A stretch of DNA of 63,743 bases, filler included, from Octopus bimaculoides (lineage: Eukaryota): NCBI RefSeq assembly GCF_001194135.2. It is 5 parts of 5 records of this genome, joined end to end, with 100 filler letters (N's around TTAATTAATTAA, not from the genome) between each part and the next. Parts side by side here need not be neighbours in the genome. Positions count along the whole stretch, not along the records: positions 12,007 to 23,858 come from NC_068985.1; 4 more parts are not named here. The stretch is one strand, 5' to 3'. The position numbers and the translations under genes were made by a program. The notes beneath the pieces are model-generated. The model was not told where the DNA came from. It worked only from the letters and a program-made list of their open reading frames with translations, and made no database searches. Positions 1 through 63,743 of the stretch are shown one piece after another. Within the stretch, counting starts at the first letter, position 1, and every line of letters starts with the position of its first letter.

Positions 1-2015
1 TTATCCCCATTTTTATTTTTTTACTTTATTTCCGTCCCCATCGAAAAGAAAAAAACTCTACATTTGTATTTTGTCCCCTCTATGTTGAGCCCTGTGTGGC
101 TAATAAAAGAAATGTATCTTTCTATCTATCTATCTACCTATCTATCAATCTATCTATATATCTATCTGTTTGTCTGTCTGGCTCCCTATCCACCTATCTA
201 TCTATCTATCCATCTATCTCTCNNNNNNNNNNNNNNNNNNNNNNNNNNNNNNNNNNNNNNNNNNNNNNNNNNNNNNNNNNNNNNNNNNNNNNNNNNNNNN
301 NNNNNNNNNNNNNNNNNNNNNNNNNNNNNNNNNNNNNNNNNNNNNNNNNNNNNNNNNNNNNNNNNNNNNNNNNNNNNNNNNNNNNNNNNNNNNNNNNNNN
401 NNNNNNNNNNNNNNNNNNNNNNNNNNNNNNNNNNNNNNNNNNNNNNNNNNNNNNNNNNNNNNNNNNNNNNNNNNNNNNNNNNNNNNNNNNNNNNNNNNNN
501 NNNNNNNNNNNNNNNNNNNNNNNNNNNNNNNNNNNNNNNNNNNNNNNNNNNNNNNNNNNNNNNNNNNNNNNNNNNNNNNNNNNNNNNNNNNNNNNNNNNN
601 NNNNNNNNNNNNNNNNNNNNNNNNNNNNNNNNNNNNCCCTGTGTGGCTAATAAAAGAAATGTATCTATCTATCTGTCTATCTATCTTTCTACCAAACATC
701 CACTTAACTGTCTTTCTTCAACTTGCCTTCCCCTATCCTCAACATTCAAAGTTTCTTGTATTCACTTAAAACAAAAGCATTTTCTTTTCTTGTCTCTTCG
801 TTGCAGCAATTCAATCCGCGTTTCTGAAACTCGACTAAATTCGTTATTCCATTTTACTGTTAATTTCTGGAACACACACACACACACACACAGACACACA
901 CACACAGACACACACACATGCACGCACATATATATATGAAGGAATAAAGAAAACCGTTATTTTTTCTTTCGGTTCTTACATAATGTTTCTTCCCTTCCTT
1001 TTTTTCCTTTTTTCCTTCCTTTTTTTTCTTTCTTTCTCTTTTTTTGTCGAGTCTTCTGTTCCTTAATTTTCCTTACTTCTCTCTGCCTTATNNNNNNNNN
1101 NNNNNNNNNNNNNNNNNNNNNNNNNNNNNNNNNNNNNNNNNNNNNNNNNNNNNNNNNNNNNNNNNNNNNNNNNNNNNNNNNNNNNNNNNNNNNNNNNNNN
1201 NNNNNNNNNNNNNNNNNNNNNNNNNNNNNNNNNNNNNNNNNNNNNNNNNNNNNNNNNNNNNNNNNNNNNNNNNNNNNNNNNNNNNNNNNNNNNNNNNNNN
1301 NNNNNNNNNNNNNNNNNNNNNNNNNNNNNNNNNNNNNNNNNNNNNNNNNNNNNNNNNNNNNNNNNNNNNNNNNNNNNNNNNNNNNNNNNNNNNNNNNNNN
1401 NNNNNNNNNNNNNNNNNNNNNNNNNNNNNNNNNNNNNNNNNNNNNNNNNNNNNNNNNNNNNNNNNNNNNNNNNNNNNNNNNNNNNNNNNNNNNNNNNNNN
1501 NNNNNNNNNNNNNNNNNNNNNNNNNNNNNNNNNNNNNNNNNNNNNNNNNNNNNNNNNNNNNNNNNNNNNNNNNNNNNNNNNNNNNNNNNNNNNNNNNNNN
1601 NNNNNNNNNNNNNNNNNNNNNNNNNNNNNNNNNNNNNNNNNNNNNNNNNNNNNNNNNNNNNNNNNNNNNNNNNNNNNNNNNNNNNNNNNNNNNNNNNNNN
1701 NNNNNNNNNNNNNNNNNNNNNNNNNNNNNNNNNNNNNNNNNNNNNNNNNNNNNNNNNNNNNNNNNNNNNNNNNNNNNNNNNNNNNNNNNNNNNNNNNNNN
1801 NNNNNNNNNNNNNNNNNNNNNNNNNNNNNNNNNNNNNNNNNNNNNNNNNNNNNNNTGTGAATGAATGTGCATATCTGTTGCATCCTTTCTCATTATATAC
1901 ACCTCCCCCTGTCCCTCACTTCTCTCTGCCTATTTTTCTCTTTACCTCTTTTTCTCTCTCTTCTTTTCTCTCATTTGCATCCTTGTTTACTTTAGTCTCC
2001 TTTATATGTGTGTGC

Positions 2016-2050
<35 letters not shown>

Positions 2051-2727
2051 TGCGCGCGCCTGCGCGTGCATATACGTGTGTGTGTGTCCTCCTTTGACTT
2101 TCTATTTATGTTTATCTGTTTATCTCTCTCTTTCTCTCGCTATCACCCTCTCTCTCTCTCTCTTTGCCTCCCCCATTTTTCTCTATCACTGAACTCTCTC
2201 TCTCTCTCTCTCTCTCTCCCTCTCTCTATCTCTCTCTCCCCCTCCCTCTCTCTCTCTTTCTTCCACCTCCAGTCCCTTTATTTTCTCTCCCTCAATGAAT
2301 TTTTCTCTCATACGCTCTTCCTTTCTCGCTATACCAGTCCCACTTCTCTTAAGTCTCTCTTTCTTTCTCTCCCTCCCTCCCCCTCTCTCTATCTCCGTCC
2401 CTCTCTCTCCTTCCGTCTCCTCAACCATTAAATCTTGTTAACACTAAACACCACCCCACCCCAACTCTATCACTTTTACACAAGATTGAATTTGTTCCAT
2501 ACACCAATTCCATTACACAATAAAGTTACACAAACACACCACAAACTCACACACAATACATACATACACACACACTCATACATCGCACATGATACATACA
2601 CATGCAAAATACATCCATACACACACTTATCAACACATACACTTATAATACATACACATAAAGAAGTCTCTCTCGCGCGCGCACACACACAATCATTAAT
2701 TTCACTTGAAGAATTTTCTTTTCGCAG

Positions 2728-2830
2728 TTTAGCGGTAAAGATGGCTGTAAAAGGGATGAGATGGGGGCTGGAAGAAGCAGGGGATAATGGAGTGAAGAAG
2801 TTCTTGAATCGTAATTTCTTATACTCTGAA
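2728..2830 (+). CDS. candidate internal exon of an unidentified gene (xLAVKMAVKGMRWGLEEAGDNGVKKFLNRNFLYSE)
   Basis: Acceptor ttttcttttcgcag, open frame in non-repetitive sequence, donor GAA|gtaaac (phase 0 out) compatible with the next candidate exon. No family recognised. Confidence 0.4.
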
Positions 2831-4087
2831 GTAAACAACAAAAGTTGATAGATATAAATGAAATAAAGCAAAAAACAACAAAAAAAAAAGCAAACAAAAA
2901 AACGAAGAGAAACAGATAAACGAAGGCAAAATACGAATAATANNNNNNNNNNNNNNNNNNNNNNNNNNNNNNNNNNNNNNNNNNNNNNNNNNNNNNNNNN
3001 NNNNNNNNNNNNNNNNNNNNNNNNNNNNNNNNNNNNNNNNNNNNNNNNNNNNNNNNNNNNNNNNNNNNNNNNNNNNNNNNNNNNNNNNNNNNNNNNNNNN
3101 NNNNNNNNNNNNNNNNNNNNNNNNNNNNNNNNNNNNNNNNNNNNNNNNNNNNNNNNNNNNNNNNNNNNNNNNNNNNNNNNNNNNNNNNNNNNNNNNNNNN
3201 NNNNNNNNNNNNNNNNNNNNNNNNNNNNNNNNNNNNNNNNNNNNNNNNNNNNNNNNNNNNNNNNNNNNNNNNNNNNNNNNNNNNNNNNNNNNNNNNNNNN
3301 NNNNNNNNNNNNNNNNNNNNNNNNNNNNNNNNNNNNNNNNNNNNNNNNNNNNNNNNNNNNNNNNNNNNNNNNNNNNNNNNNNNNNNNNNNNNNNNNNNNN
3401 NNNNNNNNNNNNNNNNNNNNNNNNNNNNNNNNNNNNNNNNNNNNNNNNNNNNNNNNNNNNNNNNNNNNNNNNNNNNNNNNNNNNNNNNNNNNNNNNNNNN
3501 NNNNNNNNNNNNNNNNNNNNNNNNNNNNNNNNNNNNNNNNNNNNNNNNNNNNNNNNNNNNNNNNNNNNNNNNNNNNNNNNNNNNNNNNNNNNNNNNNNNN
3601 NNNNNNNNNNNNNNNNNNNNNNNNNNNNNNNNNNNNNNNNNNNNNNNNNNNNNNNNNNNNNNNNNNNNNNNNNNNNNNNNNNNNNNNNNNNNNNNNNNNN
3701 NNNNNNNNNNNNNNNNNNNNNNNNNNNNNNNNNNNNNNNNNNNNNNNNNNNNNNNNNNNNNNNNNNNNNNNNNNNNNNNNNNNNNNNNNNNNNNNNNNNN
3801 NNNNNNNNNNNNNNNNNNNNNNNNNNNNNNNNNNNNNNCAATACCACCACCACCAATACCACCACCAATACCACCACCACCACCACCACCACCAATACCA
3901 CCACCAATACCACCAGCATTATAAAAAGACCAGCAACATCAAGACCAGCAACACCACCATCCCCAACAACAACAACGCCACCACCAGCACCAGTGCCACC
4001 ACCACCAAAACCAACACCATCCATCAACACAACATCAACAACATCAACAACGTGTTTATCTCTTCTACCTGTGTTATTCTTTCAAAG

Positions 4088-4190
4088 ATTTTTACAGAAA
4101 TAAACAGATCTGATATGATTTCTCAGTTTTCCAAGAGCGTAACAGTTTGGATGGTTGAACGTGGAGGATGTGATGCTGGCTGGACGGATG
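4088..4190 (+). CDS. candidate internal exon of the same gene (IFTEINRSDMISQFSKSVTVWMVERGGCDAGWTD)
   Basis: Acceptor gttattctttcaaag, phase 0 in, 34 open codons, donor GATG|gttagg (phase 1 out). Island of complex sequence between microsatellites. Confidence 0.4.
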
Positions 4191-4269
4191 GTTAGGTGAG
4201 CTCTGAACTCCATTACATCCTTTTCCGACCATATTAAGCGTAAAAGTGGGAAAATTAAAGTGTAACAGC

Positions 4270-5140
4270 TATGTATGTATGTATGTATGTATGTATGTAT
4301 GTATGCATGTATGTATGTATGCATGTATGTATGTATGCATGTATGTATGTGTGTATGCATGTATGTATGTATGTATGTATGCATGTATGCATGTATGTAT
4401 GTATGTATGCATGTATGTATGTATGTATGCATGTATGTATGTATGTATGCATGTATGTATGTATGCATGTANNNNNNNNNNNNNNNNNNNNNNNNNNNNN
4501 NNNNNNNNNNNNNNNNNNNNNNNNNNNNNNNNNNNNNNNNNNNNNNNNNNNNNNNNNNNNNNNNNNNNNNNNNNNNNNNNNNNNNNNNNNNNNNNNNNNN
4601 NNNNNNNNNNNNNNNNNNNNNNNNNNNNNNNNNNNNNNNNNNNNNNNNNNNNNNNNNNNNNNNNNNNNNNNNNNNNNNNNNNNNNNNNNNNNNNNNNNNN
4701 NNNNNNNNNNNNNNNNNNNNNNNNNNNNNNNNNNNNNNNNNNNNNNNNNNNNNNNNNNNNNNNNNNNNNNNNNNNNNNNNNNNNNNNNNNNNNNNNNNNN
4801 NNNNNNNNNNNNNNNNNNNNNNNNNNNNNNNNNNNNNNNNNNNNNNNNNNNNNNNNNNNNNNNNNNNNNNNNNNNNNCATGTATGTATGCATGTATGTAT
4901 GTATGTATCTGTGCGTGTATGTATGTATGTATGTATGTATATATGCATGTATGTATGCATGTATGTATGCATGTATGTATGTATGTATGTATGCATGTGT
5001 GTATGTATGCATGTATGTATGTATGTATGCATGTATGCATGTATGTATGTATGTATGCATGTATGTATGCATGTATGTATGCATGTATGTATGCATGTAT
5101 GTATGCATGTATGTATGTATGTATGTATGTATGTATGTGT
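4270..5140. repeat. (ATGT)n/(ATGC) tetranucleotide microsatellite spanning a gap
   Basis: Direct reading. Source of the MYVC/HTYI ORFs. Confidence 0.95.
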
Positions 5141-5344
5141 TGTGTGTTGTGTTGTGTATTGTGTTGTGTGTGTGTGTATGTGTGTGCATTGAGTCTTTGT
5201 GTGTGTATTGTGTGTGTATATATATGTGTGTGTGCATGTGTGCATTGTATAATGAGATTGATGTATGGAATGACATAACTTGAAATAAACTCGGAATAGT
5301 GGAAGAGGAAGTGTTAAGCAGATTTAATGGATGAGAAAAGATTG

Positions 5345-5800
5345 GGAGAGAGAGAGAGATAGGGAGAGAGAGAGAGAGAGAGGGAGAGCATGAGAGAGAC
5401 ACTGAGAGAGAGAGAGAGACACTGAGAGAGAGAGACACACACTGAGAGAGAGAGAGAGAGACACTGAGAGTGAGAGAGACACTGAGAGAGAGAGAGACAT
5501 TGAGAGAGAGAGAGACACTGACAGAGAGAGAGACACTGAGAGAGAGAGAAACACTGAGAGAGAGAGAGAGAGAGACTGAGAGAGAAAGAGACACTGAGAG
5601 AGAGAGAGAGACATTGAGAGAGAGAGACACTGAGAGAGAGAGAGATACTGAGAGAGAGAGACACTGAGAGAGAGAGACACACTGAGAGAGATAGAGACAT
5701 TGAGAGAGAGAGAGAGACACTGAGAGAGAGAGAAACACTGAGAGAGAGACACTGAGAGAGAGAGAGAGAGACACTGAGAGAGAAAGAAACAAAGAGTGAA
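5345..5800. repeat. (GA)n microsatellite with periodic CACT/CATT interruptions
   Basis: Recurrent gagagagagacactga units. Confidence 0.9.
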
Positions 5801-7240
5801 AGAAAGAAAGAGAGAGAGAGGGAGAAAGAAAGAGAGAGAAAGAGACACCGCAGGAGAGAGACTGAGAGAGGGAAAGAAAGGGAGAGAGTTTGAGAAGCAT
5901 GGATGAGAAGAGAGAAATGGCGAGTGTTATGGGGCAAAAGTAATATAGAGAAGATTAAACAGTTGTAGAAGAGGAAAAAATAGAAACGATAAAGGAAATA
6001 GTGAGAAGGATGAGGAAGAAAAAGAAGAAGAAGAAGAAGAAGAAGAAGAAGGAGGAGGAGGAGGAAGGAGAGGGGGAGAGGAAGTACTAGAGAGAGGAAA
6101 GCAAAGAGATGAGAAAGAGAAGCGGGTGGAAAAGAGAAAAAAATGGGGAGACGAAGCAAAGGAGAGGAGAAAACAAAAGGAATAGATAGAAAGAGTAGTG
6201 TAAAAAAAGATGGGAAGTGAAAGAGTAAAAGTAATGGAGAGAGAGAGGGGGGCGGAGGGAAAGAGAGAGAGGAGACAGAGAGAAAGAGAGAGGGAGACAG
6301 AGAGAAAGAGAGAGGGGATACAGAAAGAAAGAGAGAGGGGAGACAAAGAGAAAGAGAGAGGGGAGACGGAGAGAAAGAGAGAGGGGAGACGGAGAGAAAG
6401 AGAGAGGGGAGACAGAGAGAAAGAGAGAGGGGAGACAGAGAGAAAGAGAGAGGGATACAGAAAGAAAGAGAGAGGGGAGACAGAGAGAAAGAGAGAGGGG
6501 AGACAGAGAGAAGGGAGACAGAGAGAAAGAGAGAGGGGAGGGGGAGAAGCGGAGAGAAAGAGGACTTTTGCTAAAAAGCAAAGGAAGGAGAGATGAAAAC
6601 AGAAAGCCTGTGAGAGGGGAAAAAGAGAGATGCGCGCGCGCGCGCGCACACACACACACGCACACACACGCACACACGCACGCACGCACGCACGCTCCAT
6701 AAATATGGAAAGCAAGGGATGTGAGAAAGTGGGAAGTGACAAAAATAGAATCCAATGATAGATTGGAAAAAAAGGAGAGATTGAATAAGAGAGAGAGACA
6801 AGTATAAAGTAAAGAGTGAAACATTTTGAGACATAGGCATACACATACACACAAAAACGTGTGTATACATACATGCATATGTACCGCGACTGCGTGCGTG
6901 TGCACGCAAACATACACGCACGAATGCAAGCATGCAAAGCATGCAAAGCACGCCCGTAAACGTGCACGCATGCACGCAAATACTCGCACGCAGCCACGCA
7001 GATGAAAAGCTGAAAAGCAAGCAAACGTGCACAGAAGTGAGACAGAGAGGGAGAAAGAGAAAGAGAGGGAGAGGGAGGGGCGGATGGAAGAGAGAGATAG
7101 AGAGGGGTAGAAGAGAGAGAGAGAAAGAGTGAGTGACTGCACGAGCGACAGAGATAAGGGAAAGTGAGACACGCGCGCTCACACGCACACAAGCACAAAC
7201 ACGCACAGACACGCACGCACGTCGGTATACACAGTGGAGA

Positions 7241-7283
<43 letters not shown>

Positions 7284-7344
7284 NNNNNNNNNNNNNNNNN
7301 NNNNNNNNNNNNNNNNNNNNNNNNNNNNNNNNNNNNNAGAGAGG

Positions 7345-7380
<36 letters not shown>

Positions 7381-7971
7381 GAGAGAGACTGCAGGAGTCA
7401 CAGATATAGCGGAGAGTGACATACGCACGCGAGTGCGCACACACACACACATACATGCAAACATAGGCACACACATGCAGACACACACGCACGTGGATAT
7501 ACAGAGTGGAGAGGGCGCGAAAGAGTGAGAGAGAGACAGACAAAGAAAGAGACAGAGGGAAAGAGAGAGAGAGAGACAGAAAGAGAAGTGAGAGAGAGAG
7601 AGAGAGAAAGAGGCGTATAGAGATGCAAATGCTGTATTGCCGACTATACACCATTGTAGTTGCAGCATGCACTAAAGTAGAATGCAGTAAAGCATAATTT
7701 CTCTGTGAACTTGCAATAACAGCTGCACTAAATCTTCAATAGCAGTCATATGATGACAACCGCTTCTTTGCTCAAAATTTATCTTCTTTTTTTTTCTTTT
7801 TCTAGAACAAACTTTTCTCTTTCATTTTTATTGTTCCTTTCTTTCATTTGTTTTTGTATTTTTGTTTATATACTTTTTTCCTACTCTTTTTCCAAGCTTT
7901 GGAACATGTTGCTGCTACTGCTGTTGACGCAGCTTTTGTTGTCGCCGTTTTGTTCTCATTCTTTTCTGCTC

Positions 7972-8392
7972 TAGGTATAAGGCTCGAAATTTTGGGGGGA
8001 GGGGACCTGTCGAATAGATCGACTCTAGTACGTAAGTGGTACTTAATTTATCGATTCCCGAAAGGATGAAAGGCAAAGTCGACCTCGGTGGAATTCGAAC
8101 TCAGAACGTAAAGACTGACAAAATACCGCTAAGCATTTCGTCCGGCGTGCTAATGTTTCTCATTTCTTTACTGCCCACAAGGGGCTACACACAGAGGGGA
8201 CAAACAAGGACAGACAAAGGGATTAAGTCGATTACATCGACTCCCAGTGCTTAACTGGTACTTAATTTATCGACCTCGAAAGGATGAAAAGCAAAGTCGA
8301 CCTCAGCGGTATTCGAACTCAGAACGTAAGGATTGACAAAATACCGCTAAGCATTTCGTCCAGCGTGCTAACGTTTCTGCCAGCTCGCTGCC
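7972..8392 (-). mobile_element. two tandem copies of a tRNA-type SINE (family A; core gcctttcatcctttcggggtcgataaattaagtacc)
   Basis: Two similar units (about 7972-8160 and 8170-8392). B-box-like gagttcgaattcc on the minus strand. Same family at 18205-18410(-), 18737-18950(+), 60818-61025(-), 61158-61360(+). Confidence 0.8.
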
Positions 8393-10374
8393 TTCTCTTT
8401 TTTTTTGTTCATATTGTTGATGTTGATGTTGTTGATGAAGTTATTGTTCTTGATATTGTTATTGTTGTCCTTTGGTTGTTGTTGTTGTTGTTGTTTAGTT
8501 TCACAAAGTTGGCACGGCACTGATCGAGTAGATCTTTGAATCATAGGCGTTCCAACTGAGGCAATCGCATCTTATTTTGAGACGTTGTGTTTCTAGGATT
8601 TTAGTATCTAATGAGATACTTTAAGTCAGTAAGGTGTGATTATAAGGACATTTTTGCCGATGTCTCAAGCAAAGATTATACAAATAATTTATTGTAGGTA
8701 CATGTTGGGGTGCTTGTGTTGTCTAGCTCTGGGGGTCATTTTTGGTCAAAGTAGAACTGTGATCCAAAACATTCCAGCTGTTGACCATTTCGTCACTACC
8801 TCTGCAGTTGATCCAGGAGATTTGAGGGAAATTTGGTTCTTATTTCTAGCATGTCGAAAAATCTCGTAGAGGACCCCTCATTGTTTCATGTTACTTTGGT
8901 GGTTGGCCCTGAACGAGCAGGTCTACAATCAAAAGCGTTTCATCCGTAACTACTCAATTCTTTTTGTATATCTAGGTGTATCCAATGCTGACTTTCGCTC
9001 AGACTGCAGGTGAAATTTTGGGAGGTGGATGAGGGTACATATAGGTGCTATTTCTAGCATTTCGTGTGACCACATAAGCCCCCCCCCCCTCCTCATTGCC
9101 TTGTGGCTGGCTTCAATGTGGTTTCTGGAACTGTTTAGAAATTATAGCTAAATCTCCTCCAAAGCAGACTTTACCGTCTTAGAAAATAAAGGACACCAAT
9201 AATATAGCATATTGACTATTAGTTGTTGTTGCTAATGTTGTTATTCAATCCTAGGTCAGCACTGACCAAGCATATCTTTGATCAAAGCATTCTAACCGTG
9301 ACCATCACTTCTTTTTTCTCATGTGCAGAGAAACCAGAGTAAAATTATCCAGGATCTTTTTCTGAAACAATACGATTTGATTTGATAGAAATTTGGTGAT
9401 AATTTCAAGAAGGTCAAACGATCTCCAAAGAGCGCCCTTGCTGCTGTTGAATCCCTAATTTGGCCTTAATAAAAAAGGGTTATACCGGTTTCCGTCTCTT
9501 CTTTTTAAATATGTAATATATCCAGTTCTATATTATCTTAAATACAAATTGTTTTCTTTGGTAAAGTGCGACTTGAAGGCTATTTGAAGAGGAACCTCTT
9601 AAGAGGCTTCTCTTTAGCTCTTACTCGAGCAGAGCTGACCTGGGAGTATATAACAACTCTTAGTCTGTTCTGATCAAGTAGACCTATGATCAAAGACTTT
9701 TCAGCTATGACTACCTCATCTTATTTTCCTGGCATCGGATCAAAGACTACATCCGTTATCCAATGTGGTCTTGCGCATTTTTAAGGTAAGATTTGAGGGA
9801 CCTTTGACCGCTATTTTTACCTGAGCAAGTGGACACTTAGCAATGTCGTTCACATATCTTTGACTTTTGGCTATTGTTGTTTAGCCCATGCTGTCCATGA
9901 TCCAACAGACCTAACACCAAAGGTATCCCAACAATAACCATCCCATGAAAATACATTTCACGCTCTATTCCCTTTCTTTTTAAAATTTAATTTAATCTTA
10001 ATACTCTAACGTATGATTTAAGAGAAACCCATTTTTAAAAGGTTGAGCGACTATTTAGAGGTTTTCTCATCGAATTCTTGTTTTCTTAGTTTTTTTTTTT
10101 CTTAACCGAAATAGATAAGTTAATTTAGAGCACCGAACCAAATGCATTACAACAGCAAAGTGGTGCCCCAGCTAAGTCAGAGTCCAATGACAGAATCAAG
10201 TAAACGATAAAAGACTTTAAAAAGTTTAATTCATTCTCAGTTCTGAACGATATTGTCTTGTTTTTCATTCCGTTGCGCTTTGAGTTCAAATCTTTGCTGA
10301 GGTGAACTTTACCTTTCAACCTGTTAAAGTCTGCGTGTATGTGTGTGTGTATGTATGTATGTATGTATGTATGT

Positions 10375-10845
10375 GTCTCCTATTTCTTAATTATTATAAA
10401 TCTTCCACTGACGAGAATGCCGGTTTCCAACAAAGATACAAGACTCCATATTTGGGATGTAGTTAACACACACAAATTCAAATTCGGAACTTGAGAAAAG
10501 TCTAGCATATTTTTACTGTTCCACTCACAGATTGCTCTTGTAATGTACGAGCTTGCCGGTCGCTTTCTCTTTCTGAAAATCCCAGTTTATCCAAATTCTC
10601 CTTTAAGTATTTACTAACAAAATCTAGTGCTCCAATTATTATTGGTATGAATATGAATTCATAGACTGGATATAGACTGGTTTCGAAGCTGTTGTCCATA
10701 GATATCCTCTTCTTCATTCATTTTCAAAGAGATATTTCTATCTACAGGACAGCTGACCTCTATGACGACACATACCTTTGCCCCTCTGTCCCAAACAACA
10801 ATATCTGGACTCTTACGTTTACATTTGACAGAAATTTTGATGGGA

Positions 10846-10847
<2 letters not shown>
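10375..10847 (-). mobile_element. 5'-truncated R4/Dong-like RLE non-LTR retrotransposon in a (CATA)n tract
   Basis: Minus-strand translation KSPDIVVWDRGAKVCVVIEVSCPVD...IPIIIGALDFV...SGTVKIC matches the PD-(D/E)xK RLE domain and the ORF end at 31900-32220. (ATGT)n on both flanks. Confidence 0.85.
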
Positions 10848-10876
<29 letters not shown>

Positions 10877-11183
10877 TGCATGTATGTATGTATCTTTCTC
10901 TTCCTTCCTCTCTCTCTCTATCTATCTATCTATCAATCTATCTATCTATCTATCAAATCTGTTCTGTTATGTTGTTTTATTCTGTTCTATTCTATCTGAC
11001 TCTCTCCCTCTCTCTCCCGTTCTCTCTTTCTCTCTCTTTCGCTTTTTTCTCTCTTTCTCACTCGCTCTCGTTCTTTCTCTTTCCCTTTTTCTGAGTGAGT
11101 GTGTGTTTGTGTGTGTGTGTGTGCGTGTGTGTGTGTGTGCGTGCGCGCGCGCGTGTCTGTGTGTGTGTGCATGTGTGAATTAG

Positions 11184-11458
11184 CTACGCTGAAGAGAGAC
11201 AAGAAAGGCACGTTCACACTGCAACCCCACCAATCATATGACCCCTTATTATTTATGAGGGCACGACAACGATTGGATGAATTCTGGTTCGAAGAACTAA
11301 AACTTCACAAAGCCAACAACAGCAACAACATCAAAAACGACGATTCAATGAAGAAACCTCAACCCAATCATTCAATCTTTTGGAAACAACAGCTGCATTC
11401 TACACTCAAATCACACACTACTATCTATAAAATAGGAAATGCATTTCTAGATACATAG
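11184..11458 (+). CDS. candidate terminal exon of the unidentified upstream gene (ATLKRDKKGTFTLQPHQSYDPLLFMRARQRLDEFWFEEL...NAFLDT*)
   Basis: gaattag| acceptor in phase 1 matching the previous candidate exon, about 90 open non-repetitive codons, TAG stop, AATAAA at 11634-11639. Acceptor is weak (preceded by a GT repeat). Confidence 0.35.
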
Positions 11459-11872
11459 TATGGTCATGGTCGTAAACGCTTTTAATCTAGGTCTACTCGA
11501 TCAGACCATATCTCAACAACAACAACAGAAACAACAACAACAACAACAGAAACTACTTACGCATCCCTCCCTATTACACTGCCATAGGTATGTAGAGTAG
11601 AAAAAGGATTAGAGAAATGCTAGGCGTAATCAGAATAAACATGGTATTGACAACATTCTAGGATCGAATGAACGAGATAAGTGTGACGGTTTGATATGTA
11701 TTCTTTGTTTTGTTTATATGTGTGCGTGTGTGCGAGTGTGCGTGTTTAACTTATGTATGTTTGGGGTTGTTCGCTTTTACTTTCTATTTTTTTTACCAAG
11801 TTTCGTTCTTATCAGCTCTGGAGAAAAGTTGTCTGTTTATAATATGAGGAGATGAAGTAAAGGTTGAGTTGA

Positions 11873-11906
<34 letters not shown>

Positions 11907-11950
11907 NNNNNNNNNNNNNNNNNNNNNNNNNNNNNNNNNNNNNNNNNNNN

Positions 11951-11962
11951 TTAATTAATTAA
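11951..11962. other. assembly gap linker TTAATTAATTAA (44 N + 12 + 44 N = 100 bp); also 23903-23914, 54882-54893, 61840-61851
   Basis: Identical palindromic 12-mer with stops in all six frames, centred in N runs four times. 44-N flanks counted for the first two. Artificial. Confidence 0.95.
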
Positions 11963-12006
11963 NNNNNNNNNNNNNNNNNNNNNNNNNNNNNNNNNNNNNN
12001 NNNNNN

Positions 12007-12192
12007 ATGTTGCCGTGTGCTCGAACTCTGCAAGAAGTTAAAAACATTTTTTTACTAAAACACAACTGGAACCCTAAGTAAGGCATGTGTAAAATTCGAA
12101 TGAAATTGGTTGCGTAGTTCTCGAGTTTTAGGGATTCACACAGACAGACAGACAGACAGACAGACACACATTCTCATTTTTATATATATAGA
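12007..12192 (-). mobile_element. 5' end of a non-autonomous Helitron (same family as 46765-48203)
   Basis: Minus strand begins A|TCTATATATATAAAAATGAGAATGTGTGTCTG and matches 46765-46960 closely. Runs into a gap. Confidence 0.8.
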
Positions 12193-12480
12193 TGTTTCCT
12201 CTGATGTAACTGTGAAAGAAGAGATGTTGGACTTAATGGCATTAAAAGAAACAATTCGTGGTGTTGACATTAAAAATGCGCTTGACAGAACCTTAATAAA
12301 TGCTGATGTTCAACTGAATAAATTCGTCAGTGTTGCAACAGATGGAGCAGCTGCAATGGTGAGAAAAATGTAGGATTAATTGCACTTATAGAAAATGATC
12401 CCAACTTTCCAGAGTTTCTCTCTGTTCATTGCATTATTCCTCGTGAACACCTGGCAGCCAGATACTTGAAGTATGAAGCA
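12193..12480 (+). mobile_element. hAT (SPIN/GTF2IRD2-like) transposase fragment, decayed
   Basis: EEMLDLMALKETIRGVDI...FVSVATDGAAAMV, then after a frameshift VGLIALI...HCIIPREHLAA, matching the hAT motifs TTDGAPAM and HCxxH. Confidence 0.85.
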
Positions 12481-12729
12481 TCGGTTCGGCAAAGGATATC
12501 GATAGAATTAGTACCAGACTTTAAACAAATAAGTACTGGGGTCGATTCATTCGACCAAAATATTCTTCGAGTCGGTGCCCTTTCATGGCCACAATCTACA
12601 GACTGAAGTTGGTCTGCACGAATGCCCGAGGCCATCTGGCTGAGTTAGGGCCCAAACGGTTTTTATAAGGTGAAAAGTAGGCGAATTTTGATAGCCCAAG
12701 AAGCCGTATCATGCCACAGCTTCACGCTG

Positions 12730-12746
12730 ATTGGTCAATCACGTGA
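12730..12746. promoter_or_regulatory. CCAAT (ATTGG) plus palindromic E-box TCACGTGA pair
   Basis: Motifs at 12730-12734 and 12739-12746. Function not shown. Confidence 0.3.
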
Positions 12747-13038
12747 AACTGCAATGGCTTTTTAATGATCCCTAACTGAATATCTTGTGGTTGGGGTTCG
12801 AATCTCTACACTTTCCTGTTTCTTCTCATAACGTGGTACAACTCCTATATAGCTTTGTTGTCATCAAGGGTCATCGGGACCTGGCTGCTCATTCATGCAG
12901 ACCCTCCACCCCGCCCCACCCAGTCAACCACATGTTACCACCGCGCTCACAATGTAGCATAATGAGAGGAAGGTGGGGGTGGCGATCTGCCTGGGGGATG
13001 CTTTTATGGAGTAGGCACTTTTGGGTTTGTTGTATAAG

Positions 13039-13260
13039 CCTGTCCTTGAGGATTCAAAATAGCCAGTATCTCGTTTAGCATCACAGGTATATGAGAACCT
13101 TTAGTATCTTGTGGTCTCTTTACTTGACACACGTGCTCGGTGGAGCAGAAACGATAATTTGGCAACAGCTTGGAATTCAACGGTCGCTGAAGCCGTAAAC
13201 AAAAGCCTATAACAACAGTTTGATGCATTCTAAAATGATACATAATATTGGAAATGTAAC
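13039..13260 (-). pseudogene. METTL15: inverted partial duplicate of METTL15 exon 1
   Basis: Reverse complement aligns to 13950-14156 with about 8 substitutions and indels of +15, +3 and -3 nt. Encodes ...HIPVMLNEILAILNPQGQ, then unrelated sequence. Donor GTGAG replaced by GCTTAT. Confidence 0.9.
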
Positions 13261-13865
13261 TTGGGGATCCGGCAAATCCATGGGCTGCCCCGGGTGGCAC
13301 ACACTTTAGCTATATCACTGCGTTCACCACTGTATAAACACAAGGAAACATATTTCTTTTCGAACCCAACGGCCTTACGTCCACATCCATGTAGAAACCA
13401 CATTCTCACATATTTTCCCTTTTCTCTCTCCAGATTAATGAAAATGCCTTACTGAATTAATGCTGTTGACCTTACCATTTCGTTCTCGTGCGGAGCTATC
13501 CATAGGGCAGCATACTAGATACACATACTGTAGGAACTCCCATATGTAATACAACGAGTTGAAAAACTGCGATTTACTGCAATTATCTCTGTAATTAGTA
13601 AGATAAAACTCTCTCTTTGAGTGTTTAAAATCGAAACGCAAGAGATGTCAGCTGGTCTAAATTTGGGAGAAATAAAGGGAGATGGGGGATAGTCTCGTAA
13701 AAGCAATGAACGTGTCTTACAGAACTGTATCCTGTCCTTTAAGTGACATGATAATTTGTCTCATTTACTCGCGCAAGAGATTATTCGTCAGTAATAGGGT
13801 AAGAAAATTATATACGAATGGACATCCATACTTATAAATATCGCGCTTTTTAACTATTTTGTAAA

Positions 13866-13924
13866 TTCCGGAAGTTGTTTACAATCTGCTGTTATGGCTT
13901 CTGTTGTAACTTGACATCGTATGT
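13866..13924 (+). promoter_or_regulatory. putative METTL15 proximal promoter/5'UTR: ETS motif CCGGAAGT (13868-13875) and candidate 5'UTR donor C|GTATGT (13919)
   Basis: Motif match about 90 bp upstream of the ATG. ETS sites are typical of housekeeping promoters. Inference only. Confidence 0.4.
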
Positions 13925-13966
13925 CATTCAATTTATATCACTCCTTAATGTTACATTTTCAATATT

Positions 13967-14155
13967 ATGCATCAAACTGTTATAGGCTTTTGTTTACGGC
14001 TTCAGCGACCGTTGAATTTCAAGCTGTTGCCAAATTATCGTTTCTGCTCCACCGAGCACGTGCGTCAAGTAAAGAAACCACAAACTACTAAAGGTTTTCA
14101 TATACCTGTGATGCTAAACGAGATACTGTCTATTTTGAATCCTCAAGAAGGACAG
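13967..14155 (+). CDS. METTL15: METTL15 coding exon 1 (presequence-like N-terminus plus HIPVMLNEIL motif)
   Basis: MHQTVIGFCLRLQRPLNFKLLPNYRFCST...HIPVMLNEILSILNPQEGQ matches the RsmH/METTL15 H-x-PVM motif. Donor CAG|gtgag, phase 0. Confidence 0.9.
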
Positions 14156-15590
14156 GTGAGAATTTTATTAATTTTACGTTACGATGATCACACGGAAATT
14201 GAAATTAACAAGGAAATGAAGGTCAACCGTTGTTTGTGTTTTCTTTATTTTGACTGATTACACGCGAAAACATACTGGCGATCTTGAAGTATAACGTACC
14301 GCTTTCACTTCCACAAAACTAGTTTTCGTTCAGTAATTTATTAGCTTTAATTGTTATTTACAGTCTCTCTCTCTCTCTCTCCCTCTAATATTTGAACATG
14401 ATGGTAGTCGCACATTTTAAAAGGCTATTTCTTTTCCATAAAATAAAGTATTCTGATTTGATTGCAACTTACTCATTTTAGTCTGCTACTAGTTGAACAT
14501 TGTTCCAAACTTTTTCTTAATATATGGCAACAATATTTTTTTCATTTTTGTAAACACTTACTATTAGAGCCTTCTTGATATCATTCATTTGTGAAAACTT
14601 AAAGGAAAGTTAAAGTTTTGGATATTGGAAACGGTGGATTTAAAATTATAGTATTGAATTGTTGTTGTTCAGCCCCTGGCCAACTCCAATCCTGTAGTCC
14701 TTTGATCAAATGCGTTCCAGCTCTGACCTTCTCGCATATTTAGAGTTATCTAGGACTTCATTATTTAATAACCCCTTCTCCCATTTCTTTTTTTAAGAAG
14801 CTGAAGGTGGTTTGGGGTGGGAAAGAGAGCTGGGTGCTATTTCTTGCAAAGAGAAAAACCCACTTAGTGGCCTCTTCAGAGACTATGTATATGTTTACGT
14901 ATGTACATATCATCTTCATCTTTTGACAAAATTATCCTCCATCTGCCGTGGGTGGCTTGACTTAATCTGACAGGTCCGAGGTCTGCTGTCTGCTTTGGTT
15001 TAGTTTCTACAGCTGGAAACCCTTCCTGATACCAACCACTTTACATAGTATACTGGGTGTTTTTTTCCTTATGGTACCAGCACTACTGAGGTTGCATTGC
15101 AAATTGCAAGACTAAGATCCCAAGTTGGGGTACAATAAAGAAGAAAGCAGCACTAAAATATGAAAGAAGGGGCCAGAATATGTTTCTGTAGTGGAGCTAT
15201 ATAGTTATTCACGTTATAGAAGTGAATGGGTACAGAATAGGAACTGTGGGTCGATAAAGGCTGCAAAGGTATGGGAGAGTAAGGGAGGATTAAAGACAGG
15301 GAATGGGTGAGGAATGACTGAAGAACATGGGTTGAAGAGTAATCATTTGTCAAGTGACCGACCAGCCTATCATGTTGTTACCCATTGCTGGTCACAATGT
15401 GCTTTTGCATTGTTTTAGCCTTCAAATGACGCCACCCTGCTGGTTAGGCAAGCAGCCCAACATTCCCACCCTGATTCAAAGGAGGACTGGAGCAATGTGA
15501 AATGAAGTGTTTTGCTCAAGAATGCAACACACCACCCAGTCAGAGAATCGAACCCATGATCATGAGCCTTCAATTATATATATATATATA

Positions 15591-15635
<45 letters not shown>

Positions 15636-15674
15636 GGCATCATCATCATTGTCATTGTCGTCTTCATTTAACAT

Positions 15675-17570
15675 CTGTGTCTCGGAGTGGTTGGCGTTAG
15701 GAAGGGGTTCCAGCTGTAGAAACTCTGCCAAATCAGATTGGAGCCTGGTGTAACCACCTGGTTCACCAGTCCTCAGTCAAATCGTCCAACCCATGCTAGC
15801 ATGGAAAGCGGACGTTAAATGATGATGATGATGATGTTCCATGCTGGCATGGGCTGGACAGTTTGACAGAATCCAACTAACCTGAAGGCTGTGCTAGTCT
15901 CCAGTGTCTGCTTAAGCAAGGTTTCTACAGCTAAATGCCCTTCCTGATGCCAACCACTTTATAGTGTATTGGGTGCTTTTATTATTGCACTACCATTAGT
16001 GGGGGTCACCAAGTGATTCACAAGATGAGACCAGTTCACAGAGTAGGAATACTGTATTGAGTGAGGTGGCTTTGTGCCAAGAATAGTGAGGCTAAAGTAG
16101 GAAAGAGGGATAGGAACAGGGGTCTGGCTGTAGAGGACATACATGGCTACCCCAGCAGGAAAGGGAGAGAAGATGGTGAAGAAGAGATATCAGGTTGTAT
16201 CCTCAAGGTACAAGAAAGTTAATAAAAAGAAAATAGGGGTTAAGAACTGAGGGTGGCTGGTGGGTAGGTAGAAGGATGAGTGAAGTGTCAGAGGGACAGA
16301 AGATGCAGAGACAATAGTCAGGTATTCATTATCATCATTTAGCGTCTGTTGTCCATGCTAGCATGGGTTTGACTGTTTGACCAGGGCTGGTAAGCTGGAA
16401 GACTGCACCAGACTCCAGTCTGATTTGGCATGGTTTCTACAGCTGGATGCTCTTCCTAACACCAACCACTCTGAGAGTGTAATGGGTGTTTTAATATGCC
16501 ACTGGCACAGGTGCCATTTGCGTAACACCGGTATCTGCCATGACTGCGATTTTGCTTGGCTTGATGAGTTTTCTTCTCAAGCACGACAATGCCAAAGGTG
16601 TCAGCCATTGCCTCCATGAGGCTCAACACTTGAAAGGAGTTTTTCATGTGCCACCAGCATCAGCCACTTTGCCTCCATGAGGCTTAATGCTCAAAAGGTG
16701 CTCTTTATGTGCCACGAGCACAGGTGCCACTTACATGACACCAGCATCAGCCACGACTACGATTTCACTTGGCTTGAACAGGTCTTCTCGAGCACAACAT
16801 ATTGCCAAAGGTCTCAGTCACTAGTCATTGCCTCTGTGAAGCCCAAATTTCACCACTCTCAGATATGAGAGGGTGTTCAGGTGGAAATGGACATTTAGTG
16901 TTAAAGGGTAATGTTGGGAGTGCACGATTGGTGGTAAGGTAAGTGGTTCCAAGAAGGCTTACTGGTCTGTTTTCATATAATTACAGCAGCTGAGCCATAG
17001 TGTCATAGTCAGAAGAGTGATGATGGGCTGGGTGTTACAAAGATGTTTGATTAAGAAGGTTTGACAGGTATTTGTTGGGTGCTTGGGAATAGACATTGAT
17101 GATAGGCTTTTAGGACCTCATCATCATCATCATCATTTAGTGTCCATTTTTCATGCTGGCATGGGTTAGATGGTTTGACTGAAACTGGTAAGCTGGAGAG
17201 CTGGAACAGGCTCTAGTCTGATTTTGGCTTGGTTTCTACAGCTGGATGCCCTTACTAATGCCGTAGTAGGTGTCATTTATGTGTCACCAGTATTGTCCAC
17301 ACCTATGATTTCACTTGGCCTGATGGGTCTTCTCAAGTGCAGCAAACAGCCAAGGGTCTTGATCATTTGTCATGGCTTCTGTGAGACCCAGCATTCGAAG
17401 CTCTTGCTTCACCACTTCATCCTATCTCTTCTTGAGTCTACCTCTTCCACAGGTCACCTTCACAGTCAGTGACTGGCACTTCTTGACACAGCTGTCCTCA
17501 TTCATACACATCACATGACTTTACCAATGCAGTCTTCTCTCTTGCACACCACACCTGATGCCTATAATGA
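15675..17570. mobile_element. cluster of RTE LINE 3'-end fragments with (CAT/ATG)n tails (about 15675-15835 +, 16330-16860 -, 17120-17570 -)
   Basis: Shared 3'UTR block gtttctacagctggatgcccttcctaacgccaacc and tail, as in the RTE copy at 22504-23140. Confidence 0.75.
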
Positions 17571-18530
17571 TACCTCGGTTTTGCTAAAATAAACAGGTCT
17601 CTCAAGCACAGCAAATTGCCATTTGAATCTGTTCATTTCACTGGCTGTGTGGTAAGAAGTTTGTTTCCCAACCATGTAGTTTCAGGTTCAGTCCCACTGC
17701 ATGGCACCTTGGGCAAGTGTTTTCTACTATAGCCTAGGGCCGACCAAAACCTTGTGAGTGGATTTGGTAGAGGGAAACTGAAAGAAGCCTGTCGTGTGTG
17801 TGTGTATATATATATATATATATTTTATATACATATGTATTTGTGTATCTGTGTTTGACCTCCCACTGATGTTGGTGTGTTTACGTCCCCATAACTTAGC
17901 AGTTTGGCAAAAGAAACCAATAAAATAAGTACTAGGCTTACAAAGAATAAGTCCTGGGGTAGATTTGTTCAACTAAAGGTGGTGTTCCAGCATGGCCGCA
18001 GTCAAATGACTGAAACAAGTAAAAGAGTAAATAACTCTTTATTTTACCATTTGATTAACTGCATGTGGTTTGGCCCTTTAACCCTTTTGGTAAAACCCAC
18101 CTGAGACTGCCCATTGGTCAATGATACAAACATCCTGTTTTAAAGTGATCTGCCATCAAAAATTCATGTTATTTATGGTCCAAACATTAGATTCATAAGC
18201 TTTTCTGTTATAGGCACAAGGCTTGAAATGTTGGGGAGGAGGCTAGTCAATTACATCGATGTCAATGCTAAGCTGGTACTTATTTCATAGACCCTGAAAG
18301 GATGAAAGGCAAAGTTGACTTCAACAGAATTTGAACTTAGAATGTTAAGAAGGATGAAATACTGCTAAGTACTTTGTCTTGTGTACTAACAATTCTACCA
18401 GCTCACTCCCTCAAACATGAGAGTAAAAATGACTAAATCATTTTACTAAGTTCTTCATTGTATTTAAAAAAAACTCCTGCTTAATTAAATATGCAGCCCA
18501 ATGAGTATTGTAGCAAAATTAGATGTATTA

Positions 18531-19119
18531 ACAAGTATATTCATCCTAGTGTTTTCCTGGAGTCATTACAAGCTCCCATAATTTGTTTGTGGGGAAATCT
18601 AACTGGAACACCTTTTCTTGTACACGACACTTACCCTCTCACCTCTGTTGAGTAGTACTGTGTACAGTCGTTGGAGAATGACATGTATGTGCATGTCTTG
18701 ACCATCATGAAGTCAATCCAGTATCAGTAATGACTAAGGTAGTGAACTGACAGAATCATTTGCACGCTGGGCTAAATGTTTAGTGGAATTTTGTCTGTCT
18801 TTACATTCTGGGTTCAAATTCCACCAAGGTCAGCTTTACTTTCATCCTTTTTCGAGGTCAATAAAATAAATACCAATTGAGCACTGGAGTCGATGTAATT
18901 GGCTTTTCCACTCCCGCAAAACTGCTGGTCTTGTGCCAAAATTTCAAACTGGTATTAGTAATGTCAGTTCATTGAAAAGCAGGTCTGATAAAATAATTGA
19001 GATACTAGAACTGAGGTAAGTGTCGTGTACAAGAAAAAGTGCTCCAGTTAGATTTCCCCACAAACAAGTTATGGGAGCTTGTAATGACTCCAGGAAAACA
19101 CTAGGATGAATATACTTGT
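18531..19119. repeat. 105-bp inverted repeat (arms 18531-18635 and 19015-19119, 3 mismatches, 379-bp spacer)
   Basis: Direct reverse-complement alignment. Arms do not resemble the other repeats in the window. Spacer contains a family A SINE. Confidence 0.92.
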
Positions 19120-19900
19120 AAAGAAGATATGGGGTATGGACAAAGAACTGCAAATAATCTAGATATTTTACAATATGGATTTCAGGAAAATAATCACTTT
19201 TTGTTCAGTAGATGCAAAGGATTAGTAAAGTTGAGAGTGCCTGAATAGATGTGACATGAGACCAGTGAGCCCCAAGTAGTGGAGGCCATTGTTGTTGTAG
19301 TAGCAAAGGAGGGGAGAGAGAGACAGCATGTCTGTGAGCCAGAGAGTGGTGGTGGGGTTTGCAACTTCATATTAATCACTTGTCTGACCTTTTAGTGGAT
19401 GTGGTCAAAGATGATGGAATGTGTAGTACACCATTATGTGTGTCACCTGAGCTTTGTTGAGGGAGCAGTATTTCATTGTTTCATCTGAGCACTGTAGAGG
19501 GTTTGTAGTTGCTGAGAACTAAAGTATTTTCAGGCCCCTGAGAGAAAGGCGAGTTTTTGATATCTAAATAATGAAGTTACACTAAATGTAAAACATCTTG
19601 GTAGTTAGACATAATACATGGAGGTGCATGGCTTAGTGGTTATAATGTTGGACTCGTGATCATAGGATTATGGTTTTGATTCCTGGACTGGACAATGTGT
19701 TTTGTTTTTGAGCAAAACATTTCATTTCACATTGCTTTAGTTCACTCAATTAGCAAAAATTAGTAATATTGATGACTCAGTTACATTTTGTTTTCAGTGA
19801 TCAAATGGATGGATTGTATGACTGAATCAAGCACCAGGGCTGAGAAGTGTAGATGTTGGTCACACTATTAATCCCAGTTGGTTGGGATTGGTTGTTATAG

Positions 19901-20390
19901 GCGCGGGAGTGGCTGTGTGGTAAGTAGCTTGCTTACCAACCACATGGTTCTGGGTTCAGTCCCACTGCGTGGCACCTTGGGCAAGTGTCTTCTACTATAG
20001 CCTCAGGCCGACCAAAGCATTGTAAGTGGATTTGGTAGACGGAAACTGACAGAAGCCTGTCATATATATGTATNNNNNNNNNNNNNNNNNNNNNNNNNNN
20101 NNNNNNNNNNNNNNNNNNNNNNNNNNNNNNNNNNNNNNNNNNNNNNNNNNNNNNNNNNNNTATATGTATGTGTGTGTATATGTTTGTGTGCTTGTCCCCC
20201 CAACATCGCTTGACAACCGATGGTGGTGTGTTTACGTCCCTGTAAGTTAGCGGTTCGGCAAAAGATACCGATAGAATAAGTACTAGGCTTCCAAAGAATA
20301 AGTCCTGGGGTCGATTTGCTCGACTAAAGGCAGTGCTCCAGCATGGCCGCAGTCAAATGACCGAAACAAGTAAAAGAGAGAGAGAGAGTA
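19901..20390 (+). mobile_element. near full-length tRNA-type SINE (family B; ggcgcgggagtggctgtgtggtaag...ccttgggcaagtg...gtaaaagag tail)
   Basis: A/B-box-like head, internal microsatellite, conserved tail. Other copies or fragments at 12480-12610, 17638-18030, 21311-21429(-), 22220-22385(-), 24925-25105, 46375-46440, 54938-55030(-), 57420-57780. Confidence 0.85.
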
Positions 20391-21149
20391 ACCACATTGA
20401 AGAATGATGAGAGATAATAAATAAAGATCAAACGAAAGAATGCAGTATTAATTAACAAGCATATGCATTGACTTTTACAAAATTAAAATTATACTCCTTT
20501 TGCATTACCATAAAAATTGTCAAACAATATTGATACAGGGGTTAATAAATCATGATTTAAAACCATAAACCATGTAGTACACAGCATGAGAAAATCATCA
20601 TACTTCATAGGTATTTGTTTACATACCAAGTAGAAATGTTTACCAGGATGTCAGCAGAATTGACAGAAGATAATTTGATCAGTGCTATCAAATATTTGTA
20701 TTATTGTATTGACACAGGCTGTGTGGTTAAGAAGTTTGCTTCCCAACCACATAGTTTTGGGTTCAATCATACTGTATGGTGCCTGGGCCACCTAAGGCCA
20801 ACCAAACTCAACCAAAAACTGAAAAAAGCCTGTTGTGTATGTGTCCTTGCCATCACACGATAGTTGTGAGTGTCATATAAGCAGTGTCGCTAGAAGGTCA
20901 TCCAGACAAAGAAAATCTGTCTCAACAAATTCCATCTGACCCATGCACGCATGGTAAAGTGGACGTTAAAACAAGGAGGAGGAGGAGGTTTGTCCTGTCA
21001 TGTTACTGCTTTTTTTCTATTCTTGTCAACTCATACTTTATTCTTCTTTTAGTAAAATCTCTTCTTTTTCCCAATCATTATGCAGCACTTGCTGCTAGCT
21101 TTCTTGTGTTTTTCTGCAATTCTTGAATTTGCTTTTACTTTTTTTCTAG

Positions 21150-21289
21150 GTGATTCTTGACATGACCTTTGGTTGTGGAGGCCACAGTCGAGAGATTCTA
21201 CAAAAGGCACCCCAACTGAAAAAATTAATAGTTTTAGATCGCGATCCCTTAGCACATGAAATTGCTTTGGACTTTGCAAACGAATTTAG
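21150..21289 (+). CDS. METTL15: METTL15 coding exon 2 (SAM-binding motif I)
   Basis: VILDMTFGCGGHSREIL...LIVLDRDPLAHEIA matches the RsmH DxTFGxGGH and DRDP motifs. Acceptor ttttttctag, donor AG|gtgaga. 140 nt, phase 0 to 2. Too short for the ORF track. Confidence 0.93.
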
Positions 21290-22179
21290 GTGAGATATTT
21301 TCTTTCTTTTTCTTTAATTTGTTTCGGTCATTTGACTGCGGCCATGCTGGAGCACTGCCTTTAGTCGAGCAAATTGACCCCAGGAATTATTGTTTGTAAG
21401 CCTAGTACTAATTCTATCGGTCTCTTTTGTCAATATTTTGTCAGGGTGTCAATATTTAGCCTGTTTGACATTGGGAAATATCCAGAACAGGAATATGCTT
21501 GAAAATTTGTAATTTGAATTTCTTGGTGTGCAAACAAGAAGAGGTTTCCTCTCTTCTGCTTACACAGTTGACAGATAGAATCAATATTCTGGCCTTTTTG
21601 GCAATACACAAGTTACATTTGCTGCCTATTGCATCTATACTCAACTCGATTGAGAGTTTTCAATCACGTAAGCTTTCAAATGCCAAATGTATTTTGATGA
21701 GGTGGAATTATGCTTATTTTTTTGCCTGAATGAAACATGCTGTCTGAATTGGACCTTGAACAAGTCTTAAGATGAATATATATTTTTTCCTTACTGTCTG
21801 GAGCCTGGTGTTGCCATCCGGTTTCACCAGTCCTCAGTCAAATCGTCCAACCCATGCTAGCATGGAAAGCGAACGTTAAATGATGATGATGATGATGATG
21901 ATATATATATATATATATATATATATTCATTTGTTTTTAAGATAATTTTTCCATGCATTAATTCTTTGAGATATTGTTTTAGAGTCTGATATCCTTCCTG
22001 ATGCTTATCCTCACCTGTAGTTCAAGTAAGGGTTCTTTTATTCTTTACGTCTATAAAAATGCAAAGTCAACAGGTGATTTATTGACAAGGAGAACAACAA
22101 CAGTATAACCATTTGCAGCTCAGTGTTTTTGGGAGAAATGCAAATGTAAGCAAACACACACGCACGTGCACACACGCAT

Positions 22180-22228
<49 letters not shown>

Positions 22229-22503
22229 AGACTTCTTAGTTTTCATTTACTAAATCAACTGACAAGGCTTTGATCAACCTGGAACTGTAGTAGAAAACAC
22301 TTGTCCAAGGTGCCACACAGTGAAACTGAACCCAAAATTACATGATTAGGAAGCAAACTTCTTAATCACAGAACCACGCCTGGAATTATCTACATAAATT
22401 CTTCTTACCCTGCTTTTTTCTTCCAAAAAAACTATCATCATTGTTATAATGTCCTTTAACCTTTTTATTATCATATTTCTGTTGATATATTTGTTTCAAT
22501 TAA

Positions 22504-23140
22504 TCATCATCATCATCGTTTAACGTCCGCTTTCCATGCTAGCATGGGTTGGACGATTTGACTGAGGACTGGTGAAACCGGATGGCAACACCAGGCTCCA
22601 GTCTAATTTGGCAGAGTTTCTACAGCTGGATGCCCTTCCTAACGCCAACCACTCAGAGAGTGTAGTGGGTGCTTTTACGTGTCACCCGCACGAAANNNNN
22701 NNNNNNNNNNNNNNNNNNNNNNNNNNNNNNNNNNNNNNNNNNNNNNNNNNNNNNNNNNNNNNNNNNNNNNNNNNNNNNNNNNNNNNNNNNNNNNNNNNNN
22801 NNNNNNNNNNNNNNNNNNGCATCTCATGTGCCACCCGCACAAGAGCCAGTCCAGGGGCACTGGCAACGATCTCACTTGGCTTGCCGGGTCTTCTCACGCA
22901 CAGCACATTTCCAAAGGTCTCGGTCAGTAGTCATCGCCTCGGTGAGGCCCAATGTACGAAGGTCTTGCCTCACCACCTCAGCCCAGGTCTTCCTGGGCCT
23001 ACCTCTTCCACGGGTTCCCTCAACTGTTAGGGAGTGGCACTTTTTCACGCAGCTATCCTCATCCATTCTCACCACATGTCCATACCAGCGCAATCGTCTC
23101 TCTTGCACACCACAACTGATGCTTCTAATGTGGTGTGCAA
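22504..23140 (-). mobile_element. RTE-clade LINE 3' end (ORF C-terminus, 3'UTR, (ATG)n tail)
   Basis: RRLRWYGHVVRMDEDSCVKK...RGRGRPRKTW is the RTE C-terminal signature. Other 3'UTR copies at 21790-21900(+), 23696-23857(+), 62275-62650(-). Confidence 0.9.
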
Positions 23141-23387
23141 GCACATTAGATTAATGTTGAAAATAATGAAAAATTTAGTAAAAATAACTTTGTTACTATT
23201 ATTAAGCTAATGCTTGGAACAATAACAAGAAAAGCTTAAATTTAGATGACTTTGAAACAGAAAGTTTATATCATAGAACTAAGGTTGGTCTCTGGCAGGT
23301 TGGTATCAAAAGGGTTTATTGAACAAATGAAAAATTAATTACCCTATTTGTTCCACATCATTTCCTTTACATTTTCTGTCTTTCCAG

Positions 23388-23582
23388 CCAGTGTAAGATA
23401 CTCCCTTTGTTAGGAACATTCGAAGATTTGCCACATCTGCTGCAACAACATCAAGTGCCAACAAACTCCATCCATAGTGTTCTTCTTGATGCAGGAACAT
23501 CATCTATGCAATATAGTGCTGCAAATCGAGGCTTTTCTCTCAGTCTCAATGGTAATTTGGATATGAGAATGGATGGATTAAG
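23388..23582 (+). CDS. METTL15: METTL15 coding exon 3
   Basis: LLGTFEDL...VLLDAGTSSMQYSAANRGFSLSLNGNLDMRMDG matches METTL15 DLGxSSMQ...RGFS...PLDMRMD. Acceptor gtctttccag, phase 2 in completes AG+C. Donor AG|gtttgg. Confidence 0.93.
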
Positions 23583-23973
23583 GTTTGGATTAATTTAGCT
23601 TGTATTTTGATGTGTTTCTTCTTTCCAAACATTTATATTCTTGAAACTATTTTGGATATTTTCTAAGATTAGTTTATTTAATTTCTATAGGCAGTACTAC
23701 ACTCTCGGAGTGGTTGACGTTAGGAAGGGCATCCAGCTGTAGAAACTCTGCCAAATCAGATTGGAGCCTGGTGTAGCCATCTGGTTTCACCAGTCCTCTG
23801 TCAAATCGTTCAACCCATGCTAGCATGGAAAGCGGACGTTAAATGATGATGATGATGTNNNNNNNNNNNNNNNNNNNNNNNNNNNNNNNNNNNNNNNNNN
23901 NNTTAATTAATTAANNNNNNNNNNNNNNNNNNNNNNNNNNNNNNNNNNNNNNNNNNNNTATATATGTATATCC

Positions 23974-24752
23974 TTAGGCCTTAGTCCATCCCGCGTCTTG
24001 TGGCGCATTGAGCTGACTACAATCTCCACTGATCTCTATCGGCAGCCTCAGTCTCGATGTTTTCACATTTTCTGTTTACTCCTGCTGCCTGTTTGAACGA
24101 TCTGCGCCATGTTGTTTTTGGTCTTCCTCTCTTTCTCTTTCCGCTAGGTGGTTCACATCTAAATGCTGTTTTGGCGTGCCGTTGGTCTGGCATGCGGAAA
24201 ATCTGCCCGGCTAGTCTCATTCTTCTCTCTGCCACGATGTCTTCCAACTTTCTTGCAACCTTCTTGCAATCTTCAATATTTTCCGCAAGTACCTATGATG
24301 GAATACATCCGGTTTCTTGGATATTGTTGATGTTATTTTCCAGATTTCGCTGACATACAGTGCTGTTGGTAACACGATGGTGCTTTATAGACGCAGTTCT
24401 ATTTTCAAATCAATGCTTTTATATGCCCAGATTTTCCCCCATCTTTCTGAAAAAATTGCTGCAGCCTTGCCAACTCTCACTTTGACATCACTATCTGCTC
24501 CTCCTTCACTGGTTAGTACGCTGCCTAGGTATGAGAATCTAGTAAAATCTTCAACTGGCTGATTTACAACTGTTATTTTTACATCGCTTTGTTTGTCCTC
24601 TACTCATAGTTGCAAAACCTTGGTCTTTTCATAACTGATTCTGAGACCAATTTTACTAGCTGTTTCTGCAAGATTTGTTGTCAGTGGCTGCAGTCCTTCT
24701 CTCGATTCTTCCAGAAATGAAATGTCATCAGAAAAGTCAAGGTCAGCCAACC
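23974..24752 (-). mobile_element. second RTE-clade LINE, decayed RT domain and C-terminus
   Basis: [13 protein letters not shown] (YADD-equivalent), IGLRISYEKTKV, RMRLAGQIFRM...GKRKRGRPKTTW. ctaaggcctaagg-type tail. Confidence 0.85.
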
Positions 24753-24823
24753 GTTGTTGTTGGTGGTTTTGTTGATGGTTTTGTTGATGCTGCTGATGTT
24801 GTCTTTGCTGCTGTAGTTGCCAT

Positions 24824-24909
<86 letters not shown>

Positions 24910-25160
24910 GTATATATATTTATTTGTCTTTGTGTGTCTGTGCTTGTCTCCCAACATCGCTTGACAACCGATGCTGGTGTGTTTACGTCCCCGTAACTTA
25001 GCTATTCCGCAACATAATCCGATAGTATAAGTACTAGGCTTACAGAGAATAAGTCCTGGGGTCGATTTGCTCAACTAAAGGCGGTGCTCCAAACTGGCCG
25101 CTGTCAAATGACTGAAACAAGTAAAATGGTATATATATATTTCGTTTTCCCTCAACATAA

Positions 25161-25209
<49 letters not shown>

Positions 25210-28200
25210 CGAATATGCATGCGTATATACGCACCTATATATACACAGATTAATAGATAGCGAGATACACAGATAAATGTTGGAATAGGTGTTGAATATG
25301 CGTATGTTTCTTTATACAAAGCTAATATAAATGGAAGTCATTTATAGGCAATTCGTAATTTGCGTGCAACATTTTTTATCTCATTCACAAATAGTCGCTG
25401 AAAATGGTCTCATAACGTCTTAGGCAACCTGATATATTTACCTGCTCTGAATTTCGTCGTAAAATTGTATAGATATAACACCCGTCTTTTAAAGAAGCCA
25501 TCTTCTTTATCTGGCAGAAACCTTTAACATTTTTACTACGTAATTTTGTCATCATTACGTTCTGCCTTCCCCATATTTACATCTACTCTAAAATATATAA
25601 GCTGCGGGCTAGTCCAACAGCTATATGTTATAATTTATTTTTATCGTGCAGTCGATTATTTCTGTGGCATACACATATATTTGGTGAAATTCGACAAGGA
25701 AATGATAACTTTAAGCGGTGTTTAAAGGTGATGAGTTCAATGTTGTTGTCTCTATAATGTTTTGCAAACATTATAATTCCGTCATGGTACTATTTTTATA
25801 TGTTGGTTAAGTGTTACATGAAGATTTCGAAAGCAGAAAGCGTAAATTTATTATATCTTCTATCTGTTAGCTTTAATTGTTTCAGTCATTTGGTTGTGGT
25901 CATTCCGTGGCACCGTTTTAAATGAATTCATTTTTATATTACATGAAAGGTTTATGCCACTTATTACAGGAAGAGGAGCACAATATTATTTGTTAGCAAC
26001 GTACTAAGTTCCAAATATATTCAAAGTAATTTGGTTATCACGCAAATCTAAAATTTGTTGGAACATATAGTGATAATTCCTATTTAACAATTACCCTACT
26101 CGAAAAATATTTACTTGAAATTATTGACTTGATAAAAAAAATGGACAGAACGAATTGAAAATTAGATTTTAAAAGATTCCTGCTTTAATCTGACTGAGGA
26201 GTGAGAAAATCTTATCTGGCTTTTATGATTCAAGTGTTTCCCGAGATTTGTCTTATGGAATAATGGCCATGGAAAATAACTTTCAAAAATAGGAATCATA
26301 TCATAGTAGTCGGACAATTTATCGTATCAATATCTGGAGTAAATTATTCATATTTGATTTACCTTATCGGTTAGATTCATCAAACGATCCCATCATTCAC
26401 TGCAGATCTTCTCAAAGATGGTGGCAGGTATGACTATACTTGATTGCGTTGGAAAGAAAATTTTCCAGAGTAAGTCTAGAAAAATATTCCTAAGTACATG
26501 CACGAAGTAGCAGGAGTTTCGTTGAGACAAAGTCGAAGTAGTTTCAAGAGCTAGAAAACACACACTATTTGACGAAAGTGGAAATGGCACATGTTTCCCC
26601 CACATAAAATACTTTTGACGCTGAAACCTACTTGATATCTACTCATATTTCTGTTACTGTCAGCAATGTGAGAAAGAAATTACAATATTATATCGTACCT
26701 AAGTGTGTAGGCAGCTCAGACAATATGGATGGCCAAGTCCACAGGATTGCATGAGTGATATTTATGTTAATTTCTGTTAATAGTGTGATGTTTAACGCGA
26801 CATTAGTGTATTTTTGTTTATACCGTAAGTTATATATTCGATTTACAATCACTTTTATATATATGCATTTGTATATGTTTGTTTGTTACTTAACAGATTT
26901 CTTATTAAATTGAAGCAGAACATTTCTAGCAATCAAATAATATTACCCGGGCAGAATTTAATAACAGCAGCAATAATCATTACAGTTGAAAAATGGAGAA
27001 TATATATAAATATATGTTTTGTTGTTTAGATGTTGTTTTTGAAATCAGCGCGTTAGCTTTAATTTTTGCTTGAAACCGACATCCATGCTTTTATATACTG
27101 TCACTTAATATGCGTTTCTATTTGTGTTTATGTAATCATAAAGCAGGCGCACACACAGTCATGACTTTGTAATTACCTGCAAAATTTAAAACATTGAACT
27201 CTTGTGCTGTCCATGTTATTAATTGTTGTATATAGTTAAACTCACTTTAAAAAAAAAATAGATGAAAATTATTTATCATTGCTATTTTTCTTTGTGTCTG
27301 AAGAGCCATTTGCATGTGTCGAAAGGAACATTAACATATCTATAAGCAGATATTTCCGCGGTAGTCCTTCGTTAGTTTTGCGTTTTTTTTTTTGTTTTTT
27401 TTTTCTGTGGAATTTGAATGTCTGGCAGGAAGGGCTTCTGATAACTTTATGCTCACTAAATCTTCGTGTTTAGCTTAAGCCATTCCCGTCATTGTTGGGT
27501 TTTGTTTTACCATATTTAAGTGCTGATTGTTTTTTATACGTTGTCTAACTCATTTTAGAATCTTATAGGTGTCCTTTTGAATTGTAAATGCAAGTTTATT
27601 TTCTTCATTGAAGTTCATTTCTGATTTATTTTCTTCTTCACTTCCATGTCACGTTGTTTTGCAATATTGTAATTTAGAGAAATTTAATACAAATTAACCT
27701 CTGTGCAATTATGGATGCCCTTGTAAACGTAAAGGTTTTTATAATTCTTTCTAAGTCTGTTTTCTTTTTCAAGCAGTTTGCTTGCGTGTTCAAGATTGTA
27801 TAAGATACTTCCCCGGTATCTTTGTGCTTATATATTTCAATATCTGATGTTTGACTCAGCATAACTATATCTATTTTAGAATATATCCTCAACAAGACTC
27901 AAAAGACCTGCAAGTAGTTCTTTCTTTGGAAATTTTCCAGATTTAAAATCTGATATTCCTAGTAATTTATTATTATTCTATTTCTAGATGCTTACACATT
28001 TTCTTTCCTATATTGCTCTTTCGGCATCTTTTGAAGGAGGTTTCATATGTTTGCTGAAATTAAGAAAGTTATAGCGACTAAATATTCAGATCCCGAACGA
28101 TAATAATATACATGCAACACACTCTCAATATTCGCAGTTTGTACTGTGGACGTTCTAAACTGCATTCTCTATACTTGTAGTACCGTTGTCTGGTAACTAA

Positions 28201-29635
28201 ATGACATGACTTTCTGCTAAATTAGGGAACAGGAATTTTTTAATGAATGACAACGTCATTTGTATTTATTCACATGTTTATAAATACCACCCCTTTTAAA
28301 CTGCAAATAAATCGAAGTCATTAGTGTGGAAGACATAGTCTTCGGGAAATAAGAAGGAGGCGTATGCACACGTAAATACATTTTTTATGCTTCTAAATGT
28401 TGGCAGGTTTGTATATGATTCTGATAAATAAAGACATTGTTTTGGTGAGCTGTTTCAATGTTTTGAATGGCACTTACTCAGTATGTCAAAAAGGTTCAAG
28501 AATGCCTCCAGCTCTTGACTCCTGTATAGTATCGTGAAAATATACCTTCACAAAAAACATTTTTGAAAATTACCGCAATAAAAAGACTCGCTTTCTGAAT
28601 TTTTGAACATTGTCATAAGCTGTAGTAAAATTTGATTTTGATATTTTCGAAGTGGCTGAATTATCAGTAATTTTTTGTAATTAATGTAACAAAGGGACTC
28701 AACCAAGTATGCGGCTTTCTTCCTATGTAAACAATAATTCAAAAGAAATGGTTTCGAATAATAATTACAGTATTGGTGAACATGATTTATATTTGCTGCA
28801 ATTTTTTATTTTCTAATTTCACATTCTGAAGGGATAGATTTTTCTGACAAAATTCCGAGGTTATCAATTTTTAAAGAATCGTGTAGAATTGAACTAACTC
28901 TCACTCCGACAAATTTCTAACCTTAAATGCAGATTACACATCATAAAGCGGTGGATGGCAGAAACGGTATCGGATTTATTTACAATAAGCATGTTAAGTA
29001 TTGAGTTCGAAATTAACAGAAATAATCTGTGAGTCCGTGGATTATGAAATCTAGTAAAATCCATGTGATGAAATAGATTTCACAGAAATGTTAATGCTAT
29101 TGCCCTTGTTGTTTATTTCTTCTTCTTCTTCTTCTTCTTCTTCTTCTTCTTCTTCTTCTTCTTCTTCTTCTTCTTCTTCTTCTTCTTCTTCTTCTTCTTC
29201 TTCTTCTTCTTCTTCTTCTCGATCCTCTCTTCCTCCACTGCTACCCTCTCCTTCAATCCTTTCCCCTGTCAAAACATCAGATATAGTGCACTGCATTTCT
29301 TTATAACACGCTACATTCTAGTTTGTTATCCTGCTTATGGTGTAATGTGTTTAAATTGTTAATTACCGTATGCCATGTCTACTCTTAAAACTCCTAAGCC
29401 AGCCTTGGCTAAATTTCATATCTCTTGTGATATTCAACTCCTACTTAAGAAACCTATCTTTCGCAATTAGCGTTGGTCCCGATAGTGCTATAACGTCATT
29501 TCGCTTCGATAAAAACCATTTATGTAATATTTTATCGAATTCAACTTGCTTTTCAATACAATAAGATACTCTGAAAAGAAATAGAATATACAGACAGTCG
29601 GAATTGTCATTAGTTAATCTATCAATCACACGATA

Positions 29636-30205
29636 ATAAGTTGTCCGAAAAGTTCGTGCCGATTTTTAAAGGCAAGAAAAAGGTCAAGGAATACTTGCCA
29701 TTACATTTTTAACTAACCAAATATGAAGCGTTTTGTTGCACAATGCGTCTACATCATTCTTTTAACTTTAAAATACCTTCCTACCAGAATTGAGGTGGTT
29801 TCATGGCAAGATTTTATCAAGGTATCTCTTCACATCATCTAAGATATTGAACTTTTTACCATTAAGACTATCCTGCAGAGATCTGAATAAGTGGAAATCC
29901 GAAGGAGCAATATCTGGCAAATATGCAGGGTGGGGTAACACATCCCAACCGAGCTGCAGCGATTTTTGTCTGGTTCCTAAAGAAACGTGCGGTTTTGCAT
30001 TATCACGCTGGAAAACAACACCCTTCGTGTTGGCCAATTCTGGACGTTTCTCTTGAATTTCTGCTTTTAACTCGTTCAGTTGTGTGCAGTATTTCTCAGA
30101 ATTAATTGTCTGGTTACTTGGGAGAGGCTCATAACACAGAATTCCTTTCCAATCCAACCAGACACAAAGCAAGACTTTTTTTAGGGTGAAGACCCGCTTT
30201 TGGGG
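29636..30205 (-). mobile_element. mariner (Hsmar1/SETMAR-like) transposon, 3' half with one TIR
   Basis: KVLLCVW...QRDNAKPH...HPAYLPDIAPSDFHLFRSL (D..D34D C-terminal motifs). TIR-like ataagttgtccgaaaagttcgtgccgatttt after a TA at 29634. Confidence 0.92.
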
Positions 30206-30229
30206 TGGCCTAGAAGGGCTCACGTTGCT

Positions 30230-32510
30230 TACTCCAGGATCCCTTTCTCTGAACATAGGAGGAACATAGTTACAATCTGGTTAGACTACAAGAAAGATTT
30301 TGACTGTGTTCTCCGCTCATGGAAGCTAGAAGCCCTTCCACTTGCTAAAGTTCGTGTGAGAACAGTCAAAGCTATAGCTGACCTGACTTCATCGTGAGCT
30401 ACCATCTTGAAATTAAACACAATGTGCGACTGTATTATCACCGAAAGAATACAATATTGCATAGGTATATTCTAAGGTGACATCCTCGCTTTGATGTTGT
30501 TTATACTTTATGTAAACCGCTTGTTATTCATGTTAAGGAAATCTGAAGGATATCTCACTGGTTCACAAGGAAACAGAAGTACCAAACTTACACATTGTTT
30601 CTTTGTGGATGACTTAAAACTTTGTGCAAAGAATATGCATGAGATAAAATACAGCTTTCTCCTGTTTACAACATTCACAAAGGATGTAGGGTTAGAGTTT
30701 AGTCAGGATAACTATTGTTATATGTTTGTGATAAGGGGGCTCAACTATAAACCAGACTAGTAACATCTCCACCAATGATTCGATTGTTTCTCTTGTATGT
30801 TACAAAGAATATTACAAGTATCTAGGGGCGGATAAAAATGTAATTGAGAATGGAACCTGTAACAAAACACGTGTTACTAAACAGTATTATAGCTGAATAA
30901 AGAAACTTTGGACCTCAGAACTCTCTGTATTCAATAAAACACTGACCAACAATGTACTTCAAGTGACAGTACTCATACCAACTTTTGGGCTGCTTGATTG
31001 GACGATTGAAGAGATCCGTGCCGTTGATGTGCAAACCCTAAAAATACTAAGAAGCACCTATAATTTTCACATAAACAGTGACGTAAACCGCCTCTACGTA
31101 AAACGAAAACAAGGCGGCAGAAGCTTAGCATCGATCCAAAATGCCTTTGAATATCGCATCATATCCCTTCGGCAACATCTTTTAACCACCATGTGGCGAA
31201 GTGCATCCTTTGACCAAGTTTACTTACATGAGGATGATAACATTATAAGACTTGGAAAGCAGCTCCCTCAGCAACGCTCCTTGAGCAACGCTCCTTGAGC
31301 AACGCTCCTTGAGCAACGCTCCTTGAGCAACGCTCCTTGTCTGATAACCTAGAATACATGCCCTAATTAGTCGCACGACTCTACCGCAGCGTATCATCAG
31401 ACGAAAAGATGAGCCTGTATGAGCAGAAGACTAAGCATGAATATGTTAGTAGAAAGCTCCGTGATGATAGTAACATCGATCATTAAAGCGGTTTATCATG
31501 GATAATAGCCGGATTACTACCTCCCACTTTAAGGGGTATGCGTTTGCAATCCAGGAAGAGGAAATATCAACCAAATACCTGATGCAAAAAAGGGATAGAG
31601 ATGCAGGAAAAGTCGTAAAGTTTGACAACCCATGCAGACTTTGTGCAGTTCACACTGAAGATATCCTCCACATCATAAATAGTTGTCCGAAAATCTTATC
31701 TCGCTACTATCTACCAATGAGACACGATATTGTAGCTAGGAGACTCTATAATGAAATCTGTGGGAAGGATAATCCTGTGGACGAAGAGATAAGAACCCAC
31801 AATATGGTAGATGCCATAGTCACTCATATTAAAGAGGAATACTGGTGGATTGTACCAGTGAAGACCTCAATAAAATTTTAGCACAACAGCTGACATAATG
31901 ATTAGTGAGAGAGAAGAGAAATTGTGCACAGTTGTGGGAATTAGCTGCCCAGCGGATGTTAACATAAAACTGAAGATCAGTGAAAATGTGAACACCTATG
32001 CTGAACGATTGAGAAATCTGCAGTTACTCTATCCAGATTGGAAGTTCAGGTTCATATCTATAATTATTGCAGCCCTGGGATATGTAACGCACTGCCTAAC
32101 TACCAATCTTGAGAAATTTGGCTCCTCAAAGACAGAAAGAAGATATCTAATTTGAAGACTACAGAAATAATCCATCACTGGAACTCTAAAAACCTGTAAA
32201 ACCTTCCAGAAGTTCATCATTTAAATATATATGAGCATGACTTTATATGCAACTATAGGCATTAGAGTACATACATAAAACATACAAATCTCCACATACA
32301 TACATTCATACATATATGCATACATATATACATATATTCATACATACATTCATACATACATGCATACATACATACATACACACATACATACATACATAAA
32401 TACACTGTTGTTGATGTTGAAATTCTAATGAAGGGACCTTGGACCTAGGTTCTCTCTCTATTGGCAAGAAATCTTGAAAGTAACTGAATAATGACATGCG
32501 TGCATGCATA
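30230..32510 (+). mobile_element. decayed R4/Dong-like non-LTR retrotransposon (RT, CCHC knuckle, RLE, 3'UTR) ending in (CATA)n
   Basis: WLDYKKDFD, FFVDDLKL, RLYVKRKQGGRSL, CRLC...HIINSC...RHD, DIMI...ISCP motifs across several frameshifts. Confidence 0.92.
31270..31339 (+). repeat. perfect 14-bp x5 tandem repeat (agcaacgctccttg) inside the R4/Dong ORF
   Basis: Five identical units read directly. Confidence 0.95.
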
Positions 32511-33069
32511 CATACATACATACTTACATAAGTGATTTTGATAAAGAAATTTTCATAAGAAAAGCTGAATACACTGAACTAAAAAGATCGGAGCCTTACA
32601 ACAGTATGCCTTGAATATAGGAAGGCGTTTATTTCTATTCAAGACTGTCTTAATTAGTGTCATCTTAATTACTGCTATTGAGAGGCGCACAAATCCTGGG
32701 CAACAATTCTTACACTTACAACTATGAACCATTGATGCATAGATTGTTTCTAATATGATACATATTTCACAGGGAATATTCTAATGAGACTGTCTGTCTG
32801 AAACTCTGTTCATTTTGACATTAAATCCATGATTGTTCCTGCTACAAAAATCAAACAGCCAGATGCTTGAGTCCCCAACTGCGAGATATATTACCATAGT
32901 CCATAATTTCAATATCGATGATATGCACGTTAATATACCAAAAAGCAGTGGGAATTAATATCTTTTTCAGTAGATATAGGAATGGAATCTTCATATTCGA
33001 TTGTTGAACGGGGAAAATCTGTCTCCACAACACAAACCTGTGCATCAATAGTTTTACTATATTTCCTGA

Positions 33070-33320
33070 TCCACACAATGAATGTAACAACGACTTAGGC
33101 ATTCATGAAAGTATATCGTAGGAAAGTATTGTTAATAAAGATATAGCGACCTGAAAATATTATGAAACAATTACAAAAATATGGCAGTTGGAAATCTGCT
33201 CTTACAACAAGAAAATACCACACAATGCATTTACAGAACAATTGATGATTCCCGTATTTGAGACTCTTGACTGGTCTATAGAAGGGATCCAAGCCATAGA
33301 ACTTAAAATGCTACTGGTTA
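33070..33320 (+). mobile_element. short R4/Dong-like RT-region fragment
   Basis: IPVFETLDWSIEGIQAIELK resembles IPTFGLLDWTIEEIRAVDVQ at 30963. Confidence 0.6.
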
Positions 33321-35317
33321 CAGAATTAAATAGGTTAGTGTCGGTATTTTCTTCTAAACACGCGTGCTACTGTCAATGCAACAACGACTAATGTAATCTA
33401 TGAGAAACAAGATCCATTATATTCCACGTTGTTGCAATTCCCTGTGTCACTAAATTTGCTGTTACTAAGATTTATCCGTTGAAATGTATAAATGAAACAA
33501 ACTAGCTCTGTATAATACGATTGGTATGCGTCTAAAATTCAGTCTATCAGAAAATGGGCTGGATGGAGAATTCCTAGTTGATGAATGGACGCATTCACCG
33601 TCTTTATGAATGGCATGGCCATAGTGTTTGTTAGATAACCTGCTTTGGTCGAAAGAACACAGGGTGTCGTCTGATTTAAGTGGGTCACTGTTTTGTCAGA
33701 AAATTCTGGAGAACAAAATCTAGGATATACACACTGATGCTGTATACAAATATACATATGGATACGTAACAATTTAAATAAACTTACGCGCACTGACGAC
33801 CATATAGGTATGCAATATACCGTATATACGTACATAATGTGTTTACTCATATCTCTCCGGTTCTCGTTCATTCTCCCTTCACTGTACATATACAAGCAAA
33901 CAACATCATACAGACAATGAACGCATAAATTTGAGCGTTTCTCTATATGCACGTGATTGTTTGTTTTGTTCAGTATCGTATTGTTTAAACAGAAGCATAA
34001 GGCACTATAAACATTTGATGAATCTTGGTATTGATCAACGTTAGCTTAAATTCTTTGGAGGTTTTGGATATTTAAATGAAATGCTTAAACTTTCAAATAT
34101 TTTTCCTATATTTATGATGAATAATGAGCAGACTGTAGTAACGTGCTCACAATTAGTTTTGTTTTTGCAAAACCACAAGACAATAAATGTGATTAAATCA
34201 GTTATGTTTGACAATATTGGAATTCAATTTATAAATAAACTCTTTATTAAGGAGGTAAATGTTACTACACAAATAAATTTATAGTTCATTATACATTTAT
34301 CAAAACTTTAGAATTTCAAATATTGAAATATATATTTAAAATATATATGTGTGTCTATGTGTGGTACGAATATATATATATATATATATGTGTGTTTTTG
34401 TGTGTGTGTGTGAGTGTGTGTGTGTGAACGTATCTTCATATGTGTGGGTGCGTGCTTGCGTGTGTGTGTGTGTGTGTATGTATGAAAGTATGTGTATACG
34501 CATATGTTATTAAAATATAATTATGAAATGAATGTAGTTAAATGATATTCAAACCAACAAATCCTTAATTTTCCTAATCTGAGATTATGCGAAGATTACG
34601 AGCAATGGGGACGTATTGCTAATGTTTTAATTACATGAAATCATATTTCTAAAGGCATTCCATATGCTAGTGGTATGCTAGTGACCCATATACACAGATT
34701 CCAAATGACTCGTAATGTAAGTACAGAAATAATGATCTACTTTAGATATCTCATTCAGCTGTCAAAACACTAAGGATTCTAAAATATGACAAATATCGAG
34801 GAAAATTTATAATGTACAAAAGTTTAATTATAAATTCAAATAAGAATGTTATGGAATCAATATACATGTAAGAAATGTCGGATTGTGACTCCTCACTGTA
34901 TGGAAGAACCCACATATTTATAAAATCTCTCACACGGTAACACATGATCGCACTCCGAAATCCAGACATCTACACGCAAACAGAACATCGCATGTGCATA
35001 ATTTTGTCTCTCTACATCTCTCCAATACGTTCTTCTCTCTTTCGCTCTCTCTATCTCCCTCTCTCTTTCTCTCTCTCCCCCTTCTCTCTCTCTCTCTCTC
35101 TGTCTCTCTATCTATCTGTATCTCTCTCATTTTGTCTCTCCCTGCGTGAGTACGTGCCCTTTCTTGACCTATGCATATACCTTTCATATCCATTCCTGTT
35201 TTCTGATTTTCAATTTATAATTGTCGTCTGCTTTTCTATCTTTGTCTTTCATGTAAATTTTCATTCGTTCTCACCGTTCCCTCTGTCTCTCCCTATGTCT
35301 GTCTGCTTGTCTTTCTA

Positions 35318-35350
<33 letters not shown>

Positions 35351-35594
35351 GTCTATCTGTCTGTTTGTCTCTGTCTGTCTGTTTGTCTGTCTGTCTCAAT
35401 CTATATCTCTGTCTCTCTCCCTCGCTCTTTCTGTTTATCTATCACACGCATGTCTTGTTAAATATATGATCAACTGCATTTAAACTGAAATTATTCGGGA
35501 ACAGCCGAAGTATTCTCTTGTTCTTTTTCATTTATAAGCAGACCATAAAGAAGTTATCGTGTACCAACTGTTTAAAGGAATATCGCATTTGTCT

Positions 35595-35882
35595 TACAGT
35601 CACCAACAGTTAATTTTAATTAATTGGCTACAGCTAAGATCTTTCTCAGCAGTATGTTTCTTATATGTAGGCCAAAATAGAATCGAAGAAATACTACGTC
35701 AACATACATAATACAAATGGAACTACCTTCAGAATCGTGGGAGTGCGTTTACGTCCGCCGTAGCATAAACGATGAAAATTCTCGAAATACGAAGGAACAG
35801 GCATTGCCAAATTTGTATATGTTAGTTTGTATGGATATTTTACAACCATATATTCATATAATGATGATAATATTGATGATGA

Positions 35883-35940
<58 letters not shown>

Positions 35941-35941
35941 C

Positions 35942-35994
<53 letters not shown>

Positions 35995-35995
35995 C

Positions 35996-36032
<37 letters not shown>

Positions 36033-37040
36033 TAATAATAATAATAATGATAATAATAATAATAATAATGAAGACGAAGAGCACGATTCGATTGCAAAAT
36101 ATTTTATTAGTTGAACGATATTTCAACAGTACGTCTGTCATTGTCAAGTTCAAAATAAGAAGCGATCAAAATTCAAAATTACAGAAATTTAAACGTAAAG
36201 TATGCACGAGAGCAACCAGCGTCCACACGTTGATGGAATGTCATCATCAGTTTTTAAGTTACAATTTTATAACAGACGAAAAGAAAAAGACAGAAAAAAA
36301 ACAGAAAAAAGAAAAGAAGCTGAAAATAGATGATTTCCCATTCCACTGAGCAAGGGAGCATTTTGGTTGAGAACATTTGCTTTGAAATCTGAGAAGTCTT
36401 TTTTTTTTTTACTGTCAGAACAAATGTTATGTAATAAACTCATTGACGTCGGGTTGAAAATCGTAACAGAACATTTTCAAGAAATTCCAATCACAACCAA
36501 CCACTTTTTCTCACACGGAATTTCTAACATACAATCCACACCTCACACTGTTTATTCATCACACCAGGAACAATCGGTTTGTTTTCTCAACCAATTTTTT
36601 CGGAGATGTTTATATTTATAACATTTCGAATTTACGAGTTTCGTAGCAGCTAATGGCACATATAGCGACGTTGTATTCACCACAAACAAACATTATTCCT
36701 ACAATACAACACGTTCATATAATTATCTTGCATGGATTATTACGATCACCAGCCGTTGATTTAAATTGATTGGCTTATTCAATCAACTTCGCTACAGCTA
36801 ATATATATTTCTCAGCTGTATGTTTCTTATATGTAGGCCAAACTAGAATCGAAGAAATGCTACGTCAGCATACATAATAGAAAAGGAAATACCTTCAGCA
36901 TCTTGAGTGTGTTTACGTCATAGCATAAACAATGAGAATTTCTCGGAATACGAAGGAACAGGCATTGTCAAATTGGTATATGTTAGTTTATATGGACGTT
37001 TTACTACCACATATTAATATAATGATGATCATGATGACGA
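35595..37040 (+). repeat. local diverged direct duplication (about 35595-35885 vs 36741-37040), each copy followed by (AAT)n
   Basis: Shared blocks such as gtatgtttcttatatgtaggccaaa, tagaatcgaagaaat and aatacgaaggaacaggcattg. About 80% identity by eye. Confidence 0.85.
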
Positions 37041-37087
37041 TAATAATAATAACAATAATAATAATAATGATAATAATAATAATAATG

Positions 37088-37142
<55 letters not shown>

Positions 37143-37176
37143 CAACAACCATAAAAATAACCATAATAATAACAGT

Positions 37177-37233
<57 letters not shown>

Positions 37234-37251
37234 CATAATAATAAATAAAAT

Positions 37252-37805
37252 GCCCTGATGCAGTACCAGGCAGTGGCTCCCATGGCTTCTGATCTTAATT
37301 GAATGGAAGTGGTATCATGTACATTGTTTTCTCTTGGTATAAAAGATGGGCTACAGCAAATATTCTGCTTAATACCACAGATTTGCTTGTCAGTTGTTGG
37401 ACCTTAACCAGTTGAGCATGTCCCTTGGTGGCTGACGATGTGCGCATCTCTTATCACGAGCAGAAGTAGTGGGGGAGCATCATAGCCATGTGTTGAGCGG
37501 AATTCTTTGGGGTTTTAATAATTCACCTTTGGAAACATAGGTGTTTTGCTCAACATCCTTAAACAGACCTTATTCAGGGATTTTTTGAACGGGATGGGCT
37601 GCTCGACCTGAAGAAAATTCTAACTGGGCTCCACCTACGAAGTCATGCGTTGTTTATCTTGATATCAGATCACCATGTCGCGCACATATGGTTGTGATGC
37701 ACGTGCCTGGTGTACCCTTATCAGACGGGTAGTCATGATGGGTCTATTGGGTTTCGTATATTTTACCTCAGTGTCACTTTGATGGCATGCACTGCTCTCT
37801 CACTC
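37252..37805. mobile_element. about 550-bp non-coding element embedded in (AAT)n; second, truncated copy at 38372-38858
   Basis: Two colinear copies, both flanked by (AAT)n and sharing the end gtgtcactttgat.gcatgc.c.gctctctcact. No ORF or TIR seen. Confidence 0.75.
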
Positions 37806-37841
<36 letters not shown>

Positions 37842-38250
37842 NNNNNNNNNNNNNNNNNNNNNNNNNNNNNNNNNNNNNNNNNNNNNNNNNNNNNNNNNNN
37901 NNNNNNNNNNNNNNNNNNNNNNNNNNNNNNNNNNNNNNNNNNNNNNNNNNNNNNNNNNNNNNNNNNNNNNNNNNNNNNNNNNNNNNNNNNNNNNNNNNNN
38001 NNNNNNNNNNNNNNNNNNNNNNNNNNNNNNNNNNNNNNNNNNNNNNNNNNNNNNNNNNNNNNNNNNNNNNNNNNNNNNNNNNNNNNNNNNNNNNNNNNNN
38101 NNNNNNNNNNNNNNNNNNNNNNNNNNNNNNNNNNNNNNNNNNNNNNNNNNNNNNNNNNNNNNNNNNNNNNNNNNNNNNNNNNNNNNNNNNNNNNNNNNNN
38201 NNNNNNNNNNNNNNNNNNNNNNNNNNNNNNNNNNNNNNNNNNNNNNNNNN

Positions 38251-38371
<121 letters not shown>

Positions 38372-38859
38372 TGTTTTGTCTTGGTCTTGTCTTGGTTTTG
38401 TCTTAGAAAAGAAGGGTTACAGCAAATATTCAGCTCACAGATTTGCTTGTCAGTTGCTTGACCTTAAACAGTTGAGTATGTTCCATGGTGACTGAAGATA
38501 TGTGCATCTCTGATCACGACAGAAGCAGTGGGGGGAGCACCATAGCCATGTGTTGAGAGAAATTCTTTGGGGTTTAGATACTTCGCCTCTGCAAACATGG
38601 GTGCTTTGTTCATGACCTTTAAAGAACACTTATTCAGGGACAGTTTGAGTGGGATGGGTTACTCGACAGGAAATTCTTACTGGGCACCAATTTCAAGGTC
38701 ACACGCTGTCTATCTTGGTATAAGTTGGCTGTTGCGCACAAACGGTGGTGATGTATATGAATGATGTACTCTTGTCAGACGGGTAGTCATGATGGGTATA
38801 CTGGCGTTCGTATATTTTACCCCAGTGTCACTTTGATAGCATGCCCGCTCTCTCACTTA

Positions 38860-38917
<58 letters not shown>

Positions 38918-38927
38918 CAACAACACC

Positions 38928-38974
<47 letters not shown>

Positions 38975-38981
38975 CGACGAC

Positions 38982-39014
<33 letters not shown>

Positions 39015-39015
39015 A

Positions 39016-39047
<32 letters not shown>

Positions 39048-39062
39048 AATAATAATAATAAT

Positions 39063-40262
39063 ATGCCAACACTATGCCAACACTATGAAATAACAACGGA
39101 AAAAAGATGGTATAAACACACGCCAGAAAAGGTCACAGAAAACGAGAAAGCAACCATACTCTGGGATATGCCAATACACAGAGATAGAGAAATTAAGGCA
39201 AATAGACCAGATAGAGTTGTCAAAGATCATGAAGAAAAAAAATGCTTTCTAATTGATGTATCAATACCAGCAGATGGCAACGTTTCTCGAAAAGAAATGG
39301 AAAAACTTTCAAAATACAAAGACCTGGAAATAAAGATAACTCGAATGTGGAGTCTAAAAACAGAAACATTTCCTATCATAGTAGGTGCCTTACGTATAAT
39401 AAAAAAATATTCAGACAAATACATAACAAAACACCAGGACTTACAAATATATATAACATACAGAAAATTGCACTACTGGGTACTGCACACATCCTTCGCA
39501 AAACACTTTCAATACAGTAAACATAAGAGCACCACAGCAAACCACAGAACATACCCAAGNNNNNNNNNNNNNNNNNNNNNNNNNNNNNNNNNNNNNNNNN
39601 NNNNNNNNNNNNNNNNNNNNNNNNNNNNNNNNNNNNNNNNNNNNNNNNNNNNNNNNNNNNNNNNNNNNNNNNNNNNNNNNNNNNNNNNNNNNNNNNNNNN
39701 NNNNNNNNNNNNNNNNNNNNNNNNNNNNNNNNNNNNNNNNNNNNNNNNNNNNNNNNNNNNNNNNNNNNNNNNNNNNNNNNNNNNNNNNNNNNNNNNNNNN
39801 NNNNNNNNNNNNNNNNNNNNNNNNNNNNNNNNNNNNNNNNNNNNNNNNNNNNNNNNNNNNNNNNNNNNNNNNNNNNNNNNNNNNNNNNNNNNNNNNNNNN
39901 NNNNNNNNNNNNNNNNNNNNNNNNNNNNNNNAATAATAATAATAATAATTACTCACTGGAATATGTGCCGCAAATACACTTTCCTGGCACAGAAAGAAAC
40001 ACGGCCAAGGGAACAAAAAGAATGTAGGAAGAGTTTTCAGGGTGCCAAGGATCAACCACCTGGTCATCGATGACAAAAACACTAGGATTTACAAATATAT
40101 ACAACATTCAGAAAATTGCACTATTGGGCACTGTACACATCCTACGCAAAACACTTTCAATACAGTAACCATAAGTGCATCACAGCATACCGCAGCACTT
40201 GCCCAAGGCACACAGAACTGCGCTCGGTCGTGAAGAGAAAGCACGTTAAAAAAATAAAACTA

Positions 40263-40266
<4 letters not shown>
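39063..40266 (+). mobile_element. two 5'-truncated Dong-like RLE 3' ends in (TAA)n (39063-39559; 39950-40266 with internal deletion)
   Basis: WYKHTPEKVTENEKATILWDMPIH...NRPDRVV...LIDVSIP...EKLSKYKDL...PIIVGAL. 3'UTR ends ctactg then (aat)n. Confidence 0.9.
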
Positions 40267-40295
<29 letters not shown>

Positions 40296-40834
40296 CATGA
40301 TGACGATGATGATGATGATAACAATAACAATAATAATAATGATATTAATAATACTAATGACATACAACATGATGCTATTGACCAGATATTCAAAAAGTAT
40401 AACTCTTTTATCTTGTTCTCCAGTCACCATAATACAGGAAAGATTATTTGAGAAGAACTCGACTTCTACTTCAATCGAAGCTAAATGGCCGCTATTAGAT
40501 TAGAGCATTTAACATGTGGGCAATTGCTTTGGTGAGATATGGGGCGGGAATGGTATCTTGGAAGAAGTATGAATTACAAGGAATAGACCGGGAACATGTA
40601 AATAAATGAAAATGAATAAGGAAACAACCCCAAGAGTGAAGTGTCAAGATTGTATGTCAGGAGAGGGGAAGGATGACGGAGATTGGTGTGTTGTGAAGTT
40701 TGTGTAAAGGAGGAAGAGAATAGCCTTGCATGGTATGCCAAGGAAATTAAAGAAGAAATGTTTGAAGCGGTGAAAATGTAAAGAAACGTAAAAGTGAACA
40801 AACCCTTAGATCCAATATAATTTAAGAAAGACGA

Positions 40835-40930
<96 letters not shown>

Positions 40931-41190
40931 AGATGAAGTACCGATCTAAATTTCGTACGTTTTCCTTCTTTTCCTCCCTCCTCTATCCTTTCTTCTTAAC
41001 AACATATAAAAATTGCCCACTACCCAATTTTTGACCTCCGCCTTCTTTTCTCTTACCGACTATTTGATTTTTTCAGTCAATTTTTTTTGTACTTCTTTAT
41101 TTTACTCCGATCTTCCGGCTTCACCATTCATTTAAAATCATATCCCCGGTGAGATAACTTATGTAACCATCATATAACTATGATATCTTC

Positions 41191-41251
41191 GGCCAGATAA
41201 GTAGCTAGTAGGGGACCCATCGTCGACTTATTAGCTACGAAACACGTAGCC
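41191..41251 (+). ncRNA. degenerate type I hammerhead-like fold
   Basis: ggc-CAGAUAA-[12-bp stem II]-GAAAC-ac-GUA-gcc. Core deviates at U4 and G8. Confidence 0.35.
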
Positions 41252-41492
41252 AGCGTTTTACCGAGTCCACTCCCCCAATTTGGATTCTTATTCACATTCA
41301 TAACAAACCTTGTTGTTCACCGTGAACTATAAAAATAAATAATATCTGTTTTCATTTTATCGAAATTCGATATAGGAAAAGCCAACAACCTTTGACGTTA
41401 AATTATTATTGTTCGGGAAAGTTGGTGTTTATACCAACTACGGACTTCCCGACGCTTACCAATTTCTTAAACCTAGATCCTTGGATCTCACA

Positions 41493-41553
<61 letters not shown>

Positions 41554-43541
41554 TCATCTCTCTCTCTCTCTTTCTCTCTGTCTCTCATTCTATCTCTCGC
41601 TCTTTATATATATATATATTGTGTCATCTTGAAGTACCTCTGCTAATGTTAAAGTAATAAACTCAAAGCAGATGACTGGGAAATGTTTAGAGTTATTTAT
41701 TCCCCATTTGGAGTGCTTTGTCTGATAGTAAACGTGAGAAAAGTGTACGTGTAGTATAGAAGCGTAAAATATTTTCTATTAATTGATTCGCTATCTCACC
41801 TATATCTCGGAGAAGATATCTTACGTTTCCGACAACATGTACAATTTTGTAATAGCAAATAAAACATGTGTCGCTTTGAATATATATNNNNNNNNNNNNN
41901 NNNNNNNNNNNNNNNNNNNNNNNNNNNNNNNNNNNNNNNNNNNNNNNNNNNNNNNNNNNNNNNNNNNNNNNNNNNNNNNNNNNNNNNNNNNNNNNNNNNN
42001 NNNNNATATATATATATTTAGAGAGTGAGAGAGATACAAGTGTTTATGTGTGGGTATTAACACAAAAGTCTATAGTTGTGACTTATGAAGTGTTATCGAA
42101 AGATACTCCATCTTGTATTTATTTCGCTTTATAAAAACAAATAATGAGCAAATGACTCGAGGGGTGACTGAAACGTATAACCAACTATATATTGCACATA
42201 GAATATATGTTAAGAATGTGTGTACCGCAATGAAATGCGTGTATACTACATGTATTTCAGCAGAATTGAATTAAAGTAATTAATTTATTTCATTTTTATT
42301 CTAAATTACGTCGTAAACCTAGTAAGAAATAACGCAGCCAAAGAAATTCTATTGCATATGGAATCTCCGATTGCAGTGAGCTTCATACTCTTGTAAAATA
42401 TATATAAATTCATATGTATAAACGAGCATCCATACACGCGACGACATGATATTTAACGTTAACAACAAATCGTCCCATGTGTTATTGTCAAGCCTAGACA
42501 TCCACACACACTTACACGCACGCACGCACGCATAAATACATTCACGCACATATATTTATATTTGTATATATATATATCTTGATAGAAAGGACAACAAAAG
42601 AAAGAACGAGACCTCGATATTATGTAAATAGAGGAATTTATTTTTAAAAATATGTGACACTTATTCGGTAGCCATGATAAAACTCCGAGTTTCGGATGCC
42701 GGGGTGAAACCAACGCCGCCATCTCTTCAGTTATCCGGCCATTGAAAATACCTGCGAAAAATGACTGTTGAAGCAAAGGGAAATTACTGTGCGGTTGACC
42801 GTTATTAACACAAAAGAGCTATAGACCGTTAAGTAAGGAGATGGAATAAAGGCAAGGGAGTAGTAAAGTTTATATTGTTCGCGTAAGTACATCAATCCGT
42901 ACATTCGCCTATATGTATATACTCAGCCACGCTCGCTTGAAACACACACATTCTCACTCACATACTCGCCAAAAACTATATATATACATATACATATATA
43001 TACCCGCATACACACCCACACACACGCGCGCGGTCAACACCCTCGCACCCATACACATTTTATATATATATATATATAGAAAGGACACAAGTAAAGAAAT
43101 AAGCAGATGAAGAAAGAAAAAAAAAGAAGCATAAATGTTTACAGTTCAAATTTCCTATCGTGTAGAAATATATTCATAAGCCCTTAGCTTCAATCCTGCG
43201 TAAATCCATGTAAATTAAAGTCCTGGTAGTGTAAATATCCAGAAAAAAGATAAGAACTTATTAACGTTTGATAACATACTTTAGACTTTAAACTACATGG
43301 ATTTACGTTGGATTGCTCCTAAGGACTTATGAACTTCTTTCTACAAGTAAGTTGAACTGTGAAGTTTAATGTTTCTTCTTCTTCTTCTTCTTCTTCTTCT
43401 TCTTCTTCTTCTTCTTCTTCTTCTTCTTCTTCTTCTTCTTCTTCTTCTTCTTCTTCTTCTTCTTCTTCTTCTTCTTCTTCCTTTATTCATATCCTCTATA
43501 TCGTCATTTCATTTATCTATACCCTTCTCATTTTCCCTATT

Positions 43542-43599
43542 AGTCTCCGATGACGGAATATCCCATACTATGGGATATCCCAGAAAAAGCTGTAAGACT
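43542..43599 (+). ncRNA. minimal Penelope-type hammerhead-like motif
   Basis: Stem I agtct/agact (5 bp), core CCGAUGA, long stem II atatccca/tgggatat, GAA, near-palindromic stem III AAAGCUGU, GUA site. Confidence 0.5.
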
Positions 43600-44229
43600 T
43601 TCAATCGTTTTTCCAATAACAATAATTTATATGACTTGATATGCCTTAAAGTTTGCTGTCCTCCTTAACAATTATATATCCATTATATCGGGAATGTACA
43701 ATGGCCCCATAACTACCGTCTCGACTATAACCTTGGAGCCTTAGTAATCCGTTACAACATTTACCTAGCGTACCGTATCTTTTAGATCACTTGTGAACTA
43801 AATCCCCATATTTTGCGTGTATATATATATAAAGAAAGAAAGAAAGAAAGCGTGTATTGGAACAAGAACGTAACAGGCGACAATAAAACACCCGGAAGGT
43901 TAGACGATACATTTTAAACTATTAGGAAAGATTTCATCAACAGAATCACTTGAATTACATATTTGATTAACTGTAAAGGAATTAGGAAATTTCATAATAG
44001 CTTGCCGGAGAAAGAAAGGCACAAAATTTCGATTTTATATATATAGAAAAAGCATAATAGCTTCCGCTGAACCATATACTTTCATTTTGGTGGACAAATA
44101 AATACAACAAACAAATATGCTATATTTGCTTACATGCTAGCCTGATATCAAGTGGACAAAGTTCAAGCGTTGGAAGGAACCCGCTTATATCTGTATTTGC
44201 TTAAAGGTCGTGCATTCCTTCACTCTGTG

Positions 44230-44950
44230 CGTGATCTGAATGCTGTAGTTATGAACATTCAACGTAGTATTATTCGAGAACTTATGTTAATGCAAAATTT
44301 CCAGGCAATAGAAGTGAATCTAGCGAGTATCACTCAGAGAGTATCAGGCCAAATGTGCATCTCGAAAGTCACGGTGGTTCGTCACTTTTAGGAGCTCGGA
44401 ACTGTATCTGTGCCTAGCAAATTGTGGTTTGTCAATTCACCCCAGCTCAAGCAGAGCAGCGAATAGATTTTTACGACTACTCCACGGAAAACACTCGCGA
44501 TCTGCATTTCCGCATGAGCTTTCCCGCAATCATGATATCCATATGCAATGAGTAAGCAAAGGCCGGCTTCCGGAAGCTCTTACCAAACATTGGCATTTTG
44601 AATAGAAGCTGATGCTCTGCGTCTGGTGGAATCATTTGGAGATAATAACCAACGAGTTCATTTCCAATGGTCAGCGCATCGCAGCCAATACTCCGAGCAA
44701 CTCGAGTACTCCATTGTGTAGCAAAAATACTTGTCACTGCTTAACAGGAAGAGAGCACTTTTACAGCAAGACAACGTGTGGTCCAGAATAAAACCTAGGA
44801 CATTGAGCAAATCGAACTAATATCACAGCCAGCATATAGTGCAGACCCAGATTTCGCGGATTTTTTTCTAGTTCTGTTCTATGGCTAACTTCCTGTGTTC
44901 AAGAGGCTTCATCAAAAAAGTGTAGGCGGAAGCTTTGGTAAAGGTATTCG
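44230..44950 (+). mobile_element. highly decayed mariner remnant, probably interrupted at about 44400-44700
   Basis: LLQQDN, QPAYSAD and DFF pieces resemble HDNARPH, HPPYSPDLAPSD and DF. N-terminal IIRELML and RWF-like pieces. Confidence 0.45.
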
Positions 44951-46764
44951 TCACCTCAAAGATGACCTGACTCGGAGATTATGTCAAAATGCTCATGGGA
45001 AAACTGCACCGGGGAATCCAGATCGTATATAGAAAGAGTATGTTGAAGACAAGTAGACTTGGCAGTTGTACTCACGGCTGTTGATTTTAGTCCCGTCATC
45101 TCTGGTTGGGTTGACTCATGGTACAGCAATAAGTGCTCTTTGCTTAGTAGCAATATCTACTGTTTGAATAGTCAACTATGTTAACTAATATCATGCGTGC
45201 AGTTTGCTTATGTTGTCCCCTATCGAATATAGTGTATGTTTTGATCCCGGGGAAACCACTGAGGAAACCCGCAGGATTTGGGGTCTTTGAAGGTGTAGAA
45301 GAACCGTTACTCTATAGGTGGATGCCTTCAGCGAAATCTTATTTGGCAGCAAGCAATTTCCAAAAGGTCTACTAGGTGGTGACAGAAGCAAAATTTAAGA
45401 AAGGAAACTTCAGTTTATCTACAGGTTAGCACATGGACACCTGTGCTCTTCGACAGAAATATACAAGGAGAAAAAATAACAAAAAATGGTTTGGTGGTTA
45501 TCGATTTATCATGTATATGTATGTGTGTGTGCCTGTGTGTGTGTGTAATAAATAAATAACAGTAGATGTATAGGTATCAGTTCATTACAACCGTTTCTAA
45601 CGAACTTCTACATTCATGAATGAGTACAGTATGACGTCAAAGAAAACCGTTTACTTCAGATGACTACATGAATATTATAACCAAGGATGTTTTTAAAAAA
45701 ATTGAGCTTCACCAAGATAAAATACATTCAAGTGGTTTAATGGGAGGAGAACATCACCCCAACATTTACAGGGAGGTGTATATTTCAAACTTTATAGCCT
45801 GAGTAGGGGTTAGTTGGCTTGGTAGCAAGGAGGATTATGAATGAAATCTCAGAGTCCACTCTCAGTAATGAAGAAAGAGGAGGCTCTATTTATTAAGATA
45901 CAATTCAACTTGTGGTCCAGTGTCAAAATCGAAAAGGCGAATGGGTAAGAAACAATGACATGAGTATATCTGTCTACTTTATTTTTAAGGGTATTTCAGA
46001 TGGAGACAAAAATACCAAAATTTACCTTGTTAACAGAAAAGAAGGAAAGACGAAAATGGGAAAATAGAATAAAGATAAAGGAAGAAAAAGAAAAAAGAGA
46101 CTGAAAATAAGGGAAAAGGGGAAAGCCAATACCTGACAGTGCATCCGTCGTTATTACACGAGAGCAAGATATTATAGTAAGAGAGAGAAATTAAGATATA
46201 TAAGAAAAGTTGAGAAAAGGTGTTTTAATGATGAAAGGGATTGTTAGGTCCTAATATAGAATTTAGAAAGTAATAAAATGGAAATATGAAAACCTCATTA
46301 AACAGAAAAATTATAATATTATAATGGTAATAAAGATTCTAAATTAATAATAAAAGTAATTAAAATATTATTAAAACTAAAGGCGGTGTTTCAGCATGGC
46401 CACAGTCAAATGACTGAAACAAGTAAAAGAGTAAAAGAGTAAAACTAATATAAAAATATATATAGAAAATAAAATGGTAGAAATCGTACGCTGCAAATAA
46501 TGCAGGGCATTTCAGCTGTGTGAAAATGATGATAGTAATAATGGCTTCATTTATTTGTCACAAGGGCGAAGGAAAAGGGGGACAAAGTACATACTTAAAG
46601 TGTTGAGGGTTAACAGATCAGGAAATGATAAAGATAAAAGAAAAAAATAAGTATAATGACTTTAAATAATAGACAACTGTCATGCAAATGTATATCGTAT
46701 TAGTTCTGGAAAGTGTGATACGTAAATACGTTCAATAACAAAAAGGGATAATGGTGTCTTATCA

Positions 46765-47152
46765 TCTATATATATATATAAATGAGAATGTGTGTCTGTC
46801 TGTCTGTCTGCCTGTCTGTCTGTGTGTGTGTGAATCCCTAAAACTCGAGAACTACGCAACCAATCTCATTCAAATTTTACAGATGCCTTACTTAGGGTTC
46901 CAGTTGTGTTTTAGTCAAACAAAATGTTTAACTTCTTGCAGAGTTCGAGCCCACGGCAACACAATATCTACTCCACTATTTAAGTATTACGTGTCAAAAG
47001 TGAAACAAAAACACTTATGTCAAATACTTTGACTTTAAAAATTAAACTATTCCACTAACTAAAACAATCACATTTCGATACTGTAATGACAGATACTTTC
47101 AGACAGAGAGAGAAAGAGAGAGAGAGAGAGAGAAAGAGAGAGCGAGAGAAAA

Positions 47153-47205
<53 letters not shown>

Positions 47206-48203
47206 AAGAGTGAGAGAGAGAGAAAGAGAGAGAGTATGTATATAGATGTATATGTATACATATAGATGTATATGTACACGTATATGTATAGATATATATA
47301 TATAGATGTAGACCTATATGCATACATGTATANNNNNNNNNNNNNNNNNNNNNNNNNNNNNNNNNNNNNNNNNNNNNNNNNNNNNNNNNNNNNNNNNNNN
47401 NNNNNNNNNNNNNNNNNNNNNNNNNNNNNNNNNNNNNNNNNNNNNNNNNNNNNNNNNNNNNNNNNNNNNNNNNNNNNNNNNNNNNNNNNNNNNNNNNNNN
47501 NNNNNNNNNNNNNNNNNNNNNNNNNNNNNNNNNNNNNNNNNNNNNNNNNNNNNNNNNNNNNNNNNNNNNNNNNNNNNNNNNNNNNNNNNNNNNNNNNNNN
47601 NNNNNNNNNNNNNNNNNNNNNNNNNNNNNNNNNNNNNNNNNNNNNNNNNNNNNNNNNNNNNNNNNNNNNNNNNNNNNNNNNNNNNNNNNNNNNNNNNNNN
47701 NNNNNNNNNNNNNNNNNNNNNNNNNNNNNNNNNNNNNNNNNNNNNNNNNNNNNNNNNNNNNNNNNNNNNNNNNNNNNNNNNNNNNNNNNNNNNNATTTGT
47801 AATTCAACGGTACAACAGTGTAAGACTACCCTTTCAGATATACTTACATTGTGATTTCTGCAATGTGGTGCATAAATTGTCAAGTAAATGAGACGCATCT
47901 TTGCCTCCACTGATTCACTTGCAAAGTGTTGTGTAAAATTATTTCGTTGCAGACCTCCTTTGAGTCTTTTTATTATCACTGCGACACATAGTCCCCAGTT
48001 GGTGACATTTATTTCAAGGCCTTCCCAGATGAGAGACTGGCATTCCACTTAATGTCTATGTTCCATTCTGGCATGGATTGGAGAGTTATTAATGTAGAAA
48101 TATGGTATCGTAGCTACTAACAGTTGAGGGTTGCGTAGTCTAGACGGCGTTTTTAGATTTCATTATTCTCTTTAACCCGGGCAAAGCCGGGTATTTCTGC
48201 TAG
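46765..48203 (+). mobile_element. complete-ended non-autonomous Helitron
   Basis: 5' A|TC start (TCTATATATATA). 3' hairpin acccgg-gcaaag-ccgggt (48175-48192), then CTAG|T. A|T target, no TSD. Confidence 0.85.
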
Positions 48204-50495
48204 TAGATTATAAGCGGCAGATACTGTAAGAAAATATTATGAATAAAATATGTTATAAATCATATGAATATAAATATAGAGCTGGTCTCACATTTAAGTA
48301 CATTATAATGAAAAAGTCTTATACTTAGATATTATGGATATCCCTCCATCAGAGACGGTGTGAGAAAATATTGGAGTTCGAATTATTGTGGAAAACATAG
48401 GCAATATACAGGGGAAAAAGAGTATAAAAGTAGAAATAAGATATATAAAGATATTGTAGTTGCAGTTCTATTATTCGAGTAAAATGGTGTAGAAGTGGTA
48501 AAAAAAAGTTTCCTGTACATGGCGTGTAAGTTGCAATAGCCGTTCATATTTAGTCATTTGAAAGTATGGAGCAATGGAATCAGGGTTGCTCGTTCGAAAC
48601 CCGTTTTGTGGTGTAAATGAACATTTGAGAATGTATTGGTAGTATTTATGGATAGATGGAGGGGCGAGAGATGCGTATGATCAGAAAGAAGAGAAAGGTC
48701 AATTTTAAAACAGGAAGAGAAATGAGAGGAAGAAAGAGAGAAAAAGAAAAAAAAGTTAGTGCGACAAAAACAAAGTGAAAAACATGAAGAAATTGTGAAG
48801 GAAATGAGAGAGGAAGTGTTAGTTAGTAGTCAAGATAATGCGCTGGGAGGCTGAGAGAGGTGTGGCGGAGGGAGAGGAAGAGATGAGAGATGAGAGGGTA
48901 AGGAGTAAAAGAATGTGAGGTATATGAGTAGCGGGGATATAACAGAGCTGCATTAAGGGATCGGTAGAGAAAAGGTAAGGATGGGGTGCTCCCGAAGTGT
49001 GTAATAGTTTTGGTAGTAAAATTTGAGGGCGAATACAAGGATGTCAAATGACTATAGATAGACGAGTGTGATAAGTTAGTGATAGGTAGGAATAGGAGGA
49101 GATAATGTATATTTGCCAATATGTATACATATACACGCACACACACACACACATATATATAGACATATACATACACCTATACATACACACGCGCATATAC
49201 ACATGCAGGATCACGCGCATCCATCCATATATTTGTACATGCACATTAGTGCGCATACATGCACACTCACATACGTGCGTGCAATTGCACACGCATTTAC
49301 AGTCACACGTATGCGCGCATACAGTTACTTACGTATACATATATACATATGTACACGCTCATTTATATATATTTGTATATATAAATGCATGCACACATGT
49401 ATACATCCGCAGACACGCGCATATATATGTGTATAAGCACATATACACATATACATATATATATTTATTTACATATACCCACATAGAAATACATAAATAT
49501 ATATAATATCTATACACGTATTTTTATACACATATGTACCCGATGGTATGTTCATATACGTATTATAAAATGATTATCATCCTTAAAGTAAAATGGGGGA
49601 GTTGGTTAAAGATTAAAATTTTAAATGGTGATAGGTAGGGTTGTTGGGGATTAGTTACGCGGTGTTGTGGATATATACTGTGTGGCTATTTAGGTTGCAT
49701 TTAGATTTGTGTTAAAATTTACAGGTATGAAAAAAGCAGTGGTTGCATGCGCTTAGGGCCTCATATTTGTTTAATAGTGTTGAGGAGCTATGTTTTAATA
49801 TGTAAAATGCCTCTTTAAGACAAAACTTACAGTGTAAGCATTGACATTGGTGCGGAAGCCGTGAATCTATTTTCGACCATGACAGAGTTTAGGGAATATT
49901 TCTATTTTTGCGATGATATATGTGACTGACACGACATCGTTGCATCTGTCCTTCCCGTAAAGCAAACCAAATAAAATTTGGAATTTTTTGCAGCGGGTGT
50001 AAGTGTTAACAAGAACAGGACAGTGAGAATAAAACAGTAACAAGAAGACAGTGAAACACACAATAGGGGCTGTTAGGCCAAGACGATAGAAAAAATATTA
50101 TTTTTGTTAAAGCTAGTAGACGTGAATGAGAGAAGAGACAATAGACAGTAAAAGCACGTCCTCTTTATAGGAAGCCAGCGGATAGAAAGAAAAAATCCCT
50201 TTCATCACGTGTCTGTGACGAGAGGGTCAAGGAGGAAGAGTGAGAGAGAAAGAAAGAGGGAACGGTGAAAGGGAGAGAAGAATAGGGAAAGGGTGGGAGA
50301 GAAAAACAGAAAAGATGAAGAACAAGTGAGGGAGAGAGATAGACAGGAAAGTGATAGTAATAGTAATAGAGTGCGCATAGTAATTATTAAGAGAAAAAAA
50401 CTTACTTGGAGAAGGATGCGTGGCGTTCGATCATATAATAAAATAAATAATATATAAATATATGCATATATCCATAAATATATGTGCATACCTTC

Positions 50496-50585
<90 letters not shown>

Positions 50586-51955
50586 CTTCCAGCCAATGCT
50601 AACGTAAACATATTATTTAGTGAATTGTATGTCATACACTGTGGTCTTATTGCGTATAATATATTGTATCATGGTGACAGCTGGAGACAAAATCTCATTA
50701 TCAATGTCTTCGAAATGGCATCATATTTAGCTGAGTTGCAGGAACCGCATCTTTTTTCGCGAAAAATATAGTCAATATCTGCATTTATCGACGGAGTAAA
50801 TCTTATATACTGAAGATGATAACGATGACAACGACGACGACGACCATATTGATGATGATGATGGGTATATTGATGAGGGGGAGTTAGATGAAAGTAGCGG
50901 AAATTCCTCATATCATTGCCTATTATGATTAGACACGCATGCATATATTTGTTCGTACTTCTACTACAGCATTAATACCGCATATACGAAGCATAAAGAA
51001 GCAGAGGAAAATATCATAATGCTACAGCTATTCATGAAAGTAAATAATTAATACATTCAAAATAAGTGTTAAATAAACATTTATACAAAAATTAGGCTTT
51101 AGCAGAAGAAGGAAAGTTGTTTTTGATACACCATTTTGTGATTTTGAATGTGCGAAATAAAATATAACTACGAAATCCTGAAGAGATTATGTTACTAGCA
51201 GTTTCACTCTATACATAAGCAATAGTTATTCATTAAAATATGATCGTATTAGATGAGGGTATAAAATTACAGAAGCCAACAATATACAATAAAACAGCCG
51301 TCATATTTATATTAAATCAAGAAAACACTATCGGCAGAACAGAATTTAACTGAAATAGATCAGTTCACGTGACATAGACTCTTCTGAAGATCTGATGATG
51401 TATACATAGCCATTCATCTTCTGAAATTTGCAACCCAATTATTAATGAGTCACACTGTACTCCATAAAACGAAAGAAGCATTGATAGAAAACGCCGCTGT
51501 AGATACATCGTATTACACTTTTAGTGAAACGTAGAAATGACACTTGGCGGAATGACTTCAGGCGTTCGAACAGAATTTCTGTTTTTCATTATTTAAATTT
51601 CTAGTATCCAATACAGTTAGTGTTGTGAGAATGCAATGAACTTTGTGTATGCATGATTATGCTGTTTCCGGAAACGTATTCATGTGAAAATATAAATGCT
51701 GTTCATATATGTGTTTTTTATACGTAACTATTTTGGTTAGCTATTGTTTACCAAAATGTATCATGTCGTTGTCGTTGACTCATTCTCAACTCGCTGGCGA
51801 AAATTATTATTTGTCTACCGTATCTGTCAAAGGAGTTGAGCAAAGACTTATTTTCAATACGGCAATTATCTTCTCCTTACGAATGCTCGTCAGTCTGAAA
51901 TTATCTGTTCTGTACTGTGGTATTTACATTCCAATTTATTCAACTTCTTTCAAAC

Positions 51956-54298
51956 AGGGATCGATTTCTACGTCCAGAACGAACTGACGCAGATCCGAAT
52001 TCGACAAATGCAGCCAAACAATGGAATCACTGGCACAGGACCTTCATCAGCTTCATTAATACTTTACAACAGCATCAAATATATAAACTGAATACACTTA
52101 TCAACTATATTGCTCCATCTATGTACGAATATGTAGCTGATTGCTCTTCATATGACGATGCCATACACATATTACAGAATCTCTACGTGAAGTCCAGGAA
52201 TGAAAATATTTGCAAGACATCTACTGGCTACACACAAACAAGAATGCGGTCAAAGTCTCGATGAATTTTTTACATATATTCAAATTATTAGCCAAGGATT
52301 GTAATTTTCAATCAGTTTCCGCTGAGAAGTATAGAGACGAATCTATCCGAGACGCTTTCATCACCAGATTGCAATCTAATGATATTCGACAAAGGCTTCT
52401 CGAAAACAAAATACTTGATCTTCAAACAGCTTATGATGAAACCAGATCACTTGAAATGTCCTCTACATACTTAAAATCTTACCATTTATCACCTCAATCA
52501 GCCTACAATTGTGCAGCGACGGATAATCAAACAACGGATGTGGGCGAAACTAATAGTAGCCGCCATGAACGGTAACAGTAAATGCTATTTTGGCGGGATT
52601 GACCGTCATTCTCGCTACAAGTGTCCTACTAAGGAGGCCACATGTAAAAACTGCAACAAGAAGGGTCATTTCTTCAAAGTATGCCAGTCAAACAACAAAT
52701 ATGTTACTTCCTCACTGCGTTTTGGACAGAATCTCGCAACCACCTCTTCTGCACTTCAGCTTTCCTCTCTATTATCCGCTTCTGCTCTACAGTGTCTGGC
52801 TAATACTGTCATCAAAATAGATATCAACAGAGTAACACATTCAGCTCTAATTGATATCGGATGTTCTGAGAGCTGTATCAAATCAAGTGTCATTCATCAT
52901 AACAAGTAGCCGGTATTTAAATCGACGAAAGTAATAAACATGGCCGCAATTAATCTGTCAAAATCTACGGAAGCTCATTGCAAGGTTACGATGAACTTGT
53001 GAGGAAAATATTATAGCAGTGTGCACCGGTCACTACTATCGGACATTTGTGATTATGTATTGTTGGGCCATGATATTCTCAAGCAAGACGAAGGCGTCCA
53101 TATCTCATTTCCAGATAAAAGACCCCTTTTGTCACACTGTGGCCTCATTCCTGTAAGTACAGAATCACTGCCCTTGTTCTCAACCCTTACAACAGACCGT
53201 AAACCAATTGCAACTAAGCCTCGTTGTTATATAAAATTGGATGAACAATTTATAAGTCAAGAAATTCAAAAGCTTTTGGAAGATGGCATCGTACAGTCCT
53301 CAAATTCGCCTTGGCGAGCCCAAATTCATTCTCGTTAACACTAACGAGCGTCATAAAAAGACACTCGTCATAGATTATAGTCAGACCATCAACAGATACA
53401 CTTATCATGACGCCTATCTCCTGCCAGAAATTGCGAAGATGGTTGAACATATAGCAACACATGCAATCTACAGCACTCTCGATCTTCAAAGTGCGTACCA
53501 TCAAATCACAATCAAAGAACATGAGAAAATGTATACGGCATTCGAAGCTTGTGGCCAGTTATACCAATTTTGTGGAATACCCTTTGGAGTAACCAATGGA
53601 GTTGCATGTTTTCAAAGAGCAATGGATTCAATCATGAAAGAAGATCAAAGGAACCTATGCGTACGTAGACAATATTGCCTGTGGTACCAATCCCAGAGAA
53701 CATGACAGAAATTTAGAAAATGTCCTTGCTGTTGTGAAGAAGTATGGACTTAACTTTAAAGAAAGTAAAAGCATCATTGCTACTGATCGGATAACTCTGT
53801 TGAGGTACGAGATTTCTAAGGGTAACATCAAACCAAATCCAGAAAAATTAAGACCCCTTGTAGAGTTTCGATATCAAATAAATATGAAAGCTGAAAAGCG
53901 AGTGGTGGGAATTTGTGCTTATTACTCTCTATGAATCTCTCATTTTTCCGACAAAATTCATCTCGTTCATAACACGACATTTACCCTTCCCGAGAGAGCC
54001 AAACAAAACTTTGAAAACCTGAAGAAGGAACTTGAGTATTCCGTCATAACTACAACGAAGCCTAACATTCCATTAGTGATTGAAACAGATGCTTCCGACA
54101 TCACCATTGCTTCAGCTCTAAACCAAGAAGGGCGTCCTGTTGCTTTCTTCTCAAGGACTTCTCAACTCCCAGCGAGCAACATCACTCTGCCGTTGAGAAG
54201 GAAGCTTACGCTATTGAGGAAGCAACAAGGAAATGGATACACTTCCTATTGGGAAACCATTTCAAACTTATCACTGACCAGAAATAACTTTGCAAGAT
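51956..54298 (+). mobile_element. decayed Ty3/Gypsy LTR retrotransposon: gag (zinc knuckle), protease, RT, start of RNase H; integrase absent
   Basis: DRFLRPER..DPNS..AAKQWNHW gag start (ATG apparently mutated to AGG), CKNCNKKGHFFKVC, ALIDIG, SSNSPW, IDYSQTIN, LDLQSAYHQ, PFGVTNG, YVDN, ETDASD...PVAFFSR. Possible 5' LTR begins TGTTG at 51621 (uncertain). Confidence 0.93.
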
Positions 54299-54299
54299 A

Positions 54300-54475
54300 G
54301 AGTTCTATATTTAAGAGAGGAGGAATTATGTACATTATTTACAATTGACGGATATTTGTCCTCATCTTGTTTGTTGTTAACACGTTTCGGCTGATATACC
54401 CTAAAGCCTTCATCAGGTGTCTTGGGGAAATTTCGAAGCTATGTTCTCATTCCTGAGGTAGCTTTCGATGTTGCT
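54300..54475 (-). mobile_element. Penelope-like terminal-repeat fragment carrying a hammerhead-like core (54379-54421)
   Basis: Minus strand gacac-CUGAUGA-a-ggcu...agcc-GAAAC-guguu. PLE assignment is inferred from the motif type. Confidence 0.55.
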
Positions 54476-54484
54476 GTTGTTATT

Positions 54485-54527
<43 letters not shown>

Positions 54528-54533
54528 TTATTG

Positions 54534-54837
54534 TTCAGTAGTTTTATTTTTATAACGTGCTTTCACTTCACTACCGAGCGCAGCTCTGTGCGTCTTGGGT
54601 ATGTGCTGTGGTTTGCTGTGGTGCTCTTATGTTTACTGTATTGAAAGTGTTTTGCGTAGAATGTGTGCAGTACCCAGTAGTGCAATTTTCTGTATGTTAT
54701 ATATATTTGTAAGTCCTGGTGTTTTTGTTATGTATTTGTCTGAATATTGTTTTTATTATACCTAAGGCACCTACTATGATAGGAATTGCTTCTGTTTTTA
54801 GACTCCACATTCGAGTTATCTCTATTTCCAGGTCTTT
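54534..54837 (-). mobile_element. Dong-like RLE 3' end abutting (TAA)n
   Basis: Reverse complement matches 39320-39559 and the 3'UTR of 40150-40266. Confidence 0.88.
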
Positions 54838-56465
54838 NNNNNNNNNNNNNNNNNNNNNNNNNNNNNNNNNNNNNNNNNNNNTTAATTAATTAANNNNNNN
54901 NNNNNNNNNNNNNNNNNNNNNNNNNNNNNNNNNNNNNCGAACAAATCGACCCCAGGACTTATTCTTTGTAAGCCTAGTACTTACTCTGTCGGCTAAGTTA
55001 AGGGGACGTAAACACACCAGCATCGGTTGTGCCTGTCTTTTCATGAATGCATATGTGAATATGCTTCTATGGGAGTTTACATTTAAGTTCTATTAATTTA
55101 ATATGTTATTTATTTCAGCGAGTGTACGTGTGTGTGTGTGTGTCTGTCTGTGTGTGCGTAGGTAAATATTTTACGTTTACGTAACTAATCGATGCCACAT
55201 TTCAAACCTATTTTACCAGTGGGTTTACAAACTCCTGTAACACTAACAGTACATTCTCTAGAATATTCTATTTAATCGCTATATATCAGATGCACGACCA
55301 ACATGTTGTAATAAACAACCAAATGTAATTAACCCTTTGACTGCGTAATTAAATTTCAAGGTAATTCCCTACATGATATTAATTATCCGCCAAAAAAGCA
55401 AACTTTAAAAAAAAATCAAAAAAAAAAAGAAGAAAAAAAACAGGAGCAAAGGTCCTTCAAAAAGACCAGTTCCCCAGATTTTGTGGCGTATATACATCCC
55501 CAACCGAACGGGCGCCAGTCTGTTGTAGGATTATTCATTTTTGCCAGCTGGAGCAATATTAAATAAAATGTTTTACTCGAGAACTACGGTCATGTCTGGG
55601 TATCAAACGATTAGGTATCCTACGTTTATCAGCACAACACCATAATTACTAAGGTACGTTCTCGGTCCCAAGAATAAAGATGATGCTTTCTGCTTCAGCA
55701 ATTCTTNNNNNNNNNNNNNNNNNNNNNNNNNNNNNNNNNNNNNNNNNNNNNNNNNNNNNNNNNNNNNNNNNNNNNNNNNNNNNNNNNNNNNNNNNNNNNN
55801 NNNNNNNNNNNNNNNNNNNNNNNNNNNNNNNNNNNNNNNNNNNNNNNNNNNNNNNNNNNNNNNNNNNNNNNNNNNNNNNNNNNNNNNNNNNNNNNNNNNN
55901 NNNNNNNNNNNNNNNNNNNNNNNNNNNNNNNNNNNNNNNNNNNNNNNNNNNNNNNNNNNNNNNNNNNNNNNNNNNNNNNNNNNNNNNNNNNNNNNNNNNN
56001 NNNNNNNNNNNNNNNNNNNNNNNNNNNNNNNNNNNNNNNNNNNNNNNNNNNNNNNNNNNNNNNNNNNNNNNNNNNNNNNNNNNNNNNNNNNNNNNNNNNN
56101 NNNNNNNNNNNNNNNNNNNNNNNNNNNNNNNNNNNNNNNNNNNNNNNNNNNNNNNNNNNNNNNNNNNNNNNNNNNNNNNNNNNNNNNNNNNNNNNNNNNN
56201 NNNNNNNNNNNNNNNNNNNNNNNNNNNNNNNNNNNNNNNNNNNNNNNNNNNNNNNNNNNNNNNNNNNNNNNNNNNNNNNNNNNNNNNNNNNNNNNNNNNN
56301 NNNNNAAAAAACCTCATAATGAAAAAAAATAATGAAAAAAATTCATCACTTTTTCATAAATATATATAAATAATTTATATAAAGGGCATTAACTGTGTAG
56401 TAATGCCTCACGCTTCGAGGGACTAAATAAGTCAAAAACTACCAAAAAATAAGCAACATATTTAC

Positions 56466-56514
<49 letters not shown>

Positions 56515-56822
56515 GTTATTATATATCTGTATTTTATAAACATAAATCTGTCCTCAAATATGTTACGCACCTTGTATATATGTATGCATGTATGTATGCA
56601 TGTATGTATGCACGTATGTATGTATGTATGTATGTATGTATGTATGTATGTATGTATGTATGTACGTACGTATGTATGCGTATACATATACTACCATCAC
56701 AAGGAGACAGCAGTTTGATATTTTAACCTATGTGTTCTTTCCTAGGGCTGAACAGGCAAATAGACCGGGCGTGTAGATGTGAATCTACCAAATGTCGTCG
56801 CCTATCGGTCGACTTTCACATC

Positions 56823-56895
56823 ATGAATTCTAACGTTATATTATCTCTCACGTTTCTATTACTATTGTATTATGTCCAGGGGACAGGAGCCCGAA
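56823..56895 (+). CDS. candidate signal-peptide exon (MNSNVILSLTFLLLLYYVQGTGAR)
   Basis: Hydrophobic core plus small-residue c-region, phase-1 donor A|gtattt (weak), upstream acceptor ttctttcctag. No partner exon found. Confidence 0.25.
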
Positions 56896-57132
56896 GTATT
56901 TATGTCACCTACTTAATATTTTTAAAAAAATGATAACTAAATACATAAACAAGTTTGCTTTTGTCAATGACTTCTCATTCACATTTATTTTTCATTCACA
57001 CAATGGTTCGTAAGTTCGTTTTCTGAAACCGAAAGAAAACTACAAGCCCAATGTTCTGTCGCGACGCCAAGAGAAAATAATTGTTTGATTTCACAAGCCT
57101 TCATAAGAGTAGATATAGACACAAACGTAACA

Positions 57133-57163
<31 letters not shown>

Positions 57164-58149
57164 CATACAAACTTACATACATACCTATATACATACATAC
57201 ATATATACACACATACATACATAATACATACATAGAAACATACAGACACACACACACATACATACATTCATACATATATACTTATATACACGCATACATA
57301 CATACACACGTACGTGCATACATGCATACATACTCATGCATACATACATGCACACATGCATACATTCATACTTACATTCATACATGCGTATAATATATAT
57401 ATATATATATTCATACATGCATGTGAAGGTGCGTAGCTTAATGGTTAGGCTGTTTCAGTCACGATCGCTAGTGCGCGTGTGTGCGCATGTATGTGTGTGT
57501 GTGTGCATGTGTGTGTGTGCGTGCGTGTGTGTGTGTGTGTGTATGTACATACATACTTGGTTTTTATATTCGTGTTTGCATTCCCAACCACTGCTTGGCA
57601 ACCAGTGCTAATTCATTTACGTTCCTGTAACATGGCAAATGGCACCAATAGAAGAAGTACCAGGCTTTGAATTGTAAAATAAGCGTTGAGGTCGATTCGT
57701 TCGACTAAATCATTCAAGATGGACCCCCACCATGGTCGCAGTCCAATGACTGAAGCAAGTAAAAGATAAAAGATGAAATATATAGAAAGGATTTTAAACT
57801 TCACTTAAAACTGATTCTTGACACTCAGCATTGTCTTTACATTAAATATTAATTAGATACATCTATCCATGAAGAGCGTCTACTAGATTCAAACGAGATA
57901 GTTGGGTTTGTTAGAATCGAAGTCAAAGTTTTACTAATGGGGCAGCAATTCTATATCACATGACATACAACTGGATCCCATTATACAGGTAAACCATTGC
58001 TTACTTTAAATCTTGTGTATATGTGGATCTATGTTGTATCGAAACATGTGTAGTGTTTATTAAATAGTTGCCTAACTGTACTCCTTCTTGTTGACTCTAT
58101 TTTATTCAATTATATATATATGTGTGTGTGTGTGTGTGTTTGTGTGTGT

Positions 58150-58194
<45 letters not shown>

Positions 58195-58290
58195 TATAGT
58201 GTTCAAATTTACAGAAAGCAAAAAACGAAGACAAGTGAGGGAACGACAGGAAGGTGTATTAGTTTGACGCTTGGGAAGGACGGAAAAAGG

Positions 58291-58326
58291 CTTCGACGTT
58301 TCGAGCCTAAGCTCTTCGACAGAAAG
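58291..58326 (-). ncRNA. minimal hammerhead-like motif with A6U core
   Basis: cuuu-CUGUCGA-a-gagc-uuag-gcuc-GAAAC-GUC-gaag. Stem I 4 bp, stem II 4 bp, loopless palindromic ACGU stem III. Confidence 0.5.
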
Positions 58327-59518
58327 AATTGAAAAGGGGGAAAACGGAGAGAGAACGAAAAAAAAAAAGAGAAAACAGAGAGAACGACAAAAAATAAAAA
58401 TCAGAGAGAAAAATGTTCAGTATCACGCACAAACACATACACTTATATACAGGAAGCTAACTTTACTAGTATTATTAGAAAAGGAAAGAAATATTTTTGA
58501 CATACTGCGTGAAAGATACGACAGTGTGTTATAATAAAAAGTTAATCATCATTCAGAAACCGACCATAAATTTGTTCGTCGCCTTTATAGTCTATAATTA
58601 GCTTTTGGCTGCCGTTAGGAAATGGTAACTGGTTACGTAGTTGTTTAGTTCTACTGAATATTAGAAACCGATTTCGTTTTAACCAAGTAGAACATTACCT
58701 GCACGAAAGAAAGACTCACCCACACACACACATATACATGAATACACATGCATACACACACATATATACACGCACATACATATATGCACACATGCATACA
58801 TAAACGCATACATACATGCAAATATGCATGTACACACAATGCATACATATGTATATACATACATGCATACATACATACATACATACATATATGCACACAT
58901 GCATACATAAACGCATACATAGTATATACATACATGCAAATATGCATGTACACAATGCATACATATGTATATACATACACACACACATACATACATGCAC
59001 ACATACATACATACATATATACATACATATATGCACACATACATACATGGTGGCTGTCAACTCGTAGACGAGGTTGACCATCACCGACTAATTATCCTAT
59101 CGTAGATGTTTAAGATAATGCCTGTCAGCAATGTCTGTGCTGAAGTCAATGACAGCTTGTATAACATCGCTAAGATTCACCTACAAAGCCGAGTAGTCCA
59201 GAAACAAGCTAGAGCAAGATCTCTGGAAGCAGGGGTTATTTCTGAATTTCTTTTTCCAAGGGAAACATCTAAACAAAATCTAGGGGTCTCACACTCCCAT
59301 GTACAGGATGGCTGTTGGCACTACTAAGTTCATCCGTCCTTTAGACAGGTTTTGTTTCTCTTCCTGCATGGTGCGCAACGGAAGCCATTCCCTTTTCTTG
59401 GCAGGCTCGGTAGGGTTGCTGCTTTGGTCGCCGATGATTCGACCATACAACAGGTTGTGCTGTGTTACATGTTAATTGGCACGTGGTTTGAAATAACATA
59501 CATACATGCATATATACA

Positions 59519-59842
59519 ATTTAGAAATTAGGCATCTCAAAACCAAAAAGGAAGAAGCTGGTTCGAAGACTAAAGATCCAAGCCATCACTGGAACTGTAA
59601 AATATGTAAAACTTCCCAGAAGTTTATCATTTGAGTATATATGAGAATGTCTAGATATGAAAGTATATGCGTGAGAAGACTTCTATAAAACAAAACATAC
59701 AAATCTGCACGTATACATACATACATACAAATATACCCTGCTGTTGATGTTGAAATTCCAATGAAGGAGCCTTGGATCCAGGTTAGAAACCGGATCTTTC
59801 TCTTTTGGCAAGAAATCTTGAAATAAAGCAGAATAATGACAG
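59519..59842 (+). mobile_element. 5'-truncated R4/Dong-like 3' end between (CATA)n-like tracts
   Basis: Colinear with 32105-32500 (ITGTVKICKT ORF end and 3'UTR gttgatgttgaaattc...ttggcaagaaatcttgaaa). Confidence 0.85.
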
Positions 59843-62302
59843 ACATACATACATACATACATACATACATACACACACACATGCACACATACATACAAAC
59901 ATACTCACATACATACATACATACACACACATACATACATACATACATACATACAAGCACACATATACACGTACACAAACACGCAGCGCACGCAAAAGCA
60001 CACACACACACATACATACACGAGTGGGGAAAAATAGAATCCCAGAAAAGATTTTTTGTATATATATATANNNNNNNNNNNNNNNNNNNNNNNNNNNNNN
60101 NNNNNNNNNNNNNNNNNNNNNNNNNNNNNNNNNNNNNNNNNNNNNNNNNNNNNNNNNNNNNNNNNNNNNNNNNNNNNNNNNNNNNNNNNNNNNNNNNNNN
60201 NNNNNNNNNNNNNNNNNNNNNNNNNNNNNNNNNNNNNNNNNNNNNNNNNNNNNNNNNNNNNNNNNNNNNNNNNNNNNNNNNNNNNNNNNNNNNNNNNNNN
60301 NNNNNNNNNNNNNNNNNNNNNNNNNNNNNNNNNNNNNNNNNNNNNNNNNNNNNNNNNNNNNNNNNNNNNNNNNNNNNNNNNNNNNNNNNNNNNNNNNNNN
60401 NNNNNNNNNNNNNNNNNNNNNNNNNNNNNNNNNNNNNNNNNNNNNNNNNNNNNNNNNNNNNNNNNNNNNNNNNNNNNNNNNNNNNNNNNNNNNNNNNNNN
60501 NNNNNNNNNNNNNNNNNNNNNNNNNNNNNNNNNNNNNNNNNNNNNNNNNNNNNNNNNNNNNNNNNNNNNNNNNNNNNNNNNNNNNNNNNNNNNNNNNNNN
60601 NNNNNNNNNNNNNNNNNNNNNNNNNNNNNNNNNNNNATGTACAATATTGTACATCTTATGCAGTGATTTTCTTTATATATATATTTTTTTCTTTACTACT
60701 CTGGCTAATACGGTGAAGGCTATTTTTTTTTTTTTTTGCTGAAGAGTCTAACATGACCGAGCGAAACATGCTCGGAGTTGCTTACCCTACATACAGATAT
60801 GAATAGCATAATTTTGACTTCAAAGTTTGGCGCAAGGCTAGCAAATTCGAAAGAGGTGATAAGTCGCTTATATCGACCTCAGTGTTCAACTGGTACTTAT
60901 TTTATCGACCCCGAAAGGAAGAAAGGCAAAATCGACCTCGGCGGAATTTGAACTCAGAATGAAAAAAACGGAGGAAATGCTGCAAAGTGTTTTGCCTGCC
61001 GTGCTAACGATTCTGCCAGCTTGCTGTTTTATAAATAAAATAACATTAGCCATTGAACTAAAGTTGTCTTTTCTTCACCACATAAATATTTTCAATAAAG
61101 TTTTTTTCTTTTTTGTTTTAATGGTTAATTCCTTTAAAGTTATCTACGGTTAACTTAAGGTAGCGAGCTGGCAGAATCGTTAAGCACATCAGAAAAATAC
61201 CTGGCAGCATTTCTTCCGGCATTACGTTTTGAGTTCAAACGCTGCCGAGGTTGACTTTCTCTTTCATCTTTTCAGGGTCGATAAAATAAGTACCAGTTGA
61301 ATACTAGGGCGGCTGCAATCGACTCACTCCCTCCACCTAAAGGAATTGCTGACCTTGTGCCACAGCCGACCAAAGCCTTGTGAGTGGATTTGGTAGACGG
61401 AAACTGAAAGAAGCCCGACGTAAATATATGTACCGTATTTGATGGCCTATAAGATGCACCCTTTTTTTTTTTTTACCCAAAATGGCCTTAAAAATCCCCC
61501 TGCGTCCAATGCATTCAATAAAGGGTCAACATTCGCTCAAAACGGCATGTTCGTTTACAAACGTGTGCTGCCATCTATTGGTGAACAATTGCCTAAGGTA
61601 TGTTTATATCGAATGTGGATGCAATAAATTGCTTATAATTACCGGTAATAACAAAGTTATACAGGTAAGTGGAGGAATTAAAACATTATTTTAGTGGTAA
61701 TTCGATGTAATCGACTAGTCCCCTCCCCCCCCCAATGTCTTTAGTAGAAAGGATTATTATTATTATTTTTTAAAGCAGTGACCTGGCAGTATCATNNNNN
61801 NNNNNNNNNNNNNNNNNNNNNNNNNNNNNNNNNNNNNNNTTAATTAATTAANNNNNNNNNNNNNNNNNNNNNNNNNNNNNNNNNNNNNNNNNNNNGTATG
61901 TATGTATGTATGTATGTATGTATGTATGTATGTGTATAGATGTAAGCATATACATGTAAACACTAACAAATGTTAGAGAAAGCATCTAATGCAAAAAAAA
62001 AAGTAAACTTGTTTTATGATGGTCTCATGAAACAAAGTAGAGACATAAGACACAATGCACATTATTATTGAACATAGAAAATTATAAGAAATAAGTATGT
62101 TTTAGATGGAGGAGGTGTGGAATCGACTTCGGTCTGTATAGTTAATACAGACAATAATGCAAAAAGGTAACAAAGAGGAGTAGCTAGTTCTTATGGGAAA
62201 GTTGGTATCCAGTGATAGACATTTCAGGTGTAACTGTGCCGATCAATTTTTTAAAAAATAACCATGAGTGAATGCAACCATCATCATCATCATCATCACC
62301 AA

Positions 62303-62350
<48 letters not shown>

Positions 62351-62878
62351 TTAATGTCCGTTGTCCATGGTGGCATGGGTTGGAGGGTTCAACCAGGGCT
62401 GGCAAGCAGGAAGGCTGCACCAGACTCCAATTTGATTTCGGCATGGTTTTCTAAGGCTGGATGCCCTTCCTAATGCCAACCACTCCGAGAGTGTAATGGG
62501 TGTTTTTATATGCCACCAGCATGGGTGCCATTTGCGTGACACCAGTATCTGCAATGACTGTGATTTTGTTTGGCTTGATAGGTCTTCTTCTCAAGCATGA
62601 CAAAGATCACAGGCATTGCCTTCGAGAAGCCCAGCACTCGAAAGGAACTGAGGAAATTCGGTATCTTAAGACTCAGCTTTTTATCTTTTACCTGTCATAA
62701 TCAGTGAACTGTGGCCAAGCCAGGGCACTGCCTGCAAGAGTTTTAGTTGAACAAATTCACCCCAATATTTTTGCTTTTAATTTTTAAGATTTGTAATTAT
62801 TCTATCAATTTCTATCTACCAAATTGCTAAGTTAGAGAGACATAAACAAATCATCAAAGGTTATCAAGTAGGTGGAGA

Positions 62879-63743
62879 GGAGGACACAAACAGAGGCACA
62901 AGGACACAGAGGCACAAGGACACAAAAAGAGGCACAAGGAAGGAAACAGAGGCACAAGGACGCAAACAGGGGCACAAGGACATAAACAGAGGCACAAGGA
63001 CGCAAACAGAGGCACAAGGACGCAAACAGAGGGAGAAGGACGAAAGCAGAGGCAGAAGGACGCAAACACAGGCAGAAGGACGCAAACAGAGGCACAAAAA
63101 CGCAAACAGAGGCAGAAGGACGCCAACAGACGCACAAGGACGCAAACAGAGACACAAGGACGCAAACAGAGGCACAAGGACGCAAACAGAGGCAGAAGGA
63201 CGCAAACAGCGGCACAAGGACACAAACAGAGGCACAAGGACGCAAACTAAGGCACAAGGACGCAAACAGAGGCACAAGGACGCAAAGAGAGGCACAAGGA
63301 CGAAAACAGAGGCAGAAGGACGCAAACAGAGGCACAAGGACGCACACACAGGCACAAGGACGCAAACAGAAGCAGACGGACGCAAACAGAGGCAGAAGGA
63401 CGCACACAGAAGCAGAAGGACGCAAACAGAGGCAGAAGGACGCCAACAGAGGCAGAAGGACGCAAACAGAAGCAGAAGGACACAAACAGAGGCAGCAGGA
63501 CGCAAACAAAGGCAGAAGGATGCAAACAGATGCACAAGGACGCAAACAGAGGCACAAGGACGCAAAAAGAGGCAGAAGGACGCCAACAGAGGCACAAGGA
63601 CAAAGACAGAGGCAAAAGGACGCCAGCAGAGGCATAAGGACGCAAACAGAGGCAGAAGGACGCAAACAGCGGCACAGGGACGCAAACAAATGCACAACGA
63701 CGCAAACAGAAGCACAAGGACGCAAACAGAGACAGAAGGACGC
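62879..63743. repeat. 20-bp minisatellite, consensus GGACGCAAACAGAGGCA(C/G)AA, about 43 units, open at the window end
   Basis: Contiguous units without spacers. Explains the LCLRPCASVCV ORFs. Confidence 0.95.

What the first reader, a model, noticed from the sequence alone, without database searches (positions are those of the whole stretch)
13039..14156. Head-to-head inverted copy of METTL15 exon 1 with reciprocal loss of splice sites
Seen: 13039-13260 is a roughly 96% identical inverted copy of 13950-14156, 689 bp away. All indels (15, 3, 3 nt) keep the frame and all coding substitutions change amino acids. The inverted copy carries an extra TATCATTTTAGAATG, which puts a 3' splice site (ttttag|aATG) right before the start codon, but it lacks the exon-1 donor (homology stops 1 nt past the exon end). 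The intact copy keeps the donor but lacks those 15 nt, as if deleted between two ATGs. Inference: putting them back creates a 62-nt GTATGT...TTTTAG 5'UTR intron starting at 13919, so the gene copy may have lost an ancestral acceptor. It would then need intron retention, which exposes a 56-codon out-of-frame uORF (13921-14091), or a start site downstream of 13924.
Basis: partly seen in the sequence, partly recalled or inferred. Interest (0 to 1): 0.75.

Follow-up and report, generated by a model that had tools for sequence, protein, structure and literature searches.

The report
Inverted relic copy of METTL15 exon 1
In the California two-spot octopus, a replication slip pasted a 216-base backwards copy of the first coding exon of the mitochondrial rRNA methyltransferase gene METTL15 about 700 bases upstream of the gene; the copy is most likely an inert relic, useful mainly because it keeps the older form of the gene's start.

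Summary
Window 13039-13260 (minus sense) and 13950-14156 are a 96.1% identical inverted repeat: 8 substitutions, indels of 15, 3 and 3 nt, and a 689-nt spacer. The window is Octopus bimaculoides chromosome CM046605.1. The + arm is the annotated METTL15 exon 1 (ATG 13967, donor after 14155); exons 2 and 3 follow at 21150 and 23388.

The O. sinensis long-read assembly has an empty site. The copy's two flanks are adjacent there, TTAG stands in place of the copy, and CTGT and AC are shared at the junctions. There is no target-site duplication, poly(A) or exon 2 sequence. The copy is therefore a lineage-specific, microhomology-mediated templated insertion (template switch), not a retrocopy or a misassembled allele.

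Outgroups (O. sinensis, O. vulgaris, Argonauta) carry the 15-nt segment and the extra codon.

The proposed ancestral 5'UTR intron is not supported. GTATGT at 13919 is derived in O. bimaculoides (outgroups have GAATAT or TAATAT), and TTTTAG is read as codons in the O. sinensis and O. vulgaris gene models.

No function is shown. A transcript spanning both arms would form a roughly 200-bp hairpin.

The parts
13039..13260 (-). Inverted relic copy of METTL15 exon 1: 17 nt of 5' leader plus the whole exon-1 coding sequence. It reads MYHFRMHQTVVIGF...LNPQGQ on the minus strand, inside a 79-codon ATG ORF (13243-13004).
   Evidence: absent from the orthologous site in O. sinensis
13040..13043 (.). Left junction microhomology CTGT. 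It is the reverse complement of ACAG at the exon-1 end (14152-14155) and is already present at the empty site in O. sinensis (L001 8648-8651).
13259..13260 (.). Right junction microhomology AC, shared by the end of the copy and the O. sinensis empty site (L001 8656-8657). TTAG (L001 8652-8655) was replaced by the insert.
13229..13243 (-). The 15 nt (ATGTATCATTTTAGA; TTTTAG at 13235-13230) kept by the relic and deleted from the O. bimaculoides gene. Ancestral: present in the O. sinensis, O. vulgaris and, in diverged form, Argonauta genes.
13261..13949 (.). 689-nt spacer. Its right part, from about 13465, is the conserved METTL15 promoter and 5' leader. The CpG observed/expected ratio is about 1.0-1.35 in the 200-nt windows starting 13607-13907 and stays above 1.1 into intron 1 (window starting 14207), against 0.41 for the whole piece.
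13868..13875 (+). ETS-type site CCGGAAGT, conserved in O. sinensis, O. vulgaris and Argonauta; a likely core promoter element (inference).
13895..13915 (+). Short upstream ORF (ATGGCTTCTGTTGTAACTTGA). Its ATG is conserved in O. sinensis and O. vulgaris, and Argonauta has an ATG nearby (ATGCTACTTCT).
13921..14091 (+). 56-codon out-of-frame upstream ORF. Its ATG lies in GTATGT (13919-13924), which is derived in O. bimaculoides.
13950..14156 (+). Source arm: the segment of the gene that was copied.
13967..14155 (+). METTL15 exon 1 coding sequence (63 codons, MHQTVIGF...NPQEGQ), with donor CAG|GTGAGA.
21150..21289 (+). METTL15 exon 2 (VILDMTFGCGGHS...ANEF).
23388..23582 (+). METTL15 exon 3 (SQCKILPLL...DMRMDGLR). 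Present in isoform X1 and skipped in X2.

Best explanation
A single DNA-level template switch (or equivalent microhomology-mediated templated repair) occurred in the O. bimaculoides lineage after it split from the O. sinensis/O. vulgaris lineage. It copied 13950-14155 of the METTL15 gene in reverse complement into a site about 700 nt upstream, replacing 4 nt (TTAG).

In the four-point description, the nascent strand left its template at ...AAG(A/C)CTGT and re-annealed through CTGT/ACAG at the end of exon 1. It copied back to 17 nt upstream of the ancestral first ATG, then returned through AC to ...TTGGGG.

The product is an inert pseudo-exon. It has no donor, no exon 2 and no promoter of its own, and it has drifted (4 substitutions and a 1-codon deletion in the conserved P-x4-hydrophobic spacing).

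The functional exon then changed as well: a 15-nt deletion between the ATG(T/C)ATCA repeats, loss of one GTT, and C33R, N39T and S44F. The relic therefore preserves the ancestral N-terminus (MYHFR..., TVV, C33, S44).

Shown: the repeat, the empty site, the junctions, and the polarity of the differences. Inferred: the mechanism and the lack of function.
For: 1) The repeat is real and sharply bounded.

2) O. sinensis, a gap-free chromosome assembly, is collinear on both sides. Window 12603-13043 matches L001 8234-8651 and window 13259-13362 matches L001 8656-8761. The copy itself matches only the O. sinensis exon 1, in reverse (L001 10199-9984, 94.9%).

3) The empty site reads GTATAAGA-CTGT-TTAG-AC-TTGGGGG. 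O. bimaculoides reads GTATAAGC-CTGT-[copy]-AC-TTGGGGA. That gives microhomologies of 4 and 2 nt, no target-site duplication and no filler DNA.

4) O. vulgaris has a single exon-1 match on both strands of 42 kb.

5) Both O. bimaculoides arms share C at 14144 (CAA, Q). O. sinensis, O. vulgaris and Argonauta have A (K). This places the duplication after the lineage split.

6) With outgroups, the derived states divide evenly. Gene arm: 13959, 14063, 14085, 14097 plus deletions of 15 and 3 nt. Relic: 14019, 14076, 14084, 14129 plus a 3-nt deletion.

7) The arms differ by K2P 0.040, against 0.063-0.095 for O. bimaculoides versus O. sinensis non-coding DNA around them. The event is therefore roughly half as old as the species split.

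8) The relic lacks one residue of the NP-x-x-G/x-Q spacing that every METTL15 homologue examined keeps.

9) The four-point template-switch model describes exactly this outcome: the 1->4 fragment is replaced by the reverse complement of a nearby 2->3 fragment, creating inverted repeats flanked by dissimilar sequence (PMC5453318).
Against: [quoted passage not shown] The mechanism is inferred from the junctions only.

The empty site comes from one species. The orthologous upstream segment was not found in the 42 kb fetched for O. vulgaris.

The O. bimaculoides structure rests on one short-read-based assembly; no independent contig could be retrieved.

Lack of function is an absence-of-evidence argument. 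All three indels keep the frame and the relic retains an open 79-codon ORF, although two of the indels are triplet-repeat slippage and the numbers are small.

The breakpoint lying at the exon-intron boundary remains a coincidence that microhomology only partly explains.
Confidence: 0.78

Rival explanations
1. First reader's model. The ancestral gene had a 62-nt 5'UTR intron (GTATGT at 13919 to TTTTAG just before the ATG). The gene lost the acceptor through the 15-nt deletion and must now retain the intron or start transcription downstream.
For: The 15 nt are indeed ancestral and were deleted from the gene. A TTTAG just upstream of ATGCAT is conserved as far as Argonauta.
Against: The donor hexamer is absent from all outgroups: GAATAT in O. 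sinensis and O. vulgaris, TAATAT in Argonauta. The O. sinensis and O. vulgaris gene models read TTTTAG as codons. The one annotated upstream-exon isoform appears to use another acceptor, CTTCAG|CGACC. TTTTAG is expected by chance about once per 1-2 kb at this base composition (inference).
Confidence: 0.04
2. The inverted repeat is functional. A transcript that spans both arms (for example from an upstream alternative first exon, as annotated in O. vulgaris) folds into a roughly 200-bp double-stranded RNA. That RNA would feed ADAR editing or endogenous RNAi acting on METTL15, or it would mask the exon-1 start and internal acceptor.
For: The predicted fold of 13020-14175 pairs the arms over about 200 bp, MFE -487.6 kcal/mol. 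Hairpin RNA loci born by inverted duplication of their target genes are known in Drosophila (PMC10292708, PMC10317233). Template switching is a documented source of RNA hairpins (PMC8794818). O. vulgaris has an annotated first exon 13.7 kb upstream of exon 1.
Against: There is no evidence of any transcript covering both arms. The O. vulgaris upstream exon was not found in the fetched O. bimaculoides or O. sinensis flanks. The relic is lineage-specific and has drifted as fast as expected for neutral DNA. Rfam found nothing.
Confidence: 0.07
3. Assembly artefact: a misplaced allele or a chimeric join in the short-read O. bimaculoides assembly.
For: The assembly is scaffolded short-read data with estimated gaps in the same piece (N runs at 20074-20160 and 22696-22818). 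No independent O. bimaculoides contig was found.
Against: There is no gap between or next to the arms. Homology is confined to 207 nt with unique, O. sinensis-collinear sequence on both sides. The copy differs from the gene by 4% and three indels, and it carries ancestral states (15 nt, GTT, C33, S44) that the gene lacks. An allele or a chimeric read of the same gene would not do this. The junctions show microhomology at a defined empty site.
Confidence: 0.05
4. RNA-mediated copy. Exon 1 RNA (from the start site to the donor) was reverse-transcribed and inserted, which would explain why homology stops at the exon boundary.
For: Homology ends within 1 nt of the exon-1 donor.
Against: There is no exon 2 sequence after the boundary, no poly(A) and no target-site duplication. 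The terminal ACAG is explained by CTGT at the target site. The copy starts at 13950, some 75 nt downstream of the conserved ETS promoter site at 13868-13875, rather than next to it. The source lies only 0.7 kb away, as expected for a local replication error.
Confidence: 0.03
5. The inverted copy is ancestral to Octopus and was precisely deleted in O. sinensis.
For: Only one empty site is available, and O. vulgaris lacks the whole upstream segment.
Against: Both O. bimaculoides arms share the derived C at 14144 against O. sinensis, O. vulgaris and Argonauta. Arm divergence (0.040) is about half the species divergence. A deletion that removes exactly the exon-derived sequence is unlikely.
Confidence: 0.03

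Closest known systems
Template-switch mutations under the four-point model, and FoSTeS/MMBIR-type templated insertions (Loytynoja & Goldman 2017, PMC5453318; Monttinen & Loytynoja 2022, PMC8794818)
   Same: A nearby segment is copied in reverse complement and replaces a few bases at the exit and return points. There is microhomology at the switch points and no target-site duplication. The result is an inverted repeat flanked by dissimilar sequence that can fold into a hairpin.
   Different: About 216 nt copied over a 0.7-1.1 kb jump, much longer than the events of tens of bp catalogued in primates. The copied segment is almost exactly a first coding exon.
Hairpin-RNA and proto-miRNA loci born by inverted duplication of their target gene (Drosophila hpRNAs, PMC10292708 and PMC10317233; plant young miRNAs, from my own knowledge of Allen et al. 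2004)
   Same: Inverted arms derived from a protein-coding exon, long near-perfect complementarity, evolutionarily young.
   Different: One arm here is the gene's own exon 1 and the loop is its promoter. No transcript across both arms and no small RNAs are known. Membership is untested.
Partial gene duplicates / pseudo-exons (unprocessed pseudogene fragments)
   Same: A fragment of a gene copied at the DNA level, lacking promoter and splice partner, drifting at about the neutral rate.
   Different: Very small (a single exon), inverted, and within 700 nt of its source, rather than part of a segmental duplication.
Processed retrocopies
   Same: The copy boundary coincides with an exon boundary.
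   Different: No poly(A), no target-site duplication, no downstream exons. Tested here and not met.

Membership tests
METTL15 / RsmH (Pfam Methyltransf_5) gene, exon 1 | The + arm is part of a protein that matches the family model. | tested here: met
   Exon 1 plus exon 2 is 100% identical to XP_014773881.1. Isoform X1 (P0271) hits PF01795 at E = 8.5e-80. The exon-1 peptide alone hits only METTL15 chains in the PDB, weakly (E = 0.12), and no Pfam model.
METTL15 / RsmH (Pfam Methyltransf_5) gene, exon 1 | Conserved H-x-P-V-M/L ... L-x-P-x4-hydrophobic-(I/L)-D-x-T-F-G spacing. | tested here: met
   The gene arm reads HIPVMLNEILSILNPQEGQ|VILDMTFG, with the same spacing as all homologues inspected. 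The inverted copy has NPQGQ, one residue short, so it fails this feature.
Template-switch (four-point) inverted insertion | The inserted fragment is the reverse complement of a nearby sequence. | tested here: met
   13039-13260 is the reverse complement of 13950-14156, 689 nt away.
Template-switch (four-point) inverted insertion | The ancestral state lacks the insert, and a short 1->4 fragment is replaced. | tested here: met
   O. sinensis empty site: the flanks are adjacent and TTAG stands in place of the insert.
Template-switch (four-point) inverted insertion | Microhomology at the switch points, no target-site duplication, no filler DNA. | tested here: met
   CTGT (4 nt) and AC (2 nt); no duplication of flanking bases.
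Template-switch (four-point) inverted insertion | Short range (tens of bp), as in the catalogued events. | tested here: not met
   216 nt copied over a 0.7-1.1 kb jump. This lies in the range usually discussed under FoSTeS/MMBIR rather than short template-switch mutations (PMC5453318).
Processed retrocopy | Spliced downstream exons, poly(A) tail, target-site duplication. | tested here: not met
   After the exon-1 end the copy continues into sequence collinear with the O. sinensis flank. There is no exon 2 match, no A-run and no duplication.
Hairpin-RNA (hpRNA) / inverted-duplication small-RNA locus | Two inverted arms homologous to a target gene that can pair. | tested here: met
   A stem of about 200 bp in the predicted fold, MFE -487.6 kcal/mol.
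Hairpin-RNA (hpRNA) / inverted-duplication small-RNA locus | Both arms lie on one transcript, and Dicer-sized small RNAs or ADAR editing arise from the stem. | not testable with these tools
   No expression data were reachable. The O. vulgaris upstream exon was not found in the O. bimaculoides flank held.
   GAATAT in O. sinensis and O. vulgaris, TAATAT in Argonauta.
   TTTTAG is present in the outgroup genes but lies inside their annotated coding sequence. It is absent from the O. bimaculoides gene. No RNA-seq junction data are available.
Haplotype / allele misassembly | The copy adjoins an assembly gap, homology extends into the flanks, and divergence is at allelic level. | tested here: not met
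   No N run between 12007 and 20073. Homology is confined to 207 nt. Divergence is 4% plus three indels, and the copy carries ancestral states.

The most novel reading that the evidence does not exclude
The 207-bp inverted repeat that brackets the METTL15 promoter is used in one of two ways. (a) Transcripts starting upstream of 13039 carry both arms and fold into a long double-stranded RNA. That RNA would direct ADAR editing, or endogenous RNAi would tune METTL15; this would be a cis hairpin-RNA locus whose second arm is the target gene's own first exon. (b) Recombination between the arms flips the promoter-bearing spacer, a eukaryotic analogue of bacterial invertible promoter switches, which would be seen as an inversion polymorphism.
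Probability: 0.05. Interest if true: 0.6.

Novelty: new member of a known kind. Interest (0 to 1): 0.3.

Why it matters
This is a clean, datable example of a large (about 216 nt) templated inverted insertion in an animal genome. The empty site, both microhomology junctions and the source sequence are all visible. It extends the size range in which template switching can be recognised and shows that the process can copy a whole coding exon.

The relic also acts as a molecular fossil. Independently of the outgroups, it shows that the O. bimaculoides METTL15 presequence has since lost six codons and changed three residues. That is useful for anyone annotating the start codon or studying mitochondrial targeting of this enzyme.

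Practically, the second exon-1 copy and the potential hairpin are a trap for read mapping, primer design and variant or RNA-editing calls at this locus. None of this changes what is known about METTL15 function.

Tried and rejected
1) A protein word-index search with exon 1 plus exon 2 found nothing. The exhaustive representative search was needed to identify the gene.

2) Exact-product look-ups of the read-through ORFs of both arms, in three versions, found no independent contigs. Isoform X2 is not on record.

3) Pfam on the 63- and 79-aa exon peptides gave no hit.

4) Rfam and tRNA scans of the piece found nothing.

5) I looked for residual palindromy or extended homology that would indicate a larger, older inverted duplication. 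There is none.

6) I looked for the empty site in O. vulgaris. That upstream segment is absent from the 42 kb fetched.

7) I looked for the O. vulgaris upstream alternative first exon in the O. bimaculoides and O. sinensis flanks. It was not found within the 6-10 kb held.

8) I tested whether the mutation cluster at 13908-13940, which created GTATGT, is itself a short template switch. There is no reverse-complement source of 9 nt or more within about 1 kb in either species.

9) Selection on the copy, inferred from 'all substitutions non-synonymous, all indels in frame', is rejected as evidence. P = 0.17 for the substitutions. Two of the three indels are slippage in the triplet repeats GTTGTT and AAGAAG, and the third lies between ATG(T/C)ATCA repeats.

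10) I suspected a hAT-type transposase fragment at 12190-12500 from memory, but Pfam gave no hit. It remains an unverified lead.

11) TATAAATA at 13833-13840 looked like a TATA box. It sits in a 6-nt O. bimaculoides-specific insertion, so I do not rely on it.
Full report
**1. The observation**

The piece (window 12007-23858) holds an inverted repeat. The repeat finder reports it as arms 13045-13214 and 13978-14147, 170 nt without gaps and 96% complementary. With gaps it extends to 13039-13260 and 13950-14156.
- There are 204 aligned positions with 8 substitutions (96.1% identity).
- The inverted copy carries 15 nt that the gene arm lacks (ATGTATCATTTTAGA, 13243-13229).
- The inverted copy carries one extra GTT (within GTTGTT, 13216-13211).
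- The inverted copy lacks one AAG/GAA (gene arm AAGAAG, 14143-14148).

The spacer is 689 nt. A blastn with word size 7 finds no further similarity between the left half and anything to the right, apart from dispersed SINE-like repeats. Both ends of the homology are therefore sharp.

**2. What the + arm is**

An exhaustive HMMER search with exon 1 joined to the exon I found at 21150 gave a 100% match over all 110 residues to a 313-aa protein. The collection names it XP_014773881.1, 'probable methyltransferase-like protein 15 homolog isoform X2 [Octopus bimaculoides]'.

The longest isoform (XP_014773880.1) matches Pfam Methyltransf_5 (the MraW/RsmH family) at E = 8.5e-80. The locus fetched for it, CM046605.1:18652925-18686496 of GCA_001194135.2, is base-for-base the window (window position = L004 position + 7966).

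Gene structure within the piece:
- Exon 1 coding sequence is 13967-14155, with donor CAG|GTGAGA.
- Exon 2 is 21150-21289 and exon 3 is 23388-23582.
- The only N runs are at 20074-20160 and 22696-22818, far from the repeat.

**3. Relatives and the empty site**

The same protein cluster led to O. sinensis, O. vulgaris and Argonauta hians METTL15 and to their genomic loci. In O. sinensis (L001, no Ns) the region is collinear with the window on both sides of the copy:

| Window (O. bimaculoides) | O. sinensis (L001) | Note |
|---|---|---|
| 12603-13043 | 8234-8651 | left flank |
| 13259-13362 | 8656-8761 | right flank |
| 13421-14735 | 9223-10796 | promoter and exon 1 |
| 13045-13260 (the copy) | 10199-9984 | only match, reversed, 94.9%; this is O. 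sinensis exon 1 |

The two species read as follows at the site:
- O. sinensis: GTATAAGA-CTGT-TTAG-AC-TTGGGGGTCC
- O. bimaculoides: GTATAAGC-CTGT-[CCTTGAGG...GGAAATGTA]-AC-TTGGGGATCC

The insert therefore consists of exon-derived sequence only, and it replaces TTAG. Its ends overlap the target by CTGT (the reverse complement of ACAG, the last four bases of exon 1) and by AC. There is no target-site duplication, no poly(A) and no exon 2 sequence.

The last bases are junction microhomology, and the G/C at 14156/13039 may simply be a flank base.

O. vulgaris has one exon-1 match on both strands of 42 kb. Its orthologue of the insertion site is not in the fetched sequence, so the empty site rests on O. 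sinensis alone.

**4. Mechanism of origin (inferred)**

The pattern is what the four-point template-switch model predicts: the 1->4 fragment is replaced by the reverse complement of a nearby 2->3 fragment, giving an inverted repeat flanked by dissimilar sequence (PMC5453318). The order here is 1-4-3-2:
- Point 1 lies at 13043/13044.
- Point 4 lies at 13259-13261.
- Point 3 lies at about 13950.
- Point 2 lies at 14151-14155.

The copied length (about 216 nt) and the jump (0.7-1.1 kb) exceed the short events that paper targets. They fall in the territory usually described as FoSTeS/MMBIR or microhomology-mediated templated repair. I did not observe the mechanism; I infer it from the junctions.

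A retrocopy is excluded by the missing hallmarks. A misassembled allele is made very unlikely by several points: the absence of gaps, the 207-nt limit of homology, the collinear unique flanks, and the fact that the copy carries ancestral character states that the gene lacks.

**5. Polarity of the differences**

A five-way alignment (O. bimaculoides gene arm, O. bimaculoides copy, O. sinensis, O. vulgaris, Argonauta) assigns the changes as follows.

| Lineage | Substitutions | Indels |
|---|---|---|
| Gene arm (derived) | 13959 T; 14063 C (C33R); 14085 C (N39T); 14097 T (S44F) | 15-nt deletion; loss of one GTT/CTT codon |
| Inverted copy (derived) | 14019 (F18S); 14076 (K36R); 14084 (N39D); 14129 (S55A) | loss of GAA |

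- The GAA loss in the copy shortens the NP-x4 spacing that every METTL15 homologue inspected keeps.
- Both arms share C at 14144 (Q59), where O. sinensis, O. vulgaris and Argonauta have A (K). The copy was therefore made after the O. bimaculoides lineage had separated.
- K2P distance between the arms is 0.040. O. bimaculoides versus O. sinensis non-coding DNA around the locus gives 0.063-0.095. The event is roughly half as old as the species split (inference, small numbers).
- The outgroup proteins start MYNFRMHQTLVIG (O. sinensis) and MYHFRMHQTLVIG (O. vulgaris). The relic reads MYHFRMHQTVVIG and the gene reads MHQTVIG.

The flanking near-repeats ATGTATCA and ATGCATCA make slippage a simple cause.

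**6. The proposed ancestral intron**

The donor-like GTATGT at 13919, and with it the ATG at 13921 that opens the 56-codon upstream ORF, is GAATAT in O. sinensis and O. vulgaris and TAATAT in Argonauta. It is thus a novelty of O. bimaculoides, the one genome that lacks TTTTAG in the gene.

In O. sinensis and O. vulgaris the gene models read TTTTAG as the codons TTT AGA. In Argonauta the homologous TTTAG is the stop of a 4-codon upstream ORF, and the protein starts at the conserved ATGCAT.

The only upstream-exon isoform on record is O. vulgaris CAI9722835.1, which begins M|RPLDFK. Compared with the DNA, it appears to join an ATG|GTAAGT exon 13.7 kb upstream to the acceptor GGCTTCAG|CGACC inside exon 1, not to TTTTAG.

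I therefore rate the intron hypothesis as not supported. Whether the derived uATG at 13921 matters depends on the transcription start, which cannot be seen here. The conserved ETS site CCGGAAGT (13868-13875), a second inverted ETS-like site and a CpG-rich domain suggest a start near 13880-13900. The CpG observed/expected ratio is 1.0-1.6 in the 200-nt windows starting 13607-14207, against 0.41 for the whole piece. The uATG has a poor context (C at -3, T at +4) compared with A at -3 for 13967, so leaky scanning is a sufficient explanation (inference).

**7. Is the copy doing anything?**

The seven coding differences between the arms are all non-synonymous, but with 22% synonymous sites that has P = 0.17. 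Two of the three in-frame indels are slippage in triplet repeats. Nothing here demonstrates selection.

The relic has no donor and no conserved promoter of its own. No gene is called upstream of METTL15 in the 6 kb of O. bimaculoides flank held. It has accumulated as many changes as the gene arm.

A CCAAT plus TATAAAA pair on the minus strand at 12736-12660 looked like a promoter. In O. sinensis the CCAAT is CCTAT and the region is only 86% identical.

The one physical consequence that can be stated is this: any RNA spanning both arms would fold into a stem of about 200 bp (MFE -487.6 kcal/mol for 13020-14175). That is the architecture of hairpin-RNA loci born from inverted duplication of their targets (PMC10292708, PMC10317233) and of hairpins made by template switching (PMC8794818). 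Without expression data it remains a possibility, which I put at about 5-7%.

**8. Verdict**

- The feature is real, and its origin can be explained with unusual completeness.
- It is a new member of a known kind, a template-switch or microhomology-mediated inverted partial gene duplication. It is of modest general interest, with some value as a worked example, as a fossil of the ancestral METTL15 N-terminus and as an annotation and mapping caveat.

Noticed in passing
window 13908-13940 (versus L001 9937-9975 and L002 about 5945-5975): A dense cluster of O. bimaculoides-specific changes in the 5' leader: a 3-nt and a 1-nt deletion plus about 5 substitutions within 30 nt. It creates GTATGT and the uATG at 13921. 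No reverse-complement source of 9 nt or more lies nearby, so it is not an obvious second template switch.
   Followed up: partly
window 13895-13915; L001 about 9925; L002 about 5933: An upstream ATG (ATGGCTTCTG...) is conserved in O. bimaculoides, O. sinensis and O. vulgaris, giving 6- and 9-codon upstream ORFs. Argonauta has an ATG nearby (ATGCTACTTCT...). This may be a conserved regulatory upstream ORF in the METTL15 leader.
   Followed up: partly
window 13788/13789 versus L001 9592-9822 and L003: O. sinensis and O. vulgaris share a 231-nt block that O. bimaculoides lacks, bounded by GTCAGTAAT(G/A)G direct repeats. It is either a deletion in O. bimaculoides or an insertion in the other lineage, inside the otherwise highly conserved promoter.
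   Followed up: no
L003 5980-6009 and L003 about 19750: O. vulgaris has an annotated alternative first exon (ATG|GTAAGT) 13.7 kb upstream. From the protein (M|RPLDFK) it appears to splice into an acceptor inside exon 1 (GGCTTCAG|CGACC), giving an isoform without most of the presequence. The same acceptor sequence is present in both O. bimaculoides arms.
   Followed up: partly
window 23388-23582: Exon 3 (SQCKILPLL...DMRMDGLR, part of the SAM-binding fold) is skipped in the annotated isoform X2 (XP_014773881.1) and in O. sinensis X3. Isoform X3 of O. bimaculoides starts at the M of DMTFG in exon 2. Several predicted isoforms would lack catalytic or targeting parts.
   Followed up: no
window 12660-12736 and 12909-12917, minus strand: A GC box (GGGGCGGGG), CCAAT (GACCAATCA) and TATAAAAA in promoter-like order just beyond the relic. 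The CCAAT is not conserved in O. sinensis (CCTAT), and O. bimaculoides has a 13-nt insertion next to it. Probably old repeat or neutral sequence.
   Followed up: partly
window 12190-12500, + strand: A frameshifted ORF (...NKFVSVATDGAAAM / GEKNVGLIALIENDPNFPEFLSVHCIIPREHLAA...) that from memory resembles a hAT-type transposase fragment. Pfam gave no hit, so this is unverified.
   Followed up: partly
window 14987-23857 (e.g. 15680-15833, 21799-21894, 22505-22666, 23696-23857; 17642-18027 versus 19910-20378): Introns 1 and 2 are packed with several families of SINE-like dispersed repeats in both orientations (77-96% identical), some ending in (ATG)n/(TGA)n or (TA)n tracts. One family also occurs at 12482-12559 and repeatedly in the O. 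sinensis locus.
   Followed up: no
window 13833-13840: TATAAATA lies in a 6-nt insertion specific to O. bimaculoides (O. sinensis and O. vulgaris read CATACT------TATCGCG). It is either a newly gained TATA-like element or chance.
   Followed up: no
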